Assembly: GCF_015256775.1 (NCBI RefSeq)
Contig: NZ_JABZLM010000006.1
Direction: 5' to 3' (one strand)
Source of the DNA: Solobacterium sp.
GTDB lineage: Bacteria > Bacillota_I > Bacilli_A > Erysipelotrichales > Erysipelotrichaceae
DNA length: 64,000 nt
This document shows positions 1-64,000 of this stretch, piece after piece. Each line of letters opens with the position of its first letter. Within the stretch, counting starts at the first letter, position 1. The notes under the pieces were generated by a model. The model did not search any database, had not been told where the DNA came from, and saw nothing but the letters and a program-made list of their open reading frames with translations. The position numbers were made by a program, and so were the translations under genes.

Positions 1-218
1 TCATTGAGTAAGATTTCCCCTTGCAGTGTTCCTTCGACAACACGAGGAATCAGCCCATTGAGACATTTCAGGAATGTAGATTTACCACTACCACTATTAC
101 CAGTCACCAAAATGATTTCACCTGGCTGTAGCGCAAAATGAACATCTTGAATTCCTTCCGAACTATCTTGATATTGGAAGGAAATGTTCTTACCCTCTAC
201 GACATACGAACCCATAAC
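1..218 (-). CDS. ABC-type ATPase, EcfA/CbiO-like (N-terminal fragment; gene continues past the window start)
   Basis: Reverse-strand translation from an ATG at about 216-218 reads MGSYVVEGKNISFQYQDSSEGIQDV...GEIILVTGNSGSGKST. It contains a Walker A P-loop. It overlaps the stop of the upstream EcfT-like gene. Confidence 0.6.
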
Positions 219-880
219 ATCTCTCCCACCAGTCCTAAGCAAATCGCAACTGTAACAAGCACATCCTTCATTCCAAAGCGAATATTGTAATATGACGTCC
301 TTCTTCCCATGCAATCAATTCCCTTGCACAGTCCTGCAGATGTTAATTCATCTGCTAAAATCAAACAACGAAATAATTGTGGAACTACAAAATATCCAAA
401 ACTCTTTACGATACTTTTCGTTTCAAAACGAATCCCACGCAGACGCATCGATTCATTGATATATCGTAATTCTCGAAAGAATGTTGGTATATATCGTAAC
501 GTAATACTTAACGCTATAATGAACGCTCTTGGTACATGAATACTCTGTAAAGCAGAAATTACCTCAGATGGTTGATAATCATACATCAAGATAAGCGCCA
601 CAATATATGTTGGCATCAATCGAACAATCATCATGAATAACATCGAAACAAACTGCACTACCTCAACATTACTCAACATCAAAAGCTGTTGTCCTAAATA
701 GAATAAAATTGTAATTCCGATAGCTTTACATAATCTTTTATATTTCTTCATGTAAAGCAAAAACAAACTACTGACAATAAAGAAATATAAAGGAATCCAT
801 CTATCATGTACAAACATTAAAATACATGGAATCAATATATTATAGAAAATCAAAACAAGCGGATTAATACGGTATCTCAC
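197..880 (-). CDS. ecfT: ECF transporter transmembrane T component (EcfT/CbiQ family)
   Basis: 227-aa polytopic membrane protein. Its size and hydrophobic pattern are typical of CbiQ/EcfT. It is immediately followed by an ABC ATPase gene in T-then-A order. Confidence 0.6.
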   Translation of the reverse strand: MRYRINPLVLIFYNILIPCILMFVHDRWIPLYFFIVSSLFLLYMKKYKRLCKAIGITILFYLGQQLLMLSNVEVVQFVSMLFMMIVRLMPTYIVALILMYDYQPSEVISALQSIHVPRAFIIALSITLRYIPTFFRELRYINESMRLRGIRFETKSIVKSFGYFVVPQLFRCLILADELTSAGLCKGIDCMGRRTSYYNIRFGMKDVLVTVAICLGLVGEMLWVRMS

Positions 881-989
881 ATTGCCCTCTTTCTAAAGTT
901 AGTTCATATTAACTAACCGAATTATACGCTCATGTGTTTCTTCTTGCAAGAATTGCGTTAATAAATTAACAAAGGTTAGATAAGAATAT

Positions 990-1958
990 CTAACCCTGTA
1001 AAATCGATTGTAATGCTTGTTCTAAAACAGCTACTGTCATCGTTGATTTTTCTAACCACGCATTCATCTGTTCAGTATTTTTTGTGTCAATGATTTCCTG
1101 TATATATAGGAATTCATTTTTCATTGGATCTTCCTCTACAACAACATCAATTTCTTCCGTAAGATTTGTCAGACGATCATGTCGCTCTCCATATCTTACA
1201 TATCCCGGTCTTTCAGGATAGACGATTGTACCATCTTCTGCTTGAATTATTACAAATGGATCAGACGTTGAATCTTTCGCAGCAGTACATACCGCTTGAA
1301 AGTCTGGATACTCCATAATCAATATACCTGATGTATCTACACCATTTTCTGCTAGGTTTGGATAATACTGTACCTTCTTTGGCAAACCAAATAAACCAAC
1401 AACAAAATGGATGTTATATACATTTAAATCCATAAGTGCTCCACCACCATGTGCTTTGTCAAAGGTTGGTGTAATGATACCCCTTCTAAATTCATCATAA
1501 CGACTAGAGTACTTGCTAAAGTTGGCTTGTATGAGTTTGATTTTTCCAATCTTTACTATTTCATCTTTTAGATGTTCATAGTTTTTACTGTATCGAGAAA
1601 GGATTGCTTCAAATAACATGCATTCATGTTCTAGTGCTAAAGCATGCAGTTCTTTAGCTTCGGCAGTAGATATAGTAAAAGGCTTTTCTACGATAACATG
1701 TTTTCTTGCAAGGATTGCATCCTTTGCGTATTGGTAATGTAAAGCATTCGTTAAACCAATATAGACAGTATCAAATGAATCATCATCTAGAAATGCTTGA
1801 TAATCTGTGTATTGATTTTGTATCTGATATTTCTCAACAATTGGTTTCCCCTTTGCTTCATTGCGACACCATAACGCTGTTACTTCAATCTCAGCACGTA
1901 ACATCGCTTCAATTGCGATAGGGACTATCATTCCATTTCCGACAATACCAACTTTCAT
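990..1958 (-). CDS. Gfo/Idh/MocA family NAD(P)-dependent oxidoreductase
   Basis: N-terminal Rossmann motif MKVGIVGNGMIVP, then an EKP motif (VIVEKPF) typical of the Gfo/Idh/MocA fold. 322 aa. Confidence 0.75.
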   Translation of the reverse strand: MKVGIVGNGMIVPIAIEAMLRAEIEVTALWCRNEAKGKPIVEKYQIQNQYTDYQAFLDDDSFDTVYIGLTNALHYQYAKDAILARKHVIVEKPFTISTAEAKELHALALEHECMLFEAILSRYSKNYEHLKDEIVKIGKIKLIQANFSKYSSRYDEFRRGIITPTFDKAHGGGALMDLNVYNIHFVVGLFGLPKKVQYYPNLAENGVDTSGILIMEYPDFQAVCTAAKDSTSDPFVIIQAEDGTIVYPERPGYVRYGERHDRLTNLTEEIDVVVEEDPMKNEFLYIQEIIDTKNTEQMNAWLEKSTMTVAVLEQALQSILQG

Positions 1959-1972
1959 AGAATTTTCTCCCT

Positions 1973-2803
1973 TTAGTCGATTAGTCCAAAGTGCTTGAAT
2001 GCATGGTAAATGCCATCATCCAAAATATCTTTAGTAACATAATCCGCAATCATCTTAACACTCTCTGACCCGTTTCCCATCGCAACGGAAGTTCCACAAT
2101 AGGACAACATCGGAATATCATTTCCACTATCGCCAATACCTATCGCATCACTGCGATCAGCACAGAAATGTTCTAGAACTTTCTCAATGCCAGTTCCCTT
2201 ATTGATATCTTTATTGGTAATTTCTGCCCCATAGAATTTTTTGATAGGGTCTTCGATGACACGGGTGAGGATATATTGACTGTGTAGAGCTTTTTCTAAC
2301 TGGTCAAATTCATGTCCATCTTCGCTGTATACACAGATTTTGTATATTTCATCATCTTCATGTGCCGCTTCTTCTGGATAGATACAGTTTGCCATTGCAT
2401 TCTGTACTTTTTCTTCGTAGCTTGCATTCGGTAGCGAAAAGTATTTAAGCAGGAATTCATAACCTAATTCATTCCCATACGCCCCTGCATTTCCTTCTAA
2501 GCCATACCCTAGTTTCATACCATTAATCATATCTTTTAGATACTGTAATTCTTCTTTTGGAATTGGACTATCATAGATACATTTGCGATCGGCATAGACT
2601 TTCGCACCAGCCGCAAGGATATAACCATCAATATCATATTCTAGATATGTCACAATCTCAGCTAAGCTTCTTCCTGTACATAAGAATACTTTATGACCAT
2701 TCTGTCTTGCTTTATGAATTGCACGTAAAGCACTCTCAGGTGTTTCATTGGTTGTTGGACTATATAAGGTGCCATCAATATCTAGAAATATATATTTTGT
2801 CAT
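1973..2803 (-). CDS. Cof-type HAD-IIB family phosphatase
   Basis: HAD motif I FLDIDGTL near the N-terminus and motif IV GDSGNDIPM near the C-terminus. Start chosen at MTKYIF because GGAGG lies 8 nt upstream. The longer ORF begins at 2854. Confidence 0.75.
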   Translation of the reverse strand: MTKYIFLDIDGTLYSPTTNETPESALRAIHKARQNGHKVFLCTGRSLAEIVTYLEYDIDGYILAAGAKVYADRKCIYDSPIPKEELQYLKDMINGMKLGYGLEGNAGAYGNELGYEFLLKYFSLPNASYEEKVQNAMANCIYPEEAAHEDDEIYKICVYSEDGHEFDQLEKALHSQYILTRVIEDPIKKFYGAEITNKDINKGTGIEKVLEHFCADRSDAIGIGDSGNDIPMLSYCGTSVAMGNGSESVKMIADYVTKDILDDGIYHAFKHFGLID

Positions 2804-2858
2804 ATTAAATCCTCCGTCTCTATTATAGCCAAAAAACAGACTGGCTTGTGCCAATCTG

Positions 2859-3560
2859 TTACATTCCTTGGATATTTGCTTTTTTTATTCTGCTCATTAG
2901 TACTGGAACCATCAATAAGCAGACAATCATCGTTACTAAGTTATACCAAAGATTATAACCTAGGGAGAACGTCCACGCTGGTAAGCTTCCAGCTGCAGTG
3001 CCCTCTGCCCAGAAATACGCACCGGAAATAACCGTAGAGAAGTACTTGATGATCATTACAATCACAATACCGAAATGACCTTTTGTGCTTGTTAGGAATA
3101 GGCCTAATGCAATGACCAAGGCTGCTAATACAATGCCAGCTACTAGAGCCATTAAATTCATACCGTAAGAGTAATATACAGCAGCACATGCAGATAAACC
3201 AATTAAAGATACCACAGTTAATACAATGGGTTTGCTTGCATGTTCAAAAGGCTTAAAGAGCGAAACCATTCCAACAATACTGATTGGTAGCACGTAGTCT
3301 AATAGAATCTGTATTGGTTGAACAAAATACATTGGAAAACCTAATACAATTGTTAGTAAGAATGAAGCTAGTCCACACAGAACTCCATACTTCCAACCAA
3401 GATGATACGATGCAATCATCAGTGGAATTAACTCCAGTTCAATAGATCCACCATTTGGCATCTGTAGGAAAGGTATCATATTTCCTACCATTTTTAGCGC
3501 TACATATAACGCCATGTAGATTGCCATGAACGCAATCGTTTTAATCTGATCGTTTTTCAT
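2859..3560 (-). CDS. ECF transporter S (substrate-specific) component, thiamine or thiamine-precursor family (ThiT/YkoE-like)
   Basis: Small polytopic membrane protein directly downstream of a TPP riboswitch. Start MKNDQIK with GGAGG 9 nt upstream. The track ORF extends to 3662 but that part overlaps the riboswitch. Confidence 0.55.
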   Translation of the reverse strand: MKNDQIKTIAFMAIYMALYVALKMVGNMIPFLQMPNGGSIELELIPLMIASYHLGWKYGVLCGLASFLLTIVLGFPMYFVQPIQILLDYVLPISIVGMVSLFKPFEHASKPIVLTVVSLIGLSACAAVYYSYGMNLMALVAGIVLAALVIALGLFLTSTKGHFGIVIVMIIKYFSTVISGAYFWAEGTAAGSLPAWTFSLGYNLWYNLVTMIVCLLMVPVLMSRIKKANIQGM

Positions 3561-3574
3561 AAAAAATACACCTC

Positions 3575-3680
3575 CATTTTGAAGGCGCAAGGAATTAAAA
3601 CCTGAACTCCCTACGCTAGCTTTACCTAGATCAGGTGATAAGGGTTTTTTCTCAGCATGCATGCACCCCTGTTCACGAGT
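3575..3680 (-). promoter_or_regulatory. TPP (thiamine pyrophosphate) riboswitch, THI element
   Basis: Minus-strand sequence reads GUGAACAGGGGUGC..GCUGAGA..ACCCUUAUCACCUGAUCUAGGUAAAGCUAGCGUAGGGAGUUCAG. It has the conserved GGGGUGC, CUGAGA and ACCUGAUCU(A/G)GxUAAUxCxAGCGUAGGGA blocks. P1 closes as UGAAC/GUUCA. Confidence 0.85.
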
Positions 3681-4082
3681 TTAATCATATCACTTTTCGA
3701 AACGAAAGAAAAAAGAATATTGCTTGGATGCCCCGTCCCTACAATATTCTTTATTATTTCGCATATTCCAGTGTAATTTGAGGAGGACACGGATATGCAT
3801 GGATTTTTTCCGGACATTATGTCAATTAGATTTTTTTACAAGTCTGCCCATGACTTGTAAATAAAGGGTTCCGGAACACGCAGGTACTGATGCATAAAGG
3901 AGTGTGTGATGGAAAGAGTGAGACATCAGTTAGCCTGTGCTAACTGTATGTTAGCAAACACTAACCCTCCTGTCAACAAAGATTATCATTTTTTTGTAAA
4001 AATATTCCCAATTTTGTTTCAAATCTCAAACTCGTTACAAAAAGACAACATATGTTACGCCACATGTTGCCCTATATCTTTA

Positions 4083-5306
4083 TTAATCGCTCATCTTTTG
4101 AATGAGTTCATATTGGTCGCTTGTCATTCTAAAGTGTGCGATTCCACAGTTTGGAACGGTATTGATACCCAGTTCGGAGGCTTCTTGGAAGACATCCTCC
4201 TTCTTTAATCCAAATAAGGCTTCTAGACATACAAGATAGAAGTCTCCGTGAGAAACCAGTAATACTTTATCTTGATCTTGATGCGTATCATAAATTTCAT
4301 GAAAGATAGAATTCATGCGCTTTGTGACATCGTCATACTCCTCGCCACCAACATCACCATAGTGCGTATCCATAAAACGTTTGCCACTAGGATCTGCCTC
4401 TTTGAATGTCATACCTTCAAGGTCACCATAACTAACTTCACAAATCTTCTTTGTATAGACACTATTTCCTGGGTGATATTGAGCCATGATATCTGCAGTA
4501 TCACGCGCTCTTTCCGCTGTTGAAACATAAATCATAGAAAAAGGTATCTCCTTTAACTTCTCAGCTGCCTCTTGTGCTTCTTGAATTCCCTTTTTAGTTA
4601 AAGGACTATCACATCTGCCCTGCATACGCTCTTGGACATTAAATCTTGTTTCACCATGGCGCATCAAATAAATATCAATTGTCTTTGGATGATAGATTTG
4701 ACGATATTCATTCACATTAATTGGCTCTTGGTCTAAAAAGAACTTTCCATCCTTATAATGGAATATCAACATGCCTGTATTCGGCATGAGCCAACGATCT
4801 TGTGCCTTACAGCGTTCTACATAATCATCTAGATTCATTCCAAACAGGATTTCTAAAATACGAACCGCATACGCACCATGACCAACCAATAAAATTGTAT
4901 CGCCATCACTAGATTCCTCAACGATGTTCTGCATTGTTGTACGAACTCTTTGTGCAAATCCTGAATTTGTTTCCCCACCTTCTGATGACCAATCATCAAA
5001 GAACGGAGAGTCCAAGACCTCTTCCTTACGTGCACCATCTAAAGAGCCAAAAGAGAACTCCTTCAGGCCTTTGGTAAGGATTAATGGAATATCATGATAC
5101 TTACAGATTTCTTTTGCTGTATCCCAAGCTCTTTCAGAGGTAGAACAATATGCTCGATTAAACGGCACATTTCTGAGTGCGGACGCAACGTTTTCTGCCT
5201 GTTGAATACCCTCATCTAACAGCGGACTATCACACCAACCCTGCATACGCCCTTTCAGGTTAAATAAGGTTTTTCCGTGTCTAACAAAGTAAAATTTCAA
5301 TTCCAT
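4083..5306 (-). CDS. tandem histidine phosphatase (phosphoglycerate-mutase family) fusion protein
   Basis: Two complete RHG-motif domains in one 407-aa ORF: FYFVRHGKTLFN...HG and IYLMRHGETRFN...SHG. Confidence 0.7.
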   Translation of the reverse strand: MELKFYFVRHGKTLFNLKGRMQGWCDSPLLDEGIQQAENVASALRNVPFNRAYCSTSERAWDTAKEICKYHDIPLILTKGLKEFSFGSLDGARKEEVLDSPFFDDWSSEGGETNSGFAQRVRTTMQNIVEESSDGDTILLVGHGAYAVRILEILFGMNLDDYVERCKAQDRWLMPNTGMLIFHYKDGKFFLDQEPINVNEYRQIYHPKTIDIYLMRHGETRFNVQERMQGRCDSPLTKKGIQEAQEAAEKLKEIPFSMIYVSTAERARDTADIMAQYHPGNSVYTKKICEVSYGDLEGMTFKEADPSGKRFMDTHYGDVGGEEYDDVTKRMNSIFHEIYDTHQDQDKVLLVSHGDFYLVCLEALFGLKKEDVFQEASELGINTVPNCGIAHFRMTSDQYELIQKMSD

Positions 5307-5442
5307 GTATTTTGTACCCCAATTCTTTGTATTTTCTCTTATTTTTCACAAATAATGTTGGTAATAAACGCCGAGAATACTATAATATTTTAGTCGCTAT
5401 GATAGTATCATATACGTATATACTACATTCTGAAAGGGTATT

Positions 5443-6777
5443 ATGAATTTTCTTAGAAATAAACTACATCTAACATATCCACAGATGATTATTCTGGGAT
5501 TCGGGGCGATTATCTTATTTGGTGCATTGTTACTGACAACACCGCTTGCTAGTCAATCTGGTCAATGGACACCATTTATCAACGCACTATTTACATCAAC
5601 GTCGTGTGTTTGCGTAACGGGATTGATTGTCTACGACACCGCCACATATTGGAGCTTCTTCGGACAGCTTGTCATTATTATTTTAATCCAGATTGGTGGC
5701 CTTGGTGTTATAACGGTTATCACATCCTTGGCGCTTATTACTGGTAAACGCATTGGATATCTTGCTCGTTCTACTTTAGCAAACTCCATCTCAATCTCAG
5801 CTGTTGGTGGAATTATCCGCTTACTGCACTTTATCTTTAAGATTACATTTATGGTGGAAGGTTTCTTCGCCATACTCATGTCATTTATATTTATACCGGA
5901 TTTTGGGGTCGTTAAAGGTATTTGGTATAGTATCTTCCATTCTATCTCTGCTTTCTGTAATGCAGGATTTGACTTAATGGGTGTACGCGAACCATTCTCA
6001 TCCCTAACAAGTTATGTGTCCAATCCAATTATCAATATCTCAATTATGTCTTTAATTCTGATTGGTGGATTGAGCTTCTCCACTTGGGCAGATATCAAAG
6101 AGTACAAGTTTAATCTACACCGTTACCACATGCAGTCTAAGATCATCTTGTTAATGACCGCAATCCTAGTCGTATTCCCTGCAATCTACTTCTTCTTTGT
6201 GGATTTTACAGGCATGCCTTTAGGGTCAAGAATCCTAGCATCCTTCTTCCAATCTGTAACACCACGTACTGCTGGATTTAATACAGTAGACCTTACAAAG
6301 ATGACTGAATCCAGTATCTTCTTACAGATTATATTAATGTTAATTGGTGCTGCACCAGGTTCTACTGGTGGTGGTATGAAGATAACAACCTTCTTCGTAT
6401 TAGTCACAACAAGTATGGCAATCTTTAGAAACCGTTCCCGTACAGAGAGTTTCGGTAGAACAATTCCAGAGACAGTCGTACGTAACGCTACCACAATCTT
6501 GATGTTATATATCTCATTATGTGTAGGTGCCGCAATGATTATTAGTGTCATTGAGAATGTTCCAATGATAACCGCAATGTATGAGACCGCATCCGCAATC
6601 GCTACCGTAGGTTTAACCCTTGGTATCACACGTGATTTAACAATCATTTCAAGAATCATCTTAATCTTCCTAATGTTCGCTGGACGTATTGGAGGACTCA
6701 CCTTGATTTATGGTATGTTCCCATTCCGCAATCAATGCTTAGGTAGATGTATTGAAGAAAATGTAGCCGTAGGCTAA
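5443..6777 (+). CDS. ktrB: TrkH/KtrB family potassium uptake membrane protein
   Basis: 444-aa polytopic protein with repeated selectivity-filter-like GxG motifs (TGLIVYD, GGLGVITV, GSTGGGMKITT). An adjacent TrkA gene follows. Confidence 0.8.
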   Translation: MNFLRNKLHLTYPQMIILGFGAIILFGALLLTTPLASQSGQWTPFINALFTSTSCVCVTGLIVYDTATYWSFFGQLVIIILIQIGGLGVITVITSLALITGKRIGYLARSTLANSISISAVGGIIRLLHFIFKITFMVEGFFAILMSFIFIPDFGVVKGIWYSIFHSISAFCNAGFDLMGVREPFSSLTSYVSNPIINISIMSLILIGGLSFSTWADIKEYKFNLHRYHMQSKIILLMTAILVVFPAIYFFFVDFTGMPLGSRILASFFQSVTPRTAGFNTVDLTKMTESSIFLQIILMLIGAAPGSTGGGMKITTFFVLVTTSMAIFRNRSRTESFGRTIPETVVRNATTILMLYISLCVGAAMIISVIENVPMITAMYETASAIATVGLTLGITRDLTIISRIILIFLMFAGRIGGLTLIYGMFPFRNQCLGRCIEENVAVG

Positions 6778-6789
6778 ATAGGAGAGAGT

Positions 6790-7443
6790 ATGAAACAGAT
6801 TTTAATTATTGGTATGGGTCGTTTTGGCCGTCATATTGCCCGCAAGTTAAATGATTTAGATATTCAGGTATTAGGTATTGATAATGATGAAGATAAGGTA
6901 AGAGAAGTATTACCTTATGTTACAAACGCCGAAGTTGGTGATGCGACAAACCAAGATTTCTTAAAGACACTAGGTCTTAAGAATTTTGATGTTTGTATCG
7001 TTGCGGTTGGTGATAACTTCTTAGCTTCCCTAGAAATCACTTCTTACCTCAAGGAGTTAGGCGCAAAGAAAGTTGTATCCCGTGCTGCACGTGATACACA
7101 AGAAAAGTTCTTATTACGAAATGGCGCAGATGCAGTTGTATATCCTGAAAAGTTAATGGGTAACTTAACTGCCATGCGTTATAGCAGTGATAATATCTTT
7201 GACTATATTCAAATCGGCAAAGACTTCGCGGTATTCGAAATCGCTGTACCTAATGAATGGTTAGGTAAGACAATCGGCCAGGTTGATGTACGTAAACACT
7301 ACAACATCAACATCATTGCGATTAAGAAAGATGACGATATCTCTGTTACACCAGGTGCTTCTCATATACTCAACTCTGAAGAATCCTTATTAGTATTAGG
7401 AAAAGACAAAGATATCCGCAGTGCTTTCCATATCTTAGGTTAG
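6790..7443 (+). CDS. ktrA: TrkA/KtrA potassium uptake regulatory subunit (RCK N + C domains)
   Basis: Begins with the N-terminal Rossmann motif ILIIGMGRFGRHIA. 217 aa. Gene order is ktrB-ktrA. Confidence 0.8.
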   Translation: MKQILIIGMGRFGRHIARKLNDLDIQVLGIDNDEDKVREVLPYVTNAEVGDATNQDFLKTLGLKNFDVCIVAVGDNFLASLEITSYLKELGAKKVVSRAARDTQEKFLLRNGADAVVYPEKLMGNLTAMRYSSDNIFDYIQIGKDFAVFEIAVPNEWLGKTIGQVDVRKHYNINIIAIKKDDDISVTPGASHILNSEESLLVLGKDKDIRSAFHILG

Positions 7444-8303
7444 TTCTCTTTCGATTGTCTTCGATATGCAATATCCCCTCCTTCATTTTGATAGGTATGA
7501 CTTGGGGATATTCCAAAATGTTTCTTATACAATCGACTAAAATATAATGGATCTTGATATCCTACATTCCAAGCAGCCTCCGTTACTGAATAACCCTTCA
7601 GTAATAAATCGGCTGCTTTTCTTAATCGCAAACGAATTAGATAGTCAATTGGACGAATATGATAGACTTTATTAAACTTATAGGAGAAATGTGCCTCATC
7701 CATCTGTGCAGCTTTAGCTAAATCCTTTAACTTTAGATTCTCATGATATGAAGTTCCCATCAGTTCAATCGCATTTTCAATCTGTAATAATTCCTGATTG
7801 ATATATGAATAGCCAAAGGAACTAAGAATCAGTTGTTGAGCGATTAAGTTACGTTGAATCTGGTCATCCCAGTTTGCACGCATGACACTATTCTTCAAAC
7901 GATTTAATAACTCAATAAAACTACTATCTTGAAGTGAAGAGATTTTATATACCATATTCATGATGTCGCTACTACCGTGCCATGGAACCTCTGGATCGTA
8001 ATAAATATTCAAATGGACAAACGATTCCTTTGAAGTAACTTCAAATGTAACTCTTTGATTTTTCGCCCCGTGAATAATATCGTTTGAACTAACATGGAAT
8101 GTTTGATCATTAAAAGAAATGATTGCGGATCCCGAAAGAGGGTAAATAAAGGCACTATGCGTTGTATCATAGGAAATCTGTTTTCCACTCTCTTTGGTCT
8201 GTAAAGAAATTCCCGTAATCAATAACTTACGACTGGTATATTCTTTCTGACAAGCAATCACAAAATCCTTTTTCTGCATACTTTCACCTCTTTTTTTATA
8301 CAA
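7440..8303 (-). CDS. AraC family transcriptional regulator (cupin-like N-terminal sensor, C-terminal HTH)
   Basis: C-terminal AraC HTH signature YSVTEAAWNVGYQDPLYFSRLYKKHFGISPS. Divergent from an iron-siderophore ABC operon. Confidence 0.75.
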   Translation of the reverse strand: MYKKRGESMQKKDFVIACQKEYTSRKLLITGISLQTKESGKQISYDTTHSAFIYPLSGSAIISFNDQTFHVSSNDIIHGAKNQRVTFEVTSKESFVHLNIYYDPEVPWHGSSDIMNMVYKISSLQDSSFIELLNRLKNSVMRANWDDQIQRNLIAQQLILSSFGYSYINQELLQIENAIELMGTSYHENLKLKDLAKAAQMDEAHFSYKFNKVYHIRPIDYLIRLRLRKAADLLLKGYSVTEAAWNVGYQDPLYFSRLYKKHFGISPSHTYQNEGGDIAYRRQSKEN

Positions 8304-8314
8304 TCTTTCTTACA

Positions 8315-8340
8315 TGGATAATATTTTATATAATTATCCA
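8315..8340. promoter_or_regulatory. GATAAT..ATTATC inverted repeat (Fur-box-like or AraC operator candidate) in the divergent araC/fecCD promoter region
   Basis: tggataat-attttatata-attatcca, with 8-bp perfect arms. A second 7-bp inverted repeat, gttagtt-tgccat-aactaac, lies at 8399-8418 between a TATAAT box (8384-8389) and the fecCD RBS. Confidence 0.3.
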
Positions 8341-8445
8341 TGTTTTTTTACTATTCTACATTTAAATTCATAAACTTTCCATTTATAATGATACGGTGGT
8401 TAGTTTGCCATAACTAACTTAAGCGAAAGGTATGACATAAATTCA

Positions 8446-9477
8446 ATGATAGCGAAGTCGAAACGTGATATTACATTTCCATATCTATTACTGTTCTTAT
8501 GTGTCTGTTTGGGGATATCCTTACTAGTTGCTGTATCTCTAGGTGCTGTAAAGATTCCTATCTTAGATACATATCAAATTATCGTCAATCATCTATTTCA
8601 TATTGGAAATGTAGATCATATTGCGAAATCTACGATTGCGATTGTATGGAATATGCGTAGTCCTCGTGTCATTATGGGACTCATCGCTGGTGCAGGTCTT
8701 GCGCTTTGTGGCAGTACGATGCAGACGACGGTTAATAATCCCATCTGTGAACCATATATATTGGGAATCTCCGCAGGTGCAACCTTCGGCGCAACTCTCC
8801 TAATTATCCTAGGACTTAAATCATTGATTGGTTTTGGTGCCTTCCTTGGCGCAATTATCGCAACGATTATCGTATTGGTGATTGCTTCTGCAGGTAAAAA
8901 GATTACGACCACGAGCTTGGTATTATCTGGTGTTGTTGTCAATGCACTATTTAGTGCCATTTCCAACTTCATCATCTCTATCGGCGCAAACTCCGACAAT
9001 ATGATGACCATTAAATTCTGGACCATGGGCTCTCTTGCCAGTTCCTCTTGGGGAAGTATTCTCCTTCCATTCATCATTATCTTAGTTGCCTGTCTCTTCT
9101 TTATGACACAACACCGCATCATGAATGCGATGTTAATGGGAGATGAAGTTGCTATCACTTTAGGTATTTCTCTTCAGAAATACAGAATGATTTACATGCT
9201 AGTCATTGCGTTTATCACCGGTATTCTCGTTTCAAGTTGTGGAATTATTGGCTTTGTGGGACTCATTACGCCACACATCGCAAGAGCTCTAGTCGGAACA
9301 AGTCACCAAAAGATGATTCCTATCTCGGTAATCCTAGGCAGTCTCTTTGTGATATGGGCAGACGTACTAGCACGTTGTCTTTTACCAAATGCAGAACTAC
9401 CAATTGGTATCTTTACAGCACTGGTTGGTGCACCATTCTTTGTCTACATTGTCATTAAGAATCAGAAAGGTGGTTAA
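8446..9477 (+). CDS. FecCD-family iron-siderophore ABC transporter permease
   Basis: 343-aa polytopic protein with FecCD-type features. Followed by an ATPase and a substrate-binding lipoprotein. Confidence 0.75.
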   Translation: MIAKSKRDITFPYLLLFLCVCLGISLLVAVSLGAVKIPILDTYQIIVNHLFHIGNVDHIAKSTIAIVWNMRSPRVIMGLIAGAGLALCGSTMQTTVNNPICEPYILGISAGATFGATLLIILGLKSLIGFGAFLGAIIATIIVLVIASAGKKITTTSLVLSGVVVNALFSAISNFIISIGANSDNMMTIKFWTMGSLASSSWGSILLPFIIILVACLFFMTQHRIMNAMLMGDEVAITLGISLQKYRMIYMLVIAFITGILVSSCGIIGFVGLITPHIARALVGTSHQKMIPISVILGSLFVIWADVLARCLLPNAELPIGIFTALVGAPFFVYIVIKNQKGG

Positions 9478-9479
9478 GT

Positions 9480-10235
9480 ATGGATCTTATTTGTAAAGAT
9501 GTATGTTATTCCATCAAGGATAAAAAAATTCTAGACCACGTTTCCATCAATGTAGATAAACAGCGCTTCGTTACCATTCTCGGCCCAAACGGCTGTGGAA
9601 AAACAACCCTGCTCAAGAACATCTACCGTGTTCTAAAAAGAGATTCTGGTGAGATTGTATTCAACGGCAAAAGCATTGATGATTTGCATCTAAGAGAAGC
9701 CGCAAAGAAAATTGCAGTCGTAGCACAGTTCAACGAAATCAATTTCGATTGCAGTGTTAAAGATATGGTTCTTCTTGGTCGAACACCACATATCCCGTTT
9801 ATGCAATCGGAAACACATAAAGACTACGAAATCGTTGAAGATGCTCTCCAGAAAGTTGGCATGCTCGATAAAGCAGACCGCTCCTACCTCTCATTATCCG
9901 GAGGAGAAAAACAACGTGTTGCCTTAGCCCGTGCTATTGCACAACAACCAACTCTACTTCTATTGGATGAGCCAACCAATCACTTAGATATCCGATATCA
10001 AATTGAAATCCTACAAATCGTAAAAGACTTAAACATCAATGTTCTCGCGGTATTACACGATATTCAACTTGCATGTCGCTATTCAGATTATATCTATCTG
10101 ATGAAACAAGGTACCATCCGCTATGAAGGAACACCACAAACAACAATCACAGAACAATCGATGCACGATGTATATGGCATCAACTGTAAACTAACATGGA
10201 CCCCTGATCAACAGGCATTAATAGAGTATATATGA
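9480..10235 (+). CDS. iron-siderophore ABC transporter ATP-binding protein
   Basis: Walker [13 protein letters not shown] signature LSGGEKQRV, and Walker B LLLLDEP. Confidence 0.85.
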
Positions 10236-10246
10236 AAGGAAAACTC

Positions 10247-11266
10247 ATGAAAAAATTATTAAACGCTACACTCGCTGCAGTATTATCATTCTCATTGATT
10301 GGTTGCAGCAACAAATCCACAACATCCCAAAAGGATAGCACAACAGCTACTACAGAAAACACAGCAGAAACAAAAGCAGAAGAAACAAAGTACCCAGTAA
10401 CAATCACAACTTACAACGCTGATGGTACAGAAATCCAACAAACTTTTGAAAAAGCTCCAGAACATGTTATTACAAACAACCTATCTGCCACAAAGATCTT
10501 AATCGATTTAGGTCTACAAGATAAGATTGTAGGTATGCTTGACCCAGATAACAAGGTTACCGACAGCTACGCTGAAGCAATCGAAAAGATTCCACACATT
10601 GGCGATAAGAAGACAGTATCTCAAGAAGTAGCACTCTCCTACAATCCAGATGCAATTATCGGTAGAAATATGATGTTCTCAGACAAGTCACTTGGAACTG
10701 TAGATACATGGAACCAAAATGGTATCAGCATCTACTCCCAAAAGGCATCTGTTTCTAACACAGAACAAAGCTTAAACAACGTTATTGAAGACATCATCAA
10801 CATCGGTATCATCTTCAACGTACAAGAAAAAGCAAACGCATACGCTAAGAAGCTACAAGAAAGAGTTGATTCTGTACTATCCGCAAATAAAAATCAACCA
10901 AAGGAACTAAAGAATGCACTCATCATGTGTGCATACAATGATGAAACATATGGCGCATACAAGTCAGCACTACAAGAAAGTGTTCTAAATGTATTTGGTT
11001 ACACGAATATCGCAACAGGAACTTCTGGATTAACTCTAGAAAACTTAGTTACATCTGCACCAGAATTCATCATCTACGTTACAAGCGACCGCAATCAGAA
11101 GTTAGATGCTAACGCCGTAGAACTCATGAAGAATAACGCAGTACTCGCTGATGTTCCAGCAATCAAGAACGGTAAGATTCTAACAATCTCATATGATGAA
11201 TTAATGGATTACGGTCCATCTGTGATTGATGCACTTGAAACAATCAACTCATTCCTAAAGAAATAA
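10247..11266 (+). CDS. siderophore-type ABC substrate-binding lipoprotein
   Basis: Signal peptide with lipobox SLIGCSN. Cluster-A/FecB-like size. Start chosen at the second ATG, which has an AAAGGA RBS. Confidence 0.65.
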   Translation: MKKLLNATLAAVLSFSLIGCSNKSTTSQKDSTTATTENTAETKAEETKYPVTITTYNADGTEIQQTFEKAPEHVITNNLSATKILIDLGLQDKIVGMLDPDNKVTDSYAEAIEKIPHIGDKKTVSQEVALSYNPDAIIGRNMMFSDKSLGTVDTWNQNGISIYSQKASVSNTEQSLNNVIEDIINIGIIFNVQEKANAYAKKLQERVDSVLSANKNQPKELKNALIMCAYNDETYGAYKSALQESVLNVFGYTNIATGTSGLTLENLVTSAPEFIIYVTSDRNQKLDANAVELMKNNAVLADVPAIKNGKILTISYDELMDYGPSVIDALETINSFLKK

Positions 11267-11267
11267 A

Positions 11268-11918
11268 ATGATGATTCAAACAAAACTATCACTACCACAA
11301 CACTACGATCCAAATTACGCATATCCACTCATTCTATGCAATGATGGTAACCTACAACATCTATACACTTGCAAAGAAAAAGCAATTCTCGTAGGACTAC
11401 TACCAGAAAATAGATTAAAAGATTATACGCCATGGCAAGCAGAAGCTACCAGAGCAGGCGCAGAAAACTTTGGTGGACAAGCAGATGAATATCACAATGA
11501 ACTATTTAATAACGTTCTACCAGAACTTCAAAGTAGATATTCTATCGATACAAACAAAATCATTTATGGTGGCTATTCCTTAGGAGGATTAGCCGCCGTA
11601 TATAGTTTGTATCGAACAAACATTCCTAGTGCAGTATTCTCTATCTGTGGTTCCTTCTGGTATCCAGAGTTCGTTAACTTCTGCAAAGAGAATCCCGTTA
11701 TCAATCAAAACGCTAGCGTTTACCTATGTAACGGCAAAACAGAAGGTATTCATCACCACAATATTCTAGATACTGCTCCACAATGTGCAGAAGAGATCCA
11801 CGCTTTGATTCATAAAGAGTTAAATGGCATTACTTCTGTATTCGATGAATTTGGACATCATGAAAATCTAACCAATCGTTATAAAGCTCTATCCGATTGG
11901 TTAGAGAAACAACTATAA
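11268..11918 (+). CDS. alpha/beta-hydrolase esterase (enterochelin-esterase-like)
   Basis: Nucleophile elbow GYSLGG and the last gene of the siderophore uptake operon, as in Fes/IroE-type arrangements. Confidence 0.55.
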   Translation: MMIQTKLSLPQHYDPNYAYPLILCNDGNLQHLYTCKEKAILVGLLPENRLKDYTPWQAEATRAGAENFGGQADEYHNELFNNVLPELQSRYSIDTNKIIYGGYSLGGLAAVYSLYRTNIPSAVFSICGSFWYPEFVNFCKENPVINQNASVYLCNGKTEGIHHHNILDTAPQCAEEIHALIHKELNGITSVFDEFGHHENLTNRYKALSDWLEKQL

Positions 11919-11931
11919 GTACAACATAACA

Positions 11932-11960
11932 AAAGGCGCTAGCAATGTAGCGCCTTTTGC
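11932..11960 (+). terminator. rho-independent terminator (hairpin aggcgct-agcaatgt-agcgcct followed by a T run)
   Basis: Perfect 7-bp GC-rich stem followed by TTTTGCC. A second hairpin, agaccTCCGCATggtct, with a T run lies at 11997-12026. Both look bidirectional. Confidence 0.6.
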
Positions 11961-12163
11961 CTATATTGGATGATACTACCCCCCTATAACAAGAAAAGAC
12001 CTCCGCATGGTCTTCTCTTGTTTTTATTTAATAAGGGGATAGAATTTCACTGATGTTTGCTAAGGGGAGCAATCATTCAGGGCAGATATTCCTATCTGCA
12101 CTTATATAGTACAAATTTATTGTCACTCAAATATGGCAAGATTTTGTAAAATTATGTGATGTA

Positions 12164-13117
12164 TTATCCAAGAATTCTTGTGATGCTAGCAGCCTTATTC
12201 TTTTGTAATAATGTTACGAGTGGAGAAATTGCACCACCTATAGCAGCTACACACTGGAATGCGAACATTACATAATAGTCTGCACTATCGATAATACCCT
12301 TTTCCATCATCTCAGGAAGAACACCAAACGCATCCATCATACGAACATTCTTATAGCCTTCTTGGTGGAAAATTCGTGTGACTGTTAGGGCAAAGTCAAA
12401 CTTATTTGCATAATACACACCGATTAACATTAATACAAAACAGATCACGATACCAATCTTACTTAACTTGCCCGCACCCTTTTGGTATGCAGTTAGTGTC
12501 AAAAATCCCATCACAACACCACCAAGTAGTGAGATATATCCTAATTGTCCAACGATAACAATGAGGATTGCGCCAACAATAACACCAGCTAAAGCAAATG
12601 CTGTACCTAATGCATAGTTTTCAACTACAACAGGTGCTGCAGCTTGTTCTACAGCAAGTTCCGTCAACATCTGATTCGCAACTTCCTCTGTATAGAAGTG
12701 AATCACGCCACGATTAATAAATACTTTTGTATCTGCAGGTTCTAATGTTTCCTCTGCACAGTTAGAATAACCATTCATATAGAACCAGTTAATAACTTCA
12801 GGAATAGAAGAAATAACATTCTTCGCTTTTCCATTTGCAGTTAAAGCAGTTTTAAATGTGATAGTCACAACATTCCCACTTGCTTTTGCGCTGCCAACCT
12901 TCTTCACTGCACTTACAAGTCCACGTAGATTTAAATCATTTGGCTTACGATTGTCTTGGTCAACAAGACTGAACTTGGCGATAATTGTATATACATTTTG
13001 AAATGTTGTTAATGCATATGTATATCCCATTTCTGTAGCACAAGCTACACCAGCATCCTTATCGTATGCAATCCCTAATCCACTTACGACTCTTCCTAAA
13101 ATAGTATAGTCTTTCAT
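12164..13117 (-). CDS. hypothetical membrane protein (N-terminal soluble domain, C-terminal multi-TM region)
   Basis: 317-aa ORF with hydrophobic C-terminal helices. No family recognised. Co-oriented directly downstream of a MarR gene. Confidence 0.45.
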   Translation of the reverse strand: MKDYTILGRVVSGLGIAYDKDAGVACATEMGYTYALTTFQNVYTIIAKFSLVDQDNRKPNDLNLRGLVSAVKKVGSAKASGNVVTITFKTALTANGKAKNVISSIPEVINWFYMNGYSNCAEETLEPADTKVFINRGVIHFYTEEVANQMLTELAVEQAAAPVVVENYALGTAFALAGVIVGAILIVIVGQLGYISLLGGVVMGFLTLTAYQKGAGKLSKIGIVICFVLMLIGVYYANKFDFALTVTRIFHQEGYKNVRMMDAFGVLPEMMEKGIIDSADYYVMFAFQCVAAIGGAISPLVTLLQKNKAASITRILG

Positions 13118-13169
13118 ATTTCCTCCATATAAACAAAAAGATAGATTACTCTATCTTATTTCAACATAA

Positions 13170-13610
13170 CTATTCTACTATCTCTAGCATAGCAGATGCA
13201 ACAGTAGCCATATTTGCCACAAAAGACTTCTTTTCTTCAGCGCTTAAATGACCAAGTGCCTTTGTAAGAACCTTACCGATTCTTTCCACAATATGTTCTG
13301 TAACTTCTTTACCTGTTGTAGTTAGTACAGCATGTGCTCCATATCTGCTCTTACCGTTGCGATATTCAAAACGAATGAATTTTCCTTTTGCTAACTCGGC
13401 AAGCGATCTAGAGACAGCTGCCTTGTCCATCTTACTACATTCAACTAATTCAGTGTTTGTTAAGCCTTCAGGGTTAAAGCCTAAATATAATAGTAACATT
13501 GTTTCTGCACCCTTAAGCTTTGTTGATTTGATTTCTTCCGCCTTAATTGCTTGAATGCAATGACTGAATGCATTTGTTGCAATTACGAAATCACGGCCCT
13601 TTTTGTTCAT
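13170..13610 (-). CDS. MarR family transcriptional regulator
   Basis: Winged-helix core TNTELVECSKMDKAAVSRSLAELAKGKFIRFE. 146 aa. Confidence 0.75.
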   Translation of the reverse strand: MNKKGRDFVIATNAFSHCIQAIKAEEIKSTKLKGAETMLLLYLGFNPEGLTNTELVECSKMDKAAVSRSLAELAKGKFIRFEYRNGKSRYGAHAVLTTTGKEVTEHIVERIGKVLTKALGHLSAEEKKSFVANMATVASAMLEIVE

Positions 13611-13780
13611 TTTATTCTTTTTCCCTTCTTAATTATCATTCGAATGAGTGGCATCTAACCACCGTCACTACATACCGACAATTTCTATTATAAGTATTAT
13701 CAAAATAATTTACATAGTTTAGTCAAAATAAATTTTATTATTTTGTACATTTTTGAACATCTGTATGAAAAATTTTCAAA

Positions 13781-13818
13781 AAGTGCATGCATGTTTATCG
13801 AAAAACATGCATGCACTT
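13781..13818 (-). terminator. perfect palindrome (16-bp arms, 6-nt loop), likely rho-independent terminator for the minus-strand gene at 13844-14488. It also carries the ACATGCATGCAC motif.
   Basis: aagtgcatgcatgttt-atcgaa-aaacatgcatgcactt. On the minus strand it is followed by TTTGAAAATTTTT. Confidence 0.5.
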
Positions 13819-13843
13819 CATATAACCTGTATTATACGATCGT

Positions 13844-14488
13844 TTAAGCCTTGCCAGCCGCTTCTGTATAAGCACTGATAATCCAATCATGATTGATACG
13901 TGGAAAATCTGTTTCGTCAATCGCGAAGCGATCTTTATCTACTTTCATCTCTTCTTCAAGAACACTAACTGGTATTAGGAATGACATTCCCTTATCATCT
14001 GCCCGTACATTAATCTTCATTACATCGTTTTCGGTATGTTGATATTCAATACCAGTCACATCTTCTGTAGTTCCTTTTTTATTGTCGATATACTCAATAA
14101 AGCTATCGTATTTTGCAAGTTCTACCATGATGTCATCTACACCATCTTCAAAAATCTGTATTTTTTCGGCGAATTCTTGTACTGTTGCACAACGTCTTAA
14201 CTTAAATCCTTGCTTTACAAGCGGCTGTGCTAACTGTTTCAAAGACTCTGCAGGCTCTTGTTGACTAAGCCAAATCAAGAATTTTCTTGATGGATCAGAA
14301 TACACAAGTGGTGGTTGGATCATGAATGCATGTTGACAATGGGGGCATGTATGTCTAAAAATATCCCCACTAATGCACGCTTCCTTGAGGTCTGGATCTT
14401 GTTCGGCGTTGATTGCTGTATAGATTGTTGTATCAAATTCCTTATGACAATAAGGACAAGTATATCTAATATCTTGGCTTTGGCTCAT
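13844..14488 (-). CDS. CpXC-domain zinc-ribbon protein
   Basis: CPYCH...(x29)...CPHCQH, the paired CxxC arrangement typical of the CpXC domain. 214 aa. Confidence 0.5.
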   Translation of the reverse strand: MSQSQDIRYTCPYCHKEFDTTIYTAINAEQDPDLKEACISGDIFRHTCPHCQHAFMIQPPLVYSDPSRKFLIWLSQQEPAESLKQLAQPLVKQGFKLRRCATVQEFAEKIQIFEDGVDDIMVELAKYDSFIEYIDNKKGTTEDVTGIEYQHTENDVMKINVRADDKGMSFLIPVSVLEEEMKVDKDRFAIDETDFPRINHDWIISAYTEAAGKA

Positions 14489-14497
14489 GTTATTCTC

Positions 14498-15199
14498 CTA
14501 ACTCTTCATAGAGATTCCAGAAAAATCAATCCCTAATTTCCCTGTCTCATTTACAATTTTTTCTAACACTTCTGACTCTTCTTCGCTGAGTGTTTCTCCA
14601 CCGAATAAGATAATCAAATGTGCTTCATCATCTGTGTAATATGGGATTGCCCATACTTTATCTGTAAAGTGTAATCCAATTTCTTGACTAGGTTCTTCAT
14701 CTACTTCACCTACAACAAACGGCCCATGGATTCCTGTTAAGCGCACTGTTATCTCGTGGATAATAGAACCATGCATGACACCTGCTAGTACAGTATCTGG
14801 ATAGAATGGATCACGTAATGCGTCTAATCTTTCATCTTTTCGCAAACGTCGTAAGTCTTCATCCTTCGTTTCTGTCTTTTCAATCCATGAGGCATTCTTC
14901 TTTACCATTTGCACGGTTTCATTAACAACTCTGACTTCACGGTTACATACTTGTTCCATCGTATAGAACCCAAGCATTTCTGGATCATCCATTCCTCTAA
15001 GACATGTTTCCCATGAATTACCGATGGATAGCACATTAAACATCAACATTCCATCTTCTGTACAGTACGCTGAACATACCGCATAACAATCATCCTGATG
15101 TACTTCAATCTTATCTTTTAACAGTTCTGTTAAATCATCCGCTTCAATCGTAATATACTTCTGATACATCACTGTAAAATTTAGTTCTGCGACTTTCAT
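14498..15199 (-). CDS. hypothetical cytoplasmic protein
   Basis: 233-aa ORF with no recognisable motif. 9-nt gap to the downstream CpXC gene. Confidence 0.4.
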   Translation of the reverse strand: MKVAELNFTVMYQKYITIEADDLTELLKDKIEVHQDDCYAVCSAYCTEDGMLMFNVLSIGNSWETCLRGMDDPEMLGFYTMEQVCNREVRVVNETVQMVKKNASWIEKTETKDEDLRRLRKDERLDALRDPFYPDTVLAGVMHGSIIHEITVRLTGIHGPFVVGEVDEEPSQEIGLHFTDKVWAIPYYTDDEAHLIILFGGETLSEEESEVLEKIVNETGKLGIDFSGISMKS

Positions 15200-15271
15200 C
15201 CATCAATCCTCCTTCCTGGTGAAAAATGACAGGTCTTTACGACCTGTCATTATTTTAACATTGATTTGTGA

Positions 15272-16003
15272 TTAACGTCTTCTTCTACCTAAAATTCTTA
15301 GTAAGTATAGGAACATATTGACGAAGTCTAGATATAACTGTAATGCACCATAGATAGCTAGTTTATCTCTTTGATCTGTTCCATCAGCTGTCATGTAGTA
15401 GAACTGCTTGATACGTTGAATATCAAATGCTGTATAAATCATGAAGATAAATAGTCCAAGATATGCAATCAATAGATTATTACGTAATGCTGGAATAAAG
15501 ATAGATACGACACTTGCGATGATTAACGCAAATAATCCTCCAAGTAAGATTCCTTGATACTTTGTTAAATCAACATTTGTAACATGACCAATCACTGCAC
15601 AACTGATAAATAAGATTGCCGCAAATACAAACGCTTGGAATACAACCCCTACTCCATACGCAAGTGGAATAACGCCAAATGTAACACCACTTAGAGCTGC
15701 GTATGTTAAGAACAATGCATTACATGCGCCTTTTGATAAACGTGTAATTGCCGCATTGAGAGAAATTACTAATACAAACTGCGAAATCAATAAACCAATC
15801 TGGATAAAAAATGCAAAATCGCTAAAGAATACGATACGTGCTAATGTTCCTCTTGTGACTAAGGAGTGGTAGAAAAGATACGCAACTGCTGCTGTGATTG
15901 TTAAACCAATTCCCATGTGTGTAAATACTTTTGTTATATAAGCTTTGAGGCCAGTTTCCTCATTATAAGCTCCATAAACATTGTTTCTGTCAAATTCACT
16001 CAT
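15272..16003 (-). CDS. Bax inhibitor-1/YccA family membrane protein
   Basis: 243 aa with 7 predicted TM helices. N-terminal cytoplasmic tail, then a hydrophobic pattern and a charged C-terminus typical of the BI-1 family. Confidence 0.6.
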   Translation of the reverse strand: MSEFDRNNVYGAYNEETGLKAYITKVFTHMGIGLTITAAVAYLFYHSLVTRGTLARIVFFSDFAFFIQIGLLISQFVLVISLNAAITRLSKGACNALFLTYAALSGVTFGVIPLAYGVGVVFQAFVFAAILFISCAVIGHVTNVDLTKYQGILLGGLFALIIASVVSIFIPALRNNLLIAYLGLFIFMIYTAFDIQRIKQFYYMTADGTDQRDKLAIYGALQLYLDFVNMFLYLLRILGRRRR

Positions 16004-16077
16004 TGTTAAGTCCTCCTGACAATATTATTATATGACTATTTGACCTAAAGTCAAATTGTATATTTTAAGATTTGTTT

Positions 16078-16977
16078 TTATTTTTGATACCAATGTACCA
16101 AGTCATCTAGCATTTCTTGACGTTGTATAGCGTTGTTATTTTCAAACCATTCTACATCCATCTGATGATGGAACCACGTATACTGTCGCTTTGCGAATTG
16201 GCGAGAATGTTTCTGAATCTCTTCTTTAACTTCTTCAAGGGATTTCTTTCCTTCAAAATAGCCTTCCCATTCACGATAGCCAATTCCCTTCATACATGCA
16301 TCTGTAAAAGATACCCCATGCTGTAATAAGCTTTCTACCTCTTGTTTTAAACCTGCTTGAAACATCTTTTCTACACGTGCATTAATGCGTGCATAGAGTT
16401 CTTCACGCGGCATTGTACAGCCGATAATGCGTGCATCATACAACATACGATGATCTTGTTCTGCTATCATTTCACTCTGTACTTTTGGACTTCTTCTTGC
16501 AATAGTCAGACTTCGTAATAGGCGTTGTCGATTGTTTGGATGAATCTTCTCACTTTGTTTAGGATCCAATTCTACTAGTTGCTTGTACAGTTCTTCATTA
16601 CTGTATTTTTCTAAGTCCGCATCAATACCAGCACCACTTTCATCACTGAACTGATAATCATACAAGCATGCCTTAATATAGAGTCCAGTACCACCACAGA
16701 TAATCATCGGTTTCTCACTATTGTCTATTAAATCTCTCGCTTTTGCTTGAAAGTCCGCAACTGTATAGCTTTGTTTGGTCGTATAGATATCAATCAAATG
16801 ATGTGGTACACCATCCATCTCTTGGATTGTCACCTTACCAGAACCAATATCCAAGCCTTCATAAACCTGTATGGAATCTCCACTAATGATTTCTCCATTT
16901 AACTTCTTCGCAAGTTCAATCGCAAAATCACTCTTTCCTACTGCAGTAGGTCCAACAATGACAATTACTTTTTTCAT
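16078..16977 (-). CDS. miaA: tRNA dimethylallyltransferase
   Basis: P-loop VIVIVGPTAVGKS plus a conserved MiaA core. Overlaps the mutL stop. Confidence 0.85.
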   Translation of the reverse strand: MKKVIVIVGPTAVGKSDFAIELAKKLNGEIISGDSIQVYEGLDIGSGKVTIQEMDGVPHHLIDIYTTKQSYTVADFQAKARDLIDNSEKPMIICGGTGLYIKACLYDYQFSDESGAGIDADLEKYSNEELYKQLVELDPKQSEKIHPNNRQRLLRSLTIARRSPKVQSEMIAEQDHRMLYDARIIGCTMPREELYARINARVEKMFQAGLKQEVESLLQHGVSFTDACMKGIGYREWEGYFEGKKSLEEVKEEIQKHSRQFAKRQYTWFHHQMDVEWFENNNAIQRQEMLDDLVHWYQK

Positions 16978-18803
16978 CGCAAGAATTCCTTTACTAAAGT
17001 CTTTTCATCCAGTGTGATAAAGGTTGGTCTACCATGTGGACAATGATACGGATTTTCACATAGAGATAGTTGACGCACAACTTCCTTCATCTCATCCATT
17101 GTTAAACTACGATTAAAGCGAATGGAATGATGACAAGCCATTGTCGCAATCTTCTTCTTTTCCATGCGTGCATATTTGATATCACGATCATTCTTAAACA
17201 GATCAATTACATCATTCAAGAATTGTGTTTCATCAATATCCTGCATCCATACTGGTACACTATGTACAACTAGTGTACCTTTTCCAAATGGTTCAAATAC
17301 GACATGGATATCTTCCACTGCCGCATTGATTTCTTCAACCCGTCTTACAAGATCGTTACCAGCATGAATTGTAATTGGCACTAAACAGTCCATCATCACA
17401 GGATCTTGGTTTAACTTTGCTTTGTATTCTTCGTAATGCACACGCTCTTGTGCCGCATGTTGGTCGATGATGACTAGTCCCTTCTCTGTTGCGCAGAGAA
17501 TGAATTTCTCATGAAGTTGACCGATGACTTCCATCGGCGGAAAGACTTGTTTCTGAGGCTTATATTCTGGATATTCCTGTTCAAACTGTGTTGAGACCCG
17601 TTTGAGTTCAGCTTCTGTTTCTGCAATTTCTTGTTCTAAAGTGACTTCTTGCTTTTCCACCTTTACTTCTTGTGGTGTAGAAATAACTGGTTCAACGATG
17701 GATTGTCTACGCTGTTGTTCCTTACGATACTCTGCTTCTTGTATCAAACGGTCAGTATCGAAAGAAATTGGTTGATAATATTCTTGTCTTGCTTCACGAA
17801 CTTCCGCCGCAGGCGCAAGAACCGTGCCACGTAACATATTTGCGACATTGTTTTTAATAAGTGTTTCTAATTGAATTTCCTTTGATAAACGTACTTCCCA
17901 TTTGGAAGGATGTACGTTTACATCTAAAAGATGAGGATCCATTGCTATATCTAAGACACAAATTGGATATCTACCCTTTACAATGAAATCTTCGTAACCA
18001 TCTTGTACTGCTTTATATAATTTATATGTTCTTACCATTCTACCGTTTAGGAATAAATTCATTCCTGTACGGCTAGCACGTGTGATACTTGGCTTAATAA
18101 GATAACCCTTTACCGCATAATCAAAGTCACTAAAATCCACAGGAATCGCATTCTCTGCAGCCATTCTACCAAATACCTGATATACAACTTCTAAAAGGTT
18201 GCCCTGTCCGCTAGTGCGGAAGGATTCTCTATCATCACTGCGCAAAATAAACGCAATCTCTGGATGGGATAACGCAAACTTCGAAACAACATCCTGAATG
18301 AGAGATGCTTCATATGCAGCAGAGCGCATATGCTTAAGACGCGCAGGTGTCTGATAGAATAAACCTTCTACCGAAATCTCTGTTCCCTGATTACATGGAT
18401 ATGGTGTAACACTCTCCATTTTGCCATAGGCAACGACAACTCTTGTCGCATCCTTACCATCAGATGTGCTTAATACCATCCTAGATACAGAAGCGATCGA
18501 TGGTAGTGCTTCGCCTCGAAAGCCCAATGTATGAATGGACCATAAATCATTCTGTGATTGAATCTTTGACGTCGCATGACGACCAAAACAGAGTTGTGCA
18601 TCCTGTGCATCCATACCACAACCATTATCAATGACACTTAAGCGTTGAATTCCACCTTCTGTGATATTCACTTCAATACGAGTACTACCCGCATCGATTG
18701 CGTTCTCCACAAGTTCCTTAACGACACCCATCGGTCTTTCTACGACTTCACCAGCCGCTATCATATTCGCTGTTAATGTATCTAATTGTTTAATTTTTCC
18801 CAT
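16974..18803 (-). CDS. mutL: DNA mismatch repair protein MutL
   Basis: GHKL ATPase motifs AIDAGST and VIDNGCGM. 609 aa. mutL-miaA synteny. Confidence 0.9.
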   Translation of the reverse strand: MGKIKQLDTLTANMIAAGEVVERPMGVVKELVENAIDAGSTRIEVNITEGGIQRLSVIDNGCGMDAQDAQLCFGRHATSKIQSQNDLWSIHTLGFRGEALPSIASVSRMVLSTSDGKDATRVVVAYGKMESVTPYPCNQGTEISVEGLFYQTPARLKHMRSAAYEASLIQDVVSKFALSHPEIAFILRSDDRESFRTSGQGNLLEVVYQVFGRMAAENAIPVDFSDFDYAVKGYLIKPSITRASRTGMNLFLNGRMVRTYKLYKAVQDGYEDFIVKGRYPICVLDIAMDPHLLDVNVHPSKWEVRLSKEIQLETLIKNNVANMLRGTVLAPAAEVREARQEYYQPISFDTDRLIQEAEYRKEQQRRQSIVEPVISTPQEVKVEKQEVTLEQEIAETEAELKRVSTQFEQEYPEYKPQKQVFPPMEVIGQLHEKFILCATEKGLVIIDQHAAQERVHYEEYKAKLNQDPVMMDCLVPITIHAGNDLVRRVEEINAAVEDIHVVFEPFGKGTLVVHSVPVWMQDIDETQFLNDVIDLFKNDRDIKYARMEKKKIATMACHHSIRFNRSLTMDEMKEVVRQLSLCENPYHCPHGRPTFITLDEKTLVKEFLR

Positions 18804-18838
18804 ATTTTTTACCTGCGTATATTATACTATAATGATTT

Positions 18839-19465
18839 ATGAAAGAGGTTATCATGCGTCTAAAAAATGAATTCCGTAAAGAAACTGTCATCCAGAAATC
18901 ACGTTTTATCGCCTGTGCAACAGTCGCAAGAAGCGAAGAAGAAGCCAAAGCATACATCGACTACATCCGTGATGAATTCCGTGATGCGACGCATGTATGT
19001 ACTGCATATATCGTCGGAGAAAACGATGCTTATCAAAAATCCAATGATAATCATGAACCTGCAGGTACTGCTGGCATCCCTATCCTCGAGGCGATTCGCA
19101 AGGCAGGATTATCTGATACGGTAGTCTGCGTTGTGCGTTACTTTGGTGGAATCAAACTTGGGGCTGGCGGATTAATTCGTGCATACGGAGGCGCAACCAC
19201 AGCAGTTTTACAAGATACCTATAAAGTCATAGACGTGTCTGTCGCTACCTGGCATGTGAAATATCCATATGAATATATCGGTAGCGTAGAAAACTGGATA
19301 CGCAATCATACAAGCGATGCCAGCTTTGATTACGATGATAACGCACATGCATACTTTGCAAGTAACGAAGAAAATCTACAAGACACATTCTCGGATCTAA
19401 CAAAAGGGAGTGCAGAAATAGAAAAAACAGGTTCCACTCTTTACGAAGAACCTGTCAATGAATAA
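18839..19465 (+). CDS. yigZ: YigZ/IMPACT family protein (UPF0029)
   Basis: Conserved core KSRFIA...HVCTAY...EPAGTAG. 208 aa. Confidence 0.75.
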   Translation: MKEVIMRLKNEFRKETVIQKSRFIACATVARSEEEAKAYIDYIRDEFRDATHVCTAYIVGENDAYQKSNDNHEPAGTAGIPILEAIRKAGLSDTVVCVVRYFGGIKLGAGGLIRAYGGATTAVLQDTYKVIDVSVATWHVKYPYEYIGSVENWIRNHTSDASFDYDDNAHAYFASNEENLQDTFSDLTKGSAEIEKTGSTLYEEPVNE

Positions 19466-20305
19466 CTACTTCTTTACAAACATGATATTCATATCTACGT
19501 TTGTCGAAATACCATCTACTGTTCCAGCATCTGTATACTGCCAGATACTGAAATGATAATTAAAGTTTGGTACAGAGGAATAATCTGCTACCCAGAAATC
19601 ATAATCATGTAGATAGTTTATATCAAATACTGTCTCAAATAATTGAGAACTGCTGTATACCATTGCTTGGTAGCCAGCATTTTTTATATGGTTCATAAAT
19701 GTAACAGCTGCTTGTGTACGCTCTTCGGAAGTTGTATTTTCTACACGGTCTGTCGCATTACTTACTTCTTCTAAGTCAAATACAATTGGAAGTTGTAATT
19801 TGTATTTCTTTACGCGTTCTAAGACAAAGTCTGCCTCAGCGCGTGCTTCTTCTGCGGAAACCGCTTGGGAGAAGAAATAAACACCTACATCAATTCCATT
19901 CTCTATTGCGCCTTGGATATTCTCTTCAAAGTACGCATCATCCATGAGAGCTCCTGTTTCATATCCACGATATCCAACCTGAATCATCGCAAACTTCACA
20001 CCACTGTTTTTAACAGCTGCCCAATCGATTGACTTTTGATGAGATGAAACATCAATACCAATTTCAGATGTATATGTATCATCCTCATAGGATGGAAATC
20101 CATTACTCCATGTTAAGTTATCCCAGTTATATGTATGCATGTTTGGATCAGTCTCAACTAGCTGTTCCTCTAACAAGAATTGTCTTGCACGATATGCTTG
20201 CATATAAATATTGCGAATCGTCATTAATATAAAACAGATTACCAACGCAATAGCGATGGCCCATGTTCTCTTTACTCTTTTCTTTCTACGATAATATCTC
20301 ATCAC
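19466..20305 (-). CDS. GH25 family muramidase (lysozyme) with N-terminal membrane anchor
   Basis: GIDVSSHQKSIDW...GVKFAMIQVGYRG...DLEE motifs of the GH25 catalytic domain, after an N-terminal TM helix. Confidence 0.75.
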   Translation of the reverse strand: MMRYYRRKKRVKRTWAIAIALVICFILMTIRNIYMQAYRARQFLLEEQLVETDPNMHTYNWDNLTWSNGFPSYEDDTYTSEIGIDVSSHQKSIDWAAVKNSGVKFAMIQVGYRGYETGALMDDAYFEENIQGAIENGIDVGVYFFSQAVSAEEARAEADFVLERVKKYKLQLPIVFDLEEVSNATDRVENTTSEERTQAAVTFMNHIKNAGYQAMVYSSSQLFETVFDINYLHDYDFWVADYSSVPNFNYHFSIWQYTDAGTVDGISTNVDMNIMFVKK

Positions 20306-20956
20306 TTACCACATCGTTCTAAATCCTAGTAATGAAACTAGACCAAAGAACTTTCCAAGTGTATGTTGAGAAACGAGTATCGTAAGAATAACTGCATATA
20401 TAAACGTAATTAACGCTATCATTAAGAACTTGTTTCCTCTTTTAACTGTCGCAAAAAGAGAACCCATACAAAATGACATCGATAAAAGCATTGACCAAAC
20501 CCAGAGGGCTTCAAGCGTCTGGAAGAAAATAAATATGCCTGCAAGTAATATAAATACTGTTGGGACAAATATAATTCTCGCTACATCACAGTATACATTT
20601 TCTGGTTTTTGTCCTTCTTTGCGGTTTAGATAACAATATGTATAAATACTTCCTAAAAAGAAAATTGTTAGTCCAATGCCACAGATGATACATCTCAAGA
20701 TTAGAACATTCGCAATCAGATTCAATACCACAATAACAACTGATGCCGAAAATGATAAATCACTACCTTGGAAGGGATTTTCGGCAGTCTTCCATAGTGT
20801 AATGAGGTCAGACCTGTTGAAACAAAACCTTGAAAACATACTTTCTTTCACAGCCTCAGGCTGTGATTGTACAGTCTGTTCTACAACTTTTGCGCCGCAA
20901 TAGCCGCAGAACTTGCTTTTGTCAGATATTTCTTTTCCACAGTTCTTACAAATCAT
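20306..20956 (-). CDS. zinc-ribbon domain membrane protein
   Basis: N-terminal CKNCG...CGYCG zinc ribbon followed by about 4 TM helices. Directly abuts the GH25 gene. Confidence 0.5.
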   Translation of the reverse strand: MICKNCGKEISDKSKFCGYCGAKVVEQTVQSQPEAVKESMFSRFCFNRSDLITLWKTAENPFQGSDLSFSASVVIVVLNLIANVLILRCIICGIGLTIFFLGSIYTYCYLNRKEGQKPENVYCDVARIIFVPTVFILLAGIFIFFQTLEALWVWSMLLSMSFCMGSLFATVKRGNKFLMIALITFIYAVILTILVSQHTLGKFFGLVSLLGFRTMW

Positions 20957-21007
20957 TTGGCACCTCCGCGATGAACTTTATTATAACACCGTTAATCAAA
21001 AATCTTT

Positions 21008-21316
21008 TTATCGACGTGTATAATTTAGCAATTCTGCTAGTTTACCAGAGATAATGCCACTATCTTCTAGCATGGTCTTTGTTTTAACATTGTAACTAAA
21101 ATACAATAATAGTGTTAAGAATGTATGCCAGCTCATTTCACGTCTGCCGGTTTCCACTGCACTATATGTCTGACGAGAGATACCTAGAATCATGCATAAT
21201 TCTTCTTGCGAGATTCCAATACGAGCACGAAATACCGGTAAATCATCCGTTAACATTTTAATATATGATTTCTTATCTGATGTTGATAACATCGTAACTT
21301 TTTCATTTAACATCAC
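21008..21316 (-). CDS. XRE-family helix-turn-helix transcriptional regulator
   Basis: HTH ARIGISQEELCMILGISRQTYSAVETG. 102 aa. Confidence 0.65.
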   Translation of the reverse strand: MMLNEKVTMLSTSDKKSYIKMLTDDLPVFRARIGISQEELCMILGISRQTYSAVETGRREMSWHTFLTLLLYFSYNVKTKTMLEDSGIISGKLAELLNYTRR

Positions 21317-21533
21317 AAAACCTCCATAATAACTATAAATAAATTATGCTGTTGTTAGATTCTACGGTCAATGGACCGTTTCTTGAGATTTCCTAAATAT
21401 TGCATAAAAAAACAGCAAACCATTTAATTTACTGTTTCTAAAATTGCCCTATTCAATTAGACAAACTGAGATTTAAGGTTTTAACCCTTACAGAAAATAA
21501 ACAAGATATTCTCCTGAAGTACGTTCTATCTCA

Positions 21534-22334
21534 TTATAGTTTAATGCAAAGTGTAGCTATATAGTCACTTCCATAATGGGATAATCGATGTCTTTTATCG
21601 CACGATTCATAAAAATCTATCATAGCAAGACCATTTTTAAGTTGTCCTCTAATCTGAGTTTCTAAAGTATGACTAAATTCATATCCATATTCTGGGTTTA
21701 TGGTTATCTTGCCTTCCTCTTCAAGCTCTCTTGAATTAAAAGGGATTGAAAACTTTAAAAGTAATTCCTCATCGGGTTTGTCCCATACAGTGTCAGCATC
21801 ATACATGTATATCCAAGGGTTCATAAATCCGACCATTAATAATCCACCCTTTTTCAATACTCGAGCGGCTTCTTTATACATGTTTTCTAAATCTTCTATA
21901 TATACATTTGAAACCGGATTAAAAACAATATCAAAAGTTTCATTTTCAAATGGAAATGGTTTTGTCATATCGCCTTGAACTGTATTGATTTTTAAGCCTT
22001 CTCTTTTCGCAACCATATCATCTCTTTGTAATTGTGATTTAGAAAAATCCATTATAGTGACATCATAACCTTTTACAGCGAAAACCGGTCCCTGTTGTCC
22101 ACCGCCACAAGCTAAACCTAAGATCTTTTTCCCGTTTGTTTTTTCAAACCATTCTTTTGGAACCTTTTTCCCAACGGTTAATGCTACAGAAATTGGATTA
22201 TTTCTAACTTCTTCTAATTCTTCATGTGTCAATGGTTCCGTATAGTCATTTTTTACATTATTCCATCTATCTTGATTCATTTTTATATAATTGTTCATTT
22301 TATAATCACCCCATAATTTTATATTATCTGTCAC
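21534..22334 (-). CDS. class I SAM-dependent methyltransferase
   Basis: Motif I ILGLACGGGQQG and motif post-I TIMDFS. Confidence 0.7.
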   Translation of the reverse strand: MTDNIKLWGDYKMNNYIKMNQDRWNNVKNDYTEPLTHEELEEVRNNPISVALTVGKKVPKEWFEKTNGKKILGLACGGGQQGPVFAVKGYDVTIMDFSKSQLQRDDMVAKREGLKINTVQGDMTKPFPFENETFDIVFNPVSNVYIEDLENMYKEAARVLKKGGLLMVGFMNPWIYMYDADTVWDKPDEELLLKFSIPFNSRELEEEGKITINPEYGYEFSHTLETQIRGQLKNGLAMIDFYESCDKRHRLSHYGSDYIATLCIKL

Positions 22335-22424
22335 TTGTCGTTATCTACATAGTGGTTTTCTCCATCCATAAATAGTCTAAAACGTGTTTTACGACTTTGG
22401 AAGCTTCTTTATCGACTTAAAAAA

Positions 22425-22448
22425 AGAAGTGAAACCACTTCTTTTTTT
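22425..22448 (-). terminator. bidirectional rho-independent terminator (agaagtg-aaac-cacttct, flanked by A/T runs)
   Basis: Perfect 7-bp stem with A5 upstream and T7 downstream. Lies just after the stop of the TelA-like gene. Confidence 0.6.
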
Positions 22449-22453
22449 GGAAA

Positions 22454-23689
22454 CTATCTCTTTGTGACGTCTTTTTCTGCATTGATTTCCAATAACTTAT
22501 TTGTTAATTGGTTTTCAATACGACGTAGTTCAAGCTGTGCAGCTTCACGCTTGTCACGGCCTTCCTTCTGGATGTTCAATACTTCATCCAATGTAGAAAT
22601 TAACTGCTCGTTTGTATGTTGTAATGTTTCGATATCAACAATACCACGTTCACTCTCTTTCGCTGTATCAACTGTTGCTTGGTGCAATGTTTCCGCATTC
22701 TTCTTGAGAAGTTCATTCGTCATGTTTGTAACTTCACGTTGTGCTTCCATTGCTTGCTTGGAGTGTGTGATACCTAAAGACAATACAATCTGATTCTTCC
22801 AAAGTGGAATTGTATTCGCAAGCGTACTCTGGATCTTTTCAGTCATTAGCGTATCGTTGTTCTGTACCAAACGAATCTGTGGAGCCATCTGAATGGAAAC
22901 CTGTCTTGTTAGTTCAAGATCATAGAGTTTCTTTTCAAAACGTACACAAGCCTGTTCCAAGTCATTTGCTTTCTGTGCATCTTCAGGTAAGCCTGTCTGC
23001 TTTGCCTTTGCGATTAATGCAGGTAATTCATTTGCACGAACGTCCTTTAACTTCTTACGTCCAGCAATGATATACATGCTTAATTCCTTGATGTTTACTT
23101 GGTTACGTTCATAGAGTTCATCGAGTAAAGCGATATCCTTCAATAATTGAATTTGATGATCTTCTAAGACACCTGCAATCTTTTCAACGTTAGCTTCTGC
23201 CTTGTCATAGCGAGCTCTGAACTCTTCAACCTTTGACTTACCTTTTTCAAATAAGCTTGCGAAGAATCCCTTCTTCTCATCAGAGTCAGATGTATTCTTT
23301 AAATTTACAACAAGATCTGTGAGGATATTTCCAATCTCACCCAAGTCCTTTGTACGTACATTCTGCAATGCTGTATTGGAGAAATCCGTTACTTTCTTCT
23401 GCGCAGCAGAACCGTACTGGAGAACTGTATTGGAATCCATGATATCAATCTTCTGTGAGAAAGTATCGATTGTCTTTTGTTCTGCATCACTGAATTCTGT
23501 TGCCTCAATTGGATCAATAGATTTTAGTTTCTCATCTTCTTCAGCAGCTTTTTTTGCTTCTAAGTCAGCTAACTGCTTTTGGTTTTCTTCTTGAAGCTCA
23601 TCAGGCGTAAGCGTAAGCGTGATTTCTGGCTCTGTTTGTGTCTGTGCTTGTGCCTGTGTTTGTGTTTGATTTGTATTATTTTCGCTCAT
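22454..23689 (-). CDS. TelA/KlaA-like toxic anion resistance family protein
   Basis: 411 aa, mostly helical/coiled-coil, with TelA-like size and composition. The N-terminus has a low-complexity (QT/QA)n tract. Confidence 0.55.
   Translation of the reverse strand: MSENNTNQTQTQAQAQTQTEPEITLTLTPDELQEENQKQLADLEAKKAAEEDEKLKSIDPIEATEFSDAEQKTIDTFSQKIDIMDSNTVLQYGSAAQKKVTDFSNTALQNVRTKDLGEIGNILTDLVVNLKNTSDSDEKKGFFASLFEKGKSKVEEFRARYDKAEANVEKIAGVLEDHQIQLLKDIALLDELYERNQVNIKELSMYIIAGRKKLKDVRANELPALIAKAKQTGLPEDAQKANDLEQACVRFEKKLYDLELTRQVSIQMAPQIRLVQNNDTLMTEKIQSTLANTIPLWKNQIVLSLGITHSKQAMEAQREVTNMTNELLKKNAETLHQATVDTAKESERGIVDIETLQHTNEQLISTLDEVLNIQKEGRDKREAAQLELRRIENQLTNKLLEINAEKDVTKR
23604..23674. repeat. 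simple-sequence tract (gcgtaa x3, then a TG/TGT-rich run) encoding LTLTLT and QTQTQAQAQTQTQ within the TelA-like N-terminus
   Basis: Direct reading of 23606-23674. Confidence 0.6.
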
Positions 23690-23736
23690 GTCATTCCCCT
23701 TCTGTTGTATATAGATTTAGTATACCACGTTGTTTT

Positions 23737-25653
23737 TTAATTGATATTCATTTTTTTCTCGCGCTGTCTGCGAATCAGATATGTGATAAGTCTGATGATT
23801 CCTAGCAGTGCTGCGATTGCGATAATGATTGCTAGATAGATACGATAGCCAAAGGCTGAAGTGTTTTGGAAGAAGCGTATGAAACTAAAATGCTTATCCT
23901 TAATTTTCTGATCTCTTGTGGTTTGGTACTGCGCTTTCATCTCAGATACTCCATTTACTTTATCCATATCTGAGATATAACGTGTGATTGCTTGCCATTC
24001 TTTTAACTCAGTTCCATCCGCATTGTACAAGATCATATCTGAGAAATCTTTGATTTCATGACCTGAGGCATCATATGTATGAATGTCTAACTGATTAAAT
24101 GTCTTCTTACCTACCGATGGCAACATATTTGCGATATACAAGTTCGTTACCACTGGGTACAACTTATCTTTTTCTACAGGTATATAGAAACCTGCATTCG
24201 TGCGAACTTCCGCATCAACTACATGATTTAAGATAAAGCGGTAATCAGAGTAATGATACTGCATGCCACTAAAGAATAGTTGCCCATCCACCATCATATC
24301 TTTACCCACACTACGGTCTAACTCTGCAACTTTGATTAAATCAGAGCCCTTCATATATACACGAATCAGTGGATATCCAAGTAAGCCATCATTTCCCTTG
24401 CCAAGGTTTACCGCATCGTATACTTCTCCAACTGTGATATCACCCTTTACAAGTCCAGAGCGGATAATGCCCTTTGCGGTTAATCCTATCGTAAATGAAG
24501 TATCTTTGGTTGTTAACTTGCTTGCATATACATAGGCATCCGTAATGAGGTCTGCCATAGAGTTTCCTGTAAAGGCGGAATAATCTTCATACACATCCGT
24601 TAGCGGGAAGTTTGTATACCCAATCGATTGGTCCATTGTATATCCATATTGCTTGAGATAATTTTCATTTACATCCGTTTTATATTCTTGAATCTTTGCG
24701 TTAATTGTTTGATCGACTGGACTTTCTGCCGTAATAGGAATTAATTGATAATCAATCTTCTCTTTTGTCTTTGCGTTGATATCTAACAAACCAAGATACT
24801 TACCAAAACATCCCGCAGATACAATCCATGTTTTATTCTTATGAATCGGTTCTGTTAAAACAGTATGGGTATGACCACTGATAATAACGTCGATACCATC
24901 TACCTTCTCTGCAAGGATTTCATCCTCCGACTTACTAGGGTCTTTATTTGTGCCACTATGAGAAAGGCAAACAATCACTTGTGCACCTTCTTCTTTCAGT
25001 TTCTGAACCATCTTCTTGGCTACTTCGATACGGTCAGGGAAAGTGTTACTACCAGCAGCTGTGTAATAGACACTGTCTTCACCCATTACCCCAAATAAGC
25101 CAATCTTATATCCACCACGTTCAATGATTTTATATTCTGCACCACCGTGATCTTCCCAGGCTTTCTTTAACGCCTGCGATTCCTCATCCTCACCAAATGT
25201 AAGGTTACTACAAAGAATTGGAGGGGTATTGGTAGAACTTTCAATCATCTTTGTAAGAGAGGTGACACCATAATCAAACTCATGGTTTCCAAGTGTTGTC
25301 GCATCATAACCCATCATTCCTAATAGCGATAAATCAGGTGCACTCTTTTCAAATAAGGCATTATAGAAAGTACCCATCGAGAAATCACCCGCATCGACTA
25401 GTACCGTATGATCGTTACGATTTGCCGCAATGGTTCCTGCTAGTTGTGCATATCCACCAATCACTTCTGGTTCACCCGTCTCTGTATTCGTCACGCGATA
25501 GGAATCGATATGATCATGTAAGTCATGCGTAAATAGAATACGTACCGTCGAACTATCATCCGATTTCGATTCTTCATCAGCGTATACAACTGTGGAAATC
25601 GTACTTGTAAGTACGGTCATCACAGTTATAATTTTTAATAAAAATTTATTCAT
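23737..25653 (-). CDS. bifunctional metallophosphatase/5'-nucleotidase (UshA-like), secreted with C-terminal membrane anchor
   Basis: Signal peptide. Calcineurin-like motifs (D-x-H, GDxx, GNHEF). 638 aa with a C-terminal hydrophobic helix plus RRQREKK. Confidence 0.75.
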   Translation of the reverse strand: MNKFLLKIITVMTVLTSTISTVVYADEESKSDDSSTVRILFTHDLHDHIDSYRVTNTETGEPEVIGGYAQLAGTIAANRNDHTVLVDAGDFSMGTFYNALFEKSAPDLSLLGMMGYDATTLGNHEFDYGVTSLTKMIESSTNTPPILCSNLTFGEDEESQALKKAWEDHGGAEYKIIERGGYKIGLFGVMGEDSVYYTAAGSNTFPDRIEVAKKMVQKLKEEGAQVIVCLSHSGTNKDPSKSEDEILAEKVDGIDVIISGHTHTVLTEPIHKNKTWIVSAGCFGKYLGLLDINAKTKEKIDYQLIPITAESPVDQTINAKIQEYKTDVNENYLKQYGYTMDQSIGYTNFPLTDVYEDYSAFTGNSMADLITDAYVYASKLTTKDTSFTIGLTAKGIIRSGLVKGDITVGEVYDAVNLGKGNDGLLGYPLIRVYMKGSDLIKVAELDRSVGKDMMVDGQLFFSGMQYHYSDYRFILNHVVDAEVRTNAGFYIPVEKDKLYPVVTNLYIANMLPSVGKKTFNQLDIHTYDASGHEIKDFSDMILYNADGTELKEWQAITRYISDMDKVNGVSEMKAQYQTTRDQKIKDKHFSFIRFFQNTSAFGYRIYLAIIIAIAALLGIIRLITYLIRRQREKKMNIN

Positions 25654-25750
25654 GTTGCTAGCACCTCTGCGCTTTTGATTATATCATTTTGCATATTGAA
25701 AAGAATGAGGAAACCCCATTCTTTAACATTTTTCAACAATTTTCACTTTA

Positions 25751-27442
25751 TTATGCAAAGTTATATTCTGTCACAATTGGCTTTCTGCCCTCTGCCTTAT
25801 CTCTATAGTATTCATAGAAACTAATACCTAGATAAGAACCAGAAATATTGTAAACATTTGTATAGCCAAGCTTCTGTAATGCACAGATGACATTGTAACT
25901 ACGTTGTGAAGAACGACAGTGCAAGTATACAGGAACATCTGTAGGAATTTCACTGAGTCTTTCTCTAAACTGAGACATTGGAATATTCACCGCGTTAATC
26001 AGATGTCCCTTTTCAAACTCATCTGGTTCACGAACATCGATAATGCATGCATTATTTTCCACAAGCTCTCTTACTTTGTAAACTGGAACCTGTCTAAATT
26101 TATCATGTAAAAGATTTAGTCCTACAAGAGCTGTGTGATTCACAACATCCTTCGCTGTTGAGTAGTATGGGGAATAGCATAGCTCTAATTCCTTTAAGTC
26201 TTCAAGTGTTGCGTTCATACTAATCATAGCCGCAATCACATCGATTCTCTTATCTACACTACCCTTACCAACTGCCTGCGCTCCTAAGATTCTTCCCGTA
26301 GGCTTTTCAAAAATAAGCTTAAAGAAAAGTGGGTTACTATCTGGCATTAAGCCAACCTTATCTCCTGGGATTGTATACGCAAAGTCATAGTTATAACCGT
26401 GTTGTTGACAATCTTTTTCATTTAAACCTGTGTTTGCTACATTTAAGCCAAAGAGATGGATACAGCTTGAGCCAATAACACCTCTATTACTGTGTGTTTC
26501 ACCAAACATATGGTCAGCAGCAGCTCTTGCCTGTCTTTGTGCAGGTCCTGCAAGTGGAAGTCTAGTCTTATCATTTGTAAGTCTATTTGTAACTTCGATT
26601 GCGTCTCCTACTGCATAAATATCAGGATAGTTTGTCTGGTAGTTATAGTTTACTAAGATTGCCCCTGTCTTACCAAGCTCGATACCACAATCCTTCGCAA
26701 GCTTTGTCTCTGGCGCTACACCGATTGCCATAATCACAGCTTCAGCTGGAAGATGTTCTCCACTAGAGAGAACTACTTCACCTTCACCGACTTCTGTCAC
26801 TGTCTTTCCTAAATAAAGGTTAATACCATTATCAATAATTTCCTTGTGGAGAATCTGTGCCATATCTTCATCAAGAGGTTTCATAACCTGTGGTAAACCT
26901 TCCACTAGATTTACTTCTTTTCCTGCTTCGCGGAAATTCTCAGCCACTTCTAGACCAATAAAACCACCACCAACAACAGTTACCTTATTCACATTCTTCG
27001 CAGCTACATAAGCTTCAATCTTTTTAATGTCTGTAACATTCTTTACTACAAATACATTCTCACGGTCGATACCTTTAATTGAAGCCGGCAAGATTGCGTT
27101 CGCACCTGGTGAAAGTGCTAATTTATCATAACTTTCTGTAAAGCTTTCTCCAGTAACTAAATTCTTTACGACTACTTCTTTCTTGTCTGGATGAATCTCT
27201 GTAACCTCATGCTTTACCAAAGCCTTGATTCTGTACTTATTCCAGAACTCTTCTGGATTCATCAAAACTAGCTTATCGCTGTTATCAACGATTCCACTTA
27301 AAGCGAAAGGTAGGCAGCAGTTAGAGAAGGATACATTCTCTCCTCTTTCAAACATAATAACTTCTGCTGTTTCATCGATTCTTCTAGCTCTTGCGGCAAC
27401 ACTGGCACCACCAGCTACACCACCTATAACTACAATCTTCAT
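25751..27442 (-). CDS. CoA-disulfide reductase with C-terminal rhodanese domain (CoADR-RHD)
   Basis: FAD motif IVVIGGVAGG, an active-site Cys region (SFSNCC), a second NAD(P) motif VTVVGGGFIG, and a C-terminal rhodanese active-site loop CRSSQRS. Confidence 0.8.
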   Translation of the reverse strand: MKIVVIGGVAGGASVAARARRIDETAEVIMFERGENVSFSNCCLPFALSGIVDNSDKLVLMNPEEFWNKYRIKALVKHEVTEIHPDKKEVVVKNLVTGESFTESYDKLALSPGANAILPASIKGIDRENVFVVKNVTDIKKIEAYVAAKNVNKVTVVGGGFIGLEVAENFREAGKEVNLVEGLPQVMKPLDEDMAQILHKEIIDNGINLYLGKTVTEVGEGEVVLSSGEHLPAEAVIMAIGVAPETKLAKDCGIELGKTGAILVNYNYQTNYPDIYAVGDAIEVTNRLTNDKTRLPLAGPAQRQARAAADHMFGETHSNRGVIGSSCIHLFGLNVANTGLNEKDCQQHGYNYDFAYTIPGDKVGLMPDSNPLFFKLIFEKPTGRILGAQAVGKGSVDKRIDVIAAMISMNATLEDLKELELCYSPYYSTAKDVVNHTALVGLNLLHDKFRQVPVYKVRELVENNACIIDVREPDEFEKGHLINAVNIPMSQFRERLSEIPTDVPVYLHCRSSQRSYNVICALQKLGYTNVYNISGSYLGISFYEYYRDKAEGRKPIVTEYNFA

Positions 27443-27457
27443 ACTTTCTCCTTTTCT

Positions 27458-28783
27458 TCACGAAACATTCTTTCTTTTTCTAAATTGATATACCAAAATA
27501 CCACAAACCGTCCATAAAATTAGACTAATGAAAGCTTCCTTTGAAAGTTGTGCGGGAGATCCTGGAAACATTAACAGCACGATAAAACTGGCTGAAATCA
27601 GCGAGCCAAGCACACACAGTACTTTTTCCACCTTAGATTTCGCAAGGGATATACTGATGAAACTTACATACATATACGCTACTGCCGCAAGCACACTTGC
27701 CATATCTACAATGTAGATAATTACACGTCTACCAACAAAGGCTCCAATTAAACTAATCGCACAGACAAAGAGAATAGCATATGGTTGTACACCTTTCTCG
27801 TTTTTGATGCTGTATTTTGGGCCTAAATGCTTTCTTTGGGATAGACTTGCAATCAGTTTACTCGACGCAATCATAAAACCATTGATTCCACCAATCACAG
27901 CAGCTGCCAAAGCAATTAACATGATATAGAATCCAGCTTTACCTAAGTGTTGAATCACCGCATCCGCGACAGCCCAATGCGTCTTCATAGCTGCTTCAGG
28001 TGAAAAGCCTAATCCAGCTATAGTATTTAATGCTCCATAAATGAATATACCAATCAATACCGAAATCCCTACGAGTAACGTAGATTTTTCAGGTTTAAAG
28101 CCAAGTTCTTCTGAAACCTGTGGTACTACATCAAACCCTACAAATAAGAAGGGAGCTATCGCTACGATCTTTGAAATCTCACTGAACGAAAAGCGGTAGT
28201 TTTCCACATAGTTTTGATGAAAGGCCTGCAAATCACTTCTCATAAACATCAAACATAGAAGCCCTGATACAATGACAGCCAAAAGAATGCTCATGATATT
28301 TTGCACCTTCGTGCTAATTTTTAACCCTTGAATATTGATGTAACCAAACAAAATAATGACAGCAGACATCACAAGTACATCCGTTAGATAGATAGGATAT
28401 CCCGAAATGGAATATAGATAGAAGAAATCCATCTTCGCACCAAATATCTCACGTAACAGAAGAACAAATGCGCCTGCATTAAGTGGAACCATGCTTAAAT
28501 AACAAAGACTTAGGGACCAGCCCACTACAAAGCCATGTACCTTGCCTAAATGATTTAAAGCATAGGTAAACTCTCCACCATCTTCTCTATGATTCTCGAG
28601 CATGATGTGATAGCCATTTTGTATCACCATGATAAAGACACCACCAATCAAAAGCCCGATAAAGGTATTGATTACACCTGCTTCTTTTAAAAACTTTGTA
28701 CCTGGAAGAGTAAAGGAACCCCAGCCTATAATGGCTCCAATTACTAATCCAAGAACATCGATATATCTTAATTTTTTATCCAT
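27458..28783 (-). CDS. APC-superfamily amino acid/polyamine permease
   Basis: 441 aa with about 12 TM helices and an N-terminal GxxxGxG-like APC motif. Overlaps the neighbouring genes by a few nt. Confidence 0.6.
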   Translation of the reverse strand: MDKKLRYIDVLGLVIGAIIGWGSFTLPGTKFLKEAGVINTFIGLLIGGVFIMVIQNGYHIMLENHREDGGEFTYALNHLGKVHGFVVGWSLSLCYLSMVPLNAGAFVLLLREIFGAKMDFFYLYSISGYPIYLTDVLVMSAVIILFGYINIQGLKISTKVQNIMSILLAVIVSGLLCLMFMRSDLQAFHQNYVENYRFSFSEISKIVAIAPFLFVGFDVVPQVSEELGFKPEKSTLLVGISVLIGIFIYGALNTIAGLGFSPEAAMKTHWAVADAVIQHLGKAGFYIMLIALAAAVIGGINGFMIASSKLIASLSQRKHLGPKYSIKNEKGVQPYAILFVCAISLIGAFVGRRVIIYIVDMASVLAAVAYMYVSFISISLAKSKVEKVLCVLGSLISASFIVLLMFPGSPAQLSKEAFISLILWTVCGILVYQFRKRKNVS

Positions 28784-30086
28784 CTAAGCGAACTTTTTTA
28801 GCAATGATATTTCCTACAACACCACCGACTACTAAGACTACAAGGAAGATCCATCCGGATAGTGAGAAGTTTGCGATTGGAGTATATAGAGCTCCTACGT
28901 TACATCCGTTAGAAAGTCTTGTACCAAATCCCATCGCAAAGCCGCCAATTGCATAGAATAATGCCTGCTTTGGATTCATCTTCCAACTTGACTTGCAGAA
29001 GGAGATGAAGTTATTTGATGTAAGCATATATACAAATGTACCTAATACGATACCTACGTTCTGCACATTGATTGGGTGTTCAAAGAAAGGCATTTGGTAA
29101 GGACCTGCAGCCCCCTTTGTAAATTCAACAATTGTTTCTACCTTAACACCAAACAACATGAGTAACTTACCAAACCAGAATCCGTAAGGTGTACTTGCAC
29201 CCCAACCTGCTTTTGTAACACCCATGAGTAATACGAATACTGCAGAGATGACAAGAACAGCCGTTCTTAAACTCCAAGGACGTGCGAAGATCTTCACATA
29301 ACCTTCTTCACTGCATGGACAAACAGCTTCTGTTTCATCAAGAGACTTCTTTTCAGCAGCTAACTGTACCGTTTCACTACCAATGCCAAAGTAAGTTCCT
29401 GCTTCCTTTCTCTTCTTTTCATAGAGATAACTTAACTTCACTACGATCAAGCAAAGAATACCAGTTAGAATTAACGCACCTAAGTAACCCTGTAAACCAT
29501 CAAACGCAAATAAGTCTGGGAAGTATACACCATTCTTATCACCAAACTTGATTAAAGAATCCTGTACCCAGCTTGCTGTATTCTGAATTGGGAAGCCTAC
29601 AAATACACCAATACAGAAGAATAGTAAGGTAACAATACCTCTAGGAAATGCCGCAACTAAGTCTGTTAGTACACCTGATGCACAACATGACGCAAACGCC
29701 ATACCAAATCCGAAGAGAAGACCTCCTAAGATCAAACCTAAGTTAATTGGGTTTACCCAAAGATCAAACTGGGAAACATCCGCATTATATAGGACTGCTG
29801 TACTAACTGCAGCCGAAACGAAAAACATAAACATCAAGGCTCTCATGAGCTTTGTAGAACCACCCTTATAGGCACGATTTACACTTCCCGCAAAGCCCAT
29901 AAAGCCTCTCGCTAAAGCGTAACCTAAAATTGCGCCCATCATTAATCTGAAATACAGCATTGAGGAACTTAATCCAAACATGCCGAATAAGATTACAATT
30001 GCCAACAATATAAAGCCAGCAATTCTCTCCATTTGTTTCATACTTTTAATTTCTCCTTTTTCTTCCATGATAAAACCATCCCCCAT
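28776..30086 (-). CDS. YeeE/YedE family sulfur-compound (thiosulfate-type) transporter
   Basis: Two internal repeats, each with a conserved Cys-containing loop (ASCCASGV and LSNGCNVG). About 400 aa polytopic. The true start may be the internal MKQMER with an AAAGGAG RBS at about 30041. Confidence 0.65.
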   Translation of the reverse strand: MGDGFIMEEKGEIKSMKQMERIAGFILLAIVILFGMFGLSSSMLYFRLMMGAILGYALARGFMGFAGSVNRAYKGGSTKLMRALMFMFFVSAAVSTAVLYNADVSQFDLWVNPINLGLILGGLLFGFGMAFASCCASGVLTDLVAAFPRGIVTLLFFCIGVFVGFPIQNTASWVQDSLIKFGDKNGVYFPDLFAFDGLQGYLGALILTGILCLIVVKLSYLYEKKRKEAGTYFGIGSETVQLAAEKKSLDETEAVCPCSEEGYVKIFARPWSLRTAVLVISAVFVLLMGVTKAGWGASTPYGFWFGKLLMLFGVKVETIVEFTKGAAGPYQMPFFEHPINVQNVGIVLGTFVYMLTSNNFISFCKSSWKMNPKQALFYAIGGFAMGFGTRLSNGCNVGALYTPIANFSLSGWIFLVVLVVGGVVGNIIAKKVRLDG

Positions 30087-30256
30087 ATGGAAGCCCTATC
30101 ACCTTCATACGAATTGACATAGAAATGTGCAGAGCTAATGTAGGCTGTTTCTCTGCTCTATGTTTTTCTACTATACCACAATTCTTATTATCATATATTC
30201 CATGTTACATATACGAATCTAATCCAAAACTATTTTGTAAAATTCGCAAACAAAAA

Positions 30257-30292
30257 CCTCCATCTTTTCGAAAGAATTCTTCGAGATGGAGG
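30257..30292 (-). terminator. hairpin (cctccatc...gatggagg with a palindromic centre) followed by a T-rich tract, downstream of the 30321-31403 gene
   Basis: 8-bp GC-containing stem. The minus strand continues TTTGTTTGCGAATTTT. Confidence 0.45.
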
Positions 30293-30320
30293 AAATACCA
30301 ATCTAATTGATTATTAACTA

Positions 30321-31403
30321 TTATCCTTCTAGATAATATGCATATGCCTTATCAGCACGTCCAGCTGTATGTGAAGCACCTTCATATCTTGTTACGAAGA
30401 TTGTAGCTGCCTCAGCAGCGCCTTCTGCTGAATCTGCAACATTCTGTAATCCAACAAGAGTACTGTTATACGCACCTGTTAACTCATGTGTTAAGAAAGC
30501 TAACTGTCCTTCAACCGTTGTATAGTCGAGGCCATTATTTGCACAATAGTTAACTAAGTTTGTATATCTACCGCCACCCCATTGGCATAAACCGTAATAG
30601 GATGAACCAGCAGTTGGATTAAACTTGGATTCTTGCCACATATTCGCCAAAACACCACAAGCAGCTGCCTTAGACAAACCAAGTGTACCCGTTAGGTAAG
30701 AATAGATTGTCTGATAATTACCAGAAGTATCTACTGGTCCAGTGGACACATACGCTCTTGTGACATTAATTGTATAAGAAGCAGTAGAAACATTCCCATT
30801 CTTATCTGTTGCAGTTACAGTCGCTGTATAAGTTCCTGCTTTTGAGATATCACCATCAACCGCAACTGTATAGTTACCCTTACCATTTTCCGTTGAAGCA
30901 GTTAAACTACCATCTATTGGATCGATGACTGAGGTAATATTTGAGAAAAGGTCATACGAACTTCCTGCTTTAATATCAACTTTACTAGCAGCTAAAGTAA
31001 TCTCTGCAGGTTTCGTGTCCACAACATTTACACTCGCTGTAAATGTCTTGGAATTTGTTAAACCAAACTTAGACTCTTTACCAGATAAAATCAGTTTAAC
31101 TGGATAGGATCCAATTGCACTAGCATCAATCTGTCCATCAATCTTTAAATCACCAGTATGTTCCGCAACGAGTGTATGTACATCAAAGGTACTTCCATAC
31201 TCAGCTGTCGTAATACCACTCATGTTAAGTCGAAGTGAATCATATAACCTAGCCTGCGATAATAACATCTGTTTGTTCATATAGTCTCTTCTTGCGAGCA
31301 CATAACTAAGTGCAGTACCACCTACCATGCAAGCAGCCAAACCAAACGCAAGAAATTTCTTTGTCGTCATTTTTAATCTATGTTTCATATGAAAATGATA
31401 CAC
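30321..31403 (-). CDS. membrane-anchored extracellular protein with Ig-like (Big) repeats and a C-terminal lysozyme-like (phage tail lysozyme-type) domain
   Basis: N-terminal TM anchor. Thr/Ser-rich beta repeats (TATVTATDKNGNVSTASYTINV). A C-terminal segment LANMWQESKFNP...GLCQWGGGR resembles glycoside-hydrolase or lysozyme-like catalytic motifs. Confidence 0.5.
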   Translation of the reverse strand: MYHFHMKHRLKMTTKKFLAFGLAACMVGGTALSYVLARRDYMNKQMLLSQARLYDSLRLNMSGITTAEYGSTFDVHTLVAEHTGDLKIDGQIDASAIGSYPVKLILSGKESKFGLTNSKTFTASVNVVDTKPAEITLAASKVDIKAGSSYDLFSNITSVIDPIDGSLTASTENGKGNYTVAVDGDISKAGTYTATVTATDKNGNVSTASYTINVTRAYVSTGPVDTSGNYQTIYSYLTGTLGLSKAAACGVLANMWQESKFNPTAGSSYYGLCQWGGGRYTNLVNYCANNGLDYTTVEGQLAFLTHELTGAYNSTLVGLQNVADSAEGAAEAATIFVTRYEGASHTAGRADKAYAYYLEG

Positions 31404-31611
31404 GAAAATTATTTAAAACGTCAAATTTAGCGCATAAAATACACAATTTTCACACAAAATTAACACAATATTTATTGTGCTAAAACATGCATGCATATTA
31501 TATGTAAATTTCTTTCAACAATTTACTTGCATATCCAACTATTTTATTGATAAACGTGCATGCATGTAAACATATAAAAAGTGCTAAACTATCGCCCAGC
31601 ACTTTTTAATA

Positions 31612-33756
31612 CTATTTCTGTGTCATCTTTAATAAATCTTCTAGCGAAGGAGAATCACTTGCTTTTGGCGGTTGAACCTTAATTGTGAAATCAAAGTCAG
31701 CCTCAATAAGCTCACTCATATCGCTATCTGGATTCGATACTAATCTTGTGGATTGACGTAAGATTGCGTCTTCAATCATATTACGTGCAAGTCTACCGTT
31801 ACCAGCTTCCATAGCATTGATACTCTGTACTTCATTGAAATAAGCGGTTAGCTTATCCTTAACAGCTTCATCAATATGATAACCTTTACCCTTTGCTTGT
31901 AGACAAGCAATCTGATAGAGTTCTTCACCTGTGTAGTCCTTGAAGTTGATGATATTTGGGAAACGTGACTTTAGACCTGAGTTAGACTCTAGGAATACAG
32001 ACATTTCCTTCTTATATCCCGCTAAGATAACGATTAAGTTATCACGGTTATCTTCCATTGCCTTTACAAGTGTATCGATACACTCTAATCCAAACGCATC
32101 ATCTTTTCCACGATGTAGAGAATACGCTTCATCGATAAATAGCACACCACCAATCGCAGACTTGATTACCGACATCGTTAATGGAGCTGTCTGACCAACA
32201 TATTGCGCTACTAAGTCCGATCTAGATACTTCTACAAGCTGTCCTTGTGTTAACGCACCAATGGCCTTCATGTAACGAGAAATCAATCTCGCAATCGTTG
32301 TTTTACCAGTACCAGGATTGCCTGTAAAGATCATATGTTTAGAAAGTGTTGCTGTCTTCATGCCCTGCTCACGACGCTTTTGTTGCATCGCAACCAAGGA
32401 TTGCAAGGAAGATATATATGCCTTCACTTCATCCAGACCGATAATCTCACTTAATTCACGATTTACTTCTTCAAGTTCCTCACTACTATTGCGTGAGCGA
32501 CTCATCTGAATATCTTCTTCTTTGATTGTAGCAACAGGAATATCATTCTTCACTGTCATCTTGATTTCTTCCATATTTCCCAGGGAATGGTCTAATACTG
32601 CCTGTCCTAGAGATACATAGAAATCATAGAAGTTAGAACTAATAGAGGCAGCACCTAAATCCTTATTAAAGTGTTGAATAACCCATTCCTGAACAGAATC
32701 TTCAACTACTAATTTAATCTTTAAGTTTTCTTCCGCCTTCTTAATCAAATTTGCAGTTTGAACCTGAACAATTGAACGAATACTTTCATCATCTAACTTC
32801 TTTAAGGTAACAGTATCCAACACATGGTACATAAAATCTGCCCCAAAGGCATCTTGAACCTTTGATACACTACCTGTTGTCATAAATACAAGATACTTAC
32901 CACCAACGCTTAAAGTATCAACACTGTCCTTTACAAGACCAGTTTGATTTTCTATAAGTACACCCTTATTTAATACATAACGTTTGTTTAATACACAGCT
33001 ACCCGTCGTAACAAGTGAACTAATCATACGTAAGAATGCAGGGAAACCATTTTCAAAATTCTCAAAGCAGATAACAGAACCGTTGCCAGAGATAGCTTCA
33101 TATAAGTCCTGTAAGAAAATCTGTTCCTGTGCTGAAGATGTATAACGACTCATATCAATCGTATATACTTCATCACTGATAAATACTTGACGTTCATATA
33201 AAGAACGAGCCATCTGAGTAACTGCTTCATGTCTACCAGAACCTACAGGCCCAGAAACAAGAATAACATTCTTCGCCTTTCCTGCTTCTTCCCCCATTAA
33301 ATATGGTCTTCTAAATGCATTTACCATCTGATGGATTGCATCTTTTTGTCCCATCACCTTGGAGATAATCACATTGTAGATATCATCGAATAACTTCTGT
33401 GAGTTGAATTCCTTCTTCTCAACAGGTTTTTGTTCAACTTCAGTTAAACCATAGTCACGCTTTAAATCACGTTCTAATACATCCATACTCATTGCGGAGA
33501 TATCTAAAGGCTCATCCTTTTTCTGTAGCGCCGCATGCATATCCTCTAAATCTTTTTGTTGTTTACGCAAAATCGCATTTAGTTCCTGCATTGCTTGGTC
33601 TGGCTGTTTTAGGATGTTTAAGTTTTGACTTTGTTCATTACTATCAATACTTAATGTGATTTGTTCAGACGCATCTGTAGATTCATAAGCACGCTTTTTG
33701 CCTAAGACCTCATTCCAAAGTCTTTCTTTTTCCTCTGTTCTACGATCTTTCGACAT
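31612..33756 (-). CDS. tandem AAA+ ATPase: degenerate N-proximal AAA module plus C-terminal CbxX/CfxQ/SpoVK-type AAA module, with a coiled-coil N-terminus
   Basis: The first P-loop is GPVGSGRHEA, with Arg in place of the canonical Lys. The second module has a canonical GNPGTGKTT and Walker B VLFIDEAYSL, with CbxX-like spacing (LAGY..). 714 aa. Confidence 0.7.
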   Translation of the reverse strand: MSKDRRTEEKERLWNEVLGKKRAYESTDASEQITLSIDSNEQSQNLNILKQPDQAMQELNAILRKQQKDLEDMHAALQKKDEPLDISAMSMDVLERDLKRDYGLTEVEQKPVEKKEFNSQKLFDDIYNVIISKVMGQKDAIHQMVNAFRRPYLMGEEAGKAKNVILVSGPVGSGRHEAVTQMARSLYERQVFISDEVYTIDMSRYTSSAQEQIFLQDLYEAISGNGSVICFENFENGFPAFLRMISSLVTTGSCVLNKRYVLNKGVLIENQTGLVKDSVDTLSVGGKYLVFMTTGSVSKVQDAFGADFMYHVLDTVTLKKLDDESIRSIVQVQTANLIKKAEENLKIKLVVEDSVQEWVIQHFNKDLGAASISSNFYDFYVSLGQAVLDHSLGNMEEIKMTVKNDIPVATIKEEDIQMSRSRNSSEELEEVNRELSEIIGLDEVKAYISSLQSLVAMQQKRREQGMKTATLSKHMIFTGNPGTGKTTIARLISRYMKAIGALTQGQLVEVSRSDLVAQYVGQTAPLTMSVIKSAIGGVLFIDEAYSLHRGKDDAFGLECIDTLVKAMEDNRDNLIVILAGYKKEMSVFLESNSGLKSRFPNIINFKDYTGEELYQIACLQAKGKGYHIDEAVKDKLTAYFNEVQSINAMEAGNGRLARNMIEDAILRQSTRLVSNPDSDMSELIEADFDFTIKVQPPKASDSPSLEDLLKMTQK

Positions 33757-34721
33757 TACTCGTCTCCTTTATGTCCAACTTCAATCATACCATCACTTGT
33801 TAAGCCATCCTTCTTTAATACAGCATTCAAAGTAGCCATATCAGCAGATAGATTAATAAAGTCCTGGTCTGTATAACTTGCAATCATATTCTTCATCGCA
33901 TCATTGATTAATACAACCGTCTTTCCTAACTTCTCTTTTGTTTCTTTATAGTTAGGGTCAGTCTGTGCCGTCTGAAGAGCGTCGTATTGTTTTAGAATAC
34001 GCACAAGGATTGGCAAATAATATTCATACAACTTCTTAAGTTTTCCCTTAGATGCAGGGAAAGTTGTTTCTAACTTCTGTGCCTGTTTTAAAAGTGCACA
34101 TGTTTCAAATAATCCATTTGAGATTTCCTCATCCGGAATTGCGTCATTGAGTGCGTTAATTTGATCAATATAGCTCTGTGCACTAGAAGATGGTTCTTCA
34201 ACTTTTACTTCTTCCTTCTTCACATTTGTTGGTGTAGCTTGTACATCGATGACATCTGTATTTTGATAATCATCTGCTTGCTTAGAAACTTCTCTTAAGA
34301 TCTGTTCATAAGATTCTGGATAGTTCGCACCAAATACATTGAGTCCACTTACCAAGATACCATTGCGGTATACATCCAAATTAGAAAGTGACTTATATTC
34401 ACCATTACGTACACGTAATTCAATTCCTGTACTAACATTTAAGGCAGTATGCGTTCTAAACCACTTGCGTAAGAAGATGTTATTCTTTGCCATCTGTGAT
34501 GCGGAAATATTTGAAGCGCGATTTCCCGCATAGTATGTAGATGAGGAATAGCTAGCATATGGGTTTGATCTTTGTTCGTTTCTCTTTGAGGCATTTACCG
34601 CTGCCATTACAATCGCAAATACGATACCAACAATAATTAACATAGGTATAAATGTTCCTCCTCCTAGAAAAAATATTAAGAAGAATATCCAACCAAAATC
34701 AGAGTTCTTTCTGTTTTTCAT
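33756..34721 (-). CDS. 2TM membrane protein with a helical C-terminal domain (possibly XpaC/'5-bromo-4-chloroindolyl phosphate hydrolysis'-like)
   Basis: An N-terminal pair of TM helices (WIFFLIFFLGGGTFIPMLIIVGIVFAIVMAAV), then a soluble domain. Its stop overlaps the start of the AAA+ gene at 33756. The XpaC assignment is tentative. Confidence 0.45.
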   Translation of the reverse strand: MKNRKNSDFGWIFFLIFFLGGGTFIPMLIIVGIVFAIVMAAVNASKRNEQRSNPYASYSSSTYYAGNRASNISASQMAKNNIFLRKWFRTHTALNVSTGIELRVRNGEYKSLSNLDVYRNGILVSGLNVFGANYPESYEQILREVSKQADDYQNTDVIDVQATPTNVKKEEVKVEEPSSSAQSYIDQINALNDAIPDEEISNGLFETCALLKQAQKLETTFPASKGKLKKLYEYYLPILVRILKQYDALQTAQTDPNYKETKEKLGKTVVLINDAMKNMIASYTDQDFINLSADMATLNAVLKKDGLTSDGMIEVGHKGDE

Positions 34722-34856
34722 TTTTATAACCTCTCACCAGTGAATTATAGCATATTACACGATTTTTTATATCTCTTCAATCGCATTCTATATACTTGAT
34801 TTCATTTACGAATCAAAGAAAAAATGCTAGTGTTAAAACCGAGAATACGAGGTTGT

Positions 34857-35405
34857 ATGAATAAATTTGTAAAACTATATATTTCCTGGTTTAAAATTGG
34901 TCTATTTACCTTCGGTGGTGGGTATGCAATGATTCCGATGATTCAAAAAGAAGTTGTTGATAAACATCATTGGGTGACGGCGGAAGATATCCTAAATTAC
35001 TATGCAATCAGCCAATGTACACCAGGCGCAATCGCAGTCAACTTATCCACATTCATCGGTGGAAAGATTGATGGTTTCCTTGGGGCGCTTATTTCCACAC
35101 TCGGTGTCATTACCCCATCTATTATTATCATTAGTATCATCGCAACTTTCTTATCCAACTTCTCCTCATTAGAAGTTGTAAAACACGCACTTGCCGGAAT
35201 ACAGATTGCTGTATGTGTGTTGATGTTTGGTGCAGTCAAAAACCTATTCAAAACAAGTATTATAGATATTCCAAGTCTACTTATCTGTCTAGTGGCATTC
35301 TTGCTAGCGTATTTCACTAACATTCCTACCGTCCTATTGGTAATATTGGCCGCAGTATTTGGCTATGTATTCTATACATATAAAAATAAGATTCACCTCA
35401 AATAA
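34857..35405 (+). CDS. chrA: chromate transporter ChrA, half-size (N-type half)
   Basis: FGGGYAMIPMIQKEVVDKHHW motif, the ChrA signature GGG..IP. About 180 aa. Confidence 0.75.
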   Translation: MNKFVKLYISWFKIGLFTFGGGYAMIPMIQKEVVDKHHWVTAEDILNYYAISQCTPGAIAVNLSTFIGGKIDGFLGALISTLGVITPSIIIISIIATFLSNFSSLEVVKHALAGIQIAVCVLMFGAVKNLFKTSIIDIPSLLICLVAFLLAYFTNIPTVLLVILAAVFGYVFYTYKNKIHLK

Positions 35406-35512
35406 GCAATTCTCTTTCACAACAATCTCTAAGATTGTTGTTTTTTATAGCCTTTTGGTTATATATAACTAACTTATCGTGTAAAATAGTCTATGCGAAA
35501 GGAATTCTAAAC

Positions 35513-37252
35513 ATGATAGATAAGAAACTTTTAGCCCTTTTAGGGCATAATAAAAAATATATATTCTATGCAGTTGGTCTTATGATAGTGGGTTTATTTG
35601 CTAATCTTGCAATCACCGCATCCATCTGTTATGCCATTCAATATGCTGCAGAATATACATCCTCTGGTAGTAATGCACAAGGGTTCATTCTACCGGCGGT
35701 GATTGTAATCATTGCGATGGCAATCCGTTATGTAACTTCTCGTAGTATTGGAGACTTGAAGGATACATTAGGAAGAAATGTGAAGAAGGATTTGCGCCAG
35801 AAAATCTATGACAAAATTATCAAGCTTGGTGTTCGTACTACCGACAATATGAGTATGGCTGGTTTAACACAGTTATCCATGGAAGGTGTTGAACAGTTAG
35901 ACCTATATTATTCCGCATATATTCCACAATTCTTTTATGCGATGATTGCTCCTATCATTTTGTTTATCGTCACTGTACGTATCAATTGGGCTGTTGCACT
36001 TGTATTACTTGCATGTGTACCACTCATTCCAATGTCCATTATTGCGGTATCCCGTTACGCAAAGAAAATCTTTGCGAAGTACTGGGGTAAATACACATCC
36101 ATGGGAGATAGTTTCCTAGATAGTGTACAAGGACTAAAAGAACTAAAGATCTTCCAAGCAGACGCTGCACAAAATATCAAGATGAACGAAACAAGCGAAG
36201 AATTCCGCAAGATTACGATGAAAGTATTAGTCATGCAGCTAGCTAGTACAACAATTATGGATATGGTTGCCTATGGTGGTGCTGGTCTTGGTATTGCGCT
36301 AACGATACTTGCCGTTGTAAACGGAAGTCTTTCTGCTTACGCAGCACTATTCTTAATTCTTGTAGCAGTAGACTTCTTCTTACCACTACGTGCATTCGGT
36401 TCTGCCTTCCATATTGCCATGAATGGTGCAAGTGCTGGCAATAAGATTCTATCCCTGCTTGCTCAACCAGATCCAGTATGGGGTAATGAAACAGTAGCTA
36501 GTACAGAAATTACAGTGAAGGATGTCACATTCTCTTATGATGGAAAACGTGATGTGTTAAAACATGCATCCATGAACTTTGGTTCAACTGGCATGTGCGC
36601 AATTGTTGGTGAATCCGGTTCAGGTAAGTCTACAGTTGTAAATTTATTGTTAGGTGCATATCATCCTCAACAAGGTTCTATTCTTGTTGGGAATAAACCT
36701 TTGGAAACATTAAGTAGAGAATCATACTATTCTCACATTTCAGTTGTAAGTTATAACACCTATATCTTTAATGAAACAATCCGTCAAAACTTTATGCTAG
36801 CCAAAGACAACGTTACAGACGAAGAAATCTATAGCGCACTTAAGAAAGTAAATCTATATGATTTTATTATCGATAACGGCGGTCTAGATAAAGTCATTAC
36901 AGAAGACGCCGCAAATATTTCTGGTGGACAGAAACAACGACTAGCACTTGCAATTAATCTAGTTGCAAACAAAGATATATACATCTTCGATGAAGCCACG
37001 AGTAATATTGATATTGAAAGTGAAGCAATTATCATGAATAACATCAAGGAACTCTCCAAAGAGAAATCCGTTATCGTTATTTCACATCGTTTAGCAAATG
37101 TCATTGCGGCTGATACCATCTATTACATCGAAGATGGAGAAGTTAAAGAACATGGTACACACAATGAACTCATGAACATGCATGAAGGTTATGCAAAACT
37201 ATATACAGCGCAAAAGAACTTAGAAGATGGCTATACGGAGGTGATCGCATGA
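35513..37252 (+). CDS. ABC exporter fused permease/ATPase (CydD/CydC-like heterodimer partner 1)
   Basis: 6-TM domain, then Walker A GESGSGKST, signature ISGGQKQRL and Walker B IYIFDEAT. Start at MIDKK (AAAGGA RBS). The track ORF starts at 35435. Confidence 0.75.
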   Translation: MIDKKLLALLGHNKKYIFYAVGLMIVGLFANLAITASICYAIQYAAEYTSSGSNAQGFILPAVIVIIAMAIRYVTSRSIGDLKDTLGRNVKKDLRQKIYDKIIKLGVRTTDNMSMAGLTQLSMEGVEQLDLYYSAYIPQFFYAMIAPIILFIVTVRINWAVALVLLACVPLIPMSIIAVSRYAKKIFAKYWGKYTSMGDSFLDSVQGLKELKIFQADAAQNIKMNETSEEFRKITMKVLVMQLASTTIMDMVAYGGAGLGIALTILAVVNGSLSAYAALFLILVAVDFFLPLRAFGSAFHIAMNGASAGNKILSLLAQPDPVWGNETVASTEITVKDVTFSYDGKRDVLKHASMNFGSTGMCAIVGESGSGKSTVVNLLLGAYHPQQGSILVGNKPLETLSRESYYSHISVVSYNTYIFNETIRQNFMLAKDNVTDEEIYSALKKVNLYDFIIDNGGLDKVITEDAANISGGQKQRLALAINLVANKDIYIFDEATSNIDIESEAIIMNNIKELSKEKSVIVISHRLANVIAADTIYYIEDGEVKEHGTHNELMNMHEGYAKLYTAQKNLEDGYTEVIA

Positions 37253-38937
37253 CAAACGAGAGATATGTCCGCCGTAGTGGTGCTGTGATTATGGCAAGTC
37301 TTATTACCTTGCTAGGTTCACTAGCATACATTATGATTCTTGCTGTAATAAACGGTTCTGTAGGTTTCATTGTCGCCATGGGTGTAACTCTCATGGGTGC
37401 AGTTGGCATTGCCAAATCACTTGGGGAAGCAATCCCTCTCTCTTATGGCGCAATCATTGCCTTAACAATCGGTTTTGGTATATTACGTGGTTTCTTACGT
37501 TACCTTGAACAATACAGTAACCACTACATCGCATTTAAGCTACTAGCTGTATTACGTGACAAGATTTTCCGTGCATTACGTATTCTTTGTCCTGCAAAAC
37601 TTGAAAGCAAGCAAAAAGGCGCAATCATCTCAATGATTACAGCCGATATTGAAACATTAGAAGTATTCTACGCGCATACGATTTCTCCAATCTGTATTGC
37701 GGTAATCGTCTCAACCTGCGTTACGTTATTTGTTGGATTTACAGTAAACTGGTATCTCGCATTAATCGCATTACTTGGATATCTTTCAATCGGTATTATT
37801 GTTCCAATGATTTCTTCTAGCAGATTAAAAGAATCTGGTGTTCGTTATCGTGCTGAATTTGCTTCCTTTAACGCTTACTTCTTAGATAGTATTAAGGGTA
37901 TTAAGGATATCGTGCTTATGCACGCACAAGATCAGCGTAAAGATGAAGTAAACAAACGTTCTGATTCACTTCTTCTTGAAACAAAAAAGATGAAGCACGA
38001 TACAGCGAAAGCGACTGCAGAAACAGAACTAAGCGTTTCAATCTTCATCATCCTTACATTAATTGTAGGTATTATCCTAGTCGCAAATAACAATCTAACA
38101 ATCGGTAAGATGTTAATCGGTGTAACAGCAGTATTTGGATCATTCGGACCAGTTATTGCTATCTCTGCACTACCAGGCAACTTAACACAGACATTTGCAT
38201 CTGGTGACCGTGTACTGAACTTACTATCAGAAAAACCAGCAGTAACACCAATCACAGAAGCTAAAGATTTTACATTCGAAAACTTAGAAGTAAATCACCT
38301 ATCTTTCTCATATGATGGACAAATACAGGTACTAAAAGATATCTCTATACATGCAAAGACTGGTGAGATTGTTGGTATCGTCGGTGAGTCTGGCTGTGGT
38401 AAATCAACATTCCTAAAACTATTACTTCGATTCTGGCAAAAAGAAACAGGAGATATCCTCTACAACGGCATCGATATTAACGATATTAATACAGATAGTT
38501 TATTATCGAATGCCACAATGGTAAGCCAAACAACATATCTCTTTGATGATACGGTTGAAGAAAACCTTCGTATCGCTAAACCAAAAGCTACGTTAGAGGA
38601 AATTCAAGATGCATGCCGTATGGCATCTGTCCATGACTTTATCATGACGCTACCAGATGGCTACCAAAGCAAAGTCGGAACACTTGGAGATAATCTTTCT
38701 GCAGGCGAAAAACAACGCATTGGATTAGCCCGTGCATTTCTACGTGGTAGTAAGTTAATCTTGTTGGATGAACCTACAAGTAACGTAGATAGTATCAACG
38801 AGGGTATTATTCTTAAATCTCTAAAACAGCAAAAACACGATAAATGCATTATTTTGGTATCCCATCGTGAATCTACAATGGCAATCGCTGACCGCATCTA
38901 TCGTGCATCAGAAGGTGTCATGCATGAACAAAATTGA
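37249..38937 (+). CDS. ABC exporter fused permease/ATPase (CydD/CydC-like heterodimer partner 2)
   Basis: TM domain, then GESGCGKST, LSAGEKQRI and ILLDEPTS. Overlaps the previous gene by 4 nt. Confidence 0.75.
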   Translation: MTNERYVRRSGAVIMASLITLLGSLAYIMILAVINGSVGFIVAMGVTLMGAVGIAKSLGEAIPLSYGAIIALTIGFGILRGFLRYLEQYSNHYIAFKLLAVLRDKIFRALRILCPAKLESKQKGAIISMITADIETLEVFYAHTISPICIAVIVSTCVTLFVGFTVNWYLALIALLGYLSIGIIVPMISSSRLKESGVRYRAEFASFNAYFLDSIKGIKDIVLMHAQDQRKDEVNKRSDSLLLETKKMKHDTAKATAETELSVSIFIILTLIVGIILVANNNLTIGKMLIGVTAVFGSFGPVIAISALPGNLTQTFASGDRVLNLLSEKPAVTPITEAKDFTFENLEVNHLSFSYDGQIQVLKDISIHAKTGEIVGIVGESGCGKSTFLKLLLRFWQKETGDILYNGIDINDINTDSLLSNATMVSQTTYLFDDTVEENLRIAKPKATLEEIQDACRMASVHDFIMTLPDGYQSKVGTLGDNLSAGEKQRIGLARAFLRGSKLILLDEPTSNVDSINEGIILKSLKQQKHDKCIILVSHRESTMAIADRIYRASEGVMHEQN

Positions 38938-39265
38938 AGAAAAACGTCAACGTGAGATTTCTATCGTCACAAAGATGATTGAAGTCTATTGTAGGAAGAA
39001 ACACGGCACAAAAGATGGTCTTTGTCCTGAATGCCAGGAGTTACTTGATTACGCTACAACGCGCAGTAACCACTGCCCATTTATGGAGACAAAAACCTTC
39101 TGTGCAAACTGCCGTGTACATTGCTACAAACCAGAAATGAGAGAAAGAATTAAAAATGTGATGCGCTTTTGCGGTCCAAGAATGTTGTTATATTATCCAC
39201 TCGCAACAATTCGACATCTCATCGAAAGTATCAAAGAGAAAAGAAAACTGGAGAAACAGAAATGA
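38924..39265 (+). CDS. nitrous-oxide-stimulated promoter (YgbA) family protein
   Basis: Cys pattern CRKKHG..CPECQ...CPFMETKTFCANCRVHCYKPEMRE, characteristic of the YgbA family. About 113 aa. Confidence 0.6.
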   Translation: MNKIEEKRQREISIVTKMIEVYCRKKHGTKDGLCPECQELLDYATTRSNHCPFMETKTFCANCRVHCYKPEMRERIKNVMRFCGPRMLLYYPLATIRHLIESIKEKRKLEKQK

Positions 39266-39654
39266 ATTCAAAAAAAATATTTTGGATAGTACTAGGAAGC
39301 ATCAGCCTTGGGGTTGGTGTAATAGGAGCATTTATTCCACTACTACCTTCCTTCCCATTCTTACTACTCGCAGTATATAGCTACAGTAAGAGTTCCGAAA
39401 GACTGCACAACTGGTTTATCAACACCAAGATATACAAAAATAACTTAGAGAGCCATCTTAGCGGTAAAGGTATGACAAAAGCCGCTAAAATTCGCGTGAT
39501 GTGCACAGTTACTGTATTTATGTTATTCGGATTTATTATGATGATTCGTAAGGCATTGTATATTCCATGTGTAATTCTTGGGGTTGTATGGTTAGGCCAT
39601 ATGATTTACTTCATCTGGGGTGTCAAAACTCGAGTAGATGATTCTACAGAATAA
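39262..39654 (+). CDS. DUF454/YbaN-like small inner-membrane protein
   Basis: About 130 aa with two pairs of TM helices. Its start overlaps the YgbA stop (ATGA). Confidence 0.5.
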   Translation: MNSKKIFWIVLGSISLGVGVIGAFIPLLPSFPFLLLAVYSYSKSSERLHNWFINTKIYKNNLESHLSGKGMTKAAKIRVMCTVTVFMLFGFIMMIRKALYIPCVILGVVWLGHMIYFIWGVKTRVDDSTE

Positions 39655-39704
39655 TTGTTTTACAACAAAATTTGTCGTGATAAGATACCAGTGAGGTAAT
39701 TATC

Positions 39705-40274
39705 ATGGCAAATTTTTTATTGTTATGCTGGGAATTCTTTAAAACCGGTTTATTCTCCATCGGCGGTGGACTTGCAACAATCCCCTTCTTACAGGAGATG
39801 TCATTAAAATATGGATGGTTTAGTCTAACAGACTTAACGACCATGGTCGCTATCAGCGAGTCAACACCTGGACCAATGGGTGTCAATATGGCAACCTATG
39901 TAGGGAATCACGTATACGGTTTCTTCGGTGGTATCGCTACAACTCTATCTGTTACAGCACCAGCATTTCTATCTATTATTCTGATTGCAACAGCACTTCA
40001 AAAATTCGAAGACTCTGTGATTGTACAAAATGCATTTATGGGCTTAAGACCTGCAGTAGTTGGTTTAATTACATCTGCCGTCATAGGTATCTATTTACTT
40101 GCATTATTTGATATTACTGCATTTCAAACAACAAAATCTCTTTTAAGTTTATTTAAGTGGAAGCCTATTATCATATTTGCATGCATGTTAACTGTTTATC
40201 ACTTTAAACCAAAGACACATCCAATACTATTTATTATCGCAGCCGCAATCATTGGAATCTTATTTAAACTATAA
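39705..40274 (+). CDS. chrA: chromate transporter ChrA, half-size (second half)
   Basis: IGGGLATIPFLQEMSLKYGW motif. 189 aa. Confidence 0.75.
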   Translation: MANFLLLCWEFFKTGLFSIGGGLATIPFLQEMSLKYGWFSLTDLTTMVAISESTPGPMGVNMATYVGNHVYGFFGGIATTLSVTAPAFLSIILIATALQKFEDSVIVQNAFMGLRPAVVGLITSAVIGIYLLALFDITAFQTTKSLLSLFKWKPIIIFACMLTVYHFKPKTHPILFIIAAAIIGILFKL

Positions 40275-40786
40275 TTATGGTTAAACAATCAGCTTAATAA
40301 CTATGCACTTTTCGGCACTGATAAGACCACAGAGTAAGACATACATCTTTCCTACCATCTACCTGCCTCAATTGAGATTCGTGACCCTCGAACCAGCAGT
40401 TTGCCTAGTTCTTTCTTCAGATTCCACCTCACGATGGAAATCCTTGAATTCGGCTCAACCTTAGGGACTACATTCCTTGGTTAGAGGTACCTTTCAACCT
40501 CCAAGATATATACCATGTCTGGCACACCAAGAAAAAACCTACAGAATCTTTCGATATACGCAAAGAAAATGCATGTGTATAAAAAGTGACCGAACCGATG
40601 GAGGTTCAAAGACATTGATGCATGTATTCGACAGATTTGAGGATACGGATTTGATTACAGAACTACTGGAAGGTATGTATACGGAATTGCACGAAAAGAA
40701 ACCTATAAAATTCGTACGAATACTGTAGGGTAAGAAAAGACGTCTTTCTCTATACTAAAATATGCCGAACGAAAGAGGGAATCAAA

Positions 40787-41629
40787 ATGAATATTATTAA
40801 GTCGTTTAACAATACGATTGATTATCTTGAAACAGTTCTTGATGATGAAATTGACGAAAAGAAAGTAACTCAGTTATCCGGATACTCTTATTCAATGTCC
40901 AGCCGCTTGTTTTCTATTCTGATCGAAACAACGCTCTCAGAATATTTAAGAAGCAGAAGATTGACGGAAGCAGCCGTTATATTAAGAGATACGGACGAAA
41001 AGATTATTGATGTTGCATTCAAATTCGGATACGAGTCATCAGATTCATTTGGAACAGCGTTTAAAAATTTTCATGGATTTACTCCTTCAGAGGTGAGAAA
41101 TGGGAAACCATTTAAATTAGTTTCACGGGTGCAATTAGCACTCAGTGTAAGAGGAGGAAGAAGCATGAATATTACAATTCAAAAGAAACAAGCCTTTACA
41201 GTCGCAGGAGTAAATGAACAAAGTATTAATTCATCATTATGTCCAAGTGTATGGGATAAGCTGTATGAAAAATATAGCCACGATGAACTTGCAAGTTTGG
41301 GAAACGGTCAAAGTGTTGGCGTTTGCCATGATGTGGAAAACCCAAGCACAATAAACTATATGGCAGGCTATATTGTTAATAATGTAGACAAAGCAAGAAG
41401 CATGGGCTTAGATGTTTTAGAAATTGATGAAGCAGAGTATGCCGTTGTAGAGTTAACAGGAAGTGTTCCAGATTGCATTCATACCGGATGGAAATATGCG
41501 ATGGAAGTATTCTTTCCCGAGCATGGCTATGTTCACTCAGGAAAGTCTGACTTTGAATATTACTATGAAGGTGATATGCATAGTCCTGATTACAAAATGG
41601 AGTTATGGATTCCAATAACTAAAGCTTAA
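40787..41629 (+). CDS. AraC-family regulator with C-terminal GyrI-like effector-binding domain
   Basis: N-terminal AraC HTH (LSGYSYSMSSRLFSILIETTLSEYLRSRRLTEAAVIL...FKFGYESSDSFGTAFKNFHGFTPSEV). The C-terminal roughly 150 aa is GyrI-like. Confidence 0.7.
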   Translation: MNIIKSFNNTIDYLETVLDDEIDEKKVTQLSGYSYSMSSRLFSILIETTLSEYLRSRRLTEAAVILRDTDEKIIDVAFKFGYESSDSFGTAFKNFHGFTPSEVRNGKPFKLVSRVQLALSVRGGRSMNITIQKKQAFTVAGVNEQSINSSLCPSVWDKLYEKYSHDELASLGNGQSVGVCHDVENPSTINYMAGYIVNNVDKARSMGLDVLEIDEAEYAVVELTGSVPDCIHTGWKYAMEVFFPEHGYVHSGKSDFEYYYEGDMHSPDYKMELWIPITKA

Positions 41630-41710
41630 AATCCAATTTGCCAAGAATACAAAAAACAGTGGCAGGGATTCTTCCCCGCCGCTGTGCGTCTGAAATAGTC
41701 TGAAAATAGA

Positions 41711-41756
41711 AAAGAGAGTACTTACATAATTTAGTACTCTCTTTTGCCTTTATTTT
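41711..41756 (+). terminator. rho-independent terminator (11-bp stem aagagagtact...agtactctctt plus a T-rich tail)
   Basis: Direct reading. Sits between convergent genes. Confidence 0.6.
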
Positions 41757-41880
41757 CATTTTGAATACTCTTATTTCTAAAATAGACAAATATTCTAATT
41801 CAATTTTGTCTTGATGGGTACCAATAGAATTAATGGTTTAAATGTAAATAAAAGAACCATAATTATCCACTCTTTCAGTG

Positions 41881-42576
41881 TTATTGAATATCTTTTACTG
41901 AACGTACTTCATAGATTCCATCACAGAATAATCCATTCACTTGATGTCCACCTTTTAATGTATAGAAGGTATCTAATGGAGCTCCCATTTTATTACTGAA
42001 TGTTTCTACCCTATAACAGATTGGATAGAAATAATAAGTTATCACTCGATCACTAGCCGGTACATACTGCACTCTTTCTAAATCGAGAGAGATTTGTAGT
42101 TTAGTGTTGAAGCCAATTATCTTCTGCAACAACGACTGCATTTGAACATTATCATTTTCAAAATTTGTCGTATCGTCTGTACCAGATATTGTAATCACTT
42201 CACCCGTCGTTACTCTAAAAGATGGCGTAATTTGGATTGGTGATAGTATTACTTCGTTAAGAGAAATTTGTTGATCATCAATAAAATAATTTACATAAAG
42301 TTTTAATGATAACTCACTCGGATTAATCGGATTGCATTCCATATCATAAAACTGTGATGTATCAGAAGATACTAAATCATTCTGATTAATTTCATGTAGT
42401 TCGGACAATTTGTATGCATATCCAGATTCTTCTTCAACTTGTGTTACTTCATTACTCGAAGTTACTTCTTGACTTACTTGTCTTCGAGTAGAACAACCTG
42501 CTAGCGAACACGAAAATGATGCAATTAATATTATCGGAATCGTCTTTTTCATAGTCACCTCCAAATGATTCTTCAT
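41881..42576 (-). CDS. hypothetical lipoprotein
   Basis: Signal peptide with lipobox SLAGCS. 231 aa. No family recognised. Confidence 0.5.
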   Translation of the reverse strand: MKNHLEVTMKKTIPIILIASFSCSLAGCSTRRQVSQEVTSSNEVTQVEEESGYAYKLSELHEINQNDLVSSDTSQFYDMECNPINPSELSLKLYVNYFIDDQQISLNEVILSPIQITPSFRVTTGEVITISGTDDTTNFENDNVQMQSLLQKIIGFNTKLQISLDLERVQYVPASDRVITYYFYPICYRVETFSNKMGAPLDTFYTLKGGHQVNGLFCDGIYEVRSVKDIQ

Positions 42577-42702
42577 TTACTGACAAATCCGTAAAGTCCT
42601 ATGATTTTATCTGTAATTACATTATAGCACTACCCCCCCATAATAAAACCCTGGGACATAAGCCCAGGGAAAAGAAGGGAAAACCACAATATGTTGTTAA
42701 TG

Positions 42703-43590
42703 TTATTTGCTAGCTTTTGCGCTTGCTTCTGCGATTTGTTTTTCAATCTCAGAAATCATCTTGATATCTTCTTCAAGTGTCTTTAATTCATCTTCGGAGA
42801 AGGAAGCCTTGTTTGCTTCAACTTGTGCCTTTAATACTTCGTCATATGGCATACTCTGTGTTTGCTCAATCTGATCCTTGGACATTGTTGCGAATACTTT
42901 ATTCCAGATATCTTGATGCTTGCCGAATACTTCGCTTTCCTTTGCATAAAGATCTGTTAATTCATCATTTGCTCCTGCAGACTGTCCTTCAGTTACTGTT
43001 GTTGTAACACCGCTTCCAGATTTCACTTCTTCAATCATCTTGATGATTTCTTCTTGTTTCTTTTCATCTTCTAAGTTACCAACGATTGGATCACCAACGA
43101 TGTTACCATTCTTATCAACCATAACTGTTGTAGGGAAACTGAAGATCTTAGCTAGGTAAGCCTTCGCATCATCACCACCATTGATGACGATATTTCTATA
43201 TGTAGCACCTTGCTTTGATAGAATATCCTTTGCGTCTTTGAGAGTAGCTTCATCTGTTGCTTCTACGTTAACACCAACGATTTCTGCACCATGTTCCTTT
43301 AACTTCTTATTAAACTTTTCAAGCGCTGGCATTTCATTTACACATGCTGCACATCCATTGAACCAGAAGTTTACAAGTGTTACTTCATTCTTGCTGAATA
43401 AGGATTCATCTACATCCTTACCATCGAAATCCTTACCTTTAAACTTTGGGAATGCTTCTACGTTAGCTGTTTCAGTTGTTGTAGATGTTGTTGTCGTTGC
43501 TTTGTCTTCTTTCTTGTTGTTGCATGCTGCTAATGTAACTGCCATAACTGCTGCTACACCAACTAGGGTAAATCTCTTGAACAAATTCAT
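42703..43590 (-). CDS. TlpA/ResA-like thiol-disulfide oxidoreductase lipoprotein with a roughly 120-aa helical C-terminal extension
   Basis: Lipobox LAACNN. Thioredoxin-fold active site WFNGCAACVNEMP. 295 aa is long for TlpA. Confidence 0.65.
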   Translation of the reverse strand: MNLFKRFTLVGVAAVMAVTLAACNNKKEDKATTTTSTTTETANVEAFPKFKGKDFDGKDVDESLFSKNEVTLVNFWFNGCAACVNEMPALEKFNKKLKEHGAEIVGVNVEATDEATLKDAKDILSKQGATYRNIVINGGDDAKAYLAKIFSFPTTVMVDKNGNIVGDPIVGNLEDEKKQEEIIKMIEEVKSGSGVTTTVTEGQSAGANDELTDLYAKESEVFGKHQDIWNKVFATMSKDQIEQTQSMPYDEVLKAQVEANKASFSEDELKTLEEDIKMISEIEKQIAEASAKASK

Positions 43591-43611
43591 TTTCTTTTTC
43601 CTCTTTCTGTT

Positions 43612-44529
43612 TTATGCCTTTTGTAAATTCTTATTTGTTACTTTTGGATTCTTAGCGTCACTCTTTTTCTTAATCGCTAAGTAAGTACTGATAGCTTTGG
43701 TTGGACATGCAGTAATGCATTCTCCACAACGGATACATTCCAAGTCACCAGTATTCTTTGTAATATCGACATCCATCTTACAAACTCTTGCACACTTACC
43801 ACAGGATACACACTTGTTTTTATCTACGTTGTAGTTGAAGATTGCAATCTTGTTGAATAATGCATAGAATGCTCCAAGTGGACAAATCCATTTGCAGAAT
43901 GGACGATATACAAATATTGATAATGTTGTAATCGTGATGAGAATTGTAAACTTCCAGGTAAATAATGTACCTAATGTTGCACGAATGTTTTTATCTACGA
44001 TAGAGAGTGGAATACCACCTTCCAAGATACCTTGTGGACAAATGTATTTGCAGAAGTAAGGTAATGCAATACCTGCTTTATTTGTCATAATGATTGGAAG
44101 TAATATAACTGCTACAGCGAGAATAATAAACTTTGTATATGTTAAGAATCTTAATTTCTTCGTACTAAACTTCTTTGTTGGAATCTTATGTAATAAATCT
44201 TGATACCAACCAAATGGGCACATGAATCCACAGATCAACCTTCCAATCATCACACCAAAGAAAATTAGAATTCCACTGATGTAATAGGAGAAGTTATACT
44301 TGGATGAACCGACAACCGCTTGGAAGGAGCCTACTGGGCACGCTCCTGTAGCAGCTGGACATGAATAACAGTTTAAACCTGGTACACATACCTGCTTAAT
44401 TTTTCCATTATAGAGAACACCTTTGAAAAAGTTAGGGATATGCATGTTTGTTAGGAATGTCGCAAACATCTGAATTGTATTACGTCTCTTCAGGAATTTT
44501 AGAAACGCTCTTGATTTAGCTGATGTCAT
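43612..44529 (-). CDS. NapH/MauN-like membrane-bound 4Fe-4S polyferredoxin
   Basis: N-terminal CYSCPAATGACP motif, internal TM helices, and C-terminal ferredoxin motifs CVSCGKCARVC and CIRCGECITACP. Confidence 0.65.
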   Translation of the reverse strand: MTSAKSRAFLKFLKRRNTIQMFATFLTNMHIPNFFKGVLYNGKIKQVCVPGLNCYSCPAATGACPVGSFQAVVGSSKYNFSYYISGILIFFGVMIGRLICGFMCPFGWYQDLLHKIPTKKFSTKKLRFLTYTKFIILAVAVILLPIIMTNKAGIALPYFCKYICPQGILEGGIPLSIVDKNIRATLGTLFTWKFTILITITTLSIFVYRPFCKWICPLGAFYALFNKIAIFNYNVDKNKCVSCGKCARVCKMDVDITKNTGDLECIRCGECITACPTKAISTYLAIKKKSDAKNPKVTNKNLQKA

Positions 44530-44531
44530 AA

Positions 44532-44696
44532 CTATCCAATTCCTACACACTCCAAACAAAGACGAATTGCTTTGCCGAATACACTTTCAACTTCTCCACG
44601 AGAAGCCCCAACACAAATAAATACAATTGCTAGTACTATTAGAAATGCCTGTGTAGCAATTCTAAATTGTGTAGGATATTTATTTATTAAATCCAT
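44532..44696 (-). CDS. small (about 54 aa) single-TM membrane protein with a C-terminal CLEC motif
   Basis: Start MDLINK preceded by AAGGAGG at 8 nt. Its stop abuts the polyferredoxin start. Hydrophobic stretch AFLIVLAIVFICVGA. Confidence 0.45.
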   Translation of the reverse strand: MDLINKYPTQFRIATQAFLIVLAIVFICVGASRGEVESVFGKAIRLCLECVGIG

Positions 44697-44956
44697 TGCA
44701 TTGTCCTCCTTTACACTCATTTTCTATCTGACGTGAAAAATATAACAAAGCAGATATAAAATTTGTGTTAAGAAATTTAACAATGTAATTTTTCTGATTT
44801 CATTCATCATCATGCCTGCATAAACACTCGTTTTTAGTATAGGAATGGCTTATCTTGTTTTCTTTTGTATGTGCTATACTTGGTACAGATATACTCAGCT
44901 TCCAACAATGTGTTGGATGTTCTTCTGACAATTAGTAACAATATGAAAGGAACATT

Positions 44957-45643
44957 TTGCATATGAGAATATTAGTGGTTGAAGATGAAATCGCCCTTTG
45001 TGAAACAATCGCAAAGGGTTTACGTCTTGATGGATATGAAGTAGACACATGTTTTGATGGTGGTACAGCTTGGAATATGGCAATGGATGAAAGTTATGAC
45101 TTGATCATCCTAGATTTAAACTTACCTATCATGGATGGAATGGAAGTACTCCGTAATCTTCGTAAAGAAGATTCAGAAACGGCTGTATTAATTCTATCTG
45201 CACGTGGACATTTACAGGATAAGATTGATGGTCTCGATAGCGGTGCCAATGACTACCTATGCAAACCATTCCACTTTGAGGAGTTAGAAGCACGCGTTCG
45301 TAGTCTAACAAGAAGACGCACCGTACAAAATAATGTCATTCTCTCCTGTGGAGAACTTTCATTAGACACCAAGAGTCGAACGGTTATGGCTAAAGGTGAA
45401 AAGCTTCCATTAACACGTAAAGAGTTAGGAGTATTGGAGTACTTATTACTACATCAAGAACGTCCAGTCCCACAAGAGGAACTCATCCAACATGTTTGGG
45501 ATAGTAGTGTTGATAGCTTTAGTAATTCTATTCGTGTGCACATCTCCGCTTTGCGTAAGAAATTACGAGCTGCACTTGGCTATGACCCTATCACAAATCG
45601 CATAGGCCAAGGGTATGTCATCGGAGGACAACAAGATGAATAA
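44957..45643 (+). CDS. OmpR-family response regulator
   Basis: Receiver domain (acidic pocket EDE; phospho-acceptor Asp in LIILDLNLP; conserved K in LCKPF) plus a winged-helix output domain. Confidence 0.85.
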   Translation: MHMRILVVEDEIALCETIAKGLRLDGYEVDTCFDGGTAWNMAMDESYDLIILDLNLPIMDGMEVLRNLRKEDSETAVLILSARGHLQDKIDGLDSGANDYLCKPFHFEELEARVRSLTRRRTVQNNVILSCGELSLDTKSRTVMAKGEKLPLTRKELGVLEYLLLHQERPVPQEELIQHVWDSSVDSFSNSIRVHISALRKKLRAALGYDPITNRIGQGYVIGGQQDE

Positions 45644-46778
45644 ACGTCGTTCTCTACAGTGGAAACTCACCGTCATTACCGCAATTATCGTCATCCTATC
45701 CTGTCTTGCGATTAGTTATGCAATCAGTAAGTCCGCAATCTCCTCGATGAGTAAGATTGAAGATTCCGCAGTTGCGATATTACCAACTAGCCCTGCAACA
45801 GATACAACTGGAGAAGTTGTACAACTACAGATTTCTACCAAAGATGTCATCTCTGATATGGCAAAAGGAATTCAAGCTGATTTCTGGAAAAGTAGTTTAC
45901 TCATTACAATCATCATTACTGTCGCAAGTAGCTCTATGATGTACTTCTTCATCGGTTATGCATTAAAGCCTCTACAAAATCTCGGTGAACAGATTGAAGA
46001 CATCCAAGCAAAAAACTTAAAACATTTAGTTGTAAGTGATCAAAGTTCTATTGAAATTGAACAACTAACAAACGCATTTAATGAGATGTTAGAACGACTC
46101 AGTAATACCTTCGCAGCACAACGGCAATTCTCCGCAAACGCTGCACATGAATTACGTACACCGCTTGCGGTAATGCGTACAAAGCTGGAAGTATTTGAGA
46201 AAAACAACAATCCTAGTGCTGCGGAGTATCAAGAAACCGTCCATATGATTCGTATGCAGACATCACGTCTATCACATGTCATTGATATTCTTCTTGAGAT
46301 GACAGACCTACAATCGGCCCAAAAACAAGATCGTATCTCATTAGCCGATATGGCTGAAGAAGTCATTTGTGATTTAACAGCAGTCGCAGATAAGAAAGAA
46401 ATTACTATCACCCAAAATCCAGGGACTGCTGAAATCATCGGTAATGATACCCTTATCTACCGTGCTATCTATAACCTTGTGGAAAATGCCATCAAGTATA
46501 ACCATACCGGTGGAAATGTAACTGTATCCATCAAGGAAGATGGTGAATTTGCGACTGTTATCGTCAGTGATAATGGCCCTGGTATCCAACAAGAAGATTG
46601 GCAACACATCTTTGAACCCTTCTTTAGAGTTGATAAATCACGTAGCCGTGATATGGGTGGTGCTGGTCTTGGCCTTGCCCTTGTAAAAGAGATTGCCCGC
46701 CAACATGGTGGTGATGTATATGTCGTACAAAGCTCAAAAAACGGTACAGAAATCGCACTTAAACTGCGTCGAAAGTAA
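45615..46778 (+). CDS. sensor histidine kinase
   Basis: 2 TM helices. H-box AAHELRTPL, N box (NAIKYN), G1 DNGPGI and G2 GGAGLGL. Confidence 0.85.
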   Translation: MSSEDNKMNKRRSLQWKLTVITAIIVILSCLAISYAISKSAISSMSKIEDSAVAILPTSPATDTTGEVVQLQISTKDVISDMAKGIQADFWKSSLLITIIITVASSSMMYFFIGYALKPLQNLGEQIEDIQAKNLKHLVVSDQSSIEIEQLTNAFNEMLERLSNTFAAQRQFSANAAHELRTPLAVMRTKLEVFEKNNNPSAAEYQETVHMIRMQTSRLSHVIDILLEMTDLQSAQKQDRISLADMAEEVICDLTAVADKKEITITQNPGTAEIIGNDTLIYRAIYNLVENAIKYNHTGGNVTVSIKEDGEFATVIVSDNGPGIQQEDWQHIFEPFFRVDKSRSRDMGGAGLGLALVKEIARQHGGDVYVVQSSKNGTEIALKLRRK

Positions 46779-46783
46779 CCAAT

Positions 46784-46808
46784 AGTCGCTTGATTGGCGA
46801 CTTTTTCA
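46784..46808 (+). terminator. rho-independent terminator (agtcgc-ttgattg-gcgact, then TTTTT)
   Basis: Direct reading downstream of the kinase gene. Confidence 0.6.
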
Positions 46809-46866
46809 TTTATCTCTCCACTTGGGCGTATATGCAGGGCAATAGAAGAATGGTATAATAAAGGTT

Positions 46867-47502
46867 ATGAAAACTGGATTATTTATTACATTTGAAGGAC
46901 CTGATGGAAGCGGTAAAACAACCGTGAGTACTGCTGTCACAAAAATGCTAGAAGCAGATGGCTATCAGGTACGTTATACAAGAGAACCAGGTGGTTCCAA
47001 TATTGCCGAACAGATTCGTCATGTTATCTTAGACCCTAAGAATACAGAGATGGATGCTAGAACAGAAGCACTACTTTATGCCGCAAGTAGAAGACAGCAC
47101 CTTGTAGATAAGGTTTTACCTGTTCTTGCTCAAGGAATTCATGTCATCAGTGACCGCTTTGTGGACAGTTCCCTAGCATATCAAGGTTGTGGCCGCGAGA
47201 TTGGTATGGATGAAGTTTACGAAATCAACCAATTTGCGATTGAAAACCATATGCCTGATAAGACAATCTTCCTACAGATTGATGCGGAAACAGGTTTAAA
47301 GCGCATCCGTAAAGGAAGAGAAGTACTAGACAGACTTGATCAAGAAAGTGTTGAATTCCACGAGCGTGTTCATGAAGGTTATCAAAAAGTGATTGAGAAA
47401 TACGCTGATCGTATGATTATCGTAGATGCGACCGCTGATGTCGATACAGTGATTCAAAAGTCCTATGAAATTGTGAAAGGATTATTAGATGCGCAAGGAT
47501 GA
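46867..47502 (+). CDS. tmk: thymidylate kinase
   Basis: P-loop FEGPDGSGKTT and DRF motif (DRFVDSSLAY). Confidence 0.9.
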   Translation: MKTGLFITFEGPDGSGKTTVSTAVTKMLEADGYQVRYTREPGGSNIAEQIRHVILDPKNTEMDARTEALLYAASRRQHLVDKVLPVLAQGIHVISDRFVDSSLAYQGCGREIGMDEVYEINQFAIENHMPDKTIFLQIDAETGLKRIRKGREVLDRLDQESVEFHERVHEGYQKVIEKYADRMIIVDATADVDTVIQKSYEIVKGLLDAQG

Positions 47503-48496
47503 GTTACAGCAACAACAACCTCTGTTTTATCATGCGTTAGAAAATGCATGCATGAATCATAGAGTTGCGAATGCTTATCTTTTATCCGGCCCTCACGGAA
47601 CCCTAAAACACGAAGCTGCTCTTTTATTCGCAAAGAGTATCTTTTGCGAACAACACCATGGTATCGCTTGTGAAGAATGCAATACATGCCGGCGTGTAGA
47701 AGAGGGCTTATATGCAGACATGGTTCTACTTGATGGTTCCAAGAATGCAATCTCCAAAGATGATGTAGATACAATCCAAGAGAAATTCTCAAAGACTGCA
47801 TTAGAAGATGGAGATGGCTCACGTGTATACATTTTAGAAAACGTAGAAAACGCAAGTATCTCTGCGCAAAACAGTATGTTAAAGTTTTTGGAAGAACCAG
47901 CATCTGGTGTTGTTGCTATTCTTACTACTGATAACATCGATCGTATCTTACCAACCATTGTTTCACGCTGTACGTTAATCCCCTTCTCCCCATTATCAGA
48001 AGACTATCTACTTTCCAAAGCAAAAGAAGTTGGCGTACAAGATGTGGATGCTTACTTTATCTCTCACCTTGTAAAAGATATCAATCAGATGAAGGAATTT
48101 GCGGACAGTTCTATCTTTGAAACCTGCAAGATGATGTTTAGACAATACTTTAATCTTGAAGGAAGTCGCGAAGAACTATTGGTAGATTATGATATCTCCT
48201 ATCGTTCAAGCGAAAAAGACAGTGCAAAAGCAAAGAAAGAAAACATTTTATTACTCAATGGATTCTTCGACCTCATGTCATTATTTGCCCATGATGTTAT
48301 ATGCAAGCATGTTGAAGGACCACATTGGTACAAAGAATTATTACAACAAGAAATAAACAAACAGAAAGAATATGGAGAATTGATCATTATCTTACAAGAA
48401 CAAAAAGATAAGATTAATCGGTTTATTGATTTAAATCTATTAATGGATCAAACCTTCTATAGATTGGAGGAATTCAACCATGAACATGGAATGTGA
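47489..48496 (+). CDS. holB: DNA polymerase III delta' subunit
   Basis: AAA+-like GPHGTLK and a zinc module CEECNTC. tmk-holB synteny. Confidence 0.8.
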   Translation: MRKDELQQQQPLFYHALENACMNHRVANAYLLSGPHGTLKHEAALLFAKSIFCEQHHGIACEECNTCRRVEEGLYADMVLLDGSKNAISKDDVDTIQEKFSKTALEDGDGSRVYILENVENASISAQNSMLKFLEEPASGVVAILTTDNIDRILPTIVSRCTLIPFSPLSEDYLLSKAKEVGVQDVDAYFISHLVKDINQMKEFADSSIFETCKMMFRQYFNLEGSREELLVDYDISYRSSEKDSAKAKKENILLLNGFFDLMSLFAHDVICKHVEGPHWYKELLQQEINKQKEYGELIIILQEQKDKINRFIDLNLLMDQTFYRLEEFNHEHGM

Positions 48497-49661
48497 ACAC
48501 GGTTCATGCGGTTGTCCAATGCACCAAGAACAGGAACAACCGACAGTGAAATATGCCTATTCCGTCGCTGTGCGATTTAAGAATGCTACAAAACCGTATT
48601 CTTTTGGCTGCGATAACGCAGATATCAAAAAAGGAAGCTGGGTTGTTGTAGAAACAGCACAAGGAATCGAAATGGGTGAGGTGGATGCGGATGCTTTATG
48701 TATCGAAAGATACAATCTACATATGCCAACAAAACCAATTATTCGTATCGCTACAGAGAAAGACCAAAAGATGTACGCTGAAAACGCCATTGCGGAAAGT
48801 GAAGCGTATCGTATCTGTAACGAAGAAATTCAAAGTTTAAATCTCGATATGAATCTGATGAGTGCACAGTATACGCTTGATCGCTCAAAGGTTCTATTTG
48901 TATACCTCGCTGATCAACGTGTCGATTTCCGCGAGCTTTTAAAGGTATTAGGAACACGTCTGCACTGCCGTATTGAGCTACGTCAGATTGGTGAACGTGA
49001 TAAGGCAAAGATGGTCGGTGGTATCGGTATGTGTGGTATGGAAACATGTTGCAGCCGATTCAAGAATCACTTTGATGTTATTTCAATCAATATGGCTAAG
49101 ACACAACAGCTTGCCCTTAACGTAGAGAAACTCTCCGGTATGTGCGGTAAGTTAATGTGCTGCTTGAAGTATGAAGAAAATGATTATAAAGAACTAACAA
49201 CAGGACTTCCTAAGATGGGATCTCAAGTTGAATATGATGGTATGGTATACCGTCTTACAAGCATGAATGTCATGAAGCAAGAAGCTAAGTTAGAAAATCG
49301 CGAACAAGTACTCTTTATTTCCTTGGATAATTTACGTGAGAAAGCTATTCCACGTAAAGGCTTTGTTCAACAGAACAACCAAAAGAATGATAAACCAGTA
49401 CATCGTACGATGGTTCATGAGGGTGTAGCTGCACCAGTGAATAAAGACAAAGCGGTACATGTTTCCACTGACTTACCAACGGTAAAGGTAGAACCATCAA
49501 AACCACAAAATAACCGTTCAAACAACAAGAAACCAAACAAAGCACATTCCAACAAGCAAAATCAACCACGCCAAAACGTGGAAAAGAATAGTGCTGAACG
49601 CAAGAATGTTACTGTACGTACATTTGGACGCAAGAAAAAAGATGAGGGCGATAACGCATGA
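48480..49661 (+). CDS. ricT: PSP1/YaaT (RicT) family protein with Cys/His-rich N-terminal and low-complexity basic C-terminal extensions
   Basis: PSP1 core with MCGKLMCCLKYE. Conserved tmk-holB-yaaT-rsmI order. At 393 aa it is longer than typical YaaT. Confidence 0.7.
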   Translation: MNMECEHGSCGCPMHQEQEQPTVKYAYSVAVRFKNATKPYSFGCDNADIKKGSWVVVETAQGIEMGEVDADALCIERYNLHMPTKPIIRIATEKDQKMYAENAIAESEAYRICNEEIQSLNLDMNLMSAQYTLDRSKVLFVYLADQRVDFRELLKVLGTRLHCRIELRQIGERDKAKMVGGIGMCGMETCCSRFKNHFDVISINMAKTQQLALNVEKLSGMCGKLMCCLKYEENDYKELTTGLPKMGSQVEYDGMVYRLTSMNVMKQEAKLENREQVLFISLDNLREKAIPRKGFVQQNNQKNDKPVHRTMVHEGVAAPVNKDKAVHVSTDLPTVKVEPSKPQNNRSNNKKPNKAHSNKQNQPRQNVEKNSAERKNVTVRTFGRKKKDEGDNA

Positions 49662-50527
49662 ACCGCCAGAAATCCTTCGAAAATGAAAAACCAACGCTCT
49701 ATTTAGTACCTACTCCGATTGGGAATCTCAACGAGATGACTCCACGAGCTATTGATGTCTTAAATAGCGTCGATGTAATTGCGTGTGAAGACACACGTAA
49801 TAGTGGACAGTTACTAAAGCATTTTGGTATTTCAAAACGATTGATTGCCTATCAAAACTTTAATGAAACATCTAGCACAAAAGGCATTATTAACTTACTA
49901 TCCCAAGGAAATAATATTGCCTTAATCTCTGATGCTGGATATCCATTAATCAACGATCCAGGTCAAAGGGTTGTCAGTGAAGTGACAGCGCTTGGATACA
50001 ACGTTGTACCAATTTCAGGCTGTAGTGCTTTCTTGAACGCACTCGTTGCGTCAGGATTAATCGCACAACCATTCATCTTCATCGGTTTCTTACCACCATC
50101 CACACATGATTGTGTTAAGAAACTACGTCTATACCAATCTTATCCAATGACACTCATTATGTATGAAGCACCACATCGCATTGAAAAGATGCTTCAAAGT
50201 TGCTTAGATGTATTAGGTGATCGTCATATCTGTATCGCCCGCGAATTAACAAAGGTACATGAGGAGTTCATCCGTGGTACGATTTCCGAGATCCTGCCAA
50301 TTGCCTCAGAATTAAAAGGTGAAATGGTTGTTGTGATTGAAGGCAATCAAGATGACTATGAAAAAGATATCGATATGGGGCAAATCCTGAATATGGTAAA
50401 TACTTCTATTGAAAGTGGAATGTCTACAAGTGCCGCAATCAAAGAAGTTGCCAAACAGACAGGTATCTCAAAAAATCAGATCTATGATTTAGTTCATGGT
50501 AAAACTGATCAGAAAGGTGTGTGCTAA
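49658..50527 (+). CDS. rsmI: 16S rRNA (cytidine1402-2'-O)-methyltransferase RsmI
   Basis: Tetrapyrrole-methylase-fold motifs LYLVPTPIGNL and ISDAGYPLI. Confidence 0.85.
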   Translation: MNRQKSFENEKPTLYLVPTPIGNLNEMTPRAIDVLNSVDVIACEDTRNSGQLLKHFGISKRLIAYQNFNETSSTKGIINLLSQGNNIALISDAGYPLINDPGQRVVSEVTALGYNVVPISGCSAFLNALVASGLIAQPFIFIGFLPPSTHDCVKKLRLYQSYPMTLIMYEAPHRIEKMLQSCLDVLGDRHICIARELTKVHEEFIRGTISEILPIASELKGEMVVVIEGNQDDYEKDIDMGQILNMVNTSIESGMSTSAAIKEVAKQTGISKNQIYDLVHGKTDQKGVC

Positions 50528-50530
50528 CGA

Positions 50531-51364
50531 ATGTTAAATCAATACGGACAATTAACCTTAGAACAAACACTGTTCTATCTTGCGATTGCGATTTTACCTG
50601 CAATCTTCTTCATGATTTATATCTATCGCAATGATGATAAAGAAAAAGAACCACCACTCTTATTACTAAAATGTATTATTGGTGGTCTACTCTCTGTACC
50701 AGTCGCAATCATATTAGAGATGCTTTCTGAACAGGTAGTCTTTTATCTTTTAGAAAATGTAGTGACAGCTACACAAGTCAATTACGGTATTCTAACCGCA
50801 ATCTTTGTTGGGCTCATCGAAGAAGGCGCAAAGTTCTTCTTCCTCTATCGATTCACATGGAAAGACAAGGCATTCAATTATCGCTTTGATGGTATTGTAT
50901 ACGCTGTATTCGTATCACTTGGATTTGCGGCATTAGAAAATGTCTTCTATGTATTTAATTATGGAACAGGTGTTGCTTTACAGCGTGCACTTCTCACAAT
51001 TCCAGGACACATGAGCTTTGCGGTATACATGGGCTTATACTATGGTCATGCAAAAGTAGCTGAAGCTGTTAATAGCCCTGATGTAAAGTCACTAAACTTA
51101 AAAGCTTCTTATGCATTTGCGGTATTACTACATACAATCTTTGACGCAACACTGATGGTAGAATCCGATATCGGACTAATCTTCTTCTTTATCTTCGTTG
51201 CAATCCTAGATATCATCGTATACCGCACGATTCACTTAGAGTCCAAGAATGATATTCCTATCGTTCCACCAACAGAAGAGGATATCTACGCAGAAACCCA
51301 ATTATCACGACCATCTCCAATCGTTAAAATTACACACGATGTAAGTGAACGTGAAAAAATGTAA
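50531..51364 (+). CDS. PrsW-family intramembrane metalloprotease
   Basis: Conserved EEGAKF, FAALEN and HTIFD motifs within a polytopic membrane protein. Confidence 0.7.
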   Translation: MLNQYGQLTLEQTLFYLAIAILPAIFFMIYIYRNDDKEKEPPLLLLKCIIGGLLSVPVAIILEMLSEQVVFYLLENVVTATQVNYGILTAIFVGLIEEGAKFFFLYRFTWKDKAFNYRFDGIVYAVFVSLGFAALENVFYVFNYGTGVALQRALLTIPGHMSFAVYMGLYYGHAKVAEAVNSPDVKSLNLKASYAFAVLLHTIFDATLMVESDIGLIFFFIFVAILDIIVYRTIHLESKNDIPIVPPTEEDIYAETQLSRPSPIVKITHDVSEREKM

Positions 51365-51411
51365 GGTTTGTTGTATTATAAGGTTAACGATATTAATAAG
51401 AGGAGTAATTT

Positions 51412-52128
51412 ATGTTAAGTGATCCAACAATTGTCAAATTGATTATCATGGGCCTAGTAGGCACAAACGTTGTCTTACTTGCGGCCGTTATCTTCTTGGC
51501 ATTTAAGAAAAATACATATTATGTAGATGCGGACGGAAACGATGTAGGTACAACAAGAAAGCCACAAGTTAAGAAAGTTGTACAAGCTACACCAATCGCT
51601 CCAAAACCAGAACCAATGCAACAACCAAAGCAGAATGTAGAGGACTCACTCGCTGCGACAACAGTTCTTACTGACTTAGAAAGACCTGTTATGCCAGTAT
51701 CCCCAGCAATCAAACCAGTAAAGGTTGATTCCTTGGATACACCAATCCGCGAAAAGAATAATGATGATTCCGCAACACTATTCGAGGAAATCTTCTCTAC
51801 AACAAATCTAGATGAAGCTGATCCAAAGATTCTCGTTACAATCAAAGTTGCAGGGCAAACAAAGGACCATACAATTAGTAAATTACCATGCTTGATCGGT
51901 CGTGAAGCTGCTAGTTGTGACCTTGTCATCAATGAACCAGCAATCAGCCGTAAACATGCACGCATATTAATCGAAAGTGATACATTCTATTTAGCAGATG
52001 TTTCCGAACACAATGGAACATACCTAAATGGAATTAAACTACCACCGCTTGGTAAAGCTCGTATCCATGAGGGAGATCACATCAACCTAGGGCGTGCAGA
52101 AATTGTCATCAATCAAATTATTGACTAA
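51412..52128 (+). CDS. membrane-anchored FHA-domain protein
   Basis: N-terminal TM helix, a Pro/Lys-rich linker, and a C-terminal FHA motif (IGREAASCDLVINEPAISRKHARI...NGTYLNG). Confidence 0.7.
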   Translation: MLSDPTIVKLIIMGLVGTNVVLLAAVIFLAFKKNTYYVDADGNDVGTTRKPQVKKVVQATPIAPKPEPMQQPKQNVEDSLAATTVLTDLERPVMPVSPAIKPVKVDSLDTPIREKNNDDSATLFEEIFSTTNLDEADPKILVTIKVAGQTKDHTISKLPCLIGREAASCDLVINEPAISRKHARILIESDTFYLADVSEHNGTYLNGIKLPPLGKARIHEGDHINLGRAEIVINQIID

Positions 52129-52129
52129 A

Positions 52130-52151
52130 GATGCTTACGAGCATCTTTTTT
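52130..52151 (+). terminator. rho-independent terminator (gatgct-tacg-agcatc plus T6). Copy 1 of a duplicated 22-bp element.
   Basis: An identical 22-mer, gatgcttacgagcatctttttt, recurs at 52494-52515. Confidence 0.6.
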
Positions 52152-52218
52152 CTTCATATAAAGAGGCAGGATAACTCTATTCGAAATACCCTACCTTTTC
52201 TATGAATATTCAATTTAT

Positions 52219-52386
52219 TTAATGCTGCTTATTTTGTAATTTACGATATATAAGTATATATAAAAGAGAAAGTATGATAGTAATCAAAATAGAGAGGTCT
52301 GGCAACTTCATCTTAACTAAGAAAAAATATTGTTGTATTCCATTAATTACTGCATATATCATAAACAATTTTATGTCATTCTTCAT
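52219..52386 (-). CDS. small hydrophobic peptide (55 aa; MKNDIKLFMIYAVINGIQQYFFLVKMKLPDLSILITIILSLLYILIYRKLQNKQH)
   Basis: AAAGGGGAAG RBS 7 nt upstream of ATG. Single predicted TM helix. Lies in an AT-rich segment between the two copies of the duplicated terminator element. Too short to appear in the >=60-aa ORF track. Confidence 0.4.
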   Translation of the reverse strand: MKNDIKLFMIYAVINGIQQYFFLVKMKLPDLSILITIILSLLYILIYRKLQNKQH

Positions 52387-52493
52387 TTTTCTTCCCCTTT
52401 GTTTTATCTAATTAAATTGTATGCCTATCATGGATAAATAACCAGACTTCAAACTCTTGTTTCTAAGTTGCATAATTACTCATATTGTTCAAT

Positions 52494-52515
52494 GATGCTT
52501 ACGAGCATCTTTTTT
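52494..52515 (+). terminator. copy 2 of the duplicated terminator hairpin (gatgct-tacg-agcatc plus T6)
   Basis: Identical to 52130-52151. Confidence 0.5.
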
Positions 52516-52564
52516 ATGATTCTGTACAATAATGCTGTATGATTAACAGGTATGGAGGTTCAGT

Positions 52565-55462
52565 ATGAATTTAGAACTAAACAACAAGCTACATGGATTT
52601 GTCCTTGAACAAATCAAAGATATTGAAGACGCAAAAGGAACTTTATATATGTTCCGCCACGTTCAAACAAACGCAGAACTCTGTTGGTTAAAACGTGATG
52701 ATAAAAATAAGACCTTTGCGATTACCTTCAAAACAATCCCTGATAACGATACAGGTGTTTTCCACATTCTAGAACATAGTGTTCTAAATGGTTCAAAGAA
52801 GTATCCTGTACGTGAACCATTTGTAGAACTATTAAAGAGTAGTTTACAAACATTCTTAAATGCTTTTACGTATCCAGATAAGACAATGTATCCGGTAAGT
52901 AGTCGCAATGACAAAGACTATATGAACCTCATTTCTGTATATATGGATGCGGTATTTCAACCAGCAATCTATACGAATCCAAATATCTTCTTACAAGAAG
53001 GTTGGCATTATCAGATTCATGATGTAAATGAAGAGATGGAATATAGTGGTGTTGTACTCAATGAAATGAAGGGTGCCTTCTCCTCTGTTGATGAAACAAT
53101 CGTAGATGAACTTAATCGTATGCTATTCCCAGATAACTGCTATAAATATGTATCTGGCGGTGATCCACGTTACATCACAGATTTAACTTATGAGAAGTTT
53201 ATCGAAACACATCAGAAGTTCTATCATCCATCCAACGCTCGTATTTGGGTAGATGGTAACCTAGATATTGATGAAGTACTTCGTTTTATCCATGAAGAAT
53301 ACTTTGTTAACTATCAAAAGGAAGAGATGGATTTCGCAATTCCTATGCAGAAGGTTCTACCAGCTGTACACAATCGTATATCCTACGAAGTCAGTGAAAA
53401 TGAACCTACAGAGAATCGCTCTCATATCTCTTTTGCAAAGATTATTTCTACATACGATTCTTATGTACAAAATATCGCATGGTCTACACTATCTTCCACA
53501 CTTGTGGCCAACAATGAATCACCATTAAAGAAGGCTATCCTCGATAACAATCTCGGTGAAGATGTTGATTTAGACTTATATGATGGTATTCAACAGCCAT
53601 GGCTTGTCTTAACTATTCGTAATACAGACGCAGACAAGTATAATGCAATCCGAGAAACGTTACGCTCTGCCACAAGCGAGCTTGTAAAGAATGGACTAGA
53701 CCACGAAGAATTACACGCAACAATCAACCAGATGGAATTCCGTTATCGTGAAAGTCATGAACCAGCAGGTTTAATGTATGGACAACGCGCAATGGATAGT
53801 TGGTTATACGGTGGTGATCCAGCAGAACCACTATCTAATGGAAAGATATTTGATATCTTACGTGAAAAGATTGAACAAGGATATTTCGAGGAACTATTAT
53901 CATCCTTCTTATTGGACGAAGAACATCTAAACTCTCTTACTGTCGTGCCATCCACAACAATGGGAGCTGAACGTATCGCAGATGAAAAGAAACGTCTAGC
54001 AGATATCAAGGCTTCCAGCAAAGAGAATGTTCTAAAGTATATTGAACAAAACAAGGCATTAGACCTCTGGCAGCAGTCCTCTGACACAAAGGAACAATTA
54101 GCTACCCTACCTAAGATTCATCTTTCAGAGATTGATGAAAAACCAGAAGATTTACCACTACAAATTGAAAAAGTGCAGTCTGTTAAGACACTGGTCCACC
54201 CAGCGCAAGAATCAGGTATTGTATACCTATTCTTCTACTTCTCACTTGCAGGAATTACAATCAAGCATTTACCAGCGGTTGGTTTATTTACTGATTTACT
54301 CATGAACTTACCAACTACCAAGAAAACAGTTCGCCAGTTACAACGTGCTGTACGCAAGGACCTTGGTTCCTTAAATATTGTAACAGACGTATACTCACCA
54401 GATAATCGTTCTGATGCATGCATTCCAGTCCTTGCGGTATCCTGTTCTGTACTTGAAAGAAATATAGATAAGGTTGTCCCACTCATTTTAGAAGTAATCA
54501 AAGATACAAAGTTTACAAAGGAAGAAATCTTACCTATCCTCAAACAAGGTAACGAAGGCGCAAGACAATCCATCATCATGAATGGACACTCCTTCGCAAT
54601 GCGTCGTGTATCTGCGCACCATAGTGCAGAAGGTGTATTCCGTGAATATATCGGTGGATATGAGAATGCATTATTTAGTAAGCAGTTAGAAGATAACTAC
54701 GATGAAATGATTGATGAAGTCCTCAATGAATTTGAGATGTACCAGGAAGTATTATTCTCTAAGGATCGTCTGATTGCGAGTGTAACTGGTAATCATTTAG
54801 ATGTGGTAGAAGAATTTGTCGCTGGTATCAATCGCATTGAAGCACAGGGAAATGTTGTACACTACCCACTCTTACAAGAACCAAAAGAAGCACTTCAAAT
54901 CCCAGCAGGTATCTCCTACTCTGCTGCAGGTACTAACATTAAGTCATTCAACTTTGAATACGATCCATGCTTGCAGGTAATCGCTCATCTATTGACCTAT
55001 GATTATCTATGGACTGAAGTTCGTGTGAAAGGCAATGCGTATGGTACAGGCTTTAGTGCAAATCCAAATGGAAATATCGCCGCATACTCCTACCGTGACC
55101 CAAGTCCTCTACATTCCATTGAGGTTTACCGCGATATATACAAACGTATCAAGCAACTCGCTGAAGATGAACATACCGACTTAGCAGGATATATCATTGG
55201 AACAATTGCGGCAGCAGAGCCACTCTTAGCACCAGCTGCAAAAGTTCGACTAGCAGATATTCGCTACTTCCGTAACACCACATACGAAAACTTATGTGCT
55301 GCACGCAAAAAAATTCTCTCTATGACAAGAGAAGATCTTGCAAGATACGTAGAACTCTTTGAAAAGGCATTACAAGAGCCAACATCCTGCATTGTCGCAA
55401 ACGCAGAAACAATCGAACAATGTAAGGAAGAAGGATACACTATCCTTGATCCAATCTCTTAA
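52565..55462 (+). CDS. M16-family zinc metallopeptidase, large PreP/falcilysin-like (M16C) type
   Basis: Inverted zinc motif HILEHSVLNGS (HxxEH) plus ENE-region. 965 aa. Confidence 0.8.
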   Translation: MNLELNNKLHGFVLEQIKDIEDAKGTLYMFRHVQTNAELCWLKRDDKNKTFAITFKTIPDNDTGVFHILEHSVLNGSKKYPVREPFVELLKSSLQTFLNAFTYPDKTMYPVSSRNDKDYMNLISVYMDAVFQPAIYTNPNIFLQEGWHYQIHDVNEEMEYSGVVLNEMKGAFSSVDETIVDELNRMLFPDNCYKYVSGGDPRYITDLTYEKFIETHQKFYHPSNARIWVDGNLDIDEVLRFIHEEYFVNYQKEEMDFAIPMQKVLPAVHNRISYEVSENEPTENRSHISFAKIISTYDSYVQNIAWSTLSSTLVANNESPLKKAILDNNLGEDVDLDLYDGIQQPWLVLTIRNTDADKYNAIRETLRSATSELVKNGLDHEELHATINQMEFRYRESHEPAGLMYGQRAMDSWLYGGDPAEPLSNGKIFDILREKIEQGYFEELLSSFLLDEEHLNSLTVVPSTTMGAERIADEKKRLADIKASSKENVLKYIEQNKALDLWQQSSDTKEQLATLPKIHLSEIDEKPEDLPLQIEKVQSVKTLVHPAQESGIVYLFFYFSLAGITIKHLPAVGLFTDLLMNLPTTKKTVRQLQRAVRKDLGSLNIVTDVYSPDNRSDACIPVLAVSCSVLERNIDKVVPLILEVIKDTKFTKEEILPILKQGNEGARQSIIMNGHSFAMRRVSAHHSAEGVFREYIGGYENALFSKQLEDNYDEMIDEVLNEFEMYQEVLFSKDRLIASVTGNHLDVVEEFVAGINRIEAQGNVVHYPLLQEPKEALQIPAGISYSAAGTNIKSFNFEYDPCLQVIAHLLTYDYLWTEVRVKGNAYGTGFSANPNGNIAAYSYRDPSPLHSIEVYRDIYKRIKQLAEDEHTDLAGYIIGTIAAAEPLLAPAAKVRLADIRYFRNTTYENLCAARKKILSMTREDLARYVELFEKALQEPTSCIVANAETIEQCKEEGYTILDPIS

Positions 55463-55463
55463 A

Positions 55464-55487
55464 ACGGCAGAAATGCCGTTTTTTATT
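55464..55487 (+). terminator. rho-independent terminator (acggcag-aaa-tgccgt plus T6)
   Basis: Direct reading after the M16 gene stop. Confidence 0.65.
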
Positions 55488-55628
55488 GTTTAAATGTGTC
55501 TAACTTTCATTAAAAATGAAATATTTTCAGGTTAGTTAGTTCTAACATGCGAAAAAATCACAAACTTCTTTGAGCAAAGGTGTTGAATTCAAAACAAATC
55601 ATTCTATAATGATAATGGTTCTCAATAA

Positions 55629-56057
55629 GTGGTGATTATGAAAAGAAGACAGACTTATCAAAAACAGGAAATATTGAATATCATCCAAGGAGTTGGAACG
55701 CATATGACTGCGGAAGAAGTTAAGTCTGCTTTAGATCAAAAGGAGACCGGCATTGGTTTAGCGACTGTATATCGCAATCTCAATCTTCTCGTCCAAGAAG
55801 GTGTGATTCGTAAGTATACAGGTGAAGGCTACAACTTCTATGACGGTAACCCTGCTCCACACGATCACTTACGTTGCACAAAGTGCGGTAAGATGATTGA
55901 CCTTGGTGAAATGCCTTATGATTCTTGCCCAGATGAAAAGGTAGAAAAATTCACCGGTGGAAAAGTATTCAGTCATGTCACTATTTTTGAGGGAATTTGC
56001 AAAGATTGTCTAAATGAGGAGGACACAAGCAATGGAATTAAAGGGTTCAAAAACTGA
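55629..56057 (+). CDS. perR: Fur-family metalloregulator (PerR-like)
   Basis: HTH region, then HHDH and CxxC...CxxC (CTKCG...CKDC) metal sites. Adjacent to rubrerythrin. Confidence 0.7.
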
Positions 56058-56571
56058 AAAGAATTTAAATGATGCATTCGCTGGCGAGTCAATGGCTCGC
56101 AACAAGTACACTTTCTTCGCTGAGAAGGCTCGTGAAGAAGGTTACGAACAAATCGCAAACATCTTCTTAGAAACAGCACGTAACGAACAGGAACACGCTA
56201 AGCAGTGGTTCATCGCATTATGCGGTGGCGCTATCCCAACAACTCATGAATGCTTACAGATGGGTGCTGATGGTGAAAACTACGAGTGGACAGACATGTA
56301 CAAGAGAATGGCTGCAGAAGCTCGTGAAGAAGGATTCACACGTATCGCAGCTCAAATGGATATGGTAGCTAAGGTTGAAAAGGAACACGAAGAAAGATAC
56401 GAGAAGTTAAAGGCTAATGTCTTAAACTCACAAGTATTCGAAAAGGACGAGCCAGTAGTATGGCAGTGCGAAATCTGTGGTTACACAATTGAGTCCAAGA
56501 AGGCTCCTAAGATCTGCCCACTATGCAGCTACAAGGAAAGCTTCTTCGAAGTTAAGAAGGAAAATTACTAA
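56032..56571 (+). CDS. rbr: rubrerythrin
   Basis: Di-iron ExxH motifs (EQEH, EHEE) and a C-terminal rubredoxin-like CEICG...CPLC. Start at MELKGS with a GAGGAGG RBS. Confidence 0.85.
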
Positions 56572-56592
56572 AATAAAATGGAAGCCAAATTG

Positions 56593-57522
56593 TTATAATG
56601 TAAGGCTTCCTTTTATTTTGTTACGTAGTCTTTCTGGAAGTAATGATGAGTATTCATCTATTTCATGCATTTTCATCCAGATAATTGTCTTTTTCAGTTT
56701 TTCTAAGAATATACTATTTTCAGTGGTTTGGCACAATTCTTCCAATTTATCTGTAGCATCTTCTTTAAAATATATTGCTTTTAATATTATCTCTCCATAA
56801 AGATATAGCGAAGCATCAACATCCCACTTATCAAATTCAATCTCTCTTTGAAGAGTATGATGGTTATAATCCCATATCATTTTCTTTATGAGCAGATCTG
56901 CCTTTTTATAATCTTTATTATCGTCTTGATAAATATATTGTATTAAGGCTTGATGAATCGCGGGAGCATGTACATCTTGTAAGAGCGCCTGTTCGATATA
57001 TAGACTATAAAATAAGTAGTTAGCATTTTTACATATAGTATTGTTTTTTATCGCCAGAACAAACAGTAATGCACTGATACATATCAGATATAAATCATTG
57101 TGTGCCCAAAAAAATCCTACCAATAATAATGCGCAAATAAATATAAGTATCAGTAAAACTGTTCTTTCAAACCGGAGCAGTTTATTTTGATAAGTTTCCA
57201 GTGTGTCACTTTCTTCAATAACAGAACCGTTGAAGTCACTTGCCAATCCATCAATGGATTTATCAATCATCATCTTGTTATGGGCGAATCGAAAACAGAG
57301 GAAAATATAATTCGAGTTTTTAAAGATTAATTTTACTGTTATCGCAGAAATAAATCGTATAAATATCCAACCAATCATGATAAATGCAATCAATTGAATA
57401 TAATCAATTAGATATTCCCTATATATTCTTAGCGGCCTAGCAATATTCTCCAAATACAATACTAATAGAAAAGTTGATGTTGCTAAAACATCTAAAATAT
57501 AATATCTTTTTCTCTTCATCAT
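56593..57522 (-). CDS. hypothetical polytopic membrane protein (AT-rich islet)
   Basis: 309 aa, about 4 TM helices, and a C-terminal soluble region. No recognisable family. Strongly AT-biased codon usage. Confidence 0.45.
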   Translation of the reverse strand: MMKRKRYYILDVLATSTFLLVLYLENIARPLRIYREYLIDYIQLIAFIMIGWIFIRFISAITVKLIFKNSNYIFLCFRFAHNKMMIDKSIDGLASDFNGSVIEESDTLETYQNKLLRFERTVLLILIFICALLLVGFFWAHNDLYLICISALLFVLAIKNNTICKNANYLFYSLYIEQALLQDVHAPAIHQALIQYIYQDDNKDYKKADLLIKKMIWDYNHHTLQREIEFDKWDVDASLYLYGEIILKAIYFKEDATDKLEELCQTTENSIFLEKLKKTIIWMKMHEIDEYSSLLPERLRNKIKGSLTL

Positions 57523-57548
57523 ATTTTCCTTAGTTTAATATTAGAAAA

Positions 57549-57869
57549 TCACTTATGCTCATACATTAAAATCATTAACAGAATGATTGCTATAAAACAT
57601 CCTAAAACAAATAATATCTTTCCTTTTCTTGAGTGGAATATCTTATTTTTATTTGGATTATTCTTGATAGAAAGCATATATGTAACAATTGATATAGCCA
57701 ATAATCCAAAAGATCCAAGAAAACCAAGAAAACCAAGAATATCAAATCTTTCGTATTTACTAAAAAATGTTCCGACAGCGTAGGAAATCATCAAACTTAT
57801 AAAAGAGATAATCTCATATTTAGTGTGTTTCTTTATCTTAAATTTTTTTAGCATAAATATCCCCTTCAC
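57549..57869 (-). CDS. hypothetical small 3-TM membrane protein
   Basis: 106 aa. Contains a LGFLGFLGS repeat encoded by three tandem ccaagaaaa units (57713-57739). Confidence 0.4.
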   Translation of the reverse strand: MKGIFMLKKFKIKKHTKYEIISFISLMISYAVGTFFSKYERFDILGFLGFLGSFGLLAISIVTYMLSIKNNPNKNKIFHSRKGKILFVLGCFIAIILLMILMYEHK

Positions 57870-58122
57870 ATAATTATTCGGTGATACTAATTCTATATTT
57901 CTCTGTCAATTGAATTGTCTTTAAAATACTTGCTTATTTTTTATCACATTAATACACATTCAGTATTTTGTCAAAATTATTCATTTGCGTTATCTTTACT
58001 AAATCAGAATACTATATCCTAAATATCTCTAGCATGAATATAACAGAAGATATTTCATCAAAGCGGTTTGAAAATACCATCTTTTTCTTTATGATTATGT
58101 TAGTGAAAAAGAGGAACATCAT

Positions 58123-59001
58123 ATGTCACAAGAAATCTATGTAAAACCCAAGAAAGTTACAGCCTTAAATATCCTACTTATCTTAATTGGATCATCCTTA
58201 TATGCATTATCAGTCAACTTCTTCTTAGTACCTTTAAAGCTTTACTCTGGTGGAGTGCCTGGTACAGCCCAGATGTTACGTACATTATTCTTTTCCAATA
58301 TTCAAAATGTAGATACAGCAGGTATTATCAACCTTGCGTTTAATATTCCACTCTTTCTTCTCGCTTTAAAGACAATGAAGAAACGCATGGTTGTAGGAAC
58401 AGTGCTATCTGTAGCCTTACAGACAATTATCTTTACATATATTATTGCGCCTACTGTGCCTATCCTCGATGATAAACTTGCATGCATTGTGATTGCTGGA
58501 TTATTAGGTGGTGTTGGATGTGGACTAATACTTACCAATAGCGCAAGTGCAGGAGGTTTAGATTTATTAGGCCTATATCTAAGCCATAAGTCAAAGAAGA
58601 TTTCTGTTGGAATCTTTAATATTATTTACAATATTATTCTCTATACATTAATGGCAATATTATTTGATGTATCAACCGCGCTATATTCGATTATCTATAT
58701 CGTTGTATTCTCTGTGACGATTGATCGTTGGCATTATCAAAACATTGAAGTTGAACTAATGATTTTCACACATGTGCCTGAAGTGAAAGAGATGATCATG
58801 CATGAATACGCAAGAGGTGTTACCTGCTGGGATGGTAAGGGTGCTTATACCAATCAACAAACAGAAGTACTCGTAACAATTGTCGCAAAAAGTGAGGTAT
58901 CTTCTGTCCAAAGAGAGATTCGAAAACTTGATCCAAATGCCTTCGTAATCGCACATACACGTGTTTCTGTATCTGGAGGTTATCAAAAACGCCTTGTATA
59001 A
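58123..59001 (+). CDS. YitT-family membrane protein (DUF161 plus C-terminal DUF2179)
   Basis: Typical YitT N-terminal membrane repeats (LYSGGVPG) and a soluble C-terminal domain. Confidence 0.65.
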   Translation: MSQEIYVKPKKVTALNILLILIGSSLYALSVNFFLVPLKLYSGGVPGTAQMLRTLFFSNIQNVDTAGIINLAFNIPLFLLALKTMKKRMVVGTVLSVALQTIIFTYIIAPTVPILDDKLACIVIAGLLGGVGCGLILTNSASAGGLDLLGLYLSHKSKKISVGIFNIIYNIILYTLMAILFDVSTALYSIIYIVVFSVTIDRWHYQNIEVELMIFTHVPEVKEMIMHEYARGVTCWDGKGAYTNQQTEVLVTIVAKSEVSSVQREIRKLDPNAFVIAHTRVSVSGGYQKRLV

Positions 59002-59076
59002 CGCAAAAATACGTTAAATAGTGGAATTATTTTTTCTTTGTGATACATTTTGTAGTATAGAAATCGTGAGGAACAT

Positions 59077-59790
59077 ATGAAAACAACACATACAATTTTA
59101 ATTGTTGATGACGATGTCGATATTTTAGAAGCCCTAAAAATCTATTTATCCAAAGATGAGTATCAATTACTAACAGCTCGAAATGGAAAAGATGCAGTTG
59201 ATATCGTTAAGACAGAAGATGTTGATTTGGTATTAATGGATATTATGATGCCTATCATGGATGGTATTAAAGCGACAAAGGAAATTCGCAAACTTACAAA
59301 TATCCCAATTATTTTACTAACCGCAAAGAGTGAAGATCAGGATAAAGTAAACGGTCTTGATATTGGTGCAGATGACTATATCACAAAACCATTCAATCCA
59401 TCCGAAGTTTTAGCACGTGTTAACTCACAGTTAAGAAGATATCACCAACTTGGTGGTGTTAGTGCAGATACTGATGAACTTATGATTGGTGGAATCATTT
59501 TAGATGACACCACAAAGAAAGTATCTGTTGATGGTAATGAAGTCACGCTTACACCGATGGAGTTTGGTATTTTAAAGATGTTAATGAAACAGCCAGGAAA
59601 AGTATTTACTTCCGCTGAGATTTATAAAAATGTATGGAATGATGAACCAATTGGTAGCGAATCTGTTATCGCTGTTCATATCCGTCACTTACGTGAAAAG
59701 ATTGAGATTGATCCATCTGAGCCAAGATACATCAAAGTAGTTTGGGGACAAGGCTATAAGATGGAGGATAGTCATGAAAGAGCGCAATAA
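59077..59790 (+). CDS. OmpR-family response regulator
   Basis: Receiver domain (LIVDDD...LVLMDIMMP...ITKPF) plus a winged-helix domain. Confidence 0.85.
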   Translation: MKTTHTILIVDDDVDILEALKIYLSKDEYQLLTARNGKDAVDIVKTEDVDLVLMDIMMPIMDGIKATKEIRKLTNIPIILLTAKSEDQDKVNGLDIGADDYITKPFNPSEVLARVNSQLRRYHQLGGVSADTDELMIGGIILDDTTKKVSVDGNEVTLTPMEFGILKMLMKQPGKVFTSAEIYKNVWNDEPIGSESVIAVHIRHLREKIEIDPSEPRYIKVVWGQGYKMEDSHERAQ

Positions 59791-61753
59791 AAAAAGATTA
59801 CGTTCAAGTTATCTATGTAAAGTCATTGCATTCATCCTTTTTGCGCTTGCGGCAACAGCAGACATCGTTGGAATGAATGCAATTTCATACTTATCTACTG
59901 CAGGTGCTTATGATGGTATTTCTAAATATAGTGATACAGCAGACGCAAGGGCTCGAGCAGCAGTAACAGCTAATAACTATGTCTTATATGCATTAGATAT
60001 TAATACTAATTTTGTTGGCGACCAGTACAAAAGTTTCGACCGTGAAAACTCTAACCTTTCTGTCGAAATCTACGAAGTTGCCACAAATCAATTAATTCAT
60101 AAAAATTTTGATGTTGAAGAGTCCACACTACATGGTACCGCATATTTCTATGGTAATAATTCTGATGGTTACTTCCAAGACTACATCGAAAAAAATAATG
60201 AACCAACATACCGTATTGAATACTCCCTTGCGAAAGATTTAAACGCAAGAGATGACTTCTATTACTGTGACACAGTTTATAATCTTCAATATAGATTCCG
60301 CTATATCATATTCCCGATTGAGTTTTTTAGTATCATCATCCTTATCGGTTCTGTTATATTCCTATTCTATGGAGCAGGGCATGTAGATGATAAACCAGGT
60401 ATTACCTTATCGTGGATTGATAAAATACCACTTGATATCTTTGCCTTCATTGTTTTGATGGTTTGGACTTACGCAAGTTTTTATACATATAATAATGGCT
60501 TCCCCGATATCGCAATCAACTTCTATCAACAGGGATACTATTATGGCTTTGCGAAAGCAAGTATTATTAAATACATCATGGTAATTGTTGGAGGTGTAGT
60601 CCCATTCCTATACTTCACATTATTATTCTTCCTAAGTCTTGCGACACGCATTAAATATGGTAATTGGTATAAGAATACATTGATATACTATATCGGTACA
60701 ATCATCTCAGACCTTCTACAAATTGGTGGCTATTTCCCTGCCTTCTTACTAGGTTCCTTTGTGTTCTGGGTGGCTTTCTACTTCTTAGTACAGCTACAGT
60801 TATATGCATTATTAGGTCTCTTCTTATTTATCGCTTCCTACGCCCTTTTCTGGCGTGCATATGAAGCAGCTTTGTTAAAGAAGGCGATTCATAAATTCGC
60901 AAATGGAGAAACAGACTTCTCATTTCATACTTCAAGACTTTCTCATTTCTTCAAAATACAGGCACTTGACCTATATAAGATCAAAGATTTTGCGGAAGCA
61001 GCTGCTAAAAAATCTATTCGTGCAGAGCACTTGCAGAATGAATTAATCACAAATGTCAGTCATGATATTAAGACACCTCTTACCTCAATCATTAACTATG
61101 TACACCTCTTACAACATGTTGAAGATCCTGAGCAAGCCAAAAAATATATTGCGGTATTGGAGAAACAATCAAAACGTCTTCAAAAATTAACAGAAGATCT
61201 TATTGAAGCCTCTAAAGCAAGTACTGGTAATATTACGGTAAATATCATGCCTAATGATTTACATGAGTTACTTGAACAAGCTGTCGGTGAATATTCTGAT
61301 CGCTTTGACGCATGTAAACTAGAGATTGTGACAAGCATCCCAGAAAGTGCACGTTCTGTTATGGCAGATGGTAGACTTCTATGGCGTGTATTTTCTAATC
61401 TATTCTCTAACTTAGTGAAATATGCACAGCCAGAAACCAGAGTATATATCAATAGTGTCCGTACAATCGACAATAACATTATGATTTCAATTAAGAATGT
61501 AAGTCGTGAAGCACTCAACATTTCCGCAGAGGAATTAACGCAACGCTTTGTACGTGGTGATGAATCACGCCATAGCGAAGGCAGTGGTCTTGGCTTAAAT
61601 ATTGTAGAGAACCTAGTACACCTACAAAATGGTTATTTCAATATCGTTATTGATGGAGACCTCTTTAGAACAAATATTATCTTACCAGCAAAACCCGAAG
61701 AAGTTCCTACACAGGATTCTTCGGCAGAATCTAACGTATTCGATAAAGATTAA
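59774..61753 (+). CDS. sensor histidine kinase with a large multi-TM sensor region
   Basis: About 8 TM helices, then H-box SHDIKTPLTSI, N box and G box (GSGLGLNI). Confidence 0.8.
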   Translation: MKERNKKRLRSSYLCKVIAFILFALAATADIVGMNAISYLSTAGAYDGISKYSDTADARARAAVTANNYVLYALDINTNFVGDQYKSFDRENSNLSVEIYEVATNQLIHKNFDVEESTLHGTAYFYGNNSDGYFQDYIEKNNEPTYRIEYSLAKDLNARDDFYYCDTVYNLQYRFRYIIFPIEFFSIIILIGSVIFLFYGAGHVDDKPGITLSWIDKIPLDIFAFIVLMVWTYASFYTYNNGFPDIAINFYQQGYYYGFAKASIIKYIMVIVGGVVPFLYFTLLFFLSLATRIKYGNWYKNTLIYYIGTIISDLLQIGGYFPAFLLGSFVFWVAFYFLVQLQLYALLGLFLFIASYALFWRAYEAALLKKAIHKFANGETDFSFHTSRLSHFFKIQALDLYKIKDFAEAAAKKSIRAEHLQNELITNVSHDIKTPLTSIINYVHLLQHVEDPEQAKKYIAVLEKQSKRLQKLTEDLIEASKASTGNITVNIMPNDLHELLEQAVGEYSDRFDACKLEIVTSIPESARSVMADGRLLWRVFSNLFSNLVKYAQPETRVYINSVRTIDNNIMISIKNVSREALNISAEELTQRFVRGDESRHSEGSGLGLNIVENLVHLQNGYFNIVIDGDLFRTNIILPAKPEEVPTQDSSAESNVFDKD

Positions 61754-61786
61754 AGATGGAGATTACACTATTCTCCATCTTTTCTC

Positions 61787-64000
61787 TTATTCAATTTCGA
61801 TTGCTTGGTCATGATGTACAGACCATGCATACGCATCAATTGTTTTATCTGGGTAAATCAATTGTAATGCTCTTCTGTATGTATTGATTTGTTCTGTATA
61901 CAACGATTTGATTTTAGATAATTCTGCGTTATCCGTCTTAAAATCAATCAAGATAATTCTATCTTCTAAGATTGACACAAAGTCCATAATTCCATGTATC
62001 TTTTCTTTCTCTGTTTGTACATAGAAAGGATATTCATGATGAATTTCACCTTCTACAGCTTGGTGATAAATCGTTGAATTACCGAATGCTAGCAGATGTT
62101 TTAATTCTGTTGCAGATATACTTAAGAATGTTAAATCATCTGCGTTAAATAATCTAGAAGGAAGTTCTTCAAAACATGCATGAATGCGTGTACCATATTC
62201 TCTCCCAGCGTTTGTTTCTGTTAAGTCTAATGCTGGTAAACTACTACCAAACTCAGTAGAACTTGGGGTTAATACTTCCTTCTCTTCTATGCTTGTATAT
62301 CCATAGTGTGGTAGTTTCGTAACGGTCTCTGTTTCTTTATGTTCTAGGAATACATTCCATGATGGATCAATATCCACCTGCTTCATAATTGGTTCATTTG
62401 CCATTGTGCTAAGAATCAATCCAGACATACCATTACGAATAAGTAAATCACCTAGCATGAACTTCTTCCCACGATATGGGATTGGTTTTGGTAATGCATC
62501 TACGATATATAGTCTTCGTACTGCACGTGTAACTGCTACGTATAAGATACGAATAAATTCTTCCGCATCTTCGAGATTTGCTTTATATTCGATTGCACGT
62601 TTATGAATTGTCTTTCGTTTTGCACGATATGGATTTGTACATAAGAAGTTTAATCCTAAATATAAATCATCATCGACGTTGACTGCTTCTGCGCTGTCTC
62701 TAAACTGATTTGTCGCATTACTCCATAGGAATACATACTTATATTGCAATCCCTTCGAATGGTGAATTGTTGTGACAGTAACGATATCATCTGCCGACCC
62801 TTTTGAAACAGCTTCATTCGATACTTCGTCTTCAACTGCTTTTAATGCATTTAAGAATTCCGCTACAGAATTGTACTTCGCAGATACTGTCATTTCAAAT
62901 AGATAATCAAAGTTTGACTGTTGACTGATATTTAAACGATTGAAGTACGTATTATGATTCGCAAGTTCTGATAACATTCTTGGAATACCATAGGTATCCG
63001 CAATTTCTTTATACATCTGTAAATCATCATAGATACCAAACTCTTTGGCAACTGCTTTGATTGAACCCAGTCGTATCTTTGCCTTGGCAATCTCTTCATC
63101 ACTATAGTTGTAGAGATTAGAAACCATGCATGCAAATAGAGCTGAATCCGCTTCTTCGTCTAACATAGCAGTACATAATGCGATGACTGTCTGACATAAT
63201 TCTGAACGATAGAATCCCTCACGTGTATCAATGCTGTAAGGAATTCCCTTCGCTTCAAAGGCTGCTTTCAAATATGCTTTATCACCATGACTTCGTAAAA
63301 GTATCGCAAAGTCATGGAAAGATGGTAACTTTGTATCATTCTTCTTTGCAAGTTCAAGTTCTTGATTATAGGTATCAATAATCTTATTGGCAATCCAGTT
63401 TGCCTTAATCATTTTGATATCCTCATCTTCGTCCTCATCATCACTGACAATCGATGTTTTATTCTTCGGAGTATAACTTGCAAACTCAATGAGTGCATCT
63501 GGACTATCATTCTTTGGGAACCAGTCAACGATATCATCTTCACCATACTTTTCTGTACTCTCTTTTACATTCATAATCTTTTGAAAGAGTATGTTTGTAA
63601 ATTGAATAATACGTGCATCTGAACGGTAGTTTCTAGATAGGATAATCTTCGCTGATTGCCTTGATGTATCAATTGTTTCTTCAACAATCTTTTCTGACTC
63701 ATTTAATTTAGAACGCATTAGCGCAGGCTTTGCCTGACGGAAACGATAGATAGATTGTTTCGTGTCACCTACCCGGAAGATACAGTTAGGGCTAGCAATC
63801 ATCTCAATAATTGTATCCTGTAGTTTACTTGTGTCTTGGAACTCATCAATCATGACTTCTTGTAAGTTATCGCGGATAACCTTCGCAACATTTTCATGTT
63901 TGAGGATTTCGTATGCATATCGTTCCATATCAGAGAAATACATCGCAGTATTTTCTTGTTTGATACGCACACAATTTTGATATGTATTCTTCGCTAGATT
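61787..64000 (-). CDS. addA: ATP-dependent helicase/nuclease subunit A (AddA/RexA), C-terminal part. The N-terminal part lies beyond the window end.
   Basis: UvrD-like helicase C-terminal motifs (VTTIHHSKGLQYKYVF, VAVTRA) plus a C-terminal PD-(D/E)xK nuclease region (IDFKTD). Confidence 0.7.
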   Translation of the reverse strand, partial: NLAKNTYQNCVRIKQENTAMYFSDMERYAYEILKHENVAKVIRDNLQEVMIDEFQDTSKLQDTIIEMIASPNCIFRVGDTKQSIYRFRQAKPALMRSKLNESEKIVEETIDTSRQSAKIILSRNYRSDARIIQFTNILFQKIMNVKESTEKYGEDDIVDWFPKNDSPDALIEFASYTPKNKTSIVSDDEDEDEDIKMIKANWIANKIIDTYNQELELAKKNDTKLPSFHDFAILLRSHGDKAYLKAAFEAKGIPYSIDTREGFYRSELCQTVIALCTAMLDEEADSALFACMVSNLYNYSDEEIAKAKIRLGSIKAVAKEFGIYDDLQMYKEIADTYGIPRMLSELANHNTYFNRLNISQQSNFDYLFEMTVSAKYNSVAEFLNALKAVEDEVSNEAVSKGSADDIVTVTTIHHSKGLQYKYVFLWSNATNQFRDSAEAVNVDDDLYLGLNFLCTNPYRAKRKTIHKRAIEYKANLEDAEEFIRILYVAVTRAVRRLYIVDALPKPIPYRGKKFMLGDLLIRNGMSGLILSTMANEPIMKQVDIDPSWNVFLEHKETETVTKLPHYGYTSIEEKEVLTPSSTEFGSSLPALDLTETNAGREYGTRIHACFEELPSRLFNADDLTFLSISATELKHLLAFGNSTIYHQAVEGEIHHEYPFYVQTEKEKIHGIMDFVSILEDRIILIDFKTDNAELSKIKSLYTEQINTYRRALQLIYPDKTIDAYAWSVHHDQAIEIE

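Follow-up and report, generated by a model that had tools for sequence, protein, structure and literature searches.

In Bacillus subtilis, YkoEDC(F) is a group-I thiamine/HMP ECF transporter under the control of a THI-box (structure of YkoE: PMC5037267). The yuaJ/thiT gene is likewise preceded by a THI-box. The leader of Lactococcus lactis thiT (RSthiT) has the same layout as the one described here and has been shown to be functional; the U-stretch immediately before its AUG is needed for regulation, and partial replacement of this equivalent stretch results in constitutive expression (PMC8862789). The present locus is already known in kind: it is a monocistronic TPP riboswitch-thiT cassette, as in L. 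lactis. It is ordinary because the riboswitch most likely controls thiT alone and the downstream units look unrelated.

The window, i.e. the whole stretch of DNA analysed, is 64 kb long and comes from Solobacterium sp. All five genes of the set lie on its minus strand, as originally predicted, and they follow the RF00059 match in the order ThiT-type S-component, Cof-type HAD phosphatase, Gfo/Idh/MocA oxidoreductase and EcfT/EcfA; the riboswitch, the terminators and the promoters of these genes are on this strand too. The region very probably comprises three independent transcription units, or possibly four, adjacent through descent, and not one thiamine operon. TrkH/TrkA synteny, shared by the window, L013 and L087, speaks for this reading. 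The riboswitch most likely controls solely the adjacent thiT, with the HAD, oxidoreductase and ECF genes apparently forming separate, unrelated units.

The TPP riboswitch aptamer (THI element, 3591..3680) is matched by RF00059 at 3680..3591 with 73.1 bits (E 1.8e-12; gathering score 54.3) over the full model, positions 1-105, without truncation, which confirms the predicted THI-box; no other Rfam family matched in 800..4200, even at E<=1. The aptamer is of a compact form, with a P3 of 3 bp and no P3a, and those of the orthologous loci L004, L008, L025, L032 and L033 score 67.7-74.2 bits with the same model. Its end is separated from the thiT start codon by 30 nt, as it is in five orthologous loci. 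The putative thiT promoter is an extended -10 element, TGaTATGAT (3684..3692), read from the sequence, with a predicted transcription start at about 3677, on the 5' edge of the aptamer; in the leader alignment TGnTATAAT/TATGAT is kept in L001-L008, L025, L032 and L033. An unannotated and extremely conserved RNA gene of approximately 233 nt is found just upstream of the riboswitch (3941..3709).

The expression platform (3561..3616), delimited by the terminator scan, folds and an alternative nascent fold, can adopt two mutually exclusive computed structures that have UGCGC in common. One is a 12-bp antiterminator between GCGUAGGGAGUU (3616..3605) and AAUUCCUUGCGC (3596..3585). The other is a terminator/SD-sequestor hairpin (3589..3567; -11.3 kcal/mol) that includes the SD GGAGG and is followed by U6 (3566..3561) and then by the start codon. 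This switchable platform is conserved in the alignment of eight orthologous leaders, and the G-to-A change found in L008, L025 and L033 is compatible with both helices. A genuine TPP riboswitch is present upstream of thiT, with a ligand response predicted from its sequence. We infer that at high TPP the aptamer would close and UGCGCCUUC would be released to pair with GGAGGUGUA, so that this hairpin and the U6 would end transcription seven bases short of the AUG, and the hairpin would bury the ribosome-binding site as well. When TPP is low, GCGUAGGGAGUU, which forms the 3' part of the aptamer, would instead pair with AAUUCCUUGCGC, the hairpin would be prevented and thiT would be transcribed and translated.

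The regulatory hairpin holds the SD and stops 7 nt short of the AUG, as expected if the riboswitch worked by SD sequestration at translation only, with no transcriptional effect even on thiT. We regard this as unlikely, since U6-U7 directly follows the hairpin in the leaders of all orthologues, the terminator scan reports the hairpin, and partial replacement of the U-stretch made L. lactis thiT constitutive (PMC8862789). Transcriptional and translational effects probably both operate in the thiT leader.

The gene under the riboswitch, thiT (2859..3560, 233 aa), starts at ATG 3560; the first ATG of the open reading frame, at 3662, overlaps the aptamer and was discarded. Its identification as a thiamine-type ECF S-component, in agreement with the S-component predicted under the THI-box, is based on PF09515 (Thia_YuaJ; 93 bits, gathering score 25.8), on profile comparison with L. 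lactis ThiT 3RLB/4MES (E 3e-12) and on the predicted fold. Among the other S-component families, the sole further match is to the FolT family (20.7 bits). The NCBIfam equivalog TIGR02357 (ThiT) gives 73.2 bits, under its cut-off of 108.45, the match being split by an insertion of approximately 48 residues (about 107-158), which is seen in the alignment and forms two extra helices in the predicted model; NCBI names relatives at 54-74% identity ThiT. The model (pLDDT 86.5) has ThiT structures as its top five PDB matches (4TKR, 4MUU, 3RLB), with a target-normalised TM of 0.65-0.75. We take the thiamine-binding residues of L. lactis ThiT to be W34, E84, Y85, H125, G129, W133, Y146 and N151 (3RLB). 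In the profile alignment, which is uncertain in the loops, six of these positions are kept or conservatively changed (E84 to D88, Y85 to Y89, G129 to G180, W133 to W184, Y146 to F198 and N151 to N203); W34 falls opposite G, and H125 opposite T176. Helix 1 retains the AxxxA motif, which usually marks S-components docking onto shared ECF modules, and A13 and A17 are invariant in the alignment. The protein would import thiamine using an ECF energising module.

The original prediction also placed the two following genes under TPP control, on the basis of gaps of 4 and 14 nt. The 14 nt between the HAD stop (1973) and the oxidoreductase start (1958) stand; the 4-nt gap would need an unlikely TTG start at 2854. 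The HAD start backed by homologues is ATG 2803 (GGAGG 8 nt upstream; N-terminus MTKYIFLDIDGTL), so the gap is really 55 nt, and it holds a terminator-like hairpin with a U-run. This intrinsic terminator of thiT (2831..2860), detected by the terminator scan and by folding, has an 11-bp stem that overlaps the stop codon and a loop of 4 nt, and is followed by U6; its hairpin (2860..2835), at -15.9 kcal/mol (z -3.0), exceeds the regulatory hairpin in strength. Of the 13 thiT lineages examined, 12 keep a terminator at the end of thiT, by different sequences or by compensatory changes. Compensatory changes preserve the pairing across 16 distinct intergenic variants, and in nine further lineages (L008, L025, L032, L033, L081, L088, L090, L092 and L093) this position is taken by hairpins of unrelated sequence; L087 has a weak hairpin (-4.7 kcal/mol) in the interval from thiT to the HAD gene. 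Transcription of thiT would stop at the predicted terminator, which is presumably efficient, and the first unit would consist of the extended -10 promoter, the TPP riboswitch, thiT and this strong terminator.

A TATAAT box (2822..2827) lies downstream of the terminator and 18 nt upstream of the HAD start codon. It is invariant in the 15 Solobacterium-type intergenic variants and in that of L008, and is missing in L087. No -35 is recognisable before the HAD gene, and the two-hexamer scan reports no promoter there; the box may be a weak promoter of the HAD-oxidoreductase unit. Co-transcription of this pair with thiT is not supported, because the strong conserved terminator separates both genes from the S-component gene, a separation that the original prediction itself named as refuting it, and the HAD gene most likely lies outside the TPP unit.

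The HAD protein (1973..2803, 276 aa) belongs to the Cof-type HAD-IIB family, as predicted (TIGR00099, 179.7 bits; cut-off 137), TIGR00099 being a broad subfamily model only. The argument that it is an HMP-PP phosphatase like Escherichia coli Cof, and hence fits thiamine salvage, is not supported: the corresponding equivalog NF011705 gives 32.9 bits where 336 are required, and among solved structures BT4131 (1YMQ, 115.6 bits), which is a sugar-phosphate phosphatase, comes closest. The oxidoreductase paired with it (990..1958, 322 aa) is a Gfo/Idh/MocA protein, again as predicted, with an N-terminal Rossmann domain (PF01408, 83 bits) and a C-terminal domain (PF22725, 40.7 bits); E91, K92 and P93 (EKP), D177, Y181 and H184 are invariant in an alignment of 17 sequences. 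All equivalog models compared with it remain far under their cut-offs. Its nearest structures are 2HO5/4IQ0 (function unknown), the dihydrodiol dehydrogenase 2O48 and the sugar 3-ketoreductase 3RBV, and it is probably an NADP-dependent sugar enzyme.

The thiamine role suggested for the oxidoreductase is not borne out by its neighbourhoods. RF00059 is present in three of the 27 orthologue loci (48-55% identity), and the other 24 lack any THI element within 8 kb; among relatives at 40-47% identity, tblastn and a pattern scan revealed no THI element in any of 45 loci. Of the 34 informative loci, 22 have the HAD gene immediately before the oxidoreductase gene. In related Erysipelotrichaceae the pair belongs to 6-phospho-beta-glucosidase/PTS clusters, and 15 loci carry it without thiT inside such sugar clusters, surrounded by GH1, GNAT, cupin and PTS IIB genes; the conserved partners of the oxidoreductase are sugar genes. 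We found no paper linking the pair with thiamine in a full-text literature search. The second unit would be a conserved, tightly coupled pair of a sugar-phosphatase-like HAD-IIB protein and a Gfo/Idh/MocA sugar oxidoreductase, which appears to serve sugar or glycoside metabolism and not thiamine salvage.

The adjacency of thiT and the oxidoreductase nevertheless exceeds what pure chance would give. With or without the HAD gene, a neighbour-joining tree shows it in three branches, and it occurs also in L087; TPP-thiT immediately precedes the oxidoreductase gene or the pair in the Solobacterium lineage, L008, L025, L032 and L087. This recurrence is in favour of a TPP-governed thiT-HAD-oxidoreductase operon with a leaky or attenuating thiT terminator, whose enzymes would have precursors or breakdown products of thiamine as substrates, as are the common strand and short distances, the absence of a good -35 before the HAD gene and the weak hairpin of L087. 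We consider such an operon decidedly unlikely in view of the strong conserved terminator followed by an invariant TATAAT, of the rarity of THI elements among orthologue loci, and of the HAD protein being closest to a sugar phosphatase and not a Cof orthologue; the full-text literature search, too, gave no paper on the link. Moreover, across the seven sampled thiT lineages the gene 3' of thiT is HSP20, DUF402, the oxidoreductase or the HAD-oxidoreductase pair, and in five of them it is unrelated; in L033 a minus-strand open reading frame, opposite in strand, separates thiT from the oxidoreductase gene.

The oxidoreductase gene is followed by a terminator-like hairpin (972..997; -12.5 kcal/mol, z -4.8 in the scan) that is conserved in seven Solobacterium loci and whose stem doubles as a GTTAG...CTAAC palindrome (975-994). 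The promoter scan then identifies an ECF module promoter, TTGCAA-17-TATAAT (921..949), with hexamers invariant in seven loci, followed by the palindrome GTTAGTT-N6-AACTAAC (898-917), a possible operator. The palindrome is enriched (six sites against 0.22 expected). Downstream are EcfT, a CbiQ-family T-component (197..880; PF02361, 45.1 bits; start GTG 880 or ATG 817), and the 5' part of a gene for a double ECF ATPase in fused form (1..215; start 215), which has a 19-nt overlap with the end of ecfT, runs off the window and encodes 471 aa in relatives. L001-L003 and L006 contain the full ATPase gene, followed by a 193-aa S-component of the MptD family and ABC exporters; in these near-identical genomes the S-component scores 144 bits with TIGR02185 (against 76.45) and 130 bits with PF09605. 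The partner S-component of the local EcfT/EcfA lies beyond the window edge. Because the genes continue into an MptD-family S-component gene, EcfT/EcfA are part of another transporter: the third unit, expressed from its own promoter, would be a dedicated transporter of the ECF type, made up of T, fused AA' and an MptD-family S-component, and is probably under a DNA-binding repressor, not TPP. The GTTAG...CTAAC palindrome is shared by the promoters of the upstream RNA gene and of the ECF module and by two iron-related ones.

The predicted dedicated module of the T-then-fused-AA' type is real, and what does not hold is its assignment to the ThiT/TPP unit. That the EcfT-EcfAA' pair is the dedicated energiser of ThiT, in a group-I transporter like YkoEDC, is suggested by the closeness of the genes, by the T-then-A order with fused ATPases typical of dedicated modules and by the absence of a shared EcfAA'T module from the 64-kb window; we find it very doubtful. 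A terminator and a separate promoter lie between the units, the Rfam scan of 800..4200 finds no THI element before ecfT, and the module has its own MptD-family S-component and not YkoE (PF09819). It is missing 3' of the oxidoreductase in L004, L008, L025 and L087, all of which retain TPP-thiT, and ThiT itself keeps the AxxxA motif (A13, A17) associated with shared-module docking.

Intrinsic terminators leak and the HAD unit has a TATAAT box only, so part of its expression could be read-through that follows TPP. It is extremely improbable that the thiT terminator is deliberately leaky, the pair being partly transcribed from the TPP-controlled promoter and the recurrent adjacency reflecting a real link; this would, if true, mean a new step in thiamine salvage or detoxification, for example dephosphorylation and oxidation or reduction of a thiamine-related alcohol or aldehyde.

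With the riboswitch taken to control thiT alone, each unit can be compared with described systems. BT4131 of Bacteroides thetaiotaomicron and E. coli Cof share with the HAD protein the Cof-type HAD-IIB fold, the DxD in FLDIDGT and GDSGND; BT4131 is its best solved relative, whereas its score with the E. coli Cof model is about a tenth of the cut-off. The oxidoreductase shares the Rossmann N-domain, EKP and the D-x3-Y/H catalytic region with the dimeric dihydrodiol/D-xylose dehydrogenase 2O48, KijD10 3RBV and 2HO5/4IQ0, and differs from the sugar oxidoreductases 2O48 and 3RBV in being without a characterised orthologue. The ECF genes resemble YkoEDC(F) in forming a dedicated module of fused ATPases and a T-component beside an S-component gene; unlike YkoEDC(F), they go with an MptD-family S-component (PF09605/TIGR02185) and have no THI element. 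The Solobacterium cassette differs from that of L. lactis in its compact aptamer, with a 3-bp P3 and no P3a, and in a ThiT that carries the insertion of approximately 48 residues with two extra predicted helices and falls under the NCBIfam ThiT equivalog cut-off. In both, thiT encodes an S-component alone, away from the energising module. As in L. lactis RSthiT-thiT, the TPP aptamer directly precedes thiT and the terminator U-stretch is placed immediately before the AUG, in a switch that is OFF with thiamine in L. lactis (PMC8862789).

The evidence points to a standard single-gene cassette, a TPP riboswitch (THI element) followed by thiT, which lies beside an unrelated pair of sugar genes and an unrelated ECF transporter. 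The aptamer (3680..3591, minus strand) matches the full RF00059 covariance model with 73.1 bits (gathering score 54.3; E 1.8e-12), which confirms the THI-box of the original prediction. It is the only RNA family found by Rfam in 800..4200, even at E<=1, and no further riboswitch turned up ahead of ecfT or of the HAD gene. As also predicted, the downstream genes are all on the minus strand: thiT, coding for the S-component (3560..2859; PF09515 Thia_YuaJ, 93 bits), and the genes for a Cof-type HAD-IIB phosphatase (2803..1973; TIGR00099, 179.7 bits), a Gfo/Idh/MocA oxidoreductase (1958..990; PF01408 and PF22725), a CbiQ-type EcfT (880..197) and an ECF ATPase, which runs past the window edge after its first 215 bases (215..1). 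Protein matches, with 97% identity in metagenomes and 89-90% in S. moorei, assign the window to a Solobacterium species of the Erysipelotrichaceae.

The distance of 14 nt between the HAD and oxidoreductase genes was given correctly; that of 4 nt between thiT and the HAD gene is an artefact of a mechanical ORF start at TTG 2854. The homologues start at the equivalent of ATG 2803 (MTKYIFLDIDGTL), with GGAGG located 8 nt upstream, so that the true gap is 55 nt. The over-extended reading frame had hidden a terminator of thiT (2860..2831, minus strand), composed of an 11-bp hairpin overlapping the stop codon and six U. The hairpin is terminator-like by scan, folds far more stably than shuffled sequence (z -3.0) and, taken alone, is stronger than the regulatory hairpin of the riboswitch (-15.9 versus -11.3 kcal/mol). 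Its stem pairing is kept through compensatory changes in 16 distinct Solobacterium intergenic variants. A terminator of this kind (hairpin of -10.3 to -17.6 kcal/mol with a U-run) is present directly 3' of every thiT examined, with the exception of one homologous locus from another genome (L087), and the hairpins of different lineages are unrelated in sequence.

According to the original prediction, the HAD and oxidoreductase genes are co-transcribed with thiT under TPP control. The only promoter element detected before this pair is an invariant TATAAT (2827..2822) without a -35 element and, since terminators leak, some TPP-dependent read-through is possible. On the other hand, the terminator that separates thiT from both genes is strong and conserved, and among 27 loci carrying oxidoreductase orthologues of 48-55% identity, a THI element was found by Rfam in only three (L025, L032 and L033), each time directly before thiT. 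We consequently regard the three-gene operon as improbable; if true, it would introduce a new enzyme class in thiamine salvage. Genes on the same strand after a riboswitch should be checked for terminators and for the arrangement of their orthologues before they are added to a regulon.

The gene neighbourhoods of oxidoreductase homologues were mapped by tblastn, ORF clustering and Pfam at 80 genomic loci, one per species. The order TPP riboswitch-thiT-HAD-oxidoreductase is restricted to the Solobacterium lineage (L001-L006) and one other locus, L008. At L033, a minus-strand ORF lies between thiT and the oxidoreductase gene. A THI-box pattern match at L010 is a false positive that does not align with the true elements and is unconfirmed by Rfam. 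The HAD-oxidoreductase pair occurs without thiT at 15 loci, often with a 4-nt overlap between the two genes, next to genes coding for GH1 6-phospho-beta-glucosidase, GNAT and cupin proteins, PTS IIB/IIA and an 84-aa protein; together with the scarcity of THI elements, this speaks against the proposed link of the oxidoreductase with thiamine. More distant homologues adjoin epimerase, lactonase and esterase genes. In seven lineages sampled for thiT, the gene that follows it codes for HSP20 (two lineages), DUF402 (three), the oxidoreductase (one) or the HAD-oxidoreductase pair (one). TrkH/TrkA genes flank the region in the window as well as at L013 and L087, a sign that local gene order was inherited, not that the genes are functionally coupled. 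A single event uniting all thiT-adjacent oxidoreductases in one clade was considered. A neighbour-joining tree puts them in three places; its internal branches are short, and we therefore lean on it neither for nor against such an event.

Two further features were observed in these neighbourhoods. Thirteen related genomes (L009-L035) encode a protein of 84-87 aa (cluster F5; e.g. L023 9046-9300 and L032 9077-9331) directly after the oxidoreductase and before the GH1 gene; it is absent from the window and has no Pfam or NCBIfam match. At L024 (10386-10466, 55.3 bits) and L029 (10270-10351, 49.7 bits), ZMP/ZTP riboswitches (RF01750) stand before a gene resembling pyruvate formate-lyase, which is located downstream of that for the oxidoreductase.

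The enzymes themselves were compared with characterized families. The HAD protein had been connected with thiamine salvage through E. coli Cof, an HMP-PP phosphatase; this argument fails, with only 32.9 bits on the Cof equivalog model (cut-off 336) and the sugar-phosphate phosphatase BT4131 as nearest solved relative. The oxidoreductase retains the EKP motif and the D177/Y181/H184 region, and an invariant arginine (R32) after the second strand suggests that it uses NADP. Among solved structures, the nearest are those of two structural-genomics proteins that are uncharacterised, of a dihydrodiol/xylose dehydrogenase and of a sugar 3-ketoreductase. We infer a role of the pair in sugar or glycoside metabolism. 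A literature search returned nothing relevant linking Gfo/Idh/MocA enzymes with thiamine riboswitches. A 407-aa protein with two tandem histidine-phosphatase (PF00300) domains is encoded upstream of the candidate RNA gene described below (4083-5306, minus strand); in relatives, its orthologues belong to the same neighbourhood of sugar genes, and two more Cof-type HAD genes often come after them.

The EcfT-EcfA module is indeed of the dedicated type; its assignment to thiamine is not sustained. A terminator-like hairpin follows the oxidoreductase gene (997..972, minus strand, z -4.8), and the promoter scan found TTGCAA-17-TATAAT at 949..921 (minus strand); both are kept in seven Solobacterium loci. 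The EcfT gene overlaps by 19 nt a fused double ATPase gene. In near-identical genomes, the genes after the ATPase code for an MptD-family S-component of 193 aa (PF09605; TIGR02185, 144 bits versus 76.45) and, next, for ABC exporters. The module is missing after the oxidoreductase gene at L004, L008, L025 and L087. The terminator and promoter of its own, the MptD-family S-component and the patchy presence designate a dedicated transporter for another substrate.

The ECF promoter is flanked by two copies of a palindrome, GTTAG-N4-10-CTAAC (898-917 and 975-994, the latter being the stem of the oxidoreductase terminator). The window contains six such sites, all intergenic, versus 0.22 expected, and none of 100 shuffled sequences reaches this number. 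One copy (8399-8418) lies 28 nt before the genes of a siderophore-type importer (FecCD, ABC, binding protein and esterase; 8446-11918), another (55531-55546) 92 nt before those of a Fur-family regulator and rubrerythrin (55638-56571), and two GTTAGC-N4-GCTAAC copies (3929-3944 and 3950-3965) are in the promoter of a candidate RNA gene upstream of thiT. The spacing varies by site (6-4-6 versus 7-6-7). A repressor that responds to metal or peroxide may use the palindrome as a common operator. Elsewhere in the window, a match to group-II-D1D4-3 (RF02001) at 40339-40438 (minus strand; 57.6 bits, gathering score 32), with most of the internal model region missing, could represent a piece of a group II intron.

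The candidate RNA gene belongs to a block upstream of the thiT promoter, about 285 nt long, in which Solobacterium species share 99-100% identity, whereas the flanking proteins are only 86-95% identical and the adjacent 40 nt upstream are scrambled. A TG-extended promoter TTGACA-17-TAACAT (3976..3948, minus strand; start near 3941) and a terminator (3751..3709, minus strand) predict a transcript of about 233 nt. It contains two CU-rich motifs, CACUCUUUCC (3920..3911) and GUGUCCUCCUCAA (3790..3778), which are invariant and complementary to ribosome-binding sites (anti-Shine-Dalgarno-like), and a hairpin with the loop GGGCA(A/G)AC has compensatory changes in five of its seven pairs. Rfam gave no match at E<=1, and genomes and metagenomes of Erysipelotrichaceae yielded 47 distinct homologues; the metagenome pattern scan gave 51 matches, and 21 chance ones were removed by nhmmer. 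A 34-codon ORF inside the RNA was rejected as an explanation, because a 1-nt deletion breaks the frame in L005. The RNA is followed, depending on the genome, by GH1, by opposite-strand genes or by the thiT promoter, a diversity that points to an independent gene and makes a GH1 leader with a RAT/BglG-type antiterminator less likely. These patterns and the palindromes suggest a regulated small RNA and a shared repressor. IsrR of S. aureus, an iron-sparing sRNA (PMC9410917), is a possible analogue. This RNA and the palindrome, which is common to four promoters including two with an iron connection, may prove more valuable than the main finding.

The S-component of the window is a variant form of ThiT. 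It scores above the threshold of Pfam and remains under the NCBIfam equivalog cut-off (73.2 versus 108.45 bits) because of an insertion of about 48 residues (about residues 107-158), missing from canonical relatives of 176-187 aa. A hydrophobic insertion of this length is common to many Erysipelotrichaceae relatives of 232-237 aa. The AlphaFold model (pLDDT 86.5), whose five best PDB matches are all ThiT structures, predicts two extra transmembrane helices (H110-131 and H136-157) on the six-helix core. A single-sequence phmmer search of PDB sequences gave no match; a 26-sequence profile was required, and it matches L. lactis ThiT (3RLB/4MES) with E 3e-12. Of the thiamine-contacting residues of the latter, six are identical or conservatively replaced in the alignment and two are neither, the loop alignment being uncertain. 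No shared ecfA-ecfA'-ecfT operon was found within the 64-kb window by a search for ABC motifs.

The thiT leader would most likely switch between two states. A conserved extended -10 element, TGaTATGAT (3692..3684, minus strand; TGcTATAAT in distant relatives), predicts that transcription starts where the aptamer begins, at its 5' edge. After the aptamer, UGCGCCUUC would pair with GGAGGUGUA in a predicted regulatory hairpin (3589..3567) that includes the Shine-Dalgarno sequence. U6 and AUG 3560 come next, and the hairpin is thus predicted to be both terminator and sequestor. Alternatively, in the nascent-RNA fold, the 3' part of the aptamer, GCGUAGGGAGUU, would pair with AAUUCCUUGCGC over 12 bp and use up the 5' base of the terminator. 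At L008, L025 and L033, an A in place of G improves a G-U to an A-U pair in both alternative helices. The leader of L. lactis thiT has the same layout; there it was tested experimentally, and replacement of part of the U-stretch just before AUG led to constitutive expression (PMC8862789).

What the first reader, a model, noticed from the sequence alone, without database searches (positions are those of the whole stretch)
31612..34721. Candidate undescribed two-gene system: 2TM membrane protein translationally coupled to a tandem-AAA+ protein (degenerate P-loop plus CbxX/SpoVK-type module)
The membrane protein's stop and the ATPase's start overlap at 33756. The 714-aa ATPase has an N-terminal coiled coil. 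Its first AAA-like module has GSGRHE in the Walker A position, so it is likely non-catalytic. Its second module is a fully canonical CbxX/CfxQ-type AAA (GNPGTGKTT...LFIDEAY). This architecture is reminiscent of EccA/SpoVK-type remodelling ATPases, but it is paired with a small 2TM protein whose C-terminal helical domain may be XpaC-like. I know of no characterised system with this pairing. Candidate roles are a membrane-associated protein remodelling or quality-control module, or a phage-defence or stress module.
Basis: partly seen in the sequence, partly recalled or inferred. Interest (0 to 1): 0.7.

Follow-up and report, generated by a model that had tools for sequence, protein, structure and literature searches.

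The report
XpaC-like membrane protein with dedicated AAA+ chaperone
A Solobacterium genome carries a conserved gene pair (a long relative of the envelope-stress membrane protein XpaC, and a two-module AAA+ ATPase whose first module is catalytically dead) that in related bacteria sits in one operon with the TelA resistance protein, so the poorly understood XpaC/TelA stress module appears here to have its own ATP-driven remodelling chaperone.

Summary
Two minus-strand genes, 34721..33756 (321 aa) and 33756..31612 (714 aa), overlap by one base (TAATG).

- **ATPase.** Module 1 has a ClpB-NBD2 fold with degenerate motifs (GSGRHE; Walker B "FEN"). Module 2 is a canonical CbbX/SpoVK-type AAA+.
- **Membrane protein.** It has a hydrophobic hairpin, a middle alpha/beta domain and a C-terminal helical domain. 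That helical domain is homologous to XpaC (PF10112), which shows only at profile level.
- **Conservation.** The pair is adjacent in 62 of 62 related Erysipelotrichaceae loci and in three of seven more distant lineages sampled.
- **Not a self-contained two-gene system.** TelA follows within 7.2 kb in 25 of 34 loci that have 9 kb of downstream sequence, and directly follows the ATPase in the simplest operons. One distant locus also carries a canonical XpaC-TelA pair right after the ATPase. In this window telA (23689..22454) lies about 8 kb downstream, behind inserted genes.
- **What was excluded.** There is no T7SS or sporulation context. PADLOC gave nothing for the membrane protein and only weak generic AAA hits for the ATPase.

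xpaC-telA is a known envelope-stress, daptomycin- and nisin-resistance cluster of unknown mechanism. My best reading is a new variant of that module with a dedicated SpoVK-clade chaperone docked at the membrane. The client, probably TelA or XpaC assemblies, is inferred and not shown.

The parts
34722..34823 (-). Intergenic region upstream of the membrane-protein gene, divergent from a chromate-transporter gene. It holds -10-like boxes (TGCTATAAT, TAATAT) and an RBS-like GAGAGG.
   Evidence: Sequence read. The automatic promoter scan listed nothing here, so the promoter is inferred by eye only.
33756..34721 (-). Gene for the 321-aa long XpaC paralogue, a membrane protein
   Evidence: ORF. 251 homologues in Erysipelotrichaceae. 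PF10112 hit in 20 of 20 family members. Profile versus canonical XpaC gives E 3.8e-20.
34590..34697 (-). Hydrophobic hairpin, residues 9-44 (FGWIFFLIFFLGGGTFIPMLIIVGIVFAIVMAAVNA), with K/R on both flanks. Both ends are probably cytoplasmic.
   Evidence: Hydropathy and flank charges. Model helices 10-19 and 25-47. Topology is inferred from the positive-inside rule.
34254..34502 (-). Middle alpha/beta domain, residues 74-156. It is found in the AAA-linked long XpaC paralogues and is absent from the canonical 217-aa XpaC. It is a candidate docking domain.
   Evidence: Model pLDDT ~83-87 with a helix, four strands and helices. Highly conserved motifs LDVYR and RRYPxSY. Present in L076_363, L078_323 and L079_320, but the canonical XpaC aligns only to residues 181-305.
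33807..34181 (-). C-terminal helical domain, residues 181-305, homologous to XpaC / PF10112
   Evidence: Pfam stretch 164-289. BLASTP to canonical XpaC gives 27% identity, E 7e-14. Fold searches return only generic helical bundles.
31612..33756 (-). Gene for the 714-aa two-module AAA+ ATPase. Its start overlaps the upstream stop by one base.
33685..33735 (-). N-terminal peptide motif EEKERLWNEVLGKKRAY. It is conserved only in the XpaC-linked ATPases and is a candidate partner-recognition peptide.
   Evidence: E9, K10, L13 and R22 are invariant. The motif is present in all XpaC-linked forms and replaced by other motifs in the stand-alone and multi-module forms.
32497..33402 (-). Module 1: ClpB-NBD2-like pseudo-ATPase plus lid plus a small beta domain. 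Walker A is GPVGSGRHE (33226..33252) and Walker B is VICFENFE (33052..33075).
   Evidence: NCBIfam ClpB/ClpA/ClpV partial hits. PDB hits to ClpC and ClpB. Foldseek to ClpB NBD2, TMt ~0.7. Motif states hold across the whole family: G-x-x-G-[ST]-G-[RK]-H and h-h-h-F-[ED]-[NH].
31687..32484 (-). Module 2: canonical SpoVK/CbbX/EccA-clade AAA+.
- Walker A GNPGTGKTT, 32296..32322
- pore loop AQYVGQTA, 32185..32208
- Walker B VLFIDEAY, 32122..32145
- ILAGY, 32014..32028
- NSGLKSRF, 31960..31983
- GNGRLARN, 31780..31803
   Evidence: All of these motif residues are invariant across 39 homologues.
31575..31608 (-). Terminator-like hairpin with a 15-pair stem, four bases after the ATPase stop. In this genome the pair is therefore probably a bicistronic unit.
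   Evidence: with the sequence. This is a consensus match only; function was not tested.
22454..23689 (-). telA (411 aa), the recurrent third partner of the pair. In this genome it is displaced about 8 kb downstream on the same strand.
   Evidence: Pfam TelA 1.3e-120. 70-74% identical to the TelA proteins that follow the pair in L001 and L004. Linkage statistics.
30321..31403 (-). Accessory neighbour: a membrane-anchored protein with an Ig-like domain and a Phage_lysozyme2 domain. It recurs between the ATPase and TelA in a minority of loci.
   Evidence: Pfam PF18013 5.3e-28. Present in L001-3, L037, L047, L058 and L070.
23737..25653 (-). Accessory neighbour: a 5'-nucleotidase/metallophosphoesterase directly upstream of telA. 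It recurs in about 30 related loci.
   Evidence: Pfam hits. tblastn across the loci.

Best explanation
The pair is the membrane-proximal half of a cell-envelope stress module built on the known XpaC-TelA system.

**Components.**
- The 321-aa protein is a long paralogue of XpaC. It is anchored by an N-terminal hydrophobic hairpin, and its middle alpha/beta domain and XpaC-type helical domain face the cytoplasm.
- The translationally coupled 714-aa protein is a dedicated chaperone of the SpoVK/CbbX/EccA AAA+ clade.
- Its C-terminal module has all the catalytic and pore-loop residues, and most likely forms the ATP-hydrolysing hexameric ring.
- Its N-terminal ClpB-NBD2-like module has lost the Walker A Thr and the Walker B catalytic Glu (and, in most but not all members, the Walker A Lys, R in this protein). 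It most likely acts as a non-catalytic second tier or as a platform for client and partner binding.

**Proposed mechanism.**
- The ATPase is recruited to the membrane by the XpaC paralogue. The candidate contacts are the paralogue-specific middle domain and the ATPase's subfamily-specific N-terminal EKERLW..VLGKKR peptide.
- There it uses ATP to remodel a narrow client. That client is most probably TelA and/or assemblies of the XpaC helical domain, which it would assemble, disassemble or activate during membrane or cell-wall stress.

**Shown.** The gene pair, the domain identities, the motif states, conservation of the adjacency, and linkage to TelA and to canonical XpaC.

**Inferred.** Hexamer formation, membrane recruitment, the contact surfaces, the identity of the client, and stress induction in this organism.
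For: **Adjacency.**
- The ATPase follows the membrane gene in 62 of 62 Erysipelotrichaceae loci with at least 1.3 kb downstream. The gap is -101 to +12 nt in 57 of them.
- The same long XpaC paralogue lies upstream of ATPases only 44-47% identical in L076, L078 and L079.

**Link to TelA and XpaC.**
- TelA is contiguous with the ATPase in L051, L053, L054, L064-L069 and L076. It lies within 7.2 kb in 25 of 34 loci that have 9 kb of downstream sequence.
- L078 has long-XpaC, a small protein, the AAA, a canonical XpaC (PF10112), then TelA.
- telA is in the window on the same strand.

**XpaC homology.**

**Clade precedent.** The SpoVK/CbbX/EccA clade is described as dedicated chaperones with narrow clients and variable N-terminal recruiting domains, several of them acting on envelope processes (PMC11513918).

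**Catalytic state.** Module 2 has invariant catalytic and pore-loop residues. Module 1 is degenerate yet strongly conserved.

**Subfamily markers.** N-terminal peptide motifs track the partner type. XpaC-linked ATPases group together in a crude NJ tree.

**Known biology of xpaC-telA.** It is an envelope-stress unit:
- core sigma-W regulon in B. subtilis (PMC3498285);
- LiaR-upregulated in E. faecium and CesSR-linked in L. lactis (PMC10269926);
- daptomycin binding and phospholipid microdomain phenotypes (PMC6811118);
- nisin sensitivity in Listeria (PMC12791056).
Against: - No physical interaction, expression or phenotype data exist for this pair.
- In this window a terminator-like hairpin follows the ATPase and telA is 8 kb away, so co-transcription with telA is not expected here.
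- 9 of 34 loci with 9 kb of downstream sequence show no TelA within range. L079 has the pair without TelA nearby.
- Four of seven sampled distant single-module relatives (L075 Dielma, L077, L080, L081) have neither XpaC nor TelA next to them. The ATPase family as a whole is therefore not tied to XpaC/TelA.
- The membrane-protein model is only moderate (pLDDT 67), and fold searches gave nothing specific.
- No multimer prediction could be run.
Confidence: 0.5

Rival explanations
1. The ATPase is a dedicated chaperone for cytoplasmic or membrane-bound cell-wall enzymes, as SpoVK is for MurG and EccA1 for mycolic-acid enzymes. The XpaC paralogue would only tether it to the membrane. TelA would be a co-regulated neighbour and not the client.
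For: - There is precedent within the same AAA+ clade (PMC11513918).
- Envelope-related neighbours recur: a Phage_lysozyme2 peptidoglycan hydrolase and a 5'-nucleotidase lie between the ATPase and TelA in many loci.
- The XpaC phenotypes concern membrane lipid organisation and daptomycin binding.
Against: - The lysozyme-domain gene is present in only a minority of loci, and the 5'-nucleotidase is absent from the simplest operons.
- Both proteins are predicted to act outside the cytoplasm, so they are unlikely clients.
- The only partners that stay with the ATPase across deep divergence are the XpaC paralogue and TelA.
Confidence: 0.2
2. The pair is an anti-phage or abortive-infection system. 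A membrane effector would be controlled by an AAA+ sensor or switch.
For: - The ATPase gives weak PADLOC hits: DolB 6.5e-13, and IetA/IteA at about 30 bits.
- Multi-module relatives with the same N-module lie in a mobilisable element next to AbiEii and HEPN-ApeA genes (L072/L073).
- From memory, not tested here: tellurite-resistance (ter) loci have historically been linked to phage and colicin resistance.
Against: - PADLOC gives no hit for the membrane protein. The ATPase hits are far weaker than its SpoVK/CbbX matches (299 and 228 bits) and cover only the generic AAA core.
- The pair is kept in one lineage across at least 62 species-level genomes, with no mobile-element genes beside it in the window and no GC anomaly.
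- It is linked to a stress-response gene (telA), not to defence genes.
Confidence: 0.1
3. It is an EccA-type secretion chaperone or a true SpoVK sporulation protein.
For: The top NCBIfam matches are spore_V_K (1.6e-89) and T7SS_EccA (4.7e-73).
Against: - Both scores are far below the equivalog cut-offs: 299 against 423, and 247 against 467.
- There is no TPR or beta-helix N-domain and no short SpoVK NTD. A ClpB-NBD2-like module stands in that position.
- The Pfam-scanned ORFs flanking the pair in the window and all called genes of loci L001-L005 include no T7SS (EssC, WXG100) or sporulation genes.
Confidence: 0.03

Closest known systems
xpaC-telA (xpaC-yaaN) envelope-stress cluster of Bacillota (B. 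subtilis, E. faecium, L. monocytogenes lmo1966-67, L. lactis llmg1115)
   Same: - A membrane protein with an N-terminal hydrophobic hairpin and a PF10112-type helical domain is genetically linked to TelA (PF05816).
- The known cluster is stress-regulated and affects resistance to daptomycin, nisin and tellurite.
   Different: - The known cluster is described as two genes with no ATPase.
- Here the XpaC-type protein is about 100 aa longer and has an extra alpha/beta domain.
- A 714-aa AAA+ gene is inserted between it and telA.
- In this genome telA has been moved about 8 kb away.
SpoVK / CbbX / EccA higher-order clade of classical AAA+ ATPases
   Same: - Module 2 is 41% identical to CbbX and superposes on it.
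- It has the GY sensor-1 signature, the N-x-G-L-x-S-R motif and the sensor-2 GNGR..RN motif.
- The clade consists of dedicated chaperones with variable N-terminal recruiting domains.
   Different: - The score is below the cut-off of every named equivalog.
- The N-terminal region is a ClpB-NBD2-like pseudo-ATPase, which is not among the N-domains listed for the clade in the main text of PMC11513918.
- The residue four positions after the conserved Asn is Lys, not Arg.
- The partners are XpaC and TelA, not RuBisCO, T7SS substrates or MurG.
Hsp100/Clp second nucleotide-binding domain (ClpB, ClpA, ClpC NBD2; Skd3)
   Same: Module 1 has the same fold, including the D2-small lid.
   Different: - The Walker A Thr (His in all members) and the Walker B catalytic Glu are replaced; the Walker A Lys is replaced by Arg in most members, including this protein, but kept in some.
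- There is no NBD1, no M-domain and no ClpP-binding loop.
- Sequence identity is only 17-18%.
Membrane-repair polymers and their AAA+ remodellers (PspA/Vipp1/ESCRT-III with Vps4; LiaH-LiaI)
   Same: This is a functional analogy only. It compares a membrane-anchored or membrane-associated helical stress protein plus a dedicated AAA+ ATPase within an envelope-stress context.
   Different: - No sequence or fold match to PspA, Snf7 or the Vps4 MIT domain was found.
- Polymerisation of TelA or XpaC has not been shown.

Membership tests
XpaC / PF10112 (Halogen_Hydrol) | Match to the Pfam model above the gathering score | tested here: not met
   The window protein scores 16.6 bits (E 0.008) against a cut-off of 29.8.
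XpaC / PF10112 (Halogen_Hydrol) | Homology of the C-terminal helical domain at family or profile level | tested here: met
   20 of 20 aligned homologues hit PF10112, best E 3e-7. The family profile against a canonical PF10112 protein (L078, 217 aa) gives E 3.8e-20. BLASTP gives 27% identity, E 7e-14, over residues 181-305.
XpaC / PF10112 (Halogen_Hydrol) | N-terminal pair of hydrophobic helices followed by a cytoplasmic helical domain | tested here: met
   Hydrophobic stretch at residues 9-44 with K/R flanks. Model. The orientation is inferred.
xpaC-telA operon | telA immediately downstream in the same operon | tested here: inconclusive
   Met in relatives, with the ATPase lying between the two genes (L051, L053, L054, L064-69, L076). 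In the window telA is 8 kb downstream and a terminator-like hairpin lies in between.
SpoVK-EccA-CbbX AAA+ clade | GY signature in the sensor-1 region | tested here: met
   ILAGY at residues 577-581. G580 and Y581 are invariant. The criterion comes from PMC11513918.
SpoVK-EccA-CbbX AAA+ clade | Conserved Asn four residues upstream of the first Arg finger | tested here: inconclusive
   In NSGLKSRF, N592 is invariant, but position +4 is an invariant Lys (K596) and the Arg is at +6 (R598).
SpoVK-EccA-CbbX AAA+ clade | Second Arg finger / sensor-2 retained | tested here: met
   GNGRLARN at residues 652-659. R655 and R658 are invariant.
SpoVK proper (TIGR02881) | Score above the equivalog cut-off, a short beta-rich NTD and a sporulation context | tested here: not met
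   299.4 bits against a cut-off of 422.95. The N-terminus is a 420-aa region with a ClpB-NBD2-like module. There are no sporulation neighbours.
EccA (TIGR03922) | Score above the cut-off, a TPR N-domain and T7SS neighbours | tested here: not met
   246.6 bits against 466.65, and the match covers only the AAA module. No T7SS genes are nearby.
CbbX (TIGR02880) | Score above the cut-off and a RuBisCO context | tested here: not met
   228.3 bits against 459.25. No RuBisCO genes appear in the window ORFs that were scanned.
Hsp100/Clp ATPases | Catalytic Walker A GK[ST] and Walker B DE in NBD2, plus NBD1 | tested here: not met
   The motifs are GSGRH and FEN. There is no NBD1. NCBIfam scores are 38 bits against cut-offs of about 1000.
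Known anti-phage defence systems (PADLOC-DB 2.0) | Both proteins match models of one system | tested here: not met
   The membrane protein has 0 hits. The ATPase has only weak generic AAA hits: DolB at 46.7 bits and IetA at about 30 bits.
PspA/ESCRT-III plus Vps4-type remodelling pair | PspA/Snf7-fold polymer subunit and an MIT-domain AAA+ | tested here: not met
   No Pfam PspA, Snf7 or MIT hits. Fold searches of the membrane protein gave only generic helical bundles. The TelA fold was not modelled.

The most novel reading that the evidence does not exclude
XpaC-type proteins and TelA form ATP-remodelled assemblies on the cytoplasmic face of the membrane, functionally analogous to ESCRT-III/PspA with Vps4. 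In this reading the long XpaC paralogue nucleates or anchors the assembly. TelA is the soluble, polymerising or membrane-coating subunit. The pseudo-NBD2/SpoVK ATPase recycles it. The wider ATPase family (the N-module plus one to four SpoVK modules, each subfamily with its own N-terminal peptide and its own small membrane partners) would then be a previously unrecognised class of membrane-directed AAA+ remodellers.
Probability: 0.15. Interest if true: 0.8.

Novelty: new variant of a known kind. Interest (0 to 1): 0.5.

Why it matters
- **An open question becomes testable.** TelA and XpaC are widespread in Bacillota. They are induced by the main envelope-stress regulons and influence tolerance to daptomycin, nisin and tellurite, yet their biochemical function is unknown. 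A lineage in which the module has acquired its own dedicated AAA+ chaperone implies that XpaC and/or TelA exist in states that need ATP-driven remodelling, such as assemblies or inactive conformers. That points to specific experiments: a substrate trap, interaction mapping and imaging of assemblies.
- **A new AAA+ architecture.** The work defines a family with a catalytically dead ClpB-NBD2-like module fused to one to four SpoVK-type modules. The profile search found about 127 representatives (clusters at 50% identity) at E below 1e-30. I did not find this architecture described in the papers I could search.
- **Limits.** The organisms are non-model gut and oral Erysipelotrichaceae, and nothing here has been shown experimentally.

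Tried and rejected
**Searches that led nowhere.**
- The fold library afdb50 was not available.
- PDB sequence searches found nothing for TelA or for the XpaC-like family.
- The third homologue search, using an N-module alignment, returned only fragments.
- The 2012 comparative-genomics paper on Ter/TelA systems (PMC4104200) is not held. I could not check whether it mentions an AAA+ link.
- The SpoVK paper's supplements are not held.

**Ideas considered and rejected.**
- The N-terminal 118 residues of the window ATPase are not a fused copy of the small protein encoded between long-XpaC and the AAA gene in L064-69, L078 and L079. No significant similarity was found.
- T7SS EccA, true SpoVK and CbbX membership are rejected on scores and context.
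- A PADLOC-known defence system is rejected.
- A horizontally acquired island is rejected. GC is 0.36-0.38, the same as the rest of the window, and there are no mobile-element genes nearby.

Full report
**1. What is in the sequence**

On the minus strand there are two ORFs: 34721..33756 (321 aa) and 33756..31612 (714 aa). The junction reads gagTAATGtcg, so the stop and start codons share base 33756.

About 100 bp of non-coding DNA lies upstream, divergent from a chromate-transporter gene. It carries -10-like boxes and an RBS-like GAGAGG, which I read by eye; the automatic scan lists nothing there. Four bases after the ATPase stop there is a hairpin with a 15-pair stem, at 31608..31575. In this genome the two genes therefore look like a bicistronic unit.

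GC content (0.36-0.38) does not differ from the rest of the window. The window comes from a Solobacterium species: loci from Solobacterium MAGs are 97-99% identical.

**2. The ATPase**

*Module 2.*
- Residues 475-605 match Pfam AAA (8e-19), and residues 630-688 match AAA_lid_6.
- The best named families are spore_V_K (299 bits), EccA (247 bits) and CbbX (228 bits). All are well below their equivalog cut-offs of 423, 467 and 459 bits, and all cover only residues ~414-684.
- The closest solved structure is CbbX (E 3e-55). The AlphaFold model (pLDDT 71) superposes on it with TMt 0.70-0.75 at 41% identity.
- The catalytic motifs are intact and invariant in 39 homologues: Walker A GNPGTGKTT, pore loop AQYVGQTA, Walker B VLFIDEAY, the clade signature ILAGY, NSGLKSRF and sensor-2 GNGRLARN.
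- These fit the criteria that PMC11513918 gives for the SpoVK-EccA-CbbX clade. The one departure is a Lys four residues after the conserved Asn, where an Arg is expected.

*Module 1.*
- Residues ~119-390 align weakly to the second nucleotide-binding domain of ClpB, ClpA and ClpC and fold like ClpB NBD2 (TMt ~0.7, 17-18% identity).
- The Walker A position holds GPVGSGRHE and the Walker B position holds VICFENFE.
- Across the family these positions read G-x-x-G-[ST]-G-[RK]-H and h-h-h-F-[ED]-[NH]. The P-loop Thr and the catalytic Glu are always missing, and the Lys is often replaced.
- The module is nevertheless very strongly conserved. It looks like a pseudo-ATPase kept for a structural or binding role.

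*N-terminal region.* Residues 1-118 are mostly low-confidence, with a long helix at 52-79. They begin with an invariant peptide, EKERLW.EVLGKKR.

**3. The membrane protein**

- Residues 9-44 are one hydrophobic stretch, broken by GGGT..P into two helices, with Lys/Arg on both flanks. By the positive-inside rule this is a hairpin with both ends in the cytoplasm. That topology is an inference.
- A well-modelled alpha/beta domain follows at residues 74-156 (pLDDT ~85). After a disordered, charged linker comes a helical domain at residues 181-304.
- On its own the protein only grazes Pfam PF10112 (XpaC): E 0.008, below the gathering score.
- All 20 aligned homologues hit that family, best E 3e-7.
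- The family profile hits a bona fide 217-aa PF10112 protein at E 3.8e-20. BLASTP aligns residues 181-305 to it at 27% identity, E 7e-14.
- The middle domain is absent from canonical XpaC.
- Fold searches gave nothing specific.

**4. Conservation and context**

*The close clade.*
- A pattern scan of one genome per species returned 65 loci. By lineage they are all Erysipelotrichaceae (Solobacterium, Bulleidia, Galactobacillus and unnamed MAGs), although a few bins carry other labels.
- In all 62 loci with at least 1.3 kb of sequence after the membrane gene, the ATPase gene follows it.
- The gap is -101 to +12 nt in 57 of these loci. The larger overlaps are probably start-codon artefacts.
- The gap is about 420 nt in five loci, where a further 146-aa gene intervenes.

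*TelA.*
- The key extra finding is TelA (PF05816). It directly follows the ATPase in L051, L053, L054 and L064-L069.
- It lies within 7.2 kb in 25 of 34 loci that have 9 kb of downstream sequence. A 5'-nucleotidase and/or a Phage_lysozyme2-domain gene usually lies in between.
- The window has the same order on the same strand: XpaC paralogue, ATPase, lysozyme-domain protein (31403..30321), three inserted genes, then the 5'-nucleotidase (25653..23737) and telA (23689..22454; Pfam 1.3e-120).
- The three inserted genes are a YeeE-like sulphur transporter, an amino-acid permease and a CoA-disulfide-reductase/rhodanese.

*Beyond this clade.* A profile of module 1 finds 127 cluster representatives at E below 1e-30. 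Their architectures are the N-module plus one, two, three or four SpoVK-type modules. I sampled seven single-module representatives that are 37-47% identical to the window protein.

| Locus | Arrangement |
|---|---|
| L076 | long-XpaC, AAA, TelA |
| L078 | long-XpaC, 191-aa protein, AAA, canonical XpaC, TelA |
| L079 | long-XpaC, 176-aa protein, AAA |
| L075 (Dielma fastidiosa), L077, L080, L081 | ATPase alone, no XpaC or TelA |

- In a crude NJ tree the XpaC-linked ATPases group together.
- Only the XpaC-linked ATPases have the EKERLW..GKKR N-terminal peptide. Stand-alone and multi-module forms each have a different N-terminal motif.
- The roughly 1200-aa three-module forms are instead followed by two other conserved small membrane proteins. 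In one case they sit in a mobilisable element beside AbiEii and HEPN genes.

**5. What is known about the partners**

- xpaC-yaaN (telA) is a two-gene operon of the core sigma-W regulon in B. subtilis (PMC3498285).
- xpaC is up-regulated by activated LiaR in E. faecium and is tied to CesSR-mediated resistance in L. lactis (PMC10269926).
- In E. faecium, deleting xpaC lowers the daptomycin MIC eight-fold and redistributes phospholipid microdomains, but only when telA is intact (PMC6811118).
- In Listeria, disrupting the telA homologue raises sensitivity to nisin and tellurite (PMC12791056).
- No mechanism is known for either protein, and neither has a solved structure.
- I found no paper that links XpaC or TelA to an AAA+ ATPase.
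- The SpoVK paper describes this AAA+ clade as dedicated chaperones with narrow clients and variable N-terminal recruiting domains. Several of them act on envelope processes.

**6. Most likely mechanism**

The pair is an XpaC/TelA envelope-stress module that has acquired its own chaperone.

- *Shown:* the gene pair, the domains, the motif states, the conserved adjacency, and the linkage to TelA and to canonical XpaC.
- *Inferred:* the ATPase forms a hexamer whose SpoVK-type ring hydrolyses ATP and engages a client through the Tyr519 pore loop.
- *Inferred:* the dead NBD2-like tier and the N-terminal peptide bind partners.
- *Inferred:* the XpaC paralogue's cytoplasmic domains recruit the ATPase to the membrane. 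The paralogue-specific middle domain is the most likely contact.
- *Inferred:* the client is TelA and/or XpaC-domain assemblies.

I put about 0.5 on this overall reading. I am much more confident in the statement that this is an XpaC/TelA-linked module, and much less confident about the identity of the client.

**7. Rivals**

- A chaperone for wall-synthesis enzymes, tethered by XpaC: 0.2. There is precedent in the clade, but no such enzyme is co-conserved.
- An anti-phage system: 0.1. The support is only weak generic PADLOC hits and the context of the multi-module cousins. Against it stand lineage-wide vertical conservation and the TelA link.
- EccA or true SpoVK: 0.03. This is contradicted by the scores, the architecture and the context.

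**8. Verdict**

Novelty: new variant of a known kind. Interest is moderate, at 0.5. The finding offers a concrete handle on the long-unknown function of TelA and XpaC, and it defines an undescribed AAA+ architecture. Everything mechanistic remains inference, and the hosts are non-model organisms.

Noticed in passing
L071 8001-12620; L072 and L073 6890-12731: Relatives of about 1200 aa carry the same dead NBD2-like N-module plus three SpoVK modules. They are followed by two conserved small membrane proteins: 132/149 aa at 50% identity, and 212/219 aa at 58% identity. In L072/L073 the block lies in a mobilisable element with a relaxase, AbiEii, HEPN-ApeA and DUF4236, which is a possible defence or conflict context.
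   Followed up: partly
window 30321..31403 (-): This gene encodes a membrane-anchored protein with an Ig-like domain and a Phage_lysozyme2 (PF18013) domain. It has its own promoter-like sites. It recurs between the ATPase and TelA in L001-3, L037, L047, L058 and L070, but not in most loci.
   Followed up: partly
window 23737..25653 (-): A 5'-nucleotidase/metallophosphoesterase gene lies directly upstream of telA. The same arrangement recurs in about 30 related loci, which suggests a conserved 5'-NT-telA sub-unit.
   Followed up: partly
window 25751..30086 (-): Three genes separate the pair from telA: a CoA-disulfide-reductase/rhodanese fusion, an amino-acid permease and a YeeE-like sulphur transporter. 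This spacing is seen only in the window's own species group (L011-L013). It looks like an insertion into the ancestral cluster.
   Followed up: no
L064 6406-6846; L065 5069-5509; L078 5416-5991; L079 5471-6001: Deeper-branching loci encode an extra soluble protein of 146-191 aa between the long XpaC paralogue and the ATPase. L078_191 and L079_176 are homologous (E 1e-16). Their similarity to the 146-aa proteins is not significant, and they show no similarity to the window ATPase N-terminus.
   Followed up: partly
L075, L080 (Dielma fastidiosa and a relative): Stand-alone single-module members of the ATPase family sit in a different conserved context (YqeC or an amidohydrolase, DUF3783, MgtE, CNNM). 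They carry a different N-terminal motif, MKxDxDxIL.
   Followed up: no
L078 9924-11389: In this distant locus TelA is followed by a 180-aa membrane protein and a TPM_phosphatase-domain protein. This extends the cluster with another family that, from memory, is often seen with membrane-stress genes.
   Followed up: no
L011 3226-5095: In one Solobacterium MAG the tblastn matches to the ATPase are broken: the best hit to the N part covers only residues 1-143 and the hit to the C part is partial. The gene length is unchanged and there are no N runs. This is probably frameshifts in a draft assembly and not a real pseudogene.
   Followed up: partly

Follow-up and report, generated by a model that had tools for sequence, protein, structure and literature searches.

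How might a thiol-disulfide oxidoreductase outside the membrane be supplied with electrons when its gene lies beside those of a membrane polyferredoxin and a very small membrane peptide? This question is raised by a locus in a 64,000-nucleotide stretch of Solobacterium sp. DNA (referred to as the window), for which a preliminary description had proposed an alternative transmembrane electron route to an extracellular thiol-disulfide oxidoreductase. All five genes lie at the coordinates given there, with small corrections only. Three of them form a tight minus-strand operon, in which a 54-residue micro-protein (44532..44696) is followed by a 305-residue membrane polyferredoxin (43612..44529) and a 295-residue TlpA/ResA-type thioredoxin-fold lipoprotein (42703..43590). 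From stop to start, the genes are separated by 2 nt and 21 nt, the TAG stop of the peptide gene lying 2 nt ahead of the polyferredoxin ATG. Divergent from this operon, the plus strand encodes an OmpR/PhoB-family response regulator (44957..45643, probable true start at the ATG at 44963; Pfam Response_reg and Trans_reg_C) and a sensor histidine kinase with two transmembrane helices (45615..46778, probable true start at the ATG at 45636; HAMP, HisKA and HATPase_c). Terminators flank the module on both sides: an intrinsic terminator-like hairpin (CCCTGGG...CCCAGGG, then a T run) at the operon 3' end (42649..42669, minus strand) and a terminator-like hairpin 3' of the kinase gene (46784..46802, plus strand), which closes the module on the right, ahead of tmk.

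The lipoprotein carries the lipobox LAAC with Cys23 and matches the Pfam families Redoxin (56.2 bits) and AhpC-TSA (56.8 bits). Its active site WFNGCAACVNEMP, C80-A-A-C83-V-N-E86-M-P88, can be aligned with the CxxCxxEMP motif of ResA and TlpA, and the predicted model matches ResA, TlpA, StoA and Etrx2 over the thioredoxin domain of about 145 residues only. The C-terminal extension described previously is indeed helical, with five helices predicted, but is about 105 residues long (residues ~190-295) rather than 120; it is kept in 66 of the 83 loci that we compared, 80 of which come from at least 598 matching species genomes and three from exact look-ups. The peptide, whose start codon is preceded at 8 nt by AGGAGG, consists of a short basic N-terminus, a single transmembrane helix and a C-terminus ending in LCLECVGIG, so that its characterization as a tiny transmembrane peptide with a CLEC motif was borne out. 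It belongs to the CD1871A family (NCBIfam NF040920, 58.8 bits against a cut-off of 32), which comprises 299 clusters at 50% identity among 1.84 billion representatives. Across 77 distinct aligned homologues the tail RGExxxVxxKAIxLCxECxGIG-COOH is near-invariant.

The polyferredoxin reading frame was listed with 315 residues from a TTG codon; translation actually begins at the ATG at 44529 and yields a product of 305 residues identical to WP_294022926.1. It features four predicted transmembrane helices with two Fer4_5 stretches, followed by a C-terminal 2x[4Fe-4S] ferredoxin domain (Pfam Fer4_7 and Fer4) in which the two anticipated 4Fe-4S motifs are present as CxxCxxCxxxCP. In an alignment of 65 sequences, 18 cysteines are invariant or almost so. 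The feature previously noted as CxxCP...GxCP is real and corresponds to a conserved four-cysteine loop (C48, C54, C57, C64), while three CX3CP motifs (C100/C104, C160/C164 and C212/C216) had been overlooked. We rejected an assignment as NapH of a nitrate-reductase operon, as the scores fall far below the cut-offs (65 against 213 bits for TIGR02163, NapH/MauN; 57 against 234 bits for NF007013) and no nap genes occur among the neighbors of the polyferredoxin loci. None of the solved structures searched spans the membrane part, the AlphaFold model is poor (pLDDT 56), and the protein has no evident cofactor for carrying electrons over the bilayer.

The Fe-S motifs were placed relative to the membrane by the positive-inside rule, using charge and hydropathy analysis. 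The content of lysine and arginine per residue is high in the N-terminus (0.36), loop 2 (0.22) and the C-terminal domain (0.17) of the polyferredoxin and low in loops 1 and 3 (0.07 and 0.09); the flank N-terminal to the peptide helix has a net charge of +2.4, as opposed to +0.5 for the tail. This predicts that the Fe-S domain faces inwards and that six cysteines of the polyferredoxin, along with the CXXC of the peptide, lie outside. The first helix is weakly hydrophobic (mean KD +0.64), and loop 1 would lie outside only if it is a genuine membrane helix.

The arrangement of the three genes is strongly conserved. The peptide gene lies immediately 5' of the polyferredoxin gene in all 83 loci and the TlpA-like gene immediately 3' of it in 82, the exception being a 2.6-kb contig. 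The operon has the regulator gene next to it in 75 loci and the kinase gene in 72; where they adjoin, these two-component genes may be divergent, upstream or downstream. The recurrence of this gene order throughout 83 related loci goes far beyond what chance would produce. Outside the cassette, the closest genes on either side are unrelated from locus to locus (146 Pfam families in 140 neighbors), and none of the loci compared has the flanking genes of the Solobacterium window. For a Peptoclostridium polyferredoxin, 49% identical, an annotated CD1871A peptide overlaps the start and the TlpA gene lies 2 kb off. The cassette is common among anaerobic bacteria of the gut and mouth. At least one mobile element carries it as well, the conjugative transposon CTn5 of Clostridioides difficile 630, whose accessory module holds CD1871, CD1871a and CD1872 (PMC3158075, Table S1), likewise a thioredoxin/Redoxin protein, a small transmembrane protein and an Fe-S membrane polyferredoxin. 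The small protein of this trio is the namesake of the NCBIfam CD1871A family. The CTn5 trio was only annotated in that work and is not known to have been studied functionally, and we found no paper that describes the cassette. The CTn5 copy adjoins an ABC transporter, whereas the Solobacterium copy is chromosomal, beside tmk/holB, with its own two-component system. In line with the proposal of a different electron route, no CcdA/DsbD-like reading frame was detected in the window or within 8 kb on either side of 84 loci, using a CcdA probe whose sensitivity is limited because it passes Pfam DsbD_TM at just 46.5 bits. In five of the 83 loci the gene next after TlpA, in the same orientation, encodes a lipoprotein MsrAB (PMSR plus SelR); MsrAB is absent from the 64-kb window.

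The operon promoter region (44739..44782, minus strand) contains the element TTCTTAAC (44774..44767), then TTTTAT and an extended -10-like element TGTTATATT (~44747..44739). When up to one mismatch is allowed, 57 of 84 loci have TTCTTAAC 5' of the peptide gene; these loci span phyla, and the register of the box relative to TTTA and TATAAT-like elements is unchanged. We propose this box as a candidate site for binding by the cognate response regulator, which fits the earlier suggestion that the divergent pair may regulate the operon. Alignment of 68 kinase homologues shows a short, variable outer loop devoid of conserved His, Met or Cys, alongside a conserved N-terminal SLQW(R/K) motif and a conserved cysteine in the first transmembrane helix.

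Taken together, synteny, predicted topology and the linkage to MsrAB support the proposed route, and from such sequence features we infer the direction of electron flow, the donor, the signal and the targets as follows. Electrons would enter the polyferredoxin at its cytoplasmic 2x[4Fe-4S] domain; their donor would have a low potential, with reduced ferredoxin or flavodoxin as the most likely candidates. ResA/TlpA-type couples lie at about -250 to -340 mV, a potential attainable by ferredoxin or Fe-S clusters, but not by menaquinol. Cysteine pairs at the membrane boundaries may relay the electrons within the polyferredoxin, with CX3CP motifs 1 and 3 on the inner side and motif 2 together with the four-cysteine loop on the outer side, until they arrive at the CXXC of the outward C-terminus of the peptide, a putative obligate small subunit. 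The peptide would pass them on to the CXXC of the lipoprotein, and this in turn would reduce oxidized envelope proteins, in some genomes probably the co-encoded lipoprotein MsrAB. If electrons reach the lipoprotein in this way, peptide and polyferredoxin would fill the job of CcdA/DsbD, with Fe-S clusters or ferredoxin instead of thioredoxin as the source. The adjacent kinase and regulator may turn the operon on via the TTCTTAAC box, the trigger probably being stress at the membrane, oxidative or thiol-related, sensed by the conserved transmembrane part of the kinase rather than its variable outer loop. The position of MsrAB directly after the TlpA gene in five loci points to a reductive pathway, and the known CcdA-Etrx-MsrAB systems show comparable linkage (PMC3914529, PMC9239216).

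The opposite direction of flow has to be weighed, as that of a CXXC protein is not fixed by sequence alone and most loci contain no obvious reductase client. The lipoprotein would then be an oxidant similar to DsbA, SdbA or MdbA that forms disulfides in secreted proteins, re-oxidized by peptide and polyferredoxin as DsbB or VKOR would do, with electrons passing to cytoplasmic Fe-S acceptors in quinone-less anaerobes. DsbB and VKOR are membrane proteins in which loop cysteine pairs, coupled to a membrane-associated cofactor, allow electron exchange with a thioredoxin-fold partner outside the cytoplasm, and the cysteine pairs of the polyferredoxin loops resemble this layout; yet both are oxidants using quinones, without kinship in sequence or fold to the Fe-S cluster-bearing polyferredoxin. 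We consider reverse flow unlikely, given the CxxCxxEMP active site of the ResA/TlpA reductant type, a fold without the DsbA-like helical insert, the operonic, reductant-consuming MsrAB in five loci and the uphill transfer from a disulfide couple to low-potential [4Fe-4S] clusters. Withdrawal of electrons from membrane menaquinol instead of cytoplasmic ferredoxin, by a NapH-like quinol dehydrogenase feeding the surface protein, is very improbable: the four-helix CX3CP module is common to NapH, where quinol oxidation was proposed, and there are weak NapH-family matches, but these are far under the cut-offs, menaquinol is much too oxidizing to reduce a ResA/TlpA-type disulfide, many host lineages probably lack quinone synthesis, and nothing would be left for the invariant cytoplasmic 2x[4Fe-4S] domain to do.

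Two further readings, both of which we regard as unlikely, concern the signal and the peptide. The best NCBIfam family of the kinase, heavy-metal sensor kinases (216 bits), the CusR type as second-best family of the regulator, weak polyferredoxin matches to CcoG and Fer4_18, fold matches of the lipoprotein that include TlpA-ScoI complexes, and CXXC being a classical Cu(I) ligand could indicate a stress module for copper or another metal. Here a CcoG-like cupric reductase would work with a peptide CXXC and lipoprotein that act like ScsD or TlpA-ScoI in handling Cu(I) or repairing disulfides caused by copper, under a metal-sensing CusS/CopS-like kinase. The family scores are, however, all under cut-off (216 against 292 and 29 against 317), the outer loop of the kinase offers no conserved metal ligands of the His, Met or Cys type, CopA, CopZ and Sco genes do not recur among the neighbors, and the polyferredoxin lacks the CcoG C-terminal domain. 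Alternatively, the peptide might not carry electrons but act as a redox-sensitive kinase regulator, as MgrB does on PhoQ, or merely as an assembly or stability factor of a polyferredoxin that contacts the lipoprotein directly. Kinase regulation by small membrane peptides that have cysteines on the outside is known, and conservation of the first kinase helix with its cysteine and of SLQWR, but not of the outer loop, suggests in-membrane sensing through a partner. Against this, the peptide gene lies 2 nt from the polyferredoxin gene and keeps its place 5' of it in loci lacking adjacent two-component genes, for example L004, L034, L070 and L084. The roles as electron carrier and as regulator or assembly factor are compatible, not mutually exclusive.

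Among known systems, the proposed reductive cassette resembles the CcdA/DsbD-dependent envelope reducing pathways, such as CcdA1/2-Etrx1/2-MsrAB2 of S. pneumoniae (PMC3914529) and ModRS-Trx-CcdA-MsrAB of F. nucleatum (PMC9239216), in encoding a surface or periplasmic ResA/TlpA/Etrx-class reductase beside the membrane component that supplies its electrons; in F. nucleatum a two-component system adjoins as well. An MsrAB client, often alongside there, is linked only occasionally here; the membrane component is an unrelated Fe-S polyferredoxin with a micro-peptide, and electrons would probably come from ferredoxin or Fe-S clusters instead of cytoplasmic thioredoxin. With NapH, the C-terminal part of NosR, and RdhC (PceC), the polyferredoxin shares four transmembrane helices and CX3CP after the second and fourth, a module that supplies extracytoplasmic redox partners and whose CX3CP pairs are suspected redox-active disulfides (PMC5928378); NapH and NosR also have the cytoplasmic 2x[4Fe-4S] domain. 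The polyferredoxin differs from these in an extra CX3CP between the third and fourth helices, an extra CX5CX2CX6C loop between the first and second, a putative obligate CXXC peptide partner, a context without nap, nos or rdh genes and a thiol-disulfide oxidoreductase as its proposed client in place of a nitrate or N2O reductase or dehalogenase.

On balance we lean towards a self-contained, self-regulated and horizontally mobile module for envelope thiol reduction or repair in strict anaerobes, in which peptide and polyferredoxin would replace CcdA/DsbD. Ferredoxin:thioredoxin reductase and heterodisulfide reductase use [4Fe-4S] clusters to convert the one-electron chemistry of ferredoxin into the two-electron reduction of disulfides; they are soluble or cytoplasm-facing, and no homology with the module was detected. 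If the proposed mechanism is true, such ferredoxin-type disulfide reduction would, unlike in these enzymes, run across the membrane, and would provide a surface thioredoxin-like protein with a transmembrane supply of reductant for which the unrelated DsbD/CcdA proteins are the only precedent to date.

The window is from a Solobacterium sp.; exact counterparts of six of its proteins are found among the NCBI entries for Solobacterium. The three minus-strand genes of the cassette form a tight operon. It opens with a 54-aa peptide of the CD1871A family (44532..44696), which is preceded by an AGGAGG sequence and ends in a TAG stop 2 nt before the ATG of a 305-aa membrane polyferredoxin (43612..44529). 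After a 21-nt gap containing a ribosome-binding site follows the gene of a 295-aa TlpA-like lipoprotein (42703..43590). The polyferredoxin is deposited in the same form as WP_294022926.1 with 305 aa, and the 315-aa ORF with a TTG start listed for this gene is accordingly too long. The sequence 3' of the operon contains a terminator-like hairpin (42669..42649, minus strand). Divergent from the operon, on the plus strand, lie an OmpR-type response regulator (44957..45643) and its paired histidine kinase (45615..46778), with another terminator-like hairpin in the sequence at the end of this pair (46784..46802, plus strand). Directly 3' of the operon terminator, the minus strand encodes a 231-aa lipoprotein (41881..42576). 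Pfam, NCBIfam and PADLOC assign it to no family, and none of the 83 loci analysed has a homologue of it beside the cassette.

These 83 loci comprise 80 from a scan with one genome per species, which gave at least 598 confirmed matches, and three from exact look-ups. The peptide gene is located directly upstream of the polyferredoxin gene in all of them and the TlpA-like gene directly downstream in 82, the exception being a truncated contig. Conservation of the polyferredoxin/TlpA-like pair, raised as a question in the preliminary description, is thus confirmed with the same gene order in 82 of 83 loci, and this synteny rules out chance adjacency of the cassette genes. The regulator adjoins in 75 and the kinase in 72 of the 83 loci; depending on the locus, the two-component genes are divergent, upstream or downstream, yet they are adjacent throughout. 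Among the matches listed, the hosts belong to the Clostridia, Erysipelotrichia, Tissierellia and Coriobacteriia, together with one Fusobacterium MAG, and the polyferredoxins are 57-76% identical across these listed matches. Two loci (L016 and L063) are on contigs labelled Phocaeicola dorei / Bacteroidaceae. The flanks of L016 are of Firmicutes type (a DnaB_2-domain replication protein, an IstB/DnaA-type AAA ATPase, SecA, Lit and TsaD), which makes mis-binning a more probable source of its Bacteroidota label than transfer across phyla.

Beyond the cassette, the flanks are otherwise unrelated, with 146 Pfam families among the 140 nearest neighbours, and the genes flanking it in the window are shared by no other locus, another Solobacterium included. 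A plasmid search returned one full-length relative only, on a Peptoclostridium megaplasmid (polyferredoxin 49% identical). This copy has kept the peptide, annotated by PGAP as CD1871A family, its TlpA gene is 2 kb off, and a two-component system is absent beside it; PGAP annotates the same pair of peptide and 4Fe-4S membrane protein in P. acidaminophilum. In Clostridioides difficile 630, the trio consists of CD1871 (thioredoxin/Redoxin), CD1871a (small TM protein) and CD1872 (Fe-S membrane polyferredoxin) and sits in the accessory module of the conjugative transposon CTn5 (CD1845-CD1878a), for which excision and transfer have been demonstrated (PMC3158075). In view of the varied flanks and the carriage on CTn5, the cassette is a discrete unit, and at least one mobile element also carries it. 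A connection to phages or to defence was discarded: PADLOC gave no hits, and 2.9 million viral contigs contained only one locus.

The lipoprotein passes the Pfam models Redoxin and AhpC-TSA and fails the equivalog cut-offs for ResA (54.7 vs 170), TlpA (54 vs 230) and StoA (39 vs 210). Its structural model (pLDDT 71) retrieves ResA, TlpA, StoA and pneumococcal Etrx2 as top Foldseek hits over about 145 residues. This match covers the Trx domain only; the C-terminal five-helix extension, found in 66 of the 83 loci, has no counterpart among the Foldseek hits. The active site (C80-A-A-C83-V-N-E86-M-P88) aligns with CKPCEKEMP of ResA and CVPCRKEMP of TlpA, and its residues are invariant in 34 homologues. 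An N-terminal signal ending in LAAC, with Cys23 invariant in the alignment, points to an extracytoplasmic location. The window genes examined and the 140 neighbours in other loci include no resBC, ccm or sco genes near the lipoprotein gene. A 375-aa protein that had been grouped in the TlpA cluster (P0272) turned out to be an unrelated lipoprotein.

In the polyferredoxin, Pfam detects two stretches of Fer4_5 type and a pair of classical [4Fe-4S] motifs. Its layout of four TM helices, two CX3CP motifs and two C-terminal [4Fe-4S] motifs agrees with the definition of the NapH-type module (PMC5928378), to which it adds a third CX3CP motif and a four-cysteine loop, both features of the polyferredoxin. 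The scores stay far from the cut-offs of TIGR02163 (NapH/MauN; 65.2 vs 213.05 bits) and of NapH NF007013 (57.4 vs 234 bits), and neither nap (napA/napG/napF) nor mau genes occur among the window genes examined or the 140 nearest neighbours in other loci. Grouping with NapH of a nitrate-reductase operon, which the preliminary description had named as an argument against its proposal, is therefore not what we find, and judging from these comparisons the protein is NapH-like, not a NapH. Assignment as the cupric reductase CcoG/FixG (TIGR02745) was also rejected (29.4 vs 316.7, with only one Fe-S motif matched), and Pfam detects no FixG_C domain in the polyferredoxin.

Across 65 homologues of the polyferredoxin, 18 cysteines are invariant or nearly so. 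The four-cysteine loop (C48, C54, C57 and C64) is located between TM1 and TM2, the three CX3CP motifs follow TM2 (C100/C104), lie between TM3 and TM4 (C160/C164) and follow TM4 (C212/C216), and the two CxxCxxCxxxCP motifs occupy residues 240-250 and 265-275. In NapH/NosR/RdhC-type proteins, the CX3CP motifs are thought likely to be redox-active disulfides (PMC5928378). The content of lysine and arginine per residue is 0.36 at the N-terminus, 0.22 in loop 2 and 0.17 in the C-terminal domain, as against 0.07 and 0.09 in loops 1 and 3, a distribution that indicates an N-in, C-in topology with four helices. The placement of the Fe-S motifs relative to the membrane had been left to topology prediction; the charges put the ferredoxin domain inside together with CX3CP motifs 1 and 3, and the four-cysteine loop and CX3CP motif 2 are predicted to be outside, with the weakly hydrophobic TM1 as the weakest link of this topology. 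An AlphaFold2 model built with the 65 homologues (pLDDT 56) was too poor for a fold search; the retrievable homologues are all more than 60% identical. A PDB sequence search matched the C-terminal two-cluster domain only and found no solved structure covering the membrane part. Some metagenomic homologues (P0002, P0069 and P0099; 328-431 aa) contain an internal N-terminal duplication of either the four-cysteine loop alone or the loop together with TM2/CX3CP; these may be real tandem duplications or assembly artefacts.

With 58.8 bits against NCBIfam NF040920 (CD1871A family CXXC motif-containing protein; cut-off 32), the peptide is a member of this family. It consists of a single TM helix with a short, basic N-flank and a C-terminus reading LCLECVGIG-COOH, within a tail that is near-invariant in the family (RGExxxVxxKAIxLCxECxGIG-COOH). 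Since the N-flank carries a net charge of +2.4 and the tail of +0.5, the charges favour an N-in, C-out orientation, which would place the CXXC motif outside. A word-indexed search with the peptide returned 16 proteins and an exhaustive search 299 clusters. The sole clear fusion among the 150 best relatives is a 256-aa metagenomic protein (P0371), in which a CD1871A-type C-terminal module (ending NICTECIGLG) is joined to an N-terminal domain for which several TM helices are predicted.

In five of the 83 loci (a Solobacterium, Clostridium sp., Flintibacter, a Coriobacteriaceae genome and one short contig), a gene for a lipoprotein MsrAB with PMSR and SelR domains comes immediately after the TlpA-like gene on the same strand; an exported MsrAB is absent within the window. 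This TlpA-MsrAB order mirrors the pneumococcal CcdA-Etrx-MsrAB2 (PMC3914529) and F. nucleatum ModRS-Trx-CcdA-MsrAB (PMC9239216) systems, in both of which CcdA supplies the electrons. Unlike in those systems, we found no CcdA/DsbD by these cassettes. DsbD_TM was not matched by any of the window's membrane proteins run against Pfam and NCBIfam, a set that excludes permease-like ORFs of 444, 441, 436 and 343 aa, and phmmer with a CcdA probe of limited sensitivity, which itself passes Pfam DsbD_TM with 46.5 bits, retrieved nothing from the window or the flanks of 84 loci. The canonical CcdA nearby that would have spoken against the initial proposal has thus not appeared among the tested proteins of the window. 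MsrAB linkage, the lack of a detected CcdA and the ResA/TlpA-type active site together favour a reductive pathway in which peptide and polyferredoxin would stand in for CcdA. Electron flow in the reverse direction, as in a DsbB-like role, is disfavoured by the type of active site, by the MsrAB linkage and by the energetics. A ResA-type couple can thermodynamically be reduced from ferredoxin or Fe-S clusters, not from menaquinol, and quinol is an energetically implausible donor. With ferredoxin or Fe-S clusters as a feasible donor, electrons in the reductive pathway would therefore enter via the invariant cytoplasmic two-cluster domain of the polyferredoxin and could pass through the CXXC motif of the peptide to the lipoprotein; we infer the mechanistic steps that go past gene content, motifs, predicted topology and synteny. 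That the peptide stays with the polyferredoxin where no two-component genes adjoin speaks against a role in regulation alone, and a regulatory role could coexist with one in electron transfer.

As to regulation, the region upstream of the peptide gene contains the octamer TTCTTAAC, allowing for at most one mismatch, in 57 of 84 loci; a TTTA element and a -10 resembling TATAAT come after it in register. In the window, the TTCTTAAC box at 44774..44767 (minus strand) is followed by TGTTATATT, and we infer that the octamer is a putative binding site of the cognate regulator. A role of the cassette in copper handling is hinted at by family matches, all of them sub-threshold, and is countered by the lack of metal genes nearby. 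The kinase fails its best NCBIfam hit, TIGR01386 (CusS/CopS heavy-metal sensor; 216.1 vs 292.55), as does the regulator TIGR01387 (CusR; 184.7 vs 279.2). In 68 kinase sequences, the outer loop of about 55 aa is variable with no conserved His, Met or Cys, which makes direct sensing of metal less likely. At least 80% of these sequences share two features within residues ~14-30, a SLQW(R/K) motif at the N-terminus and a cysteine in TM1. This pattern suggests sensing within the membrane, possibly via the peptide-polyferredoxin complex, and the kinase is possibly an intramembrane redox sensor.

Elsewhere in the window, an ABC exporter pair (35435..37252 and 37249..38937, plus strand) lies 3.8 kb from the TlpA-like gene. 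In NCBIfam it scores best against the thiol-reductant exporters CydD (381 bits, cut-off 435) and CydC (312 bits, cut-off 329), and it could provide another envelope-redox function; such pairs show no consistent linkage to the cassette in other loci. A recurrent flanking ABC exporter was rejected as a partner, since the family is generic and only two loci resemble the CydDC-like pair of the window. Two half-size ChrA-like chromate-transporter genes (34824..35405 and 39705..40274, plus strand), about 4.3 kb apart, enclose this pair together with a YgbA-like Cys-rich "nitrous oxide-stimulated promoter family" protein (38867..39265) and a DUF454 protein. An Rfam group-II-D1D4-3 match (40339..40438, minus strand; 57.6 bits, gathering score 32) lies about 2.3 kb from the cassette, within the gap of about 500 bp between a ChrA-like and an AraC/GyrI-like gene; with neither a D5/D6 match nor a reverse-transcriptase ORF nearby, it resembles the remnant of a group II intron. 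The architecture of a 563-aa pyridine nucleotide-disulfide oxidoreductase (25751..27442, minus strand), which has a rhodanese domain at its C-terminus, is of the CoA-disulfide/persulfide reductase type. A TPP riboswitch (3591..3680, minus strand; 73.1 bits) overlaps the 5' end of an ORF matching the YuaJ/ThiT thiamine-transporter family (2859..3662, minus strand), the true start of which is therefore probably downstream of the listed ATG.

To our knowledge, DsbD, CcdA and ScsB are the only established bacterial routes by which reducing power crosses the membrane to thioredoxin-like proteins, and all three draw on cytoplasmic thioredoxin. The kind of pathway considered here, reduction of envelope thiols, is known; its membrane component is Fe-S-based and unrelated to the known ones. 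The trio was already listed among the CTn5 accessory genes in 2011 (PMC3158075) and the families themselves are annotated. Our literature search found no paper that proposes or tests a pathway from peptide and polyferredoxin to a TlpA-like protein, none linking the polyferredoxin to TlpA, CcdA, DsbD or MsrAB, and no hits for "CD1871A". We give a little less than an even chance to the wider reading that peptide and polyferredoxin constitute a transmembrane disulfide reductase of a third class, one that is based on Fe-S and not related to DsbD/CcdA, and that this reductase links thiol repair at the cell surface directly with the low-potential ferredoxin pool in strict anaerobes. Under the same reading, it would be a plug-in cassette with its own sensor and regulator that conjugative elements, CTn5 among them, move between Clostridia, Erysipelotrichia, Tissierellia, Coriobacteriia and Fusobacteria, and in gut and oral communities it would spread tolerance to oxygen or to oxidants of the host. 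If true, an alternative to DsbD/CcdA/ScsB built on Fe-S and a micro-peptide would be a new mechanism, would explain what a very common "4Fe-4S binding protein" and the orphan CD1871A peptides do, and would give the long-unexplained CX3CP motifs of the NapH/NosR/RdhC superfamily a concrete role. As the cassette is compact, self-regulated, found among human-associated anaerobes in at least 598 species genomes and borne by a C. difficile element capable of transfer, it is a candidate determinant of host colonisation and of tolerance to oxidative stress that can be put to the test, with CTn5 of C. difficile as a genetically tractable entry point.
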